DNA from: a virus | Lineage: Duplodnaviria > Caudoviricetes | IMG/VR virus record: IMGVR_UViG_3300025082_000031 | Location: 1 to 34,443 of that record | DNA length: 34,443 nt | Strand: one strand, 5' to 3' | Shown: positions 1 through 34,443 of the stretch, one piece after another | Numbering within the stretch: the first letter of the stretch is position 1 | Layout: each line of letters begins with the position of its first letter | Notes under the pieces: generated by a model | What the model was told of the DNA's origin: nothing | What the model saw: the letters and a program-made list of their open reading frames with translations, nothing else | Database searches by the model: none | Translations under genes and position numbers: made by a program

Positions 1-134
1 TTGCATTTCTCCAGTAGATATCCCCGCTGCTTTCATAAATACACCGCCGATCTGCGGAGGTGGTGGCATCGGCACTGGAGTCAAATGCCACCGTTCGCAG
101 CTCGGTTGCATCATTTGCATTGAATCCCAGATCA
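1..134 (+). repeat. Terminal direct repeat, left copy (circularisation overlap)
   Basis: 1-134 equals 34310-34443 except C126 vs T34435. Confidence 0.97.
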
Positions 135-295
135 GCATTGATGTTGATGCCTGCCGGAGTGATTTGAACACCCTTTCCACTAGAGTGGTCGTGAGCGTCA
201 ATGAGTGTCCAGTTCGTTTCGGTATTCGCCGCCCAATCTGGTCCAGAGGTGACGCCTACGCTTGATTGCGTCAAACTCATGTTTGTGGTGGCCAT
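1..295 (-). CDS. Tail fibre/spike-like virion protein, N-terminal part; continues across the junction into 34309-33339 (421 aa total)
   Basis: ATG at 295 with AAGGAG RBS; MATTNMSLTQSSVGVTSGPDWAANTETNWTLIDAHDHSSGKGVQITPAG...; open and in frame with the 33339..34400 ORF. Confidence 0.85.
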   Translation of the reverse strand, partial: MATTNMSLTQSSVGVTSGPDWAANTETNWTLIDAHDHSSGKGVQITPAGININADLGFNANDATELRTVAFDSSADATTSADRRCIYESSGDIYWRNA

Positions 296-304
296 TTTAC
301 TCCT

Positions 305-619
305 TTAGAAAAAATAGATGTCCGCCGTGGCCGTGGCCGATGCTTTCAAAATGATGGTCCGATCCGGCGTGTCGTTTGTGCTGCTGCTTTCATAAATCAC
401 TGAATTGGATTTTAACCGAGTGATGATAAACCCCTCATATTGCCTTCCGAGTTTGTGGTCAATCGCCGTGTCTGAGGTTGCAATTGAAAGATTGGTTTGA
501 AGTACACCATCTGAGATCGGCAGCTCAAGCAGCGGGTCCAGAGTGGTTTTTATATGTGACTGTAACCTGGTGACTTCCTCATCTGGTGACCATATCTGGG
601 TGAAATTAACCCGGCTCAT
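305..619 (-). CDS. Hypothetical virion protein (104 aa)
   Basis: ORF coupled (TGATG) to the upstream gene in the structural operon. Confidence 0.75.
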   Translation of the reverse strand: MSRVNFTQIWSPDEEVTRLQSHIKTTLDPLLELPISDGVLQTNLSIATSDTAIDHKLGRQYEGFIITRLKSNSVIYESSSTNDTPDRTIILKASATATADIYFF

Positions 620-951
620 CAGCTCTTCAGGGTGTAAGTCACTGAAATGGTTGCCCCAGTTCCATCTGAAGTATGATCATAAAAGAACCGGGTGTACCGG
701 GCATACAGATCATCTTCCAGGAGGTTTGTTTCACCTCCAGAAATACTTGCAGTTGCACCATTGACCCAGGTGCTATCATCATTTGAGTGTTGGATGTATA
801 TTTCAGCCACTGGAGTTCCTGTGCTGGTATTGACTGCAACCATACAAACCTTGCGGAATTGTGCTGCATCAATCGTGTCTCCGGTGACATCACCGGATGC
901 ATCGCCACTGCTTATGTAGCCAGTGACATTCCTATATTGAACTGGGTTCAT
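619..951 (-). CDS. Hypothetical beta-rich virion protein (likely start MNPVQ at 951)
   Basis: GAGGA RBS before ATG 951; Thr/Ser/Gly-rich; in structural operon. Confidence 0.7.
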   Translation of the reverse strand: MNPVQYRNVTGYISSGDASGDVTGDTIDAAQFRKVCMVAVNTSTGTPVAEIYIQHSNDDSTWVNGATASISGGETNLLEDDLYARYTRFFYDHTSDGTGATISVTYTLKS

Positions 952-964
952 AGTATCCTCGGCA

Positions 965-1849
965 TTATAGGTAGTTAAAATAATTGGAACCGGTGTAATA
1001 GGAAGACACATCAGTCACGGTGACTGGTTCTCCTAAATCTCTCATTTCTGAAACTGCTGTAATCCTTGCCCTCAACTGTTCCTTCTCCATTGTCAGTGCA
1101 GTGATATCTGCCTCTTCCTTAACCAGACAATCCGTTGCGGCGGTGACAATCACAAAACTGTCCCATCCGGAGAAGAAATCAAAACGGGATTCAACTGATC
1201 CAAAAGTCGTGGGATCACTCAAGCCGCTGCTGTCGAGATCCGTTGTGATGGTTGTTGCGCCTACTGCAGAAATCGTTTGATCCACATTATAATCGGCAGC
1301 AACCAAAAAACCGGTTCCAGTGATGGTATCTCCAGCCACAAAACCATGGGCTGATCCTACGGTCCACATGGTCGTGGACCCGCGTGTAATCGCCGTCACT
1401 GTTTTCTCAAGAAACTTTTTCGGACTTGGAACATACCAGACGGTGAGGGTGTCATTGGTTGAGGGTTTCGGATTAATCCGCAGAGTTGATGCTTGGATGT
1501 GGTAGCGCATCCGCCTTGCAACGGAATAGCGGCTGCCAGTGTTACGTTGACTAAAATTATAACGGTGCAAAGGGATGGAGTCTGAACCTACATTCAAATC
1601 CACCCCTCGCATTTTGTAAAAATCAGATGGAAGATCGTAACTTTGAGTACCAGATACCAACTGCACGGAACTTGAGATCAGGAAATAATCTTCGGAGTTT
1701 GCACTGGTGACAATTAAGTCATACAACTCAGCATATCCCCTGTTTATGTACCGCAGCATTTCAGTGTCTGTTATGAATTGAGAGTTTTCCATATCGGCAC
1801 GCTGCCGGCATAAAGTTCTCAATTCGCTCAAAGCTACATAATCAGTCAT
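965..1849 (-). CDS. Head-tail adaptor / tail tubular protein A-like
   Basis: N-terminal LSELRTLCRQRADM...YINRGYAELYD helices and YDLPSDF motif typical of podovirus adaptors; downstream of capsid gene. Confidence 0.7.
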   Translation of the reverse strand: MTDYVALSELRTLCRQRADMENSQFITDTEMLRYINRGYAELYDLIVTSANSEDYFLISSSVQLVSGTQSYDLPSDFYKMRGVDLNVGSDSIPLHRYNFSQRNTGSRYSVARRMRYHIQASTLRINPKPSTNDTLTVWYVPSPKKFLEKTVTAITRGSTTMWTVGSAHGFVAGDTITGTGFLVAADYNVDQTISAVGATTITTDLDSSGLSDPTTFGSVESRFDFFSGWDSFVIVTAATDCLVKEEADITALTMEKEQLRARITAVSEMRDLGEPVTVTDVSSYYTGSNYFNYL

Positions 1850-1850
1850 A

Positions 1851-2084
1851 TCAATAGCTCATATAGATTCCATGGATGGCATCAAGGATACCGTGCGTGT
1901 CACCGTCTTGGACGGCGGCCACCAGTTCCTCTGCCATGCCATGCTGTTCATCAGAGTATTCGGAAACCTCTTCTTCCATTTCTTCAGTTTCACCAAATTC
2001 CATTTCTTCTTCTTCCATCATGTCCGGGGGATTTTTTTTACCCTTCCCCAGAATCATGATGGCGGTTTCTTTTGGTCCATACAT
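1851..2084 (-). CDS. Small acidic hypothetical protein (77 aa)
   Basis: GGAGG RBS; Glu-rich; tight operon packing. Confidence 0.75.
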   Translation of the reverse strand: MYGPKETAIMILGKGKKNPPDMMEEEEMEFGETEEMEEEVSEYSDEQHGMAEELVAAVQDGDTHGILDAIHGIYMSY

Positions 2085-2093
2085 ACACCCTCC

Positions 2094-2471
2094 TTATTGG
2101 GTGAGTGATGTATTCCGCATAAAAACCACAAAGTGGACTATGGGTCCGGTGAGATCCACCGGCGGTGTCCCGCCGATGTCTTCCAGATCATAGTCGTGGA
2201 TGATGAAACTTGATGTACCTACATCACTCGTATTCAGCACGATGTTGGACGCCGCCTCAGAATCCAGTTCAAAAGTGGTCTGTACCGAGAGGATTCCTGG
2301 ATAGGAATCAGCAAAGGTAACTTTCCATTTTCCTGTTCCTGTGCGTGTCACAGAAAATCCAGTCCCGGTGTATACCGAGGGATCAGATGTGCCTTTGGTC
2401 ACAAATGATCCTGGAAGGATTTTCAATTCCGGCTGCAGTGCCTGCGTTCCATAAAATGTTTTATTGGCCAT
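2094..2471 (-). CDS. Putative head decoration / minor structural protein
   Basis: AAGGAGG RBS; immediately after capsid gene; SVTRTGTGKWKVTF beta motif. Confidence 0.6.
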   Translation of the reverse strand: MANKTFYGTQALQPELKILPGSFVTKGTSDPSVYTGTGFSVTRTGTGKWKVTFADSYPGILSVQTTFELDSEAASNIVLNTSDVGTSSFIIHDYDLEDIGGTPPVDLTGPIVHFVVFMRNTSLTQ

Positions 2472-2483
2472 CAGACCTCCTTA

Positions 2484-3412
2484 TCAAGATGGAAGGGTGA
2501 TCACGCAATTGAAACCTGGAGCTTCACAAGCAAGTTGTCCGTAGGAATGAACTCTACATTCAACGCCGTCATCTGCGGATTGCCGCAAAACGCGTAAGCC
2601 ATCGAGTTCTGTGAGCTGAACCACTGGACCAATTGACATTAAAGACCAACGTTTCAGTTCCAATAAAAATGCCGTTGATTCGGGGCATGATTTATCGGGG
2701 ATGATTTTCACAATTCCATGCGGTGCATAGAAATCAAGCGTCCGATATCCGGAAATGGAATCACTTTGCTTGACCTCACGCTGCACTTGTGCATTAAGTG
2801 TTTTTTCAATTTTGACGAAATCGGCAAATGAACAGAACAGGTAATCCGGCTTTCCGCCTTCTCTTGCTGTGATTGCGGCTGCTTCGATGAGGGACTCCAC
2901 GATTGTCATCGAGGAACCATCGAGACGCTGGCCACCCAAACGGGTTGCATCAGTGCTTCGGTCCTGACCGAAAAAGCTTTCTCCACCTGACGGTGCAGTA
3001 GTTGGCAGCCACCCTTCCATTCCAGTGATTGTTTCATCATAATTTCCCTGGACATATAAATAGTCCGATTGGGCAACCGCGGCGATGCCTGCAGTCAAAT
3101 TTCCTGTGCAGGTAATCTGATCGCTTGTGGCAGTTCTGTCGATTGATTGGATGGTGATGGTTCCAGATCGAACTGATCCACCTGTTTTGGTTCCGGATGC
3201 CTGCAGGACCATTCCCACCTCAAAATTGGTCACATCCGTGTCCTTGACCAAGTCAATGACAGCAGATCCAACCGTTGTTGAAGTTGAAATTTGACCTATG
3301 GCACCAGATCCATCCCGATAAAGGGCAGTGGCAATTGAATCACCAACTGATCTGAGAACACCGTCAATTTCAGTGGTCATCGCATTCAAAAAACTGAATC
3401 GATCACCTTCCG
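2484..3412 (-). CDS. Major capsid protein, exon 3 (929 nt)
   Basis: Begins CG|GAA GGT GAT after the intron terminal G at 3413; contains the 301-aa track ORF; position after scaffold gene. Confidence 0.88.
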
Positions 3413-3658
3413 CATTATCTTCACCCAGGTTCGCTATTTCTGGGCCGCCTTTCGGCTGCTGCAGATTCGACTCTGCAGATGGGACTATATCATCACCCTT
3501 ATCGGGTGCGGTGCGCTTCGGATCGCTTGATCCTACTCCTTGCGGATAGTCTCTGAACCTTCCTCATTTGAGGCTTGGCTGCTGATCGGCAGTTCCTGCT
3601 TTCCCAGCAATTCACACCGTTTGCATCAAACATTTCTATCTGATGGCCCTGGATGTTA
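3413..3658 (-). ncRNA. Group I self-splicing intron 2 of the capsid gene (246 nt, no ORF)
   Basis: P1 exon GCCU paired with GGGC, U-G at splice site; P AAUUGCUGGGAA; Q GAUCAGCAGCCAAG; R GGUUCAGAGACUA; S AUGAUAUAGUCC; P3 CGGUGUG/CGCACCG; two short stems between P7 and P3'; terminal G; splicing yields ..AA-S(UCG)-EGD.. Confidence 0.93.
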
Positions 3659-3836
3659 AGGCAGCGACTGCTTCACCGGCGATGGTTGCAACTCCATACG
3701 CGGTTTTCCGCGTCATGAGGAATTCACCAATCTTGGATGCAGTTGCGTTTGATTGTGCAGTGGAAAACACTGCAGAAACGCCCTGTGGGCGATTGAAATA
3801 TACCGGTATGGGAGCATTTTTCCCTCTAAATTTTTC
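3659..3836 (-). CDS. Major capsid protein, exon 2 (178 nt)
   Basis: Stop-free EKFRGKNAPIPVYFNRPQGVSAVFSTAQSNATASKIGEFLMTRKTAYGVATIAGEAVAA between the two introns. Confidence 0.88.
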
Positions 3837-4069
3837 CAGATTGTTATCACGGCTTTTTTAATTACCGTTTCTGCATATTGTCTATGCAGCTCAGACTATT
3901 TCATCACCAGTGGTGTCGGACGCTCGTGGGCGGGTTATTGTTGGGACTCACCGCCTAGTCGTTGAACCTTCCAGGAAACCGTTGCCCTTCCTGGCTTGGC
4001 TGCAGATTGCCCTCGGCTTTACGTTAGGGGTTCCCTGCAATTCATCCGATTTTAAAAGGACAAGTGTCT
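3837..4069 (-). ncRNA. Group I self-splicing intron 1 of the capsid gene (233 nt, no ORF)
   Basis: P1 exon AAAGGAU paired with GUCCUUU, U-G at splice site; P AAUUGCAGGGAA; Q AAUCUGCAGCCAAG; R GGUUCAACGACUA; S AUGAAAUAGUCU; P3 UCGGAUG/CGUCCGA; P8 and P9 hairpins; terminal G at 3837. Confidence 0.93.
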
Positions 4070-4189
4070 ATCCTTTGGGACTAACTCCATAAAAGGATGA
4101 GAGTCGTACACTACCTTTGCCACCTCCGCAGCACGGTAGTATTGTTTGAGGGCATTATCCCACGCCGCGAGGGTCGTGGCAGTTGCCAT
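4070..4189 (-). CDS. Major capsid protein, exon 1 (120 nt); spliced CDS 1227 nt = 408 aa
   Basis: MATATTLAAWDNALKQYYRAAEVAKVVYDSHPFMELVPKD; ATG about 40 nt downstream of the scaffold stop; 120+178+929 nt is one open frame. Confidence 0.88.
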
Positions 4190-4228
4190 GAGAATCTTTC
4201 TGGCGCTTCCATGCGCCACCTGGACTGT

Positions 4229-5128
4229 TTAGCTTCTCACACTCGTATCAAATACTGCTAGTGCTTCTTCCAGGCGTTCCCGCTTGGTTAGAGGCGCCCG
4301 CGATTTAGACGGCGTAGAAGCAGAGACTTTGTTTCTTAAAGTTCTCTTGCGTGTCCTTTGAGATTCCGATGGCGTGTCCTGAGATGGGCCATCATCGGTA
4401 TGGCCCAAGAGCTTCTTCATCTTGGCAGAAGATGCCAAGGATCGCGTCTGCTCTTCATAAAAATCCTCCACTTCCCGGAGGATATCATGTTCCGGCTTAA
4501 TGGTTCCAGATGTAGTGGCCGTGATTTTCTGCATCTCCAGAATAGTCGGCCATGCATTGTCCCATTGAGCGCGGAGCAATTCGTATTTATCGTCAGTCTC
4601 AACGATGTTTTTTAATTTTGCAACATAATCATTAACTTGTTTCTGTTTCTCCATTGATTCCAGCTTTGCCAAACGCTGCTCGACTTCGGGACTTTGTTTG
4701 TTTGTGGCTACTGGTTTCCCATCTGACAAGACTTGTTTGGTTGCATCCTGGTAGTTCCAACCCACTTTATTGACTGCAGTCATCATATCCCCAGAATCTG
4801 CAGCTGCTTTTGCTTCCTGGAATGGTTTTAATTCTTCTTTTAACTTTTGAAGTTCTTGCCGTTCTTTTTGAAGTCGGCGTTCTTTTTGAGCCACTTTTGA
4901 AAATGCACGACTGATTCTAGGCTGCTCCGGTTCTGCATCTTCTGTGGTTTCAACTTCTGCAGTTTCAGTTTCAGCTTCAACTTCTGCAGGATCATCCACC
5001 TCTGGAGCTTCTTCAATCTCTGCACTATCTTCTGCTTCTGTGGTTTCAGCCCCGCGTCCTTTGGACTCAAGCCATGCATCCACACCGGCCTGGTCTTCTG
5101 GCGGTAAAGTTTCTAGTTCTTCACTCAT
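4229..5128 (-). CDS. Capsid scaffolding protein
   Basis: Acidic low-complexity N-terminus, coiled coil, basic C-terminus; between portal and capsid genes. Confidence 0.75.
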   Translation of the reverse strand: MSEELETLPPEDQAGVDAWLESKGRGAETTEAEDSAEIEEAPEVDDPAEVEAETETAEVETTEDAEPEQPRISRAFSKVAQKERRLQKERQELQKLKEELKPFQEAKAAADSGDMMTAVNKVGWNYQDATKQVLSDGKPVATNKQSPEVEQRLAKLESMEKQKQVNDYVAKLKNIVETDDKYELLRAQWDNAWPTILEMQKITATTSGTIKPEHDILREVEDFYEEQTRSLASSAKMKKLLGHTDDGPSQDTPSESQRTRKRTLRNKVSASTPSKSRAPLTKRERLEEALAVFDTSVRS

Positions 5129-7008
5129 ACTGGTAATCCTTCTTGCTGCGGCATTGCCGCGTCAATGGTTTCAGTCATTGGTGTTTCCAAACCTGGAATG
5201 GCTGCACCTTCCAATCCTTCTAATCCAGGAATTCCTGGAGCAGCTGCTGCGGCTTCTCCTCCTGGCATCTCAGGTCCGGTGGCCTGGCCTTGTTGCATCA
5301 AGGCATCACATTCATCAATGAACTGCAGCATCATGTTCAGTTTATCAAGTTCCAATGAATCCTGCTCGGCTTCCAGATAGGCAATGGTCATCCGTTCCTT
5401 TGCATAAATGAGGTCCATCATCGGTTCTGGTGCATGGTATTTAGAATCCTCCAGGATCTCGGAAATCCGCCACTCGACATCACGTTCCAGTGCATCATAA
5501 AGGGATGTGACACTTTCCAGATCTGGAAAATCCAACAGCCGGATGATGTGTTCTCGTCTTTTAATCACTCCACTCTGGACCAACTCGGTGACAGCCTGCA
5601 GCCGCCCTGCCGGGGTTGATGGTAGAAGACTGACCGGGTATGCCTGGAGAACATAATCTTTTTCTGCCATGTCGATATCTTTAAAATCAAGTTCCTCCAG
5701 GGCGCGTCTTTTAAATCCTTTAACTGGAAATGATCCGGATTCACTGACAATCTCGCGTGCAAGATCCTGGAACCATTTGGCTGCATCCATGTATGCTTTT
5801 TCATACTTCTGACCTACCGTGATAAAACGCTCGGTTTCAATGTCATGATACGTTCTCAATGCAGCACCACTGTCCAACCCGGCAGGTTTTTTGCCGGTTG
5901 CAGATAATTCCGAAACGCCTGCAATTTCATAGGCACGTTGGTACAGCCGATCCAGATGGGAATAGACTTCGGATGACATCGCAGTAGGTGTGTACGAAAT
6001 CGGCGGCTGACCTACGTAGTTGACTATGGTTCCAGGGTTATTTCTTAAACTGGATTCCACCACCCGGCTGCCATGTGCCACAAAGATCCAAGGTACACTA
6101 ACCAAGTGCATCGCCTGCTGAATGCGGAGGGCGAGTTTGTTGATTTCAAACTGGATTGATTTGAGAGATTCCACCAGGGAGATCCCTGACCATCCAAGGA
6201 CTGAATCACCCCAGGTCATGGTCACAAATGGATAAGTATTATAGTTATATTGTTCATCCACCAAGACTAGATTATCCATGGTGATCGCGTGCTTGCCGTC
6301 ATCGGCACCATTGATTGACGGCAGATGCCATGATTCGACAACTTCAACCATTTCCGCATCATGCCCCTCTTCACCGAAATAATCACTGTCTGAAGAATTG
6401 GAATAATAGATGATCTGTTCCTCATATTCTGGAAAGTTCAGAATCATCTGCTGCAGAGGCACACGTTTCACCTGGTGCAGGGATGGTGGAGTTTCCGAAT
6501 ACATCGCCGCATTGAGATCCCACAAAAGTTCATTTGGAAAAACACGTTCTGCAAATATCTCAGAACCCTCCCGGCCTACTTTCATTGCAGCCAAATCAAA
6601 GATGCACGCATCCTGGAAGATTTTAGGCATCAGAGCATAAAGATCCACCTGGTGGAACAGACCCTCCATGGCATCAGTCAACTTCTTTGCACGGGTCCGC
6701 AGCCGATAATCACCACGTTTGGTCATGTACATGGGGCGTGGCCGAGACTTGCCAAGGCGGGAAACCAGGGTGTCTGTTATGTTTCCTACCACATTAAGAC
6801 GCATCCTAAAGTCCTCCGCCATTGGCAGGCCGATCCGCATCGATGGTTCAAACCTGTCGAGTGCTTCATAATTTCTTTGGGTGTACATCCGGAGCATGTC
6901 GATGTTCAGCTGCATCCGGCCCACATGGTCCTCTTTGAGCTGGTTGATTGTCTGGGTTAGGCGGTTTCCCAGCTCGTCTTCATTATCTGCTTGCCACCAA
7001 AATGCCAT
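5125..7008 (-). CDS. Portal protein
   Basis: 627 aa, helical; LKSIQFEINKL and SGAALR motifs of P22-like portals; between terL and scaffold. Confidence 0.85.
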   Translation of the reverse strand: MAFWWQADNEDELGNRLTQTINQLKEDHVGRMQLNIDMLRMYTQRNYEALDRFEPSMRIGLPMAEDFRMRLNVVGNITDTLVSRLGKSRPRPMYMTKRGDYRLRTRAKKLTDAMEGLFHQVDLYALMPKIFQDACIFDLAAMKVGREGSEIFAERVFPNELLWDLNAAMYSETPPSLHQVKRVPLQQMILNFPEYEEQIIYYSNSSDSDYFGEEGHDAEMVEVVESWHLPSINGADDGKHAITMDNLVLVDEQYNYNTYPFVTMTWGDSVLGWSGISLVESLKSIQFEINKLALRIQQAMHLVSVPWIFVAHGSRVVESSLRNNPGTIVNYVGQPPISYTPTAMSSEVYSHLDRLYQRAYEIAGVSELSATGKKPAGLDSGAALRTYHDIETERFITVGQKYEKAYMDAAKWFQDLAREIVSESGSFPVKGFKRRALEELDFKDIDMAEKDYVLQAYPVSLLPSTPAGRLQAVTELVQSGVIKRREHIIRLLDFPDLESVTSLYDALERDVEWRISEILEDSKYHAPEPMMDLIYAKERMTIAYLEAEQDSLELDKLNMMLQFIDECDALMQQGQATGPEMPGGEAAAAAPGIPGLEGLEGAAIPGLETPMTETIDAAMPQQEGLPV

Positions 7009-7190
7009 TAGGACTCCTGGTATTCTCGGATTAGACTATTTTCAGAAGGAAGTGCAGGCATTTTCAGTTCCGGCATTTCCTGGTAAAATTTCACTTTCAA
7101 ACCATGTCCTTCAAACTCTGCCACCCGGTTTTCACTGAGGTATTTGATCAAATCTCTGGAATCTTCCAGGGTTGTTACTTTACGCAGCAC
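7008..7190 (-). CDS. Hypothetical protein (60 aa)
   Basis: Overlaps both neighbours (TAATG coupling to portal); AG-rich RBS. Confidence 0.65.
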   Translation of the reverse strand: MLRKVTTLEDSRDLIKYLSENRVAEFEGHGLKVKFYQEMPELKMPALPSENSLIREYQES

Positions 7191-10100
7191 GTTCTCTTCT
7201 CCTCATTATCTGGGGCGCCTGCATCTGTGCCATCTGCTGGTTTCGTTTTTTGATCGGCTGCTCCAGCTGCGTCAGGAAATCATCAGATTGAGGATTGAAA
7301 AGACCAATGTTCCCGATTGCAGATTTGATCTGTTTCGGATTAAAAACCACAACTTCATTCCCACCAACGATGGCATCAAATCCAGATTCCTCTGCCAGTT
7401 CTGACATGTCGATTCCAAGGGTGTCGGTCAGATTTTCAACAAACTGCCAGGGTAATTTGATGTCAGATGCTTTTTTATCAAAAAGGTTTTCTGCATCTCC
7501 TATAGTCAGCTCATGATCGGACCAGGTCATTGCCTGGAAAAACCCTTCCTTTAATTTTTGCAGCATCTCATCATTAAATTTACTTTTATGCATATTTAAA
7601 GGATTTTTGATTGACAAATAAAATGGAAGGATTTCTGGAGAAAACACTTTATCTTCCATAACCACAACGGCCATATCACCTGCATACTGATCTTCTGCAT
7701 ATTGTTTCAACCCAGCTGCTGTTTTTGGATAATTGTCATCGTTGTAAAAATCCACATTATCAAAATCAAATTCATCAATCTGTTCTGTGAGTTCATCAGA
7801 ACCAACCTGAGATGGATCTGCAAAGACCTTGGCAACCGGTCCACTGATATCCTGCGAAGTTAATTGTTCATCAATGCTTTCTGCATAGTGTTCCGCCGTC
7901 AATGCTTTTGGAGAAAAATAAAATCCTTTTCCATGGTATCCATGATCCCGCAATCCCTGCTTTTCCTTGTCAAATTTGGTTCCCTCAAAACTCGGAGATC
8001 CATGGAAAAACAGCATTGGATCAGTCAGCTCCATATCCTCCATGGTACTGTCGGAAAATTGATTCATTTTCACCTGCTCCGGACCAATTACGGTGACAAA
8101 ATCGTTTTTGTCATGATCAAAAAATAGTTCAAAGGTTGCAGCAGATGGAGTATCACCGGGCTGGTCCTTTTCAAAGTCCCAGTTCCACCAGCGTTCAAAA
8201 TTATGCTGGCGTTTTGATTTGTCTAGGATGGGATGCTGGAGTTCCCGCGCAGATTCGTAGTCGCGCAGGGCGTTTTGGAGATATGTTTGATTTTCCGGGG
8301 AACCAGGTGCTTCACCAAAGACGGTGGAAGCAGTATCTCCGGGAAGGACTAATTGTTTTGTTCTGGGGAGGCTTCTGGAGACGATGGACCAATCTGGTTC
8401 CCTTCCTGGTCCACCAGTTCTACGGGCTGCCTGGTCAAGAGCTGACCGAACGCGGGCCTCAAGTTCTGGCCGGTAATTATTTCGTAGGTCGTCCACAAGC
8501 GATCTTTTCGCCGCTGCTTCGATCCTTTCACTGTAACGTTCGCCATTGTTATCCTTTGTCCAATCATTGTGTCGAATTCTTATGTTAACATCTTCCCATT
8601 CAATTTCAAAGTCGATTCCTTTACCTGGAAATATCTCATTGACGGCATCAACTATGGTTTGTGCATTATTTTCGATGTATGTACGTAATTGCTTTGGATT
8701 GCTTTTTTGCCACAGTGCCTCTTGCGCCCCCTTAGTACCGGGGATATCCTCCCCTTTTTTCGGTTTAACTTCCAAACCACCTTTCGGCATTGGCGGGAAT
8801 GCATCAAGAAGCTGCTGGGTCCATTCTGGATCTTTGCTTTTTTGTATATTGGCCAATATTCCAGGATCAACATGGGATGGTTTCTTCCGTAACCATCTAA
8901 GCAGCTCGGTATTTCCACCTTGAGCGGCCATTTCTGGAGTGGTGACAATCATCCGGATTCCAGGCTTGCCATCTTCCAAAATTGGTTGAAAACCCTGGAA
9001 AAGACCCGGATTCAATTGGTTCACTGACGCCCAGATCTTCTGGAGATTATCCCCCTTGGTGATTCGGTCTGTACCATTTTCCAGAATATCAACTGCAATC
9101 CCGTTCCCATCATCTGCACCTTCAGAAACCGGACGCACCGCCCAGACTTCCGTCTGCTGCGCGAGATATCCCACGATATCTGCATACAGATCCGCCCCTT
9201 CCGGGGATGCAAGCAGTGATTCCACCATGGCAGGTGCAGGATCATAACTTTGCCACCCTCCATGCCCATGGACTCGGCCAATGTTGACGGTTCCCGCCAG
9301 TTCATTAGCAACATCACCCACCCAGGACATCACTTCCCGCGTCACCCTGGTTTTTTCTGGACCTGGAAGGTTTTCAAATTCCGGGAATTCCACACTTAAT
9401 GGAGATCCTTCGCCAAAACTCAATTCTGCACTGACACGCTGGATATTTTGGTCAATTGCTTCAGGGACATCCTCCCCAGGCGCCCCATACAGGTCTGACA
9501 TCGCCATCCAGCCAATCGCCTGGACATCGGGTGCTTCTAACTCAAAATCAATTCCATGATCTAACCCCCATCCACGACTTATCAATTCACCAGCAATGCG
9601 GCGCCCCTGGTTGGCAGCCCATTCATATTGGGTTTCACTCCATCCACCTTTAGGTTGATCAATTTGCAGTTCATATCCCTTTGGGATTCTATAATTTTTC
9701 TTAATGAACTTCGCATAGGTGTCATCCACAAAACCCATGTCCCTGCCAGTGTGGACATCCACCACAAATGGGGCGCCTGCGTCCGGATCTAGGTCATAAT
9801 AGGTCCGGAATTTGTTCTGCATTGCTGCATCATAGAAATCATGGATTTTCTGACCGGCACCTTTGTCAATCGGCTCACCTTCTGCAATCTTAAACAATGG
9901 ATAATCGGCGGTTCCGGATTGTTGTCTGCCAGGATCATCAAATTTGACTCCACGCCGTGCCTGTTCCCGCTGCTTCACATAGGCCCGGATTGCTTGACTA
10001 GGAGATGCCTGCTGTGAACCCACCAAAAACCCGGATTCCATCTCTGGAGTCATCTCTGGTCCCACTGTACTTAGGAAGGGTTCAATCATTTTGTTGGACC

Positions 10101-10671
10101 GATACCATTTGGAAGAGTCCACAATGCGTTCCGAGGGCAAAACCCCTTCAACCCGGCGTATCCAATCCTTTGCGGTTTGTGGTCCAATCCTCAAAGGCGG
10201 CAATAAGACCCCTCTTTTGGGCTGCAGAAGTATAGATTTGTTCTTTGGCGCCCCTGGAAGGGTTGCCTTTTTGTCCAAAAGGAGTTTTTTCTGGTTTTGT
10301 TTCTCTCGATTCTTCCTTTTTGTGGCCCGATCCGCAGATGCTGCAGAAGGGGTAAGGACTTGTTCAAAATCACCACTCAAAGTGGGTGGGACTTCTGCCC
10401 ACATTGAGGCTTTTAACCGGGTTAAGGCTTTGTCTGTGGAAGACTCGGACGCCGGTGGAAGCATTATTGGTGAAATCGTTGGCGCTGCGGCCATTGGTGG
10501 ATCGGCCAGCTCCATAATTGCCTGCCCAGGTCCGCCCAAAACACGCCGAGCTGCAGTTTTTGCAGCAGCTTTCCTAACCGTGGACATTGGCTGCTTTGCC
10601 TGGAGGGTTTCCAGACCAAAATCTTCTGCCGGAAAAGTAAGATCCGTTTGTTGGTTCTGGTTTTCTGCCAT
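7180..10671 (-). CDS. Large polyvalent protein with C-terminal ADP-ribosyltransferase-like (ART-PolyVal type) domain and a possible DNA-glycosylase-like region
   Basis: FFHGS...GKGFYFS...LPFYLSIKNPL...GFDAI..NEVVVFNPKQIKSAIGNIGLFNP at the C-terminus; WY...GQKIHDF...VVDVH..R..G...QAIGW in the N-terminal half. Confidence 0.72.
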   Translation of the reverse strand: MAENQNQQTDLTFPAEDFGLETLQAKQPMSTVRKAAAKTAARRVLGGPGQAIMELADPPMAAAPTISPIMLPPASESSTDKALTRLKASMWAEVPPTLSGDFEQVLTPSAASADRATKRKNREKQNQKKLLLDKKATLPGAPKNKSILLQPKRGVLLPPLRIGPQTAKDWIRRVEGVLPSERIVDSSKWYRSNKMIEPFLSTVGPEMTPEMESGFLVGSQQASPSQAIRAYVKQREQARRGVKFDDPGRQQSGTADYPLFKIAEGEPIDKGAGQKIHDFYDAAMQNKFRTYYDLDPDAGAPFVVDVHTGRDMGFVDDTYAKFIKKNYRIPKGYELQIDQPKGGWSETQYEWAANQGRRIAGELISRGWGLDHGIDFELEAPDVQAIGWMAMSDLYGAPGEDVPEAIDQNIQRVSAELSFGEGSPLSVEFPEFENLPGPEKTRVTREVMSWVGDVANELAGTVNIGRVHGHGGWQSYDPAPAMVESLLASPEGADLYADIVGYLAQQTEVWAVRPVSEGADDGNGIAVDILENGTDRITKGDNLQKIWASVNQLNPGLFQGFQPILEDGKPGIRMIVTTPEMAAQGGNTELLRWLRKKPSHVDPGILANIQKSKDPEWTQQLLDAFPPMPKGGLEVKPKKGEDIPGTKGAQEALWQKSNPKQLRTYIENNAQTIVDAVNEIFPGKGIDFEIEWEDVNIRIRHNDWTKDNNGERYSERIEAAAKRSLVDDLRNNYRPELEARVRSALDQAARRTGGPGREPDWSIVSRSLPRTKQLVLPGDTASTVFGEAPGSPENQTYLQNALRDYESARELQHPILDKSKRQHNFERWWNWDFEKDQPGDTPSAATFELFFDHDKNDFVTVIGPEQVKMNQFSDSTMEDMELTDPMLFFHGSPSFEGTKFDKEKQGLRDHGYHGKGFYFSPKALTAEHYAESIDEQLTSQDISGPVAKVFADPSQVGSDELTEQIDEFDFDNVDFYNDDNYPKTAAGLKQYAEDQYAGDMAVVVMEDKVFSPEILPFYLSIKNPLNMHKSKFNDEMLQKLKEGFFQAMTWSDHELTIGDAENLFDKKASDIKLPWQFVENLTDTLGIDMSELAEESGFDAIVGGNEVVVFNPKQIKSAIGNIGLFNPQSDDFLTQLEQPIKKRNQQMAQMQAPQIMRRRERAA

Positions 10672-12203
10672 CAGTTCAATTCTTCATAAACTGGTTCCAT
10701 TCCATTTTGTTCCCACCACTGATTTTCATTCTCATCCATCACTTGGCGCAGAGCAGCTGCTTCCATGCGCTGCTCCTCCGCCCGGAACCACTCCCTGGTC
10801 CCGATCATTGGCGCCAGTGTCTGAGGCTGGTGTAAAAACGCCAAGGATTCCCGCCATACATATAATAGTGCGTCTGCTGCATGATTCTCACAGTCTGCTT
10901 TTTCGATATACCGTCCTTTGATCATTTCAGTCATATCCCACTCCAATAACTCCAACTCATCAATCAGATCTGCATTCTCTGGTACATCAGAAATCAACAA
11001 CTTCCCTTTTTTCAGATCCGAATTCAGAAGTTCGATGTGATCATGCTTCTGTCGTTTCTGCGCTGGTAAAATATCCAACGAATATCTTTTTGACATCTCT
11101 TCCACAACCATCTTCCCCAACCCTCCAGTATCGGCCACAATCCTTGTGAATTGATATTGTGCATCCAAATACTGAATTTTCTTTGCAATGTCATCAGAAG
11201 TGAACCCTGTGTATTTTTGAGTTTCCACCACATAGGTTTCTGCAACTTCTTCACTCCAACAAATAACAACGAATGCCGTTGAGTCAATAAAACCCAAATC
11301 AACCCCAAGGGCATAGTTCCACTCAACTTCTGGCAACTCGTCTGCACAGTTCCTTTTCTTGTTGAAGGCATAAACCAATGAGTTTTCATCCCGGACCCAC
11401 TCTCCTTCATACTCCCTTCGGAAGGTTGCATCACCTTCATCCCATCCTGTTTCTTCCTTCTTCCTTGATAACCATTCCAGGGCACCAGGAAGATGAGGGT
11501 TTTGCAAAAGTGTCCAAAAATGCTTCTGCCAGGGACTCCGGTCCAACTGATCCATGTCATAAAAATACCCCGCTGCTGCTGCAGATGGGGTTCCAAACAT
11601 CCAGATTGATCCATCCAAATCCAAACATGCTGGTTCCAGAATATCCTCCACCAAGTTCTCCAATAAACGACTCTTGATACTCTGACATTCGTCAATTACA
11701 CATAATTTGTAACGTGGTCCTCTGAATTTTTCGATCTCCTGTTCATCCTGACATCCGCCCATAATGATCTGTGATCCATTTGGAAATCGCACGGTCAACT
11801 GATTTTCCAAAAACTCCATTCCAAATCCCCATCCGCGTTCCAACTCCCTCAGTGTGTTCCATACAATCCGACGTGCATTCTTAATACTTAACGTGATGTA
11901 AGGCACCAGCAGATTATCCATTTCCACGGCTGCTGTGATCAGACCCACTGCTGCCAGATGAGTCTTGCCTGCACGCCTGGAACACCTCGCCAGCTTCTTG
12001 TGATGATCGGATAAAAAGAATTCCAGCTGCTTCTCATGCAGACTCTCACTCAAACCCTCACCCAGACCAACCAGCTTTTCCCGGACTTGCTCCCTACCCC
12101 GCTTTCTTTTTACTGCTTCCTCGACTAGCAACCTTTGCTCCCTGCTCCACTGCAGATCGTTTGCTGCTTCCCGCCGCGCCCGCTTTTTTGGACTTCCTGC
12201 CAT
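10671..12203 (-). CDS. terL: Terminase large subunit
   Basis: Walker A SRRAGKT, Walker B CVIDECQ, FGTP motif, RNase H-like GVDLGFID and HAADAL. Confidence 0.95.
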   Translation of the reverse strand: MAGSPKKRARREAANDLQWSREQRLLVEEAVKRKRGREQVREKLVGLGEGLSESLHEKQLEFFLSDHHKKLARCSRRAGKTHLAAVGLITAAVEMDNLLVPYITLSIKNARRIVWNTLRELERGWGFGMEFLENQLTVRFPNGSQIIMGGCQDEQEIEKFRGPRYKLCVIDECQSIKSRLLENLVEDILEPACLDLDGSIWMFGTPSAAAAGYFYDMDQLDRSPWQKHFWTLLQNPHLPGALEWLSRKKEETGWDEGDATFRREYEGEWVRDENSLVYAFNKKRNCADELPEVEWNYALGVDLGFIDSTAFVVICWSEEVAETYVVETQKYTGFTSDDIAKKIQYLDAQYQFTRIVADTGGLGKMVVEEMSKRYSLDILPAQKRQKHDHIELLNSDLKKGKLLISDVPENADLIDELELLEWDMTEMIKGRYIEKADCENHAADALLYVWRESLAFLHQPQTLAPMIGTREWFRAEEQRMEAAALRQVMDENENQWWEQNGMEPVYEELN

Positions 12204-12426
12204 CTTCTACAATCTTTGAATCTTCAACTGTTTCCAAAAACTGAACATTTGCCATAGGGATGTAACGCGTGTAAACAATCCCCTCAACATTCCGGATTAC
12301 CTGGATCATGTCTTCTTCCCAGGTCAGCTTTGTTACTGTTCCATTCTTCTCTCCAGCCTGGAGCAATTCAGTCGTGCCGCCTGGCATCTGCAAGACACGC
12401 ATCAGATGGACTTGTGTTAATTCCAT
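12094..12426 (-). CDS. Hypothetical protein (likely start MELTQ at 12426)
   Basis: ATG overlaps the upstream gene's end; C-terminal tail overlaps the terL start. Confidence 0.6.
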   Translation of the reverse strand: MELTQVHLMRVLQMPGGTTELLQAGEKNGTVTKLTWEEDMIQVIRNVEGIVYTRYIPMANVQFLETVEDSKIVEDGRKSKKAGAAGSSKRSAVEQGAKVASRGSSKKKAG

Positions 12427-13031
12427 TTCATCATCCGATAAGGGTTCCACATAAAATGAACGCCAGGCCAATGGCTATACAAGGCCGGCGTCCGGTGAGA
12501 TATTCTTACCTTGTTGATACCATAAAATTCTGTCAGTTTCGTTTCCTCCAAAAGTAACCGCCCAATTCCAAATCCACGGAAGGCATTCTTCACATAGATG
12601 AAATGTAAACAATGCAGATCGCTGCACACCCATCCCCAAACCGTGTCTGGATCTCCAGGGTCGCAGGCTAACGTAATGTCGGTATGTGGGATTAATTTTT
12701 TGAGGAGAATGTCGTGGTGGTAAACGAGGATGGGACGGGGTATCGGAGCGGTGGTACCCCCCTGCCGTGTTTCGCCGCTGGCCAGGCGTCCCTGCCATCT
12801 AGCTGATGTATCAGGTCTAAGGTTACACTGCCACGGGGAATGATCTGCCACTGCTTTGGTCCAGGCATCCAGGACCAATCCCAGTGCTGCATCATCTGGC
12901 TCTGGGCTGCGAAACAGCACCCGGATTCCATCCTGGCCCTCTTTGATGCCAGCAGATGTCAATGTGGCAGATGTACTAGAAGCCACATTCCCCTCCTTAT
13001 CCCTTTGTTTCCAACGATTCGCAGTTTTCAT
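12417..13031 (-). CDS. GNAT-fold acetyltransferase-like protein (start uncertain)
   Basis: LHFIYVKNAFRGFGIGRLLL is the acetyl-CoA binding motif A (R/QxxGxG/A). Confidence 0.7.
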   Translation of the reverse strand: MKTANRWKQRDKEGNVASSTSATLTSAGIKEGQDGIRVLFRSPEPDDAALGLVLDAWTKAVADHSPWQCNLRPDTSARWQGRLASGETRQGGTTAPIPRPILVYHHDILLKKLIPHTDITLACDPGDPDTVWGWVCSDLHCLHFIYVKNAFRGFGIGRLLLEETKLTEFYGINKVRISHRTPALYSHWPGVHFMWNPYRMMKWN

Positions 13032-13040
13032 ATTCAAAAT

Positions 13041-13064
13041 GTACCCCGTTTTGTACCCCGTTTT
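13041..13064 (+). repeat. Perfect tandem 12-bp repeat GTACCCCGTTTT x2
   Basis: Read directly from sequence, just downstream of terS. Confidence 0.85.
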
Positions 13065-13071
13065 AACGACA

Positions 13072-13512
13072 TTAAGGCCGATCGATGTGTGATTGATCAA
13101 TCTGCTTTGCCTGGGGTATTTTCCCACTGACGGCGTTCAGCAGCGCAGGATCACCGCGCAGCTCATCGAGCAGCTGCGAATCGTTCAGCTTTGAGAGATT
13201 GATCTGGATGTTGGCCTGGTGCTGGATGTCGTTGTTCCAAGTGTCCGGGCGCCGGTTCTTGAGAAAGAATTTGGTGGCTTCTAGGTGGCCGGAATCCACC
13301 TGGTTCAGAAGGGAAGAGGTGGCCCGCCGAATTCCTTGCGCACATCCGCGTGTGATTGTTTCCTCGATTGCAGGATATTCATTTTTCTTGTGACTGAATG
13401 ATGTCGGGTGAATCCCCAAATTCCAGGCGATGTCTTGTTCATCCAACCCTGACATGGCCATCTGCTCGATATCCTTGAGGATCTTGTCAGTTGGAATCCA
13501 CTTCTTGCCCAT
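13072..13512 (-). CDS. terS: Terminase small subunit (HTH type; start MGKKW at 13512)
   Basis: IEQMAMSGLDEQDIAWNLGI HTH, ATKFFLKNR...W motif; first gene of the packaging module. Confidence 0.75.
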   Translation of the reverse strand: MGKKWIPTDKILKDIEQMAMSGLDEQDIAWNLGIHPTSFSHKKNEYPAIEETITRGCAQGIRRATSSLLNQVDSGHLEATKFFLKNRRPDTWNNDIQHQANIQINLSKLNDSQLLDELRGDPALLNAVSGKIPQAKQIDQSHIDRP

Positions 13513-13659
13513 AGCATCCTGCCGTGGTTTTGTGATGCAGCCGAGGCTCAAGGGAATGAGGGAACAACCCTCGGCTGCTAAAGACAAACCTGCCGAAATC
13601 GACGACATGCTCTGATGTCCGGGTCGATTTTCAGGTTGTCGGGCACCATCTCAATTGCG

Positions 13660-13689
13660 AGGTTATTGAACACTTTATGCGATTGTCAA
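13660..13689 (-). promoter_or_regulatory. Putative sigma70-type late promoter TTGACA-18-TAACCT
   Basis: Perfect -35 and TAnnnT -10 at the start of the gap before terS. Confidence 0.45.
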
Positions 13690-13880
13690 ACTTTTTCTGC
13701 AACCGGTGTCAAAGCTTCAATCAGATTAGACTTGGTCATGTACCTAGATTTCCCTGGTTTGATGCTTTGCAGCCTGCCGGATCGGCACCATCGTTGGATG
13801 GTCCGTTCACATATTTCGATGTTGAAATTCTTGGCATAGAATGCAGCAGCCTGTTTGGTATCGTAGTATTTTTCAATCAT
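13686..13880 (-). CDS. Small MerR/excisionase-like HTH DNA-binding protein
   Basis: YYDTKQAA...ERTIQRWCRSGRLQSIKPG pattern. Confidence 0.75.
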   Translation of the reverse strand: MIEKYYDTKQAAAFYAKNFNIEICERTIQRWCRSGRLQSIKPGKSRYMTKSNLIEALTPVAEKV

Positions 13881-14785
13881 GCTTGGGTTGTGGGTTGATG
13901 GTTCTTGGTGAGTTGATCGATGTGCATTCCATTGTCGAATGCTGCACGGATTGCTTTGGGATCAATGCCTGGGCATTTTGATTTTGCCATCATGGTGTAG
14001 GCACTGAGGGTGGCAATGCCTGTGGCAGTTGGTTTGGATTCAGTCTTGGTCACAGGTGTGTTTTCCTGGGGCGCCCCTTCCATCCAGTATTTCCATTCAC
14101 CATCCCGGAGGATGTATTTTGCTTTCTTCGCATATTTCGTCCTGGCGCCTTTGAACTCAGCAGCATAAGCAAAAGCAAATTTAAGCAGATCCGTTTCCAG
14201 TTCATTTTTAGGGAAGTAGTTTTTTTCCAGCTCCTGGAATAATTCAAAAGCATCCGCCTTATCCTCATGCTTTGGATAAACCTTCCAGAACTTTTCAAAC
14301 ACCTCGGAATATTGGGGCGCGGCAGTAGTTATCTTCTTCCTTCTTTTTCCTTCTTTTCTTTCTTTACCTTCTTCTGTTGTTGTCGTTGGTTTGTTGTTGG
14401 TTTGTTGTTGGTTTGTCGTTCGTTTGTCATCAGCCTGCAGTGTGCTTGCACTTTCGTCTTCCGGCTTCTTCTGGAATGCCTTCCAATTACTGACCTTGAT
14501 GAGGGTTCCTTTGTTTGTCGTACTGACAGAAATCATATCGCATTCGGCCAACACCTTTCTGGAGTGTCGAATTTGACCGATTGAAAGGCCATTTTTGGCG
14601 CTGTCACGATGCATAGAAGTGATGAATGAACCCTTCTCCAAACAGAATTCTTTCTGGTCCCAAAACACATCATGAGTCTTCCAGGCGGCAGATTCTAAAC
14701 AGTGCAGCCAATAGATCCAGATGAAGGGTCTGGACCTCAGATGATGGTCCGCGCTGCTGCGGTAGTATTTGAACCAATCACTCAT
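13877..14785 (-). CDS. Phage replication initiator / replisome organiser
   Basis: N-terminal winged-HTH (W.K..R...LEKGSFITS), Thr/Asn/Lys-rich linker with DNA repeats, FEKFWKVYPK C-terminal domain. Confidence 0.8.
   Translation of the reverse strand: MSDWFKYYRSSADHHLRSRPFIWIYWLHCLESAAWKTHDVFWDQKEFCLEKGSFITSMHRDSAKNGLSIGQIRHSRKVLAECDMISVSTTNKGTLIKVSNWKAFQKKPEDESASTLQADDKRTTNQQQTNNKPTTTTEEGKERKEGKRRKKITTAAPQYSEVFEKFWKVYPKHEDKADAFELFQELEKNYFPKNELETDLLKFAFAYAAEFKGARTKYAKKAKYILRDGEWKYWMEGAPQENTPVTKTESKPTATGIATLSAYTMMAKSKCPGIDPKAIRAAFDNGMHIDQLTKNHQPTTQA
14331..14431 (+). repeat. Putative replication origin: five imperfect 11-bp iterons (GGTTTGTTGTT) plus an adjacent pyrimidine tract
   Basis: Repeats start at 14377, 14388, 14399, 14410 and 14421; C/T tract at 14331-14375; inside the initiator gene. 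Confidence 0.65.
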
Positions 14786-15012
14786 CAGCTCACCAATGGT
14801 TCAGGTTCAGGTTCATCCAGATATTTTTCAATACGGGTTACTAATTCCGCATGTTTCTCAAGCACTTGGGTTTGCTGCTCCATCAGCGACCCCAGTTTAA
14901 TCAAGGTTTCAACCAACTTTTCCTGACTTCCCTTTGACCATTGATTTTTTTTAATCTCAGCCAGTTCCCGCAGGATGTCATAAAACAGATCATAGATTCC
15001 TTTGTCAGTCAT
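14785..15012 (-). CDS. Hypothetical protein (75 aa)
   Basis: Coupled ORF with AG-rich RBS. Confidence 0.65.
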   Translation of the reverse strand: MTDKGIYDLFYDILRELAEIKKNQWSKGSQEKLVETLIKLGSLMEQQTQVLEKHAELVTRIEKYLDEPEPEPLVS

Positions 15013-15178
15013 GTTCTCTCCTCTTAACCGGGTGTGTTAAAAATGCTATATCCTTCTGTAATTTACGCAGCAGTTTCCGGGGATCATACCGGACACATCC
15101 CCGGTGCAGAATATCTGCTTTAAACGGCACTGGATCATCTTCTTTTGGATTGAACTGCCAGATTGGTTTAGCTTTCAT
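15005..15178 (-). CDS. Hypothetical protein (57 aa, start MKAKP)
   Basis: GGAGGGG RBS before ATG 15178. Confidence 0.6.
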   Translation of the reverse strand: MKAKPIWQFNPKEDDPVPFKADILHRGCVRYDPRKLLRKLQKDIAFLTHPVKRREHD

Positions 15179-15344
15179 TCCCCTCCTTGGTTTCCGGGTC
15201 ATCATACCGGCGTGATGGCCAGCCATCTTCCTTCTCAATGACCAGGCATTCCGGACACGTTATGCGCCCACCCTTATCACGCCACTCGCGGCCATTTTTG
15301 GTTTGAAACATAAACTTGCAATCAGCACATTTGATCCAGCTCAT
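15168..15344 (-). CDS. Small zinc-finger protein (58 aa; not in ORF track)
   Basis: MSWIKCADCK...ITCPECLV.. has two CxxC motifs; ATGA overlap with upstream gene; GAGG RBS. Confidence 0.7.
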   Translation of the reverse strand: MSWIKCADCKFMFQTKNGREWRDKGGRITCPECLVIEKEDGWPSRRYDDPETKEGNES

Positions 15345-15727
15345 TGTTCCTCTATTTCATCCAGGATGGTTGGTTTCTTGTGGGCAAAGTTTGTCTTAGG
15401 CGGTTCTGATGAATAGTCCAGATGCTGAATCTCTCCACCCTTGGCCAGATATTCTGCCACGGCAAGATCGATCTGATCATGGGTGACCGGTGGTGCATCC
15501 TTCCCTGTCTTCCGCCTGGATAACCCACCAGGGAAAATATCAAAGCTTGGTCCCGTTTTCCTTTTCTGCACAAATGCATTAAGATCCTTGGGACGCACCC
15601 TCCACGCGCTTAAATCCCCTCCCGTCCGATCTGCAATCAATCCGCCGTTCCTTGCATTTCTCCGTAGGGTATCAATGTGAATCCCGGCGAGTTTTTCACA
15701 TTCAACCAGGGTCAGATATTTAGACAT
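15341..15727 (-). CDS. Excisionase/MerR-like HTH DNA-binding protein
   Basis: YLTLVECEKLAGIHIDTLRRNARNGGL..R....WRVRPKDLNAFV. Confidence 0.72.
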   Translation of the reverse strand: MSKYLTLVECEKLAGIHIDTLRRNARNGGLIADRTGGDLSAWRVRPKDLNAFVQKRKTGPSFDIFPGGLSRRKTGKDAPPVTHDQIDLAVAEYLAKGGEIQHLDYSSEPPKTNFAHKKPTILDEIEEQ

Positions 15728-15822
15728 TTTCGACCTTTCGGAAACAACCGTTTCATCCTACCGGTCCAGTGTCTGAGGGTTGGTTTTTCCTGCTTACGAA
15801 TAATCTGTTCAATTTTAGTCAT
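15712..15822 (-). CDS. Small basic hypothetical protein (36 aa)
   Basis: MTKIEQIIRKQEK...; ATGA coupling; fills the operon gap. Confidence 0.4.
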   Translation of the reverse strand: MTKIEQIIRKQEKPTLRHWTGRMKRLFPKGRKCLNI

Positions 15823-15968
15823 GGTTCCCTTTTTTTAATCGATTTTCTCCAGTGAGGTTTGACATAACTTGTTTTTGAAAATGATGTTCTCCAGAATCCA
15901 CGGTGGAAGGTATATCCCTTTCTTTTGAACCGGAAAACATACACCCAAATATTCCATAATTTTTTCAT
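15819..15968 (-). CDS. Small basic hypothetical protein (49 aa)
   Basis: MKKLWNIWVYVFRFK...; ATGA coupling at both ends; GGAGAGGGG RBS. Confidence 0.5.
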   Translation of the reverse strand: MKKLWNIWVYVFRFKRKGYTFHRGFWRTSFSKTSYVKPHWRKSIKKREP

Positions 15969-16915
15969 TTTGGCCCCTCTCCATGTTCAAAAGTTTTCAG
16001 CTTTTCCTTTCCGAATTGCACCAGATCTTTCACATCAGCTTCACTCATAATGGCAGGCCATTTAAGTTTTTCACCGGCTTTTAAATAAGCTTCCAGATCT
16101 CTTTTCCTGGTGTAGTTTCCAATTTTATTCTTGGCTATTTCTTTAGGTGATTCACCTACTTCAAAAGGCACTGTTCCAGATTTAGTTTCAACATCTTTGG
16201 TGACAATCTCCTCGGCGGCTTGCACCAGGTGTTTCACTTCGGATTCAGATCCATTAGTTTCTTCCTGTTTTTTCTCTTCATCCATCATTAGTTTTACTTC
16301 TTCTGCTGCTGTTTCCAGGCGCTTTTCTAAGTCAGTGCCGGAACCTTCTGGGGTTATGTCTTTAGTTTTTAATTCTTCAACTGTTTTGTTTGCCATTTCC
16401 TCAATGGAGTAGATGCCTGCCAAGATGTCGGGGAATGCTTCCCGTGCTGCGAACATTCCGGCACGCCAGTACAGCATGTTTTCCGCATAGGCTGTCCATG
16501 CTCCTCCACCTTTAACAAGACCTGCGGCCTTTGCTTGATCTAATGTGAAAGTCCTGCTGGATTCAACTCCATCACGCAGATAAGTGACGGTGCAGGAATA
16601 GGCTTGACCGTTTTTGGACTCACGTTTGATTGTCGGAGGTTTGTCGGCATGGGGAAGGACTAAACCCATTGCTGCAATTGCAGTAAGATGGACCGTGTTA
16701 TGCAGCGGGTATAAATTATGAAGGGACTGCATTGGACTCCACCCATGCCCACGCCCCATCTGTATAGCAGTGAAAACTTGCTCTGGTGTTTTAAAAACTC
16801 CGGTCATTTGAGATGCAGACAATGCTTTTGAGAGTCTGAAATCATAATCGAAAAGGGCCATTTCCTTTTCTAGGTGCATTTTTGGCTTTGCTGCAAGTGC
16901 AGTCTCTTCATTCAT
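15965..16915 (-). CDS. RecT/Red-beta-like single-strand annealing protein
   Basis: AIQMG..HGWSPMQSL, FTLDQAKAAGL....W......ML..RA...AAR..FPDIL.GIYS.EE motifs; near the RecE-like exonuclease. Confidence 0.8.
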   Translation of the reverse strand: MNEETALAAKPKMHLEKEMALFDYDFRLSKALSASQMTGVFKTPEQVFTAIQMGRGHGWSPMQSLHNLYPLHNTVHLTAIAAMGLVLPHADKPPTIKRESKNGQAYSCTVTYLRDGVESSRTFTLDQAKAAGLVKGGGAWTAYAENMLYWRAGMFAAREAFPDILAGIYSIEEMANKTVEELKTKDITPEGSGTDLEKRLETAAEEVKLMMDEEKKQEETNGSESEVKHLVQAAEEIVTKDVETKSGTVPFEVGESPKEIAKNKIGNYTRKRDLEAYLKAGEKLKWPAIMSEADVKDLVQFGKEKLKTFEHGEGPK

Positions 16916-17399
16916 TTGTTCCTTTCATTTCATTTAAGATATCCGCCAGGCAAATCCAGCGGGGTACATCCAGCGGAGCCACATAGGTTTCCGCCTCAGT
17001 TCCTCGGTTATGGTGGACGCGCCGGACTTCCCACCGATGCCGGGTGTCCGAGTTGATCATTGCCGCGTGCGTCCCGGTGCGGTTTAAAATAATAAATCCC
17101 AAAGGTCTTTCCCCTTGGTCAAAGGATGATTTTCCGGTCACCAGAATATCCGGGAATGGATAGTCTTCCCGGCATGTCCAATCGATGGTTCTTTGCTTCA
17201 CTTCCAAGCGTTTCAAAATGTGAAGATCCCCAAGATCCCGGAAGACATCCCGCTGCTGTGGTGTCGGTGCCTTATGCATTCCATTCATCTGAATGGTCTG
17301 ACCTAACCGGGTTAAATAAACTGCCACCGCGCAGACTGCTTGCTGCGACTTTTCCAGTGCAGCCAGGAATCCCTGGTGCGTCTGTTTGAGATCAATCAA
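16908..17399 (-). CDS. Hypothetical protein, possible PD-(D/E)XK nuclease fold
   Basis: DLGDL...LEVKQR motif; TTG start. Confidence 0.5.
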   Translation of the reverse strand: MIDLKQTHQGFLAALEKSQQAVCAVAVYLTRLGQTIQMNGMHKAPTPQQRDVFRDLGDLHILKRLEVKQRTIDWTCREDYPFPDILVTGKSSFDQGERPLGFIILNRTGTHAAMINSDTRHRWEVRRVHHNRGTEAETYVAPLDVPRWICLADILNEMKGTNE

Positions 17400-17412
17400 A
17401 AGTACACAGTCT

Positions 17413-17452
17413 GTTTACCCGTTTACTCGTTTACCCGTTTGCTCGTTTGCCC
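17413..17452 (+). repeat. Five tandem 8-bp repeats GTTTRCYC
   Basis: gtttaccc gtttactc gtttaccc gtttgctc gtttgccc in a non-coding gap. Confidence 0.85.
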
Positions 17453-17553
17453 CAACAAACGATCTGACAAATGTGCGCTTTTTAGGGCGTGGTCTGCGCC
17501 CCAAAATACGCCCCATATTTGCAGACTAAATGCAGACAGTCTGCGTTAGTCTG

Positions 17554-18408
17554 TTATGGCCATTCCAGTTTCCGCCGCATCCAATCTGGTACTTCCATGG
17601 GCTGCTGGTTCCTCGCATATCCTTCCGGTCTTCCCTTTTCCAGATAGGCTTCCCACTTCTGCACCGCCCTGGTGACCATGCCGATTCCGATGTCAATCCA
17701 CTCAGGATCAATCGGCAGCACGTTCACTTGGTAGGGCGGTTCTATTTCAATAAGAATGTAGTAATAACCATGGACGGTGAAACCGAGCTGACGCCACACC
17801 TCAACCTGGATGCCGGCCTGGATAAAAGTTTTGTAATTGAAGAAATCTTTGAGCCACGCATCACGCGAGCCTTTCCCGAGCTGGCGGGATTTGATATCAA
17901 CCAGGTCATTGCAGAATTCAGAACAATCCAGATCGGGGCGTGCCTTCACTGGTGTCCGCAGCACCTGGCCGAATCCTGAGATTTCTTTTTTGGAATGTTC
18001 TAAAAATAGTTTTGCTTCTGGATGTTTCCAGGCTGCTTCACTGCAGCGTTCCGCCGTCAGAAACTGGTGGTGGCGCAGCGGAATTTTGTCTTCACTGACT
18101 TCCTGGAAAATCTGCCATTGGTCTTTCCCGGACTTGGTGTTCAGTTTCACATCCGGACCATGAGCGTATTTTTTGTGGAAGGATTCCGGGTCTTCGGTTG
18201 CCTCATGGATTAGGGTGCCGAGGATCATGGCGTCAGTCGATGCCTGGGGATTTTTCTTTTTATAATCTGCATACGCTGGTGAGACTTCCACATCCATCAG
18301 ATTGTGTGCAGATAACTCTGGCCGTGCATGATATTCCTCATTGGGCAGATTATCGTGCATTGAAAGCACAGGTTTTAAAACGGAACACAGCTCTTTATTT
18401 TCTCCCAT
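17554..18408 (-). CDS. RecE/exonuclease VIII-like PD-(D/E)XK nuclease
   Basis: NEEYHA...LS, AMILGTLIH, KARPD, VDIKS, Y..QA motifs. Confidence 0.85.
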   Translation of the reverse strand: MGENKELCSVLKPVLSMHDNLPNEEYHARPELSAHNLMDVEVSPAYADYKKKNPQASTDAMILGTLIHEATEDPESFHKKYAHGPDVKLNTKSGKDQWQIFQEVSEDKIPLRHHQFLTAERCSEAAWKHPEAKLFLEHSKKEISGFGQVLRTPVKARPDLDCSEFCNDLVDIKSRQLGKGSRDAWLKDFFNYKTFIQAGIQVEVWRQLGFTVHGYYYILIEIEPPYQVNVLPIDPEWIDIGIGMVTRAVQKWEAYLEKGRPEGYARNQQPMEVPDWMRRKLEWP

Positions 18409-18773
18409 GTGTTTGATCTGAGTTGGGAAACTACTTCTTGGACATCATAGATGCTTCGTACAATGTAGTAATGTGAACCAAATGAGGTAACCATTCGCTC
18501 AAAGCCGAGTTGGTTTTCATTCTGGGTGCCTTTGGCGGATTTGACTTCCAACCATGCGGATACCGGGATGCCCTCAACCATGACAGTGAGGTGGATGTCT
18601 GCCATGCCGGCATTGGATGATTTCCGGAAGCCGCGTCTTTCACCAGTAACCGGGTCTTTCAGTGGAACGCCGATGACATTAATGCGGAACATCTGAACGC
18701 CGCGCTGCCAGGCGCCCCACTCCATAATGGCGGATTGGATTTTTGACTCTGGTTCCTTCAGTCGAGATCCCAT
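18375..18773 (-). CDS. VRR-NUC family nuclease (Holliday junction resolvase-like)
   Basis: ESKIQ..I, GMADI, LEVKS.KG.Q...Q..F, Y.IVRS. Confidence 0.85.
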   Translation of the reverse strand: MGSRLKEPESKIQSAIMEWGAWQRGVQMFRINVIGVPLKDPVTGERRGFRKSSNAGMADIHLTVMVEGIPVSAWLEVKSAKGTQNENQLGFERMVTSFGSHYYIVRSIYDVQEVVSQLRSNTWEKIKSCVPF

Positions 18774-18943
18774 GACTTGTTCTTCATTTCTTCCATTTCC
18801 TTTTCCAACCGGGTCAAGGTTTTGGTCTGTTCAATCTCTGGGAGGATCTTGTGGGCAATTTTAAAAAAGGTCTGAAGATCATTCTGAAGATCCCGCATGG
18901 CGGACGTATGATCTTGCAAAATTTTCTTTTCATTATTTTCCAT
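18758..18943 (-). CDS. Hypothetical helical protein, first gene of the early operon (61 aa)
   Basis: ATG 18943 MENNEKK...; overlaps the next gene's start. Confidence 0.55.
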   Translation of the reverse strand: MENNEKKILQDHTSAMRDLQNDLQTFFKIAHKILPEIEQTKTLTRLEKEMEEMKNKSWDLD

Positions 18944-18960
18944 TTTCTGTACTATTGCCC

Positions 18961-18989
18961 TTGACCTTCTGTCGTTATGTTGATATATT
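18961..18989 (+). promoter_or_regulatory. Putative lysogenic promoter TTGACC-17-TATATT
   Basis: Near-consensus sigma70 hexamers upstream of the integrase. Confidence 0.6.
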
Positions 18990-19017
18990 GTACATAAAGA
19001 ATGAATAACGCACAATG

Positions 19018-19046
19018 AAAGTGCATCTAAGGTTAATGAATGTCAA
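19018..19046 (-). promoter_or_regulatory. Putative lytic/early promoter TTGACA-17-CACTTT
   Basis: Perfect -35 and weaker -10, pointing toward the early operon. Confidence 0.45.
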
Positions 19047-19065
19047 CAAGAACACAAGAGGAAAA

Positions 19066-20301
19066 ATGAAAAATCTGAAAGAACTCAAGAATTTTAAGGG
19101 GAATCTAAGGGACCAACCGTTTGGACTTTTCCCGATTAATAAAAGACAATTCAAAGCTTCTGATATTCCAAAACTCACACCGGAAGAAGTGAATGTCCGC
19201 GCACTCCTGTCAAATCCCAATGGCACTAACAAACTCCGCCCCATCATCTGCACCGTTGCAGATCTCCCAGATACCGATCAGTTAGAATTCATCCTCGGCA
19301 AAGTTCGCCAACTCCGGGAAAATGCTGCGGTTTCTGAAACATCAGCAGCAGGCGCTGAAGGTGTCCGCACCCTTTCCACACTCATTAAAAAATATTTGAT
19401 TGAAGTTGCACCAGAAAAGAAAAGCGCCTGGGACATCCGCGCACGCCTCACCATCTGGGAGGAAAAGCTTGGATCAAAGACCCTGGAAGAAGTCACTCCT
19501 GCAGATATCTCCGCGATCAAACGTGAGTTGAATAAGACGCGCAGCGGCGCCACTGTTAATCGATTCCTTGGTGTTCTCTCCGCCGTCTTCAGCTACGCGA
19601 TCCGCGAGCTTCACTGGATTCAATCCAATCCACTTTCCCAGGTTCAAAAGTTCAAAGAAAACAATGACCGAATCCGCTGGTTGAATGATGAGGAACGCGA
19701 GCAGCTGTTTGCTGGATTAGAAAAATCCGAAAGCCGCGAGCTGAAAGATCTGGTGATTTTCTGCTTGGCAACCGGATGCCGCAAAGGTGAGGCACTTGGA
19801 TTGACCTGGGATGATATTGATTTTGAAAGCGGCAGTATTGAATTCAAATCAGTTCGCCGCCGTGTTCTTTGCTCGGAAGCATTCATTGATGAGAAGACCG
19901 GCCAGGTGAATCTCTCTTTTAAAAAGAATCAGCATGATGCTGGATTGAAGAATAAATCAAAGATCAAAAAACTGAGCATTGATGATCCTGCATTTAGTCC
20001 ACTAGTGACGATATTGAAGGAACGCAAGTTCCGGCTGCAGTCAGAATCTAATTTTGTTTTCCCACATGACCCACGGCACGCATGGCAGAATTTGATCAAG
20101 CGCACCGGTCTGAAGGATTTCAAATTCCATGACCTTCGCCACACCTGTGCATCCTACGCGATCCAGGCCGGCAAGACCCTTTTAGAGGTTGCAGTTCAGT
20201 TAGGTCATGAGTCCCTGGTCAGCGCAAAACGATACGCGCATCATGATCCAAAGGCCAATGTCGGAACCGGAGCAGCAGTCGCATCAAGACTTTTTGGATG
20301 A
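19066..20301 (+). CDS. int: Tyrosine recombinase / phage integrase (likely start 19066)
   Basis: ATGCRKGE (R), HDLRHT (HxxR), LGH, RYAH (Y); AGAGG RBS before ATG 19066. Confidence 0.95.
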   Translation: MKNLKELKNFKGNLRDQPFGLFPINKRQFKASDIPKLTPEEVNVRALLSNPNGTNKLRPIICTVADLPDTDQLEFILGKVRQLRENAAVSETSAAGAEGVRTLSTLIKKYLIEVAPEKKSAWDIRARLTIWEEKLGSKTLEEVTPADISAIKRELNKTRSGATVNRFLGVLSAVFSYAIRELHWIQSNPLSQVQKFKENNDRIRWLNDEEREQLFAGLEKSESRELKDLVIFCLATGCRKGEALGLTWDDIDFESGSIEFKSVRRRVLCSEAFIDEKTGQVNLSFKKNQHDAGLKNKSKIKKLSIDDPAFSPLVTILKERKFRLQSESNFVFPHDPRHAWQNLIKRTGLKDFKFHDLRHTCASYAIQAGKTLLEVAVQLGHESLVSAKRYAHHDPKANVGTGAAVASRLFG

Positions 20302-20330
20302 CTTTGTTTTGACTGACTTTTGAAGGACAA

Positions 20331-20690
20331 ATGGAACTAACCAAGGAAGAATTAAAAGATCAAGGACGCCGGATCAAGAAGATCCGCCAGGAACAGAATC
20401 TGAAGCAGGATGATTTCTGCGCTGCATTGGGCATCAGCAGATTCAGTCTGGGAAGGATCGAAAGAGGTGACCAAGCAATCGATGCTACATCACTTTATAA
20501 CCTTAAAACAAAATACGATGTCTCTGCGGATTGGATTCTTTTTGGGAAGGATCTAGGAGCAAATACAGCTTTAGAAAAAGAGCTGGAAACTTTAAAGCAA
20601 CGACTCGCAGATAAAGAAGAAATTATCCACCTTTTGAAAAAGACTGCCGGTTTGTGTAATGAGGTTAAAAGGATTATTAATAGTACATAA
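20331..20690 (+). CDS. XRE-family HTH repressor (cI-like, no S24 peptidase domain seen)
   Basis: GRRIKKIRQEQNLKQDDFCAALGISRFSLGRIERG...VSADWILFG; C-terminal coiled coil. Confidence 0.85.
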   Translation: MELTKEELKDQGRRIKKIRQEQNLKQDDFCAALGISRFSLGRIERGDQAIDATSLYNLKTKYDVSADWILFGKDLGANTALEKELETLKQRLADKEEIIHLLKKTAGLCNEVKRIINST

Positions 20691-20897
20691 ACGATCACCC
20701 ATCAATCACCCATGGCTAAATCGGATGTCACCCTAAACCCGTAAACCGTTGCAAACAGTACACGGAGGTGGATGCGTCACTGGTGGGCGTCCCGGTCTTC
20801 AAAACTGGGGCGGTTCAATAATATCAATGGGTTAGCTATAAAAATATCAATCACAATCAATCACCCAGGGGGGTTTCAATCACCCAAACGATCACCC
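20690..20897 (+). promoter_or_regulatory. attP: attP region with arm-type repeats (ATCACCC core) and an IHF site
   Basis: aacgatcaccc/atcaatcaccc at 20690, 20701, 20856, 20875 and 20887 flank a tRNA fragment; TATCAAtgggTTA at 20822-20834 fits the IHF consensus WATCAANNNNTTR. Confidence 0.8.
20764..20808 (+). tRNA. selC: Partial tRNA-Sec, 5' half only (attP core), anticodon UCA
   Basis: GGAGGTGG 8-nt acceptor strand, extended D stem around a TGGT loop, CCGGT-CTTCAAA-ACTGG anticodon arm; no variable arm, T arm or 3' acceptor strand follows. Confidence 0.8.
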
Positions 20898-20976
20898 ACA
20901 CATATTAATGTTTCAGATTTACGCACCGGTTTTCCACCAGGGCGTTTTTTTCTCGGCGGGAGTTTGCCGGGGTACA

Positions 20977-21174
20977 TCATAGTTTTAAATGTCTTGGAAG
21001 GTGATGCATGATTGCGTTTTTTGCCTCATCCGATATTTGCCCCATTGCTGATTTGGAAAACTTTTTTGCATCATCTGCTTTTAGATCATTGTCCTCCGAA
21101 TTAACTGCATCGAATAAAAACTGTGCGCCCCATTGAATAATTTCAACGGCAACTTTCATCTCTAATGGTGTCAT
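20977..21174 (-). CDS. Hypothetical protein (65 aa), last late gene
   Basis: ATGA-coupled ORF. Confidence 0.65.
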   Translation of the reverse strand: MTPLEMKVAVEIIQWGAQFLFDAVNSEDNDLKADDAKKFSKSAMGQISDEAKNAIMHHLPRHLKL

Positions 21175-21278
21175 TTCTTTTTCCTTATTTTAGTACCATG
21201 TTTTTTCTTCCAGGATTTATAAATCTTGGGTTTATTAATCGCGAGGTAGCTGCGCTGCTTTTTCGATTTAAAAGGCAT
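21171..21278 (-). CDS. Small very basic protein (35 aa; not in ORF track)
   Basis: MPFKSKKQRSYLAINKPKIYKSWKKKHGTKIRKKK; TGATG and ATGA coupling on both sides. Confidence 0.7.
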   Translation of the reverse strand: MPFKSKKQRSYLAINKPKIYKSWKKKHGTKIRKKK

Positions 21279-21790
21279 CAGCTTTTCCTTCTTACCGGAT
21301 AATTCCAGAACCCACTCGATCCTGCTGCACGCTCAACCCCATCGATGTGGAGAAACCGATCTTTAATGTCTCCGGTTTGCGCCACTCCTAGACCGGATGC
21401 CCCGACATTCTGTGCTACTGAAAAAAGGATCTTTGCTTCCACGCCCCAGATCAAAACATCCACGGCCAGGCCACCGTTTTCCTGGAAGGTATGTGGCCCA
21501 TTCGGCACCGAGGAAACTTTTGAATTATGGTTGTCACATCGGAATGCTGAACTAAGGAACATGGGCTTGCCGTATGCTTTCCGGATCTGCTCCAAGAGCT
21601 TCACAAACTCTGGGTCCATGTCGGCACGTTTACAGTCACCACACCGGCAAACCATTTCATCAAAGGAAAAGTGTTCTGATATCATTTTGGCCATGGTAAT
21701 AAGTCCTATGGGATAAATTAAAAATTCCCGGCGTGTCAGCTTGGTGTCATTCTTCCAAAGCTTTCCGCACCAGATCAAGAGCTTGGTCAT
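21278..21790 (-). CDS. Endolysin, peptidase M15A-type zinc peptidase (start 21694 or 21790 uncertain)
   Basis: HFSFDEM.CRCG, SSAFRC..HN..V, H...G.AVD, FLHID. Confidence 0.85.
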   Translation of the reverse strand: MTKLLIWCGKLWKNDTKLTRREFLIYPIGLITMAKMISEHFSFDEMVCRCGDCKRADMDPEFVKLLEQIRKAYGKPMFLSSAFRCDNHNSKVSSVPNGPHTFQENGGLAVDVLIWGVEAKILFSVAQNVGASGLGVAQTGDIKDRFLHIDGVERAAGSSGFWNYPVRRKS

Positions 21791-21901
21791 CCAATTTATT
21801 TTGGGTGGATTGAACCAGGGTGCTAAGTAAAAGAATTGTGATTTGAATGACAAATTTTTCGCTGGTCAGTTTCTGGAGAATGGTGGCTACAAATTTAGGC
21901 A

Positions 21902-22114
21902 TTACGTTTTTCCGTTACTGTCATTGGCTTCCGTTGAGTCAAACCAATACCCGACGCATTGGCTCAACTGAGCTGCTGAAGCACCCACTATTACACTGCT
22001 GATTGTCTGCATGGTGTCTGCGATCTCCACTAAAAAAATCAACACTAGGTTGGTGAAAAAAATTCCCATCAAACACAGGGTTAAAATCAACCGGGCGTAT
22101 ATCTTTGCAGTCAT
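21902..22114 (-). CDS. Putative holin (two hydrophobic segments)
   Basis: 70 aa, two TM-like stretches, directly upstream of the endolysin. Confidence 0.6.
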   Translation of the reverse strand: MTAKIYARLILTLCLMGIFFTNLVLIFLVEIADTMQTISSVIVGASAAQLSQCVGYWFDSTEANDSNGKT

Positions 22115-22476
22115 AATCTAATCCGCTCAAGTTCCCTGCTGATGTTCTGAAGTTCCACGCCATGCTCCACCAGGGTCTTGTTACTTTCCTTGATCACATC
22201 CAGTAGCCGCCCTTCCAGCTCACGCCGATCCGCCCGTGCCTGACCATTTGTTTTCCAGATGAACCAGCTTAAAAAAATAAGTCCAACCCCAGAGATCCCT
22301 TGGTTTAAAAGAACCTCAAGAACCTGTTCAGTAGGATCTTTGTGGTCCTGATGCTGTGGCATACGGGAATATCCGTGACTCTGGTCATATCGGTCCTGGT
22401 GTTCCCTTGCCTCCAGTTTGTCTGCAGATGCGGGAGCAGCCCATAACCATAGAATAATAAGTGCTGAGACTTTCAT
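22111..22476 (-). CDS. Membrane-associated hypothetical protein (signal peptide, TM, coiled coil)
   Basis: MKVSALIILWLWAAPASA; GISGVGLIFLSWFIW; C-terminal coiled coil; next to lysis genes. Confidence 0.6.
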   Translation of the reverse strand: MKVSALIILWLWAAPASADKLEAREHQDRYDQSHGYSRMPQHQDHKDPTEQVLEVLLNQGISGVGLIFLSWFIWKTNGQARADRRELEGRLLDVIKESNKTLVEHGVELQNISRELERIRL

Positions 22477-24884
22477 ACCTGCAGTGCAGCCTGGGATTGT
22501 GTTTCTAACCCTGGAACATCCATCGCCGCCCGACTCGGTCTTTGTCCAATCGGTGCGTTTTGATCCTTATAATATTGCTGTGTGCTTTGGATGAAATTTT
22601 GTTTCAGACTTGGATCAAGTGCCTCCTGGAAAAATTTAGAAAGTGATGCCCGGCGTGGTCCATCCAGCTTCGGCTGCTTGCCGGCAAATTCCTGGAGCAG
22701 GTATTTTTTCTGATCCTGGTAGAGTCTTGGGAAAACCATGGTGATTGCTTCCATGTGTTCTTTGGTTAGGCTTCCCCCGGCAACGTGCATCAGAATTGAA
22801 TTCGGATCATTGATCGTTTCCACATACCTCATAAAACGCATTATTGAGGGCATAGAGGGCATGGAATTCTGGTTGTTATAGAGCAGGGTTTGTCCTGCGA
22901 TTGGACTAACCGGCAGCCTTTCCTGGAGAAAATTGATACCATTGGTCATGGTCTGGATCAGCTCCAGGTTGATCGACTGATCACCATCGACTTCCGGGAC
23001 CATTCTTTCCATCCGCGCAAACAGTGTCTGAGGGTTTCCTGCAAAGTTATTTAGATCATCGCGGACCTTTTCAAACTGCTTCAAAGTGACTTCTGGTGAT
23101 GGCGGTGTCGGTGCAACGAATTTCACTGCAGCTGCATCGCCTACCCTGGTGAGTGAATTGACTGCACCTCGGATCATCTTCTCGGACTTGCCGGCCATGT
23201 TGAGCATCTCACCATAGTCAGTGATCCGGCTCATGGTCCTGGCAAGCAGCAGCTCGCCGGAATCCCTTAGATATTTTCTGGCCATTGCAGTTCCGGCAAA
23301 GGTGGCTGCACCAATTAATCCGCCGGTCACCAAACTATCCGCCGCTGCCATGGCGCCACCTCCAAGTCCACCGCCAATAATAAAGCTGGTCAACGGTAGT
23401 CTATTGTTAACGGCTTCCCGCGCAGCTGCTCCGGATGCAATGTCTCTGATCTGCTTTAATGATGCATAGATTGCCTTTGCCTCGATGAATTCCGCATAGG
23501 TATTTTTTGGAAGTGTGGTGACCTGGGAAAGGCGCCCGGCAATAGCATCGAGGGCATTTTCAGATTCCTCCCGGATGATGCTGGCCATGGCGTTGAAATA
23601 ATCATAGTCCTCTGGGTTCCGTTTATAGTTTGCCAGGTTCTTCTGATACCAGGTTTTCAGTTCTTCAGACTCCCGGAAGGAAAGCTGCCGGCCTGCTTTA
23701 AAATGCTTCCAAAATGGATTCGTATTTTTGTAAGCAATATCACGGAATGCCTCGATGCTGGCTTCCGCTCTTCCGATCTTTGCTAAAATTTGAGGTTCAT
23801 CCACCATCCCTTTTCCAAGTGCCTGGGGATTGTCGATGATCTCCCTGGTCATCCGTTCTGCAATTGATTCCGGATCAAACCGGATGTCATTTAAAGGAAC
23901 GCCTGCTTTTTTGGCTGCACCTTCCACGCGGGTGATGATGTCATCAAGTTTGCTGCCGTATTCTGGAAGCAGCACATTGTCCAGTTCCTTCACCAGATCA
24001 TCTGCATCCTCACCGAGGTTTTGCAGCACACCCTTTTTGTCGAATTCCTTGATGCGTCTTCCTAGTTCATAAACTGCATCTGGATATTTTCCTTTTTGGG
24101 TGACTTTATTCCAATCTGGTTTCAATCCACCAAGTGCGCGGAAATATGCTTTGTTGGTTTCCTTGGTGAATGCACTCTTTCCGGAAGACAAAACTTTGGA
24201 CACGGCCCCTACCAGACCCCCTGCCACTCCACCAAACCCGGCGCCTGCATAAATATGGTCTGCAAGCAGTGGGCGTTTCTCCGGATCATCTAGGATTTGG
24301 CTGCTGGTGGCATACATTCCACCCACGACAGCACCCTCCGCAGCTCCACCAGTTGCACCGGTCAAAACTCTTTCTGCTAATCCTCCGGCTTTTAAAGCAG
24401 CTTTCTTTCCAAGATAATGCGCGGCCAGGGCGCCACCTTTTGCTGCTGCTCGGCCAAGTGCTGATGTAACCCCAAACGGTGTGATTAAAGAACCAACTTC
24501 GCCAAGAGTGGTGGCGATTGGGTTGAGATCCCGATGCATCTTGATTTCTTCTTCAGTGAATCCTGCACCCTGGAGAAGCAGATCTGATGCCCCGAATGTC
24601 AACCCGCGTGCAGCACCCAGCGCGGTGGATGTGAGTGGGGAATCCTCGACATCCGCTTTCATATCCTCATGCTCCACCAATTCGGTGGGCGCATATCGAT
24701 AACCTTCCTGGAGTGCTAGATGTGCTTCCTCGGCAGGTACGTTATAAAGCTGCCCATCTGGATGCACCAGGACCACTTCCTTTCCTTTGATGAAGGAATA
24801 ATTCCCGGAAGAAATTAGATCCTCGACACGTTCATCGGCCACCGTAACGCCGGCGCCGAGTCGGTAGTCAAAAAGCCTGGCCAT
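22473..24884 (-). CDS. Internal virion / DNA ejection protein (803 aa)
   Basis: GAARGLTFG motif and Gly/Ala-rich hydrophobic helices; third large gene after the nozzle. Confidence 0.65.
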   Translation of the reverse strand: MARLFDYRLGAGVTVADERVEDLISSGNYSFIKGKEVVLVHPDGQLYNVPAEEAHLALQEGYRYAPTELVEHEDMKADVEDSPLTSTALGAARGLTFGASDLLLQGAGFTEEEIKMHRDLNPIATTLGEVGSLITPFGVTSALGRAAAKGGALAAHYLGKKAALKAGGLAERVLTGATGGAAEGAVVGGMYATSSQILDDPEKRPLLADHIYAGAGFGGVAGGLVGAVSKVLSSGKSAFTKETNKAYFRALGGLKPDWNKVTQKGKYPDAVYELGRRIKEFDKKGVLQNLGEDADDLVKELDNVLLPEYGSKLDDIITRVEGAAKKAGVPLNDIRFDPESIAERMTREIIDNPQALGKGMVDEPQILAKIGRAEASIEAFRDIAYKNTNPFWKHFKAGRQLSFRESEELKTWYQKNLANYKRNPEDYDYFNAMASIIREESENALDAIAGRLSQVTTLPKNTYAEFIEAKAIYASLKQIRDIASGAAAREAVNNRLPLTSFIIGGGLGGGAMAAADSLVTGGLIGAATFAGTAMARKYLRDSGELLLARTMSRITDYGEMLNMAGKSEKMIRGAVNSLTRVGDAAAVKFVAPTPPSPEVTLKQFEKVRDDLNNFAGNPQTLFARMERMVPEVDGDQSINLELIQTMTNGINFLQERLPVSPIAGQTLLYNNQNSMPSMPSIMRFMRYVETINDPNSILMHVAGGSLTKEHMEAITMVFPRLYQDQKKYLLQEFAGKQPKLDGPRRASLSKFFQEALDPSLKQNFIQSTQQYYKDQNAPIGQRPSRAAMDVPGLETQSQAALQV

Positions 24885-26674
24885 TATTTATTTCTAACTG
24901 TTCCGCGTGCTTCTATAACTCCGGGATCGGTTTTTTGATTTTCTACACCAGTAGTCCCGCCAAGAGTTGAGAAACCGCCAGCATCTCGGAGCGCAAGGCG
25001 TTTGTCTTCCATGATACCCATAAAATTTTTCATCCGGGTTTCCGTTATCCCCAATGCAACATTCATCCGGTTGGCATCACCTATAATTTGATCCAGCAAG
25101 GCTTCCTCGTTTTTGGTCAATGCTGCACCAAACTGAAAAAGCTTCTTTGCCGCATACAGTTTTATTTCAGTCACCCTCTGGACCAAATCACTTCTTGCCG
25201 CTGAAAGTGCTTCTGGTGAAAGTGCGCCTGCTTTATCCTTTTGAATAATATCTTTGACTGAATCATATGCCCTGCTGACTCCCCAATAGACGCGATTGAA
25301 ATCAACAACTTCTTTCATAACTTTATCCCTGGCAGCTCCAACCAACATTGAAACACCTATCTCACCTGGATTGGTTCCCATATTTGGAGCAATGCCTTTG
25401 CGTTCCTCTGCTGTCATTTTTGCTCGCACTGTACTCTGGGCAATGATTACATCCTTTAATATCTTTGCGACGGCAATTTGATTTTCCATGGCATTCTGAT
25501 CCATTTTTTGCTGCAGATCTTCCTGGATCTTTTTAATGTTTGCCAGAGCAGTTGTCTTCGTTAGTTGAAACTCAGAGATTTGCAGCACGCGGTTGGTTTC
25601 ATTCTGAAACTGCTGGAGTAATTCGCCACGCCTACGGATCAGATCGAGCCGTTGCTGATCGGCAGACTTCATCTTCATTTCTTTTGACTTTAAAAACTTC
25701 TGCTGCTCACGATCCATAAAACCCTCAAGCATCTGCATTGCCTCATTTGGTGTCCCGGTCAGTGCTGATCCGGCTGCACCAAGGGCAACCCCTAAAATTG
25801 CAATCCACTTGTTTGCACCTTCTAATGGCGGTTTCTGCTGCTCTGCTGCAACTGCCTGGATGGTGGATTCATACTTGTCAATCTCGGTGTCAATCTTCTC
25901 CCGCAGCATCAAATAGTCCTGCTTGTTATCACCGAAAAAATAGAATCCGCCCTCGGTTCCGATTTCCGGAACTTTCATTTCGTTGATGAATTCGGTGGCC
26001 TGGTCAAAGACTGATTTTTTAACCGGGTTGGTTATCGTGCCACCAACATCTTTCCGCCATAGACTGATCTGCCGTGCATCTGGATCTGAAACCGTTTCGG
26101 TTTTTGTGATTGTTTCCTCATCGCCCTGGTCACCGGTCCCAATAGTTCCCTCAACCAGTGCTGCTTCTTCTGTTTCTGGTTCTTCCTCTACGGTGACGGT
26201 TTCCGGAATTTCCCCTAAAGGTCTACCGCCCACCAGACTGGACCGTTGTCCAAAGAGAGTGCTTGTTATTTTCTCATTCCGTTCTCTTTGTTTCCGATTT
26301 AATGGATTAGGTTCACCAAGATACTGGGATTCCCGGAAAGGACTCATCTTGTCCAGCGCGGCCACATCTTCTTCCATCTCAGTTCCCGCCTGCTGGAATT
26401 CCTGCTCAGTTGGAATCGGCAGATCCGGGTCCATCAAGCGCATCCAGTTGTCCAGTTCCGGAGTTGATTCAGATGCCATGGGTGCAGCAGCTGCGGAGGT
26501 TTCTGCCATCGATACTGTTTCGACTTCACCTTCCATGGGCGGCATATTAAACCCGCGTCTTTCCAAATTTGTTCTGGCATCATCCTCGGTCATTCCCATA
26601 CCAAGGTATGCAGCAACATATGCTTCGTATTTTGATGGATCTCGGTATCTGTCTGGTTCGGTGGCTGCCATCAT
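24884..26674 (-). CDS. Internal virion / DNA ejection protein (596 aa)
   Basis: Coiled coils and a Gly/Ala hydrophobic segment; position in the post-nozzle cluster. Confidence 0.6.
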   Translation of the reverse strand: MMAATEPDRYRDPSKYEAYVAAYLGMGMTEDDARTNLERRGFNMPPMEGEVETVSMAETSAAAAPMASESTPELDNWMRLMDPDLPIPTEQEFQQAGTEMEEDVAALDKMSPFRESQYLGEPNPLNRKQRERNEKITSTLFGQRSSLVGGRPLGEIPETVTVEEEPETEEAALVEGTIGTGDQGDEETITKTETVSDPDARQISLWRKDVGGTITNPVKKSVFDQATEFINEMKVPEIGTEGGFYFFGDNKQDYLMLREKIDTEIDKYESTIQAVAAEQQKPPLEGANKWIAILGVALGAAGSALTGTPNEAMQMLEGFMDREQQKFLKSKEMKMKSADQQRLDLIRRRGELLQQFQNETNRVLQISEFQLTKTTALANIKKIQEDLQQKMDQNAMENQIAVAKILKDVIIAQSTVRAKMTAEERKGIAPNMGTNPGEIGVSMLVGAARDKVMKEVVDFNRVYWGVSRAYDSVKDIIQKDKAGALSPEALSAARSDLVQRVTEIKLYAAKKLFQFGAALTKNEEALLDQIIGDANRMNVALGITETRMKNFMGIMEDKRLALRDAGGFSTLGGTTGVENQKTDPGVIEARGTVRNK

Positions 26675-28959
26675 CCCTCCTCAAGTTGCCGGAGCCGGTC
26701 ATGTAAATTGGATTGAGAAGCAAGGATGGCGGCCAGGCCATGACCATAGTCAACCATCTTGCCGTGTGGGGTATCTTTGACAAACGATGCGCCCATTGGA
26801 CTTTTCTCAAGATCCTGGGCCATGACTCCAACAAACATTCCAGGGTCTGCACCTGGTGCCTGCGGGTCTTTGTATTTATATTGATATGCGTTTAATGCAT
26901 CCAGGAATCCTTCCACCTGGGAATCGGCTGCGCGGATCTCCCGCTTTGCGTTGATGTCTGATGCTGCGTAAACAGCCCATGCACCTAACGCAGATCCTCC
27001 AAGTTTTAAAAGCGCACCTATACGATCTTCATCTCGGTCTGCTTTTGCAATTTCTCTTTTATATGCTGCAGTGATGTAGGCAAGTTCCTTCTGAGTTTCT
27101 GCATCAAGTTCGGCAAGATCCCGCTGAAGCTGAAACCCCATGACGGCCAGATCCTGTTCCATCTGTGCCAGGTTGATTTTCACTTCCAAACCTTCCAATG
27201 CCATTTCCCCCTCAAAAGCAGCAATGGCCATGGCATCATCTGCGCGGCGTCCATCCATTGCTAAGAGGGCATTTGTTTTGGAAATCAGCATATTCTTTTC
27301 CAGGTTCCCAATCTTGGTGGCCAGATCTATCTTGCCCTGCTCTACGGCCAGCAATCTTTCTTTTTCCAAATTCGCCAGGACCACATCCGAATCCATCTCG
27401 GCCTGGGTGACTACCAAGGTGAGTGCAGCCTGCTGATCTTTGATTTTCCGTGCCTGGTCCAGGTTGCCTTGATTGATGGCGGTTTGGACATCCTTTTCCA
27501 TGTTTGCCAGTTTGATCTGCGCCTCCCTGGTGCCTTTCATCTTTAAGGCTTCCAGCAGGGTTTGCTCGGCAGTAATCTGTTCCTGGGATCTCAGTTGTGC
27601 AGCTTGACCAGTGAATTGCTGCTGAACTGATGCATACATATTTTTGACTTGGCGGACCTTGGCCGGGTCCATTTCTCCGGTTGCGGTGGCCACCAAAGAT
27701 TTCAGATTGTCTTCCATGCCGCGTTTCATTTGCAGCATCGCCGGTGATGGTGCCTGTCCAGAAACTCGATTCATCAACATCTGAATCAGTTCATCTTCCC
27801 GCGCAATTACTTTCCGGAGTTCCCCGGCATCAGATCCAACATCCTGGACCACTGCAATGGTAGTAGCATCGATGTCGGCCACGGTTCCTGCTGTCGCGCC
27901 GGTGGCATCTGTAACTGTGTCAATAGTTGTTTCCTCAATGTCCTGGATGTTTGATGTGTCTTGGCTATAAGCCAATCGCGCATCCTTTTCGGTTGTATAT
28001 GCTCCTTGAGGTCCATCTTTTGATGCCCACCATTCCTCAAAACTCATGCCGGTGTCCATGGTAATGGCCGGTCTGGAGAATTTTTCAATATCTTCCGGTT
28101 CCAAAGTGAAGGCTTCCTGGCGGGAAAAATCCCCCAATGCACCTTCCAAGACTGCACGCTTTTGGGCATCAGAAAGGCGTCCAAATGAGTCAGGGAAATT
28201 TTCTGTTAAAAGTGCATTTGCGTCTTCAAAGGTTGTTGGGATTTTATCAACGATTGCCCCAGTTGTTGGATCTTTGACACGCTTCCCGCGTGCGCTGAAT
28301 GTTCCATCATTGAAAAGCTGAACTATGTTGTATTTTAGATCTGCAGTTTGCTCGCCGGATTCCGCCCGGACTAAACCCATCGCACCTTCAAATGCTGATC
28401 TGACATCTTCTTTGTCTACTCCGGAAAGTGCTGCATTGTCCTTGTTTGCATCAAACCAGATCTCAAAATTCGTATCACCCATGAGGGCATCCTGGACCGG
28501 GCTGGATTCAATATATTCCTTTGCTTGTCTGATTCTTATTGATTTATTTGCTGCATTCAGTGCCGCCTGGCTGCTGTGCATATTCCCATCAAGGTCTGGA
28601 CCGTATTGAGGTGGTGGTGCCGTTTGTTTAGGCTTGCCCCGGTCTTTATCTTCTGATGCTTGGGTCCGTAATGCCACATCTTTTGCCTGTTGTGACCCAT
28701 ATCCATCGTAATCGTCATCATCACTCGCAGTGCTTTGTTCTCCTTCTGTAGATTCACCATAATATGATCTAATCGGTCCACCACCCACACCAAACCCTTG
28801 GGTTCCGGCCATCGGTTGTGCTGATCCACCTAACGCTTGGAGTAGATCCGCTTCATCCTGGTTGATGGCGGCCAGACCCTCATTTCTTGAGCGTAAAATT
28901 GCAGCAAGGCGCTGCAAATCTTCTTCTGACATTGAGTTCCCAAATTGCTCGTAGGCCAT
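26671..28959 (-). CDS. Internal virion / ejection protein with C-terminal peptidase S74 (autocleaving chaperone) domain
   Basis: Q/A-rich repeats then ASDINAKREI...YQYKYK...GVMAQDLEK. Confidence 0.72.
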   Translation of the reverse strand: MAYEQFGNSMSEEDLQRLAAILRSRNEGLAAINQDEADLLQALGGSAQPMAGTQGFGVGGGPIRSYYGESTEGEQSTASDDDDYDGYGSQQAKDVALRTQASEDKDRGKPKQTAPPPQYGPDLDGNMHSSQAALNAANKSIRIRQAKEYIESSPVQDALMGDTNFEIWFDANKDNAALSGVDKEDVRSAFEGAMGLVRAESGEQTADLKYNIVQLFNDGTFSARGKRVKDPTTGAIVDKIPTTFEDANALLTENFPDSFGRLSDAQKRAVLEGALGDFSRQEAFTLEPEDIEKFSRPAITMDTGMSFEEWWASKDGPQGAYTTEKDARLAYSQDTSNIQDIEETTIDTVTDATGATAGTVADIDATTIAVVQDVGSDAGELRKVIAREDELIQMLMNRVSGQAPSPAMLQMKRGMEDNLKSLVATATGEMDPAKVRQVKNMYASVQQQFTGQAAQLRSQEQITAEQTLLEALKMKGTREAQIKLANMEKDVQTAINQGNLDQARKIKDQQAALTLVVTQAEMDSDVVLANLEKERLLAVEQGKIDLATKIGNLEKNMLISKTNALLAMDGRRADDAMAIAAFEGEMALEGLEVKINLAQMEQDLAVMGFQLQRDLAELDAETQKELAYITAAYKREIAKADRDEDRIGALLKLGGSALGAWAVYAASDINAKREIRAADSQVEGFLDALNAYQYKYKDPQAPGADPGMFVGVMAQDLEKSPMGASFVKDTPHGKMVDYGHGLAAILASQSNLHDRLRQLEEG

Positions 28960-28961
28960 AA

Positions 28962-31952
28962 TTAAACCGTCTTATAGGATGGAAGTTTGACTGCAGTATT
29001 TTTCAATCCAATCTCAAGCATCAGATTTGAAATGGAGTATGCTTGCCCCGGATCGCTGCTAACCGTGTCTGTGAATTCAAACCGGATGCTGTCGCATTTC
29101 TGAGGGCCTTTGAGATGAAAACGAAACTGGTAGACGCCATCAGCAGCACCACTCGACCCAGCGCCATAGGCTTCACTTCCATAGGGGGTTTCATCGCCGT
29201 ATTCCTCCACGCCCAGGTCAGTGATAAAATCAAAAAGATGGGTTTCGTTGTAATACTGCCGGAAGTTGTATGCGACTCTCGATTGCAGAGTATGATTTGA
29301 TTTGAAATCCCCCAGGACCACTGCACGGCGGACGCGCTGAAACCCTTGGATCGATGCAGGTTTGATCCAGGCGGTGACAAGTTTCATCTGAATCGCCGCA
29401 CCCGCATCATCGAAGTTGCTTGACTGCTGATAACACAAGCCGCCGGTGGTTCTTAGATAGACATAGGAACCATCCTCCAGCCACACGACTGCACCATTGG
29501 CCTGGTGATTTGTAAACGTACTCCACTTGTTTACAAAATAATCATAGATTAATGACACTCCATCCGATGCAGTAAATCGGACTTGGTTTTCATCCTGGAT
29601 TAAAATAGCCGATGTTATTGTAAGTGAATTGTATGCCTCAACTGGCGCACCGATGTAATGCGTGGAAAGCCCTCGATCCAGCAGATAGATGCCTTTGTTG
29701 CTCATAAACATCAGACCCTTGGGCGTCTGGACAATGGATCGCGTGTTACTGCATCCGACATCTGAAGTGATGAGCTGGGGATCAGAAAAGTTATTCTGCT
29801 GCCCGGTGGCATTTGGACCGGACCCCGTGAGATAAAAAATCCGATCTGCTTCAAAGACAATCAGTTTTTCATCCATCTCTGCCAAAGCAGTGACTTCAGC
29901 GGCTTTATTGAACGTGATGTAGAGTGAATCTGAAAATTCAATTGGACTTCCTTTGGCCCGTTTCTGGGAATAATAAAGAACCTTTGGATTTTCGCTGCTG
30001 ACGGCAAACATCCGATTTGCAAACGAACCAATCACACTTGCAGCTGGCGGGGCAACGTGTTCCAAAACTCCGCCTGTCGAGTAAAGAAGCTCTTTTGCGA
30101 TTAAATTTGTGTCATTGATGGCACCCGCATCACTGAAACTTACCGTGTCTGTTGATGTTGAATTTGCCACTGATCCCACTTTATAGAAAATCGTTCCGGC
30201 ATCCACGGTGCGGAAGACTTCGCAGATAATATTTGTGTGAGTGGTTAGACGCAATGTTGGGATGGTTAGAGCAGCTGTGAGATTTGAAGATGCTGTTGTA
30301 ACGGATACGGCGACACTAGGAGCCGATCGATATATCTGACCTTGAGCGTCCGTGTGTACATAGATCACACGGAACTGGTAAGTTCCGGCAGCAAGGCTTC
30401 CGCCCGCAGCTACTGCACCACTTACATTCTCAGGGTATAAGTGAAACCCATGTTCTGAAATTACTTGACCATCGTAATTTGAAACAAATCCTCCTCCAGA
30501 CAAAAGATTCGCCCCCAGTTCCTCAGTGTCGAAATTGGATGTCGTTGTGAAGTCCAAACTTGTTTTTGAAATACCTTTGAGCGAATAAAGATCATTATCT
30601 CTTGATTCCAATCTGGTTTTGATCTGGAGTGGAATCTGGTAGATCCCTGCTGTCACTGTTATAGAATTAGCCAGTGGTGCTTTCGATTGAATTTCTCCTG
30701 CTACTCCTGTAAATATCTTTGCCACAATAAGACCGGAGGAATTGAGTAAGAAAAACGTGCTTTGCAGTGATGACTCATGACAAACTGTAAAGTAGACTTT
30801 TGAATCATAAAGCCATGCCTTGGATGCCAATCCAACGGATCTTTTTAGTACAGCAGGAGTGTCAATTGAGGAACTGCTGGCATCATACGTGATGGTGCAT
30901 TTTTTGATCAGATGATTATAGGTTTGCGCTGCATCCAGCTCATAAATGACTTCGATATTATCTGACGAATTCAGACTCATCGTAACGTGTTCGATGGCGG
31001 TGCTGGTTGCTTCCGCCGTCAATGTTTGGATCTCAATTAGTGCTGGGCTGATGCGAGTTATTTTAAGCCCGGTACCAGAGGCATTTTTGGAGTATGCAAC
31101 ATAAAAATGGCCATCATTTGAAGTATCTTTAAGGATCTCCAAAGAGTCTTCTGCCAGGGCATTGATCTGGATTGGGTATGCATAGCCATTCAGCAAAGAT
31201 CCCAATGCTCCATCGGGTGTGATATACATCACCCCTATTTTGCTTGCAGAATCGGCATAGGCTACAATGGCCCCCGTCCCATTCTTTGTTACAGCAAGCT
31301 GATGGCCACTGGTGGCACTATCATTTGCCAGTTCAGTGGCTGCATCAAAAGTCGTTGGATCAGACGCTGAAATTCGGCATAACTTAACAGCATCGGTGCC
31401 ACTGGTTTCGATGTACATCACTCCAACGCGGCCAGCTAATTCAATGCATCGAGGCAATACACCCGTTGTGCTGATAGAGGTATTATTTTGAATGATTGCA
31501 CCAGAATCAGAATCCATCACACTGACGCGGATTCCTCCTTGGGTGTCTTCCCAGGCTGTTAGGATTTGACCATTGCCATAGGTAATGTCAGGCAGGCTTT
31601 GTTCGTAATCATTACGAATGATGTCATCAGAATCCACCGTCACTGATTGGGTGCTTCCTTTATCAATCCACTTCCGAAGTCCAGATGCATATGAATAAAG
31701 GGTTGATCCAGAAAAAAGTAATAACTCTTTTTGGAAAGTTGCCAGTGCATCCCCGGAACTGATCGCGTCAGAAGACCCTGCCACCTCTCTTCGTAACGAA
31801 CCATATCCGTTACGTTTGGTGATGGTACTTCCGGTCTTAAAAACGCCATTCTCCAGACCAGTTAACTCTGATTGCAAAACCATTTTCTGATCGGTTTTGG
31901 TGTTTAACGATCCTGATAAATCAACCGGGACCAAGTGTTTTTCTAGTGCCAT
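28962..31952 (-). CDS. Tail nozzle / tail tubular protein B (P22 gp10-like)
   Basis: 996 aa, beta-propeller-like; LENGVF...TITKRNGY N-terminus; VGC....SIV....GLMFMS.KGIY motif. Confidence 0.75.
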   Translation of the reverse strand: MALEKHLVPVDLSGSLNTKTDQKMVLQSELTGLENGVFKTGSTITKRNGYGSLRREVAGSSDAISSGDALATFQKELLLFSGSTLYSYASGLRKWIDKGSTQSVTVDSDDIIRNDYEQSLPDITYGNGQILTAWEDTQGGIRVSVMDSDSGAIIQNNTSISTTGVLPRCIELAGRVGVMYIETSGTDAVKLCRISASDPTTFDAATELANDSATSGHQLAVTKNGTGAIVAYADSASKIGVMYITPDGALGSLLNGYAYPIQINALAEDSLEILKDTSNDGHFYVAYSKNASGTGLKITRISPALIEIQTLTAEATSTAIEHVTMSLNSSDNIEVIYELDAAQTYNHLIKKCTITYDASSSSIDTPAVLKRSVGLASKAWLYDSKVYFTVCHESSLQSTFFLLNSSGLIVAKIFTGVAGEIQSKAPLANSITVTAGIYQIPLQIKTRLESRDNDLYSLKGISKTSLDFTTTSNFDTEELGANLLSGGGFVSNYDGQVISEHGFHLYPENVSGAVAAGGSLAAGTYQFRVIYVHTDAQGQIYRSAPSVAVSVTTASSNLTAALTIPTLRLTTHTNIICEVFRTVDAGTIFYKVGSVANSTSTDTVSFSDAGAINDTNLIAKELLYSTGGVLEHVAPPAASVIGSFANRMFAVSSENPKVLYYSQKRAKGSPIEFSDSLYITFNKAAEVTALAEMDEKLIVFEADRIFYLTGSGPNATGQQNNFSDPQLITSDVGCSNTRSIVQTPKGLMFMSNKGIYLLDRGLSTHYIGAPVEAYNSLTITSAILIQDENQVRFTASDGVSLIYDYFVNKWSTFTNHQANGAVVWLEDGSYVYLRTTGGLCYQQSSNFDDAGAAIQMKLVTAWIKPASIQGFQRVRRAVVLGDFKSNHTLQSRVAYNFRQYYNETHLFDFITDLGVEEYGDETPYGSEAYGAGSSGAADGVYQFRFHLKGPQKCDSIRFEFTDTVSSDPGQAYSISNLMLEIGLKNTAVKLPSYKTV

Positions 31953-32116
31953 TACTTTTTTGCAATTTTAAGGTCAGGCTGTTCGTTTTCTTTTTGCTGT
32001 ATTAACAGGATCTCTTCCATACCAAGTAACCGATGTAACCGTGCTTCTAACTGTGGAACTTTTGCCAACTCGTTTTTAAACGATACAATCTCCTTTTGTA
32101 CTTCTTCTAGTGTCAT
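31952..32116 (-). CDS. Small coiled-coil hypothetical protein (likely start MTLEE)
   Basis: ATGA overlap upstream and TAATG coupling to the nozzle gene. Confidence 0.65.
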   Translation of the reverse strand: MTLEEVQKEIVSFKNELAKVPQLEARLHRLLGMEEILLIQQKENEQPDLKIAKK

Positions 32117-32370
32117 CCTGGTGTTTTTTGTTCTGCCTGAAAAGTTGCCCAAGCAGTCTTGACCTCATCTGTCCAAACAGAATTGCAGACATCCTGAGTT
32201 TCCTGTGGTTCGCCTGAAATATCTGAGTCTGGGTGAAGAACGTGTCTATGAAAGGATCGTGATAATTCAACTCCATCTTCTTTTATAATCGTTGCCTGAC
32301 GGCACTGGATTGCTTTGAAATCACCTACAACTTCGATCTTGTCGCACCGGACTTCTTTTGTTAATGCCAT
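32113..32370 (-). CDS. Small tail-fibre-associated protein
   Basis: MALTK...DKIEVV...IQ.R.AT.I.EDG.ELSRSFHRHV pattern, which I recognise as commonly following aquatic phage fibre genes. Confidence 0.65.
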   Translation of the reverse strand: MALTKEVRCDKIEVVGDFKAIQCRQATIIKEDGVELSRSFHRHVLHPDSDISGEPQETQDVCNSVWTDEVKTAWATFQAEQKTPG

Positions 32371-32396
32371 TTTTGAATCCTATTTTTTGTTATTCG

Positions 32397-32981
32397 TTAA
32401 GCGGCTATATACCAGCCAGCAACCATAAAATACTTTGATGACCCGTTTATGTACGTTGCATGAGAAGTAGCTGCCGCATCTAAAAAAGTCATCTCCGTAG
32501 TGCCAGGACTTATATGCCCTCCCGTTGTACCTCCATCCACGGCCGTATTATGATTACAGGTGAACAGGTGAAACATCTGCCCTGATGCCTCAGTAAATAC
32601 AGTAAATGGCAAGCCAGTAATTTTTGCACTACCAGTGGCGGATGCCATAGTCCAACCAGCGTTGTTATACGCGACATACACAAAGCTGCCTATTTTAATA
32701 TATTGAGCAGTTGCATGCCCCACGCTTGATGCAGAACCTCCAGAAATAGTAGGCGTCCAAGTCCCTTCCTCATAAGAATCGAGCAGTTCACTCGTCATTC
32801 CTGGCGCTGGTGAGGCTTGATTACTAAAATCAATGCCCTTTCCTGCTGTGCCGATGATGAGGTTGCCACTCGTTATAGTTATATCGGTGCCATCTGATGT
32901 CATGCCAGATACACCACCAACAACGGCTTTAATAATGCCAGAGGTCCGTGAATTGTTATTATTACTTACAATACCTGTCAT
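32397..32981 (-). CDS. Tail fibre distal / receptor-binding-like protein
   Basis: GKGIDFS...LLDSYEEGTWTP...YIKIG..V...ITGLPF motifs. Confidence 0.7.
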   Translation of the reverse strand: MTGIVSNNNNSRTSGIIKAVVGGVSGMTSDGTDITITSGNLIIGTAGKGIDFSNQASPAPGMTSELLDSYEEGTWTPTISGGSASSVGHATAQYIKIGSFVYVAYNNAGWTMASATGSAKITGLPFTVFTEASGQMFHLFTCNHNTAVDGGTTGGHISPGTTEMTFLDAAATSHATYINGSSKYFMVAGWYIAA

Positions 32982-32993
32982 GATCCTCCGCTG

Positions 32994-33326
32994 TTATAAA
33001 GTGATATCCATGTAAGACACATAAACATCGAAATCGCACGCTGCCCCGGAGGTTATTGTCAGGTGATCTGATGCCTCCATTGCTAAAACATCGTTATGAA
33101 TAAATGTCTCTTTGGCGCCAATTGCAAAATCTTGATAAAGGAAGGTATCGGCCCCGCTTCCGCCATCGTCAATGTACACATCCACGGTTTCGTCTGTCTG
33201 TCCGGCCTGTTCTGTAATCACAATGGATTTGATTAAATAAACGTGACTTGACACAACTGTCAAAGTGAGCGCACTAGAATTAATATCTCCTCTTGCACTC
33301 ACTGATTTCCATGCCTGGCTTGCCAT
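32994..33326 (-). CDS. Small beta-sandwich virion protein (110 aa)
   Basis: AAGGAG RBS; follows the fibre gene. Confidence 0.65.
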   Translation of the reverse strand: MASQAWKSVSARGDINSSALTLTVVSSHVYLIKSIVITEQAGQTDETVDVYIDDGGSGADTFLYQDFAIGAKETFIHNDVLAMEASDHLTITSGAACDFDVYVSYMDITL

Positions 33327-33338
33327 AATATCTCCTTC

Positions 33339-34443
33339 TTAAAAACCCCAAATTATTGAATCGTAAGTGGTTGCCAGCACTGCTGATTGACTAATTATTT
33401 CCTGACCAAAAACAATCTGCTCGCTGGAATTTGTTGTGATAAATTTTATATATGAATTCGATGATTCCGTTATGTTCAATGCATCCGCAAGATTATCAGT
33501 TAACGTGATTTTGTTTAGTGTGGTGTTTCCTCCAAAAACTAAATCTAACCCAACTGCTGCATCTGCAACTGATACGGAATCACAATCGATGTCTCCAACA
33601 TTGAGAATCGCTCGGTCCCCAAGATCAAGAGTTCCTGCAATCGAGGTCACACTGGCTGCCCCTGCTCCTATGGTGACATCCACCTCTCCATCAGTGGATG
33701 TCCCGGTTAGGATAAATCCAGGCGTTACGGTTCCATCATACTCGGCTACTGAGATGCTGATTTTCCCTTCTTCACCTCCAGATGTCGGATCTACAACTTC
33801 AGCTAAAATAGTAGAATAAATCTGGTTATTGTTGGCATCATCATTCGCATAAAAATTAATGGTCCCACAATCATCATTCGCAACTCCCGCATTTGATCCA
33901 CCACGGAGATTTTTCAGATTAAGGATGGCAGAAGTTGCATCATCAGCATTGTTTGCCAATGTGAACACTGGTTTTGATGCAGTTGTCGAGGTAATGGAAA
34001 TGTCAGAGAGTGCTGAAGCGGAAGTGACAAAGGTTCCAGTTTCATCTGGAAGAGTTAAAACCCCTGACGCTCCACTACCCGTATATTTTAACGTGACCAG
34101 GTCATTGGAATTACTGTAGTTGTATACTGCAAAATCAGAGAATGCCATTTTCGCCACTGACTCCGGTGAGGTTGTGGAGTCATAAACAAAGGAATAGCTT
34201 TTTGCCGTATCGTTATAAGTGACCTTGGCATCTGTGCTGCCCATACCATCAATGCTGCCTACACCAGATCCAACTGCTGTCCCGGATGTTATTTGAACCG
34301 CCGTGCCGCTTGCATTTCTCCAGTAGATATCCCCGCTGCTTTCATAAATACACCGCCGATCTGCGGAGGTGGTGGCATCGGCACTGGAGTCAAATGCCAC
34401 CGTTCGCAGCTCGGTTGCATCATTTGCATTGAATTCCAGATCA
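33339..34443 (-). CDS. Tail fibre/spike-like virion protein, C-terminal part (gene starts at 295 across the junction)
   Basis: Gly/Ser/Thr/Asp-rich beta-type sequence, LTLPDETGT motif; frame open to the contig end. Confidence 0.8.
   Translation of the reverse strand, partial: DLEFNANDATELRTVAFDSSADATTSADRRCIYESSGDIYWRNASGTAVQITSGTAVGSGVGSIDGMGSTDAKVTYNDTAKSYSFVYDSTTSPESVAKMAFSDFAVYNYSNSNDLVTLKYTGSGASGVLTLPDETGTFVTSASALSDISITSTTASKPVFTLANNADDATSAILNLKNLRGGSNAGVANDDCGTINFYANDDANNNQIYSTILAEVVDPTSGGEEGKISISVAEYDGTVTPGFILTGTSTDGEVDVTIGAGAASVTSIAGTLDLGDRAILNVGDIDCDSVSVADAAVGLDLVFGGNTTLNKITLTDNLADALNITESSNSYIKFITTNSSEQIVFGQEIISQSAVLATTYDSIIWGF
34310..34443 (+). repeat. Terminal direct repeat, right copy
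   Basis: Matches 1-134 at 133/134 positions; lies inside a gene that reads in frame through the junction. Confidence 0.97.

Follow-up and report, generated by a model that had tools for sequence, protein, structure and literature searches.

Two predicted group I introns without open reading frames in the major capsid gene of a temperate-type phage, with relatives at eleven sites in related capsid genes

The major capsid gene of a tailed phage (Duplodnaviria; Caudoviricetes) is split into three exons by two inserts that, judged by their sequence, are standard group I introns without open reading frames (ORFs), and related introns occupy eleven coding positions in the capsid genes of its relatives. 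On the whole we lean towards viewing them as predicted self-splicing introns of subgroup IA that are tolerated parasites and are moved by short-patch DNA recombination. The DNA analysed, here called the window, is IMG/VR virus record IMGVR_UViG_3300025082_000031 at its full length of 34,443 nt, which is about 95% complete.

Phage group I introns are described as favouring genes of nucleotide and DNA metabolism, a pattern called unexplained (PMC12350094; PMC11878797). Capsid-gene introns are already published: that of mycobacteriophage LittleE was shown by RT-PCR to splice, the same paper refers to another in the capsid gene of lactococcal phage Tuc2009 (Pope et al. 2013; PMC3706429), and crAss-like phages of the Delta/Zeta groups have capsid-gene introns, which in one genome break the gene into five fragments (Yutin et al. 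2021; PMC7886860). Capsid splicing is also reported for Faustovirus (PMC6247863), and in Jug phages the terminase and reductase genes are described as holding numerous short introns that are backed by RNA data (PMC12880540). In the main texts of this literature, we found no description of the window's intron family or of a general capsid bias, and neither 'phage' nor 'capsid' occurs in the main text of PMC11835236. What is new here is the number of sites, the lack of an intron-encoded endonuclease, the apparently recent lateral transfer, and a capsid bias in environmental samples that differs from the published picture.

Results

On the minus strand, the window carries terminase, portal, capsid, adaptor and tail genes together with an ORF in the scaffold position, and on the plus strand an integrase and a repressor-like gene. 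A temperate lifestyle is predicted from the integrase, the repressor-like gene and an attP-like stretch. This stretch (20764-20817, plus strand), the 5' half of a tRNA-Sec-like sequence, lies beside the integrase and repressor genes, occurs also in the relative G006 (L464, near 9360), and is likely the attP for integration into a host tRNA-Sec gene. An exact 32-nt search with it matched 0 genomes, and the capsid relatives in genome bins that might have named a host (seven loci, 26-46% identical) were taxonomically scattered. The phage is likely marine, because the contigs of its relatives are named marine or Tara. Between terminase and portal lies a gene (7180-10671, minus strand) for a 1163-aa protein with an ART-PolyVal ADP-ribosyltransferase domain (E 1e-17); the same slot in relatives holds different proteins of 815-1069 aa. 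Among GenBank phages there was no close capsid relative (one matching record, 22%) and no close copy of either intron (records covering 80%: 0 of 96 and 0 of 226 matches).

The capsid gene, in general the most highly expressed structural gene of a phage, runs on the minus strand from an ATG at 4189 to a stop codon at 2484. Exon 1 (4070..4189, 120 nt) comprises codons 1-40, exon 2 (3659..3836, 178 nt) extends from codon 41 to the first base of codon 100, and exon 3 (2484..3412, 929 nt) supplies the remainder of codon 100 through to the stop and contains the listed 301-aa ORF. Joined, the three exons make 1227 nt, equal to 408 aa plus a stop codon, with 0 internal stops. The exon and insert coordinates and lengths of the first-pass annotation, which had proposed this structure, proved correct to the base, and its 1227-nt, 408-aa product was reproduced. 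When candidate junctions had to show U just ahead of the 5' cut and G at the intron end, the same junctions came out on top, and alternative splice points were rejected on their lower scores (110 vs 83 and 100 vs 80). Colinearity with intronless homologues, on which the annotation had staked its proposal, held in 98 of 98 homologues of at least 390 aa (120 listed), which align gap-free across both junctions; the intronless P0001 (408 aa) is identical to the joined protein at 399 of 408 positions. Two loci, L004 and L052, have neither insert, and they are DNA alleles rather than cDNA because 37 of 1224 coding bases differ from the window. The two-intron structure is repeated in L001, L002, L003 and L051, which argues against assembly error.

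PHROGs matched the window's capsid to a major head protein (E 4e-10), and P0001 scored 23.4 against PF17236 (SU10-like capsid), for which the cut-off is 24.1. The predicted structure of P0001 (pLDDT 84.6) has the SU10 capsid 7z48 as its top match (E 7e-12), followed by other phage capsids; on this model, the joined product is a major capsid protein of the SU10/HK97 fold. The expectation that ORF callers would mis-annotate the gene was borne out by the 298-aa product P0121, which public callers place on 12 contigs and which is the end of exon 3. Truncated capsid products in databases start at an intron-terminal AUG or an internal Met and measure 368, 356-357 or 295-298 aa. At sites 114 and 147 (L027, L040, L084 and others; sites are numbered by coding position), the intron ends in an AUG that shares the reading frame of the exon after it, and gene callers start the 368-aa and 356/357-aa proteins there.

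Intron 1 (3837..4069, minus strand, 233 nt) lies at site 120 and intron 2 (3413..3658, minus strand, 246 nt) at site 298. Both inserts exceed the threshold of the group I covariance model proposed as a check: cmscan with RF00028 (gathering score 50) gave 76.6 bits (E 5.8e-18) at 4109-3871 for intron 1 and 73.2 bits (E 6.2e-17) at 3669-3459 for intron 2, and among the four Rfam matches with E<=1 in the window, only these two were above the gathering score. A P1 helix with U·G at the 5' splice site and a terminal G, as annotated from the sequence, are present in both. The guide sequence of intron 1 (4055..4061, minus strand) forms a 7-bp P1 with the end of exon 1, whose last base U pairs with G, and that of intron 2 (3646..3653, minus strand) forms a 4-bp P1 (exon GCCU, guide GGGC) plus a 3-bp P10. 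Hairpins P7.1 and P7.2 between P7 and the 3' strand of P3, along with a short P5, mark subgroup IA, and intron 2 has both hairpins (3520..3546, minus strand) in a fold consisting of P1, P2, P3-P8, P9, P9.1 and P9.2 (z -3.5). Elements of this type are given as classing features of group I introns in a review (PMC3984707). The IA-like intron 1, the core of which was judged from the Rfam alignment and the fold, lacks P2 and has one such hairpin between P7 and P3 (z -2.2). Neither intron has a homing endonuclease ORF in a loop. The two are 53% identical, and the P4-P6 part of intron 1 is similar to introns of Bacillus, Staphylococcus, Enterococcus and Alteromonas phages, which marks them as separate acquisitions.

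Covariation was assessed in 25 of the 31 distinct introns of the family, including intron 2 and leaving out intron 1, three introns with a 3' extension and two with long P1 loops. In this set, 96.6% of cells were paired and 37 of 61 pairs changed on both sides; slid controls were 30-44% paired, and 0 of 500 shuffles reached the score, a contrast that related sequences inflate. The G-C binding pair of P7 after the bulge was invariant, three other P7 pairs changed on both sides, and compensatory changes occurred in P7.1 and P7.2.

Unspliced RNA would run into an in-frame stop 5 and 7 codons into introns 1 and 2, so that capsid synthesis would depend on both splicing events. Each intron contains its own guide, which pairs with the preceding exon and places U·G where the 5' cut falls, the binding pair for G within a P3-P7 core, and G as its last base; guanosine would attack the 5' site, and the exons would then be ligated at the terminal G. 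Such a step follows established group I chemistry. From these elements, guanosine-initiated self-splicing from late mRNA with exon ligation at the terminal G is predicted with high confidence. A single RNA run (11% of words matched) covers only exon 3 on the window, at 90-95% identity, and the RNA is that of a relative; it gave no read across either junction. On L040, the same run gave a contig that opens with the exon downstream of site 147 and has a 14-nt overhang resembling the exon upstream of it; it was set aside as spliced RNA, since 33 of 229 bases differ and it may be an intronless allele. Unspliced products ending in an ssrA-like tag were sought and rejected on 20 distinct read-through tails of the family, which had no common motif, and a promoter scan gave no more matches than chance.

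The family was delimited with an intron profile in the window and 111 related loci (112 sequences, 511 kb, redundant). It gave 75 matches in 46 of the 112 sequences, each of them inside the capsid gene. No intron outside this gene was found in another 142 kb from seven records or by Rfam searches of ten whole records, a sample in which only four records (the window's included) are at least 90% complete and genes far from the capsid are thinly covered. When partial matches and three chimeric or deleted cases (L028, the second intron of L035, L043) are dropped, there are 31 distinct complete introns of 233-296 nt, ORF-less in 31 of 31 cases, at coding positions 40, 114, 120, 147, 298, 323, 773, 820, 824, 838 and 849; that of intron 1 (120) was fixed by the junction scoring with its U and G requirement. 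Introns are present in 19 of 43 distinct near-full capsid genes (at least 64% aa identity), with one to three per gene, and their presence is scattered over the gene tree (10 changes among the 43 genes). None were seen in the six genes at about 60% or in more distant loci, in a search confined to the best 80 of 560, a choice that may favour intronless genes. P1 is formed at all 11 sites and follows the exon at site 298 (GCAU/GUGC vs GCCU/GGGC). The sites do not lie in especially conserved protein segments (p=0.20). Site 147 has no obvious P10, and its introns in L040 (2555-2847) and L112 are extended at the 3' end, ahead of the terminal G, by about 47 nt that are possibly an ORF remnant. Two-site hybrids with exon duplication, or introns with P1 missing, were seen at L028:2100-2520, L035:2780-3130 and L043:440-720; hybrids of the L028/L035 type may be mis-assemblies or natural crossovers between sister introns.

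Introns at the same site often reach 96-99% identity across genes that are 70-82% identical (third positions 49-62%), and others are 82-95% identical. At site 820, introns are 99.2% and exons 70.0% identical; at site 114, the values are 96-99% and 79-91%; and at site 298, intron 2 and the intron of L089 are 98.8% identical in capsid genes that are 78.9% identical. The window and L089 each have an intronless sibling at about 97% (L004 and L005, respectively), and around site 298 the window has the bases of L089/L005 at -2 and +2, unlike its sibling L004. In L095 and L090 (compared with L054), the intron alleles differ from the intronless sibling at the site and match the putative donor, and in L061 (compared with L010/L011) a foreign tract of about 23+45 nt surrounds the site. 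The foreign flanks in L095, L090 and L061 are about 10 to 70 nt long. Mean flank identity exceeds that of intronless controls mostly within about 5-15 nt, a distance over which selection on P1/P10 could by itself be at work; the tract in L061 extends too far to be explained in this way. These foreign exon flanks indicate that the ORF-less introns themselves were transferred at the DNA level, and since such flanks cannot come from reverse splicing into a phage's own mRNA, RNA movement is unfit to explain the same-site spread. That this spread reflects lateral transfer of DNA is, on the sequence comparisons, highly likely, and we strongly infer that intron 2 was acquired laterally from the L089/L005 lineage, together with a few bases of the adjoining exons. 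Just after site 849, a 63-nt exon patch (capsid coding positions 850-912) is identical at 62 of 63 positions between the window and L089 and at 58 of 63 between L004 and L005; outside it, window and L089 are 77-81% identical. The patch that the window and L089 have in common is intron-free, so that patch exchange evidently occurs in the capsid gene.

Machinery for such exchange may be encoded in the window itself, where a recombination module (15965..18408, minus strand; PHROGs, Atlas) consists of a RecT-like annealing protein, a 163-aa ORF and exonuclease VIII. RecT-type recombinases tolerate short, diverged homology. We regard the module as candidate machinery for intron patch transfer, with the RecT/exonuclease VIII system, acting during co-infection or superinfection of a lysogen, as the likely vehicle; patch exchange by the recombinase is preferred because the RecT-like and exonuclease VIII genes are present and the 63-nt patch is shared. 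The 163-aa ORF (16908-17399, minus strand) belongs to large unnamed viral clusters in Atlas and shows a PD-(D/E)xK-like motif by eye. In the intron-bearing relative G001, a free-standing HNH-like ORF (L460:3974-4672) adjoins exonuclease VIII.

Introns at different sites can also be close sisters (773/820, 96.8% identical; 40/114, 93-94%; 820/838, 91.5%). Exon GCCU, matching guide GGGC, precedes 6 of the 11 sites in three reading phases, against a background of 1.35% of T positions (p about 3e-9 by site; 4 of 8 lineages, p about 2e-6), and intronless alleles at these sites often have another synonymous variant. The introns are mosaics, with segments that have different nearest neighbours.

Capsid introns beyond the family were sampled in IMG/VR by three motif scans, which returned at least 125, 124 and 123 loci from an estimated ~1100, ~1900 and ~1100 stretches; host genes were labelled by hand from PHROGs matches of the flanking frames. 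The 125 loci of sample 1 and 57 new long loci of the 124 in sample 2 formed at least 153 clusters at 90%. Among the matches listed for these two samples, 52 of 102 named clusters had capsid hosts, in 12 PHROG families plus the window's own, and 52 clusters were unnamed; other hosts listed were reductase (11), DNA polymerase (8), RNA polymerase (7), psbA (7), terminase (1) and portal (0), the last two serving as an internal control for hallmark-gene bias. Sample 3 (80 of 123 loci, partly overlapping samples 1-2) comprised, among the matches listed, 70 clusters, including 34 capsid, 16 DNA polymerase, 10 unnamed and 1 terminase. The motifs were drawn from the window's intron family, so the capsid share may be inflated. 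With this reservation, the samples point to capsid genes as an under-reported intron hotspot. The claim that two introns in the capsid gene of a small temperate phage are unusual, made in the first-pass annotation, thus stands against the classic literature and gives way in view of the published capsid introns, of relatives with up to three per gene, and of the capsid being the commonest named host gene in these motif-based samples.

Among the matches listed, introns were ORF-less more often in capsid than in other genes, with 36 of 40 vs 4 of 31 in the first two samples (p=0.015 if recoded for the worst case; the motifs exclude P5/P6 ORFs) and, in the third, 24 of 30 vs 9 of 24 (p=0.002). On a tree of weak resolution, introns from capsid genes are intermixed with those from other genes (21 changes vs 35 when shuffled). 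A near-identical intron across capsid, holin and endolysin contexts was rejected as a clustering error from a truncated locus. Capsid introns in L478, L496, L510, L526, L528, L532, L533 and L535 (PHROG 283, 334) encode an HNH protein immediately 5' of P7, probably within P6; L314 and L317, on viral contigs, have group I cores followed by a transposase (IStron-like), one of them in a helicase gene; and L132, L161, L170, L181, L472 and L501 pack three or four introns into about 2 kb, for the most part of capsid genes.

Discussion

How the introns move can be read in several ways. That DNA-level transfer proceeds without any endonuclease is, in our judgement, only slightly favoured. The main rival holds that the introns splice and are spread by a homing endonuclease acting in trans, either free-standing or in a sister intron of a co-infecting phage, so that an ORF-less intron rides along or is the cut-resistant allele, as in the collaborative homing described in PMC3984707. 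Break repair would leave co-converted exon flanks of the kind found here, a prevalence of 19 in 43 genes is more than would readily be expected from neutral drift, other phage families do have capsid introns that encode an endonuclease (6 of 34 capsid clusters in sample 3), HNH-bearing ones among them, PHROGs identifies the HNH-like ORF of intron-bearing G001, and 13% of the members of a neighbouring Atlas cluster link the 163-aa ORF of the window to PD-(D/E)xK-like proteins. That ORF was rejected as a trans-acting endonuclease for want of a link to intron presence: it is also found in the intronless G006 and G009 and was not found in the intron-bearing G001 (79% complete). Moreover, no endonuclease gene adjoins the window's capsid gene, none of the 111 related loci has an endonuclease-sized insert, eleven sites would require many specificities, and the sites are not unusually conserved. 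Pfam searches for HNH_3 and GIY-YIG had no match in five of five records, but the HNH_3 search missed the HNH-like ORF of G001, so negative searches of this kind are weak. We consider homing in trans unlikely, albeit the strongest rival to recombination without an endonuclease. A benefit to the phage, such as delayed or tuned capsid synthesis, would fit introns that are confined to one gene and structurally intact throughout the family; it is very improbable given a 97%-identical allele with neither intron, numbers that vary freely from 0 to 3 over 11 sites, and read-through tails with nothing in common, and it is as tolerated parasites that the introns probably persist. That the gene is a broken pseudogene or the product of mis-assembly can be dismissed almost completely: three related loci do look chimeric or deleted, but the identical structure recurs on four other contigs, the exons are without frame damage, the ribozyme core covaries, and the window ORFs scanned include no second capsid gene.

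For the origin of new sites, excised intron RNA may reverse-splice into the abundant capsid mRNA at a 4-nt guide match and then become fixed in DNA. A shared exon motif at heterologous sites has been used to argue for reverse splicing in fungal rDNA (PMC1299323), and this route is described in a review as being without direct experimental support (PMC3984707). Among unrelated capsid introns, too, GCCU/GGGC is the most frequent P1 (7 of 43), so that it may simply be the habit of a lineage; whatever the route of insertion, filtering by selection for splicing would yield the same exon motif; and the window ORFs scanned included no recognisable reverse transcriptase. We put reverse splicing into capsid mRNA forward tentatively, at somewhat less than an even chance. 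Sister introns could also be made by core swapping between resident introns, as their mosaic structure would allow, at old sites founded by endonucleases whose ORFs have since been lost. Nearest neighbours that differ by segment within single introns, a site 298 common to two lineages only 67.5% identical, and the joining of the 5' part of one site to the 3' part of another in L028 and the second intron of L035 are in keeping with this; yet the pairs 40/114 and 773/820 resemble each other segment by segment as far as the terminal G, the shared GCCU is exonic and cannot be altered by intron-to-intron exchange, and the only possible ORF remnants are the 3' extensions of about 47 nt in 3 of 31 introns. 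Core swapping as the source of the sister introns seems to us unlikely, though a serious rival.

The closest published cases differ from the window, as far as they are described in the sources cited. What the window shares with LittleE is a major capsid gene interrupted by a group I-like intron, in a temperate-type phage some of whose relatives are intronless; unlike LittleE, which has one intron with an endonuclease ORF, it has two ORF-less introns in a family of 11 sites, a clear Rfam match, an unrelated capsid lineage, and splicing that is predicted only. The same paper describes a tail-gene intron in BAKA and Optimus, that of BAKA being ORF-less, 265 bp long and 98% like part of the LittleE intron (PMC3706429). 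The crAss-like phages also have several group I introns within one capsid gene; they are large gut phages with introns in many genes, found via intron-encoded protein domains, unlike the window, a 34-kb phage with ORF-less introns in which only the capsid gene is invaded (PMC7886860). Bastillevirinae and the orf142 gene of Twort likewise have IA-subgroup introns (IA2/IA3-type), two or three per gene, that self-splice in vitro and in vivo and for which exon skipping is reported; these introns sit in genes for polymerase, reductase and terminase, and a nuclease is encoded in 32 of 45 of them, unlike those of the window. The word 'capsid' is absent from the main text of that paper, and its Supplementary Table S1, which lists split phage genes, may hold capsid cases (PMC11878797). 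As in fungal rDNA, related ORF-less introns sit at heterologous sites with only 4-8 nt of 5' exon in common; unlike those introns of eukaryote rRNA genes, the phage introns interrupt mRNA and spread to the same site with co-converted DNA flanks (PMC1299323).

For these phages, intron-truncated entries of a hallmark gene skew capsid-based classification. The family offers pairs of alleles that have or lack the introns, ribozymes that are short, and sisters at different sites of one gene, which make self-splicing, reverse splicing and endonuclease-free spread each testable. A broader and more doubtful idea is that capsid mRNA, as the late transcript of greatest abundance, is a preferred landing site comparable to rRNA, with reverse splicing there by RNA pairing alone followed by spread through recombinase patches and no endonuclease at either step. 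If true, compact IA-type introns of environmental phages would reside chiefly in capsid rather than DNA-metabolism genes, and the present family, with its 11 sites, sisters up to 97% identical and intronless alleles at 97%, would be a natural test system for the unproven route of RNA transposition.

What the first reader, a model, noticed from the sequence alone, without database searches (positions are those of the whole stretch)
20764..20808. attP carries the 5' half of tRNA-Sec, so the lysogen's selC would be driven from the phage side
Seen: a tRNA-Sec-like 5' half (8-nt acceptor strand, long D stem, CUUCAAA anticodon loop) ends right after the anticodon arm. It starts 73 nt downstream of the repressor stop, on the same strand, with no obvious terminator between. 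Known: tRNA-targeting integrases usually supply the 3' part of the gene. Inference: crossover near the anticodon loop would rebuild selC from the phage 5' half plus the host 3' half, cut off from its native promoter and downstream of int-repressor. Host selenoprotein synthesis might then depend on prophage transcription. It also predicts a Sec-using host.
Basis: partly seen in the sequence, partly recalled or inferred. Interest (0 to 1): 0.8.

Follow-up and report, generated by a model that had tools for sequence, protein, structure and literature searches.

The report
Phage attP carries selC's front half
A marine temperate phage carries the front half of the selenocysteine tRNA gene of SAR324 bacteria in its attachment site, so a lysogen's rebuilt tRNA gene would lose its own promoter and would likely be transcribed from the phage integrase-repressor operon; this reversed insertion is rare but already known for other tRNA genes.

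Summary
Confirmed. The window is a circular temperate phage. Positions 20764-20803 are the 5' half of tRNA-Sec inside an intact attP (2+3 arm repeats, IHF-like sites). A 185,579-species scan hit 7 complete selC genes, all in one family that includes a SAR324-titled genome. The match has 1-2 mismatches in 40 nt and stops 2 nt past the anticodon loop. All 13 IMG/VR contigs with the motif are phage attPs lacking the 3' half; tRNA positions 1-24 are 98% conserved while arms drift to 45-55%. Host-side traces exist: one metagenome contig joins a phage-type left arm to a full selC, and 3 of 45 family genomes hold a displaced, decayed 5' half. No intact lysogen was found. No conserved promoter lies in the attP arm, so read-through from the int-repressor operon is the best guess, untested. 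Hosts encode selA, selB and UGA-containing selD. 5'-fragment insertion is a known minority class (159 of 3919 Islander islands; archaeal pTN3). My searches found no paper for selC or SAR324, but this scan noted 5'-half selC elements before in other genomes.

The parts
18961..18989 (+). Predicted sigma70-type promoter of the int-HTH unit (TTGACC-17-TATATT, extended TG); candidate driver of the rebuilt selC
   Evidence: 10 of 12 matches; only 2 sites found against 5.4 in shuffles, so weak alone; score 10.6, shuffle p 0.017
19015..20301 (+). Tyrosine integrase, 428 aa (true start possibly Met18), catalytic residues present
   Evidence: PF00589 E 3e-20; phrog_1 E 6e-60; R256, H372-x-x-R375, Y407 invariant in 29 homologues
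20331..20690 (+). HTH_3 regulator, probable repressor (role inferred); stop codon abuts the first arm repeat
   Evidence: PF01381 E 4e-10; PHROG repressor and regulator hits
20689..20712 (+). Left arm: two direct repeats (ATCACCCA core), predicted arm-type integrase sites
   Evidence: families D1 and D2; same 2+3 layout with a different motif in each related phage
20742..20759 (-). Left IHF-like site, degenerate in the window and a near-perfect inverted copy of the right site in relatives
   Evidence: sequence; IHF consensus recalled
20764..20803 (+). 5' half of tRNA-Sec (selC): acceptor 5' strand, D arm, anticodon 5' strand and CTTCAAA loop
   Evidence: 1-2 mismatches in 40 nt to 8 complete selC genes
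20788..20812 (+). Predicted att core: 9-nt imperfect inverted repeats (7 of 9) around a 7-nt overlap at 20797-20803, the anticodon loop
   Evidence: sequence; phage-host identity runs 0-4 nt past the loop in 7 attP variants
20822..20834 (+). Right IHF-like site
   Evidence: sequence fits the recalled consensus WATCAANNNNTTR; conserved in relatives
20855..20898 (+). Right arm: three direct repeats, predicted arm-type sites
   Evidence: families D1 and D2
21209..21261 (+). Two terminator-like hairpins that could stop rightward transcription crossing attP or attL
   Evidence: 6 found against 4.4 in shuffles; weak

Best explanation
This is the attachment site of a temperate phage that likely infects SAR324 bacteria; its integrase is predicted to cross over in the anticodon loop of the host selC, so the phage's 5' half plus the host's 3' half would rebuild a working tRNA-Sec behind the int-repressor operon, whose read-through transcript likely supplies it. 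Shown: the attP anatomy, the host match, conservation of the whole 5' half, and junction-like and relic sites in host DNA. Inferred: the exact crossover, that the HTH protein is the lysogeny repressor, co-transcription, and RNase P removal of the leader. The old promoter would stay on the displaced 5' half at the other prophage end and read into phage DNA.
For: Intact attP layout in all 13 of 13 IMG/VR contigs with the motif, 7 distinct attP types counting the window. All 9 loci with an integrase at 46% identity or more carry the 5' half. tRNA positions 1-24, outside the 9-nt core arm, are 98% identical among the 7 types, against 45-55% for the arms and 80% for the right core arm, so more than integrase binding holds them. 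Phage-host identity begins at G1 and ends 0-4 nt after the loop. Window half plus host half keeps acceptor pairing in 5 of 5 hosts tested. L104 has a phage-type left arm (alignment score above the shuffle maximum for 7 of 7 phage arms; 4 of 5 host upstreams below it, one a point above), then a complete selC and no native promoter. G006 has the native promoter on a decayed 5' half at -1130, one co-directional cargo gene, then the full selC without that promoter. G016 has promoter plus 5' half only. In 7 of 7 attP types a co-directional ORF stops at -73 or -74, whatever the ORF. No conserved promoter in the left arm.
Against: No intact lysogen: 0 of 45 family genomes match the phage terminase (no positive control), and the 8 of 45 with integrase hits are only 30-40% identical and none lies beside a selC. 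L104 is a single 1.2-kb contig of very low stated coverage (0.52) with a divergent NUDIX gene, not int-rep, upstream; it could be a relic or a misassembly. The three relics lack an integrase, so the element that made them is unknown. Weak + strand terminator-like hairpins lie inside int, rep or the extra ORFs of L003, L004 and L007, at about chance numbers except L007 (9 against 2.8). A TTGCCT-17-GATATT candidate promoter sits 7 nt before G1 in L004 and L007 (p 0.07-0.08). Integrase-less variants (L094, L096) and run contigs that skip the repressor and left arm keep the 5' half. One near-identical relative of the L139 integrase is labelled Puniceispirillaceae.
Confidence: 0.6

Rival explanations
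1. Same integration, but the attP left arm carries its own weak promoter overlapping the IHF site, so the rebuilt selC is expressed independently of the int-repressor operon.
For: TTGCCT/TTGCCC-17-GATAYT lies 7 nt before G1 in L004, L007 and L095, close to the 8-nt spacing of two host promoters. In L104 the upstream gene points away, so that selC, if real and active, needs a local promoter. dusA islands are reported to bring putative -10/-35 boxes (PMC4482086).
Against: The window's own arm scores -3.6 (shuffle p 0.99), L094 -0.7 and L104 2.2; none of 7 phage arms reaches p below 0.05. The conserved motif is mirrored on the right arm and present in relatives that carry 3' tRNA halves, so IHF binding explains it.
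Confidence: 0.27
2. The rebuilt selC is poorly or not expressed; lysogens tolerate loss of Sec, and the 5' half is only a recombination handle or a recent leftover.
For: No promoter in the window's arm; the formate dehydrogenase alpha matches in 5 hosts carry no in-frame stop, so the main FDH does not need Sec; integrase-less variants keep the half.
Against: 98% conservation of positions 1-24 across integrases down to 46% identity, starting exactly at G1, with only pairing-compatible changes; displaced copies in hosts decay while the phage copy does not.
Confidence: 0.08
3. The half tRNA acts as RNA during lytic growth (decoy for SelB, SerRS or an anticodon nuclease) and integration is secondary.
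For: It persists in variants lacking int, or lacking the repressor and left arm.
Against: It sits exactly between arm repeats and IHF-like sites and ends at the overlap; the stretch shows no special folding; those variants otherwise keep attP parts and look recent.
Confidence: 0.05

Closest known systems
Reversed-orientation (5'-fragment) tRNA-gene islands: Islander class of 159 of 3919 islands (PMC4383910, parts 1-2 of 3 read); Zhao and Williams 2002 (title and a citing passage in PMC6563490 only)
   Same: Tyrosine integrase, anticodon-centred att site, element supplies the 5' part, displaced 5' fragment left upstream.
   Different: The target is selC, and the element is a free circular phage with an intact attP and a predicted SAR324 host. 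The parts read do not list 5'-fragment islands by target tRNA, so selC cases may be in the Islander database.
pTN3-like archaeal integrases (PMC8371274 and PMC5495485, passages read)
   Same: att is the 5' half of a tRNA gene (41 shared bp in pTN3; 40-42 here); the rebuilt gene is separated from its promoter and described as expressed from the integrase promoter.
   Different: In pTN3 attP lies inside the integrase gene, which is split on integration. Here int stays whole and attP lies downstream of int and an HTH gene, with lambda-type arms and IHF-like sites.
Conventional selC-targeting elements, e.g. Pf-tRNA-Sec prophages of Pseudomonas aeruginosa (PMC7549136, passages read)
   Same: Same target gene.
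   Different: They carry a 27-bp 3' end and leave selC on its own promoter. Conventional 3' elements also flank selC in these SAR324 genomes (L104, L224, L226).
dusA-associated integrases (PMC4482086, passages read)
   Same: The element replaces the 5' end of a host gene and must provide its transcription.
   Different: Protein-coding target; putative promoter boxes were reported there, none is convincing here.
tRNA-dependent lysogeny of actinophages (PMC10865867, passages read)
   Same: Host tRNA supply in the lysogen depends on phage DNA.
   Different: Those phages do not rebuild the gene and encode a whole tRNA; this phage encodes no whole tRNA.

Membership tests
Lambda-type tyrosine-integrase attP | Adjacent tyrosine integrase with catalytic residues | tested here: met
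Lambda-type tyrosine-integrase attP | Arm-type direct repeats on both sides of the core | tested here: met
   2 left and 3 right; same layout with other motifs in relatives
Lambda-type tyrosine-integrase attP | 7-bp overlap flanked by inverted core sites, shared with attB | tested here: met
   CTTCAAA identical in all 7 attP types and 8 host genes; 7 of 9 inverted repeat
Lambda-type tyrosine-integrase attP | Recombination demonstrated | not testable with these tools
   needs an in vitro or plasmid assay
5'-fragment (reversed) tDNA element | attP holds the 5' part of the tRNA gene and not the 3' part | tested here: met
   identity to host 3' half 18-29%, i.e. background
5'-fragment (reversed) tDNA element | Integrated form: displaced 5' fragment, element with integrase, then full gene | tested here: inconclusive
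   Relics without integrase (G006, G013, G016) and one arm-plus-full-gene contig (L104); no complete integrated copy
5'-fragment (reversed) tDNA element | Rebuilt gene transcribed from element DNA | not testable with these tools
   no RNA holder listed; promoter scans only
pTN3-like suicidal integrases | attP inside the integrase gene | tested here: not met
   attP core is about 500 nt downstream of the int stop; works like pTN3 but is not a member
tRNA-dependent lysogeny | Short core, tRNA not rebuilt, phage encodes a complete cognate tRNA | tested here: not met
   no complete tRNA in the window; the half can rebuild the gene

The most novel reading that the evidence does not exclude
This SAR324 phage lineage switched from carrying 3' tRNA halves to carrying the 5' half of selC without gaining a promoter, so in lysogens the single tRNA-Sec gene is the last cistron of the repressor operon: the host selenoproteome, including its Sec-containing SelD, rises and falls with the phage lysogeny switch, and deletions that silence the prophage's repressor promoter are selected against.
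Probability: 0.3. Interest if true: 0.65.

Novelty: new member of a known kind. Interest (0 to 1): 0.42.

Why it matters
It gives a precise host link and integration site for an undescribed phage group of SAR324, an uncultured marine lineage. If read-through is confirmed, it is a clean case of a prophage's regulatory transcript carrying a host translation gene, and so gating UGA recoding. Relics in 3 of 45 genomes suggest that 5'-side insertion has repeatedly rewired selC expression in this family. The mechanism itself is already known for other tRNA genes.

Tried and rejected
Chance match: rejected by 42 of 43 identity to complete selC genes. Complete phage tRNA: none. Sigma54 promoter upstream: spacing checked by eye against the recalled consensus, no fit. 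The conserved TTG-N-TATTACT motif as a -10 box: rejected as evidence because it is mirrored on the right arm and found in relatives with 3' halves. Lysogen hunting: terminase 0 of 45 genomes; a 5'-half model over 88 phylum genomes matched 68, with one orphan half (G016). Of its 6 weak extra hits only one (G055) was fetched and was unrelated coding DNA. That model missed the decayed halves in G006 and G013, so 3 of 45 is a lower bound; the alignment scan that found them covered only 13 regions. Laying 8 of 20 listed runs gave assembly contigs that either span attP intact or break at the 43-nt shared stretch, which cannot show a junction. No RNA holder listed. GenBank phages: no DNA match to the attP, terminase relatives at 25% or less among the rows listed. 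In the tree my label filter wrongly put three unlabelled proteins in the 3' group; its group statistics are not used, only the topology. Williams 2002 and Zhao and Williams 2002 are not held. No supplements were read; Islander's island lists could show earlier selC 5' cases.

Full report
The window. It is a whole virus record of 34,443 bases with a 134-nt terminal repeat, one mismatch, so a circular genome. Pfam and PHROG scans of 37 ORFs show terminase, portal, capsid, RecT and exonuclease and an M15 endolysin on the minus strand, and only two genes on the plus strand at the finding: a tyrosine integrase (19015-20301) and an HTH regulator (20331-20690). The catalytic residues are invariant in 29 aligned homologues.

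The observation. Positions 20764-20803 match tRNA-Sec weakly by Rfam (28.5 bits) and do not fold better than shuffles. ARAGORN finds no whole tRNA. The stretch lies between two left and three right direct repeats and between two inverted IHF-like sites (consensus recalled). The anticodon loop is flanked by a 7-of-9 inverted repeat. This is the layout of a lambda-type attP with the loop as the 7-bp overlap.

Relatives. Two patterns found the same 13 IMG/VR contigs. All 13 are attPs without the 3' half: 2 identical to the window and 11 in six other types. The arm motif differs from type to type. Among the 7 types, tRNA positions 1-24 are 98% identical, the loop 100%, the right core arm 80% and the arms 45-55%. 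All 9 loci with an integrase of 46% identity or more carry the half. Three phage loci with integrases at 35-41% carry ordinary 3' fragments instead; three others (L141, L142, L144) showed no fragment. In a 38-row tree the five selC integrases lie on one branch (90/81) beside the branch with the 3' carriers (94/92) (group statistics not used because of a labelling slip).

Host. An exact 30-nt pattern found 7 loci among 185,579 species. All are complete selC genes, one record is titled SAR324, and all 7 genomes fall in one 45-genome family. The window differs from them at 1-2 of 40 positions; identity stops 2 nt after the loop, and is at background beyond it. The window's half keeps acceptor pairing with 5 of 5 host 3' halves; the L003 variant mismatches in 2 of 5. 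A pattern search found one selC-type match in 31 of 45 genomes, two in one and none in 13. selA was found in 5 of 5 genomes, selB in 5 of 5, selD with one TGA in 4 of 5 and Rdx with one TGA in 5 of 5; FDH alpha matches had no stop. A TGGAC motif lies within 60 nt upstream in 24 of 33 selC genes examined, and in most of the 18 tabulated it is followed after 17 nt by an nAnnnT hexamer: the native promoter is adjacent and would be left behind. One contrary label: a protein nearly identical to the L139 integrase is named from a Puniceispirillaceae MAG, perhaps a binning error.

Integrated traces. One metagenome scan for phage left arm plus host 3' bases gave 1 contig, L104. It holds a complete selC preceded by a phage-type arm spacer (79% over 103 nt to L003, tRNA half included; above shuffle maxima against 7 of 7 phage arms). 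It has no int or HTH upstream, is 1.2 kb and of very low coverage. In G006 the native promoter sits on a decayed 5' half that ends at the loop, 1130 nt upstream; a co-directional 317-aa gene and an IHF-like site follow, then the full selC. G013 has a decayed half at -258 (these two scored 16-17 against 9 or less in the other 11 of 13 regions). G016 has promoter plus half and no full gene was found in the assembly. No intact prophage was found, and 8 laid runs could not resolve a junction.

Who transcribes the rebuilt gene. A matrix trained on host promoters scores the window's left arm at -3.6 (shuffle p 0.99); the best relatives reach p 0.07-0.10; the int promoter reaches p 0.017 (host scores are circular). 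The conserved motif before G1 is explained by the IHF-like site. In 7 of 7 types a co-directional ORF ends 73-74 nt before G1, though a fixed attP length could also cause this. No terminator-like site lies on the path in the window or L139; weak ones do in L003, L004 and L007. Repressor-integrase co-transcription in lysogens is known from P2 and 186 (recalled). Read-through is therefore preferred (0.6) over a local promoter (0.27). Excision would restore the native gene, so the dependence is not an addiction system; G006 suggests the native promoter or cargo transcription can take over after decay.

What is known. Islander counts 159 of 3919 islands with a 5' fragment (PMC4383910, parts 1-2 read). 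A review states that pTN3-like archaeal integrases use the 5' half and that the rebuilt tRNA is expressed from the integrase promoter, seldom so in bacteria (PMC8371274, passages; PMC5495485; PMC6563490 citing Zhao and Williams 2002). Klebsiella islands upstream of arg2 are another case (10.1101/2020.11.02.365908, passages). The selC prophages I could read about use the 3' end (PMC7549136). Searches for selC or tRNA-Sec with integrase and att terms and for SAR324 with prophage terms (listings only) showed no report of this case; the library lacks most subscription papers. The scan's own index lists five earlier notes of 5'-half selC elements in other genomes; they are unchecked and are not counted as support, but two led me to the Zhao and Williams citation.

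Verdict. Real and well supported as a reversed-polarity selC attP of a likely SAR324 phage; a new member of a known, uncommon kind. The phage-driven expression of selC is plausible and untested. Interest 0.42.

Noticed in passing
L094/L096 (= L220/L222); runs X16 and X19 at window 20248 and 20340-20733: Variants of this phage replace most of the integrase with two small ORFs but keep the HTH gene and attP; contigs in two runs also skip the HTH gene and the left arm repeats. Possibly lytic or helper-dependent derivatives.
   Followed up: partly
L140:6600-6650, L143:650-712, L149:835-900: Sister integrases (35-41% identity) in similar phages carry ordinary 3' tRNA fragments (CAT-anticodon tRNA 3' half; a T-arm fragment) in the same int-to-attP layout. 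The selC integrases fall on one branch (90/81) beside them (94/92), consistent with one switch of polarity.
   Followed up: partly
L234 (G013), 258 nt upstream of selC: Decayed selC 5' half followed by what looks like a second copy of the promoter region and the intact gene.
   Followed up: partly
L228 (G044:C133), 45-1134 nt upstream of a second, different selC: A divergent tyrosine integrase and an IHF-like site directly upstream of selC; possibly an unrelated 5'-type element on a contig from another organism. No displaced fragment found in 6 kb.
   Followed up: partly
L097, L101, L103, L104, L224, L226, L227, L231, just downstream of selC: IHF-like sites and arm-like repeats, in some cases integrase fragments or a displaced 3' fragment: selC is also a hot spot for conventional 3' elements in this family.
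   Followed up: no
window 7180-10671 (-): 1163-aa protein between terminase and portal with an ART-PolyVal ADP-ribosyltransferase domain (E 1e-17).
   Followed up: no
window 1-134 and 34310-34443: 134-nt terminal repeat with one mismatch: the contig is a circular 34.3-kb genome with SU10-like capsid, portal and adaptor matches.
   Followed up: yes
L003, L004, L007, L095, L139 between the HTH gene and attP: Variable small co-directional ORFs occupy this slot and always stop at -73/-74 from the tRNA half; not annotated.
   Followed up: no
G001, G004, G005, G006, G045: SelD (4 of 5) and Rdx-family proteins (5 of 5) have one in-frame TGA, while formate dehydrogenase alpha matches have none.
   Followed up: partly
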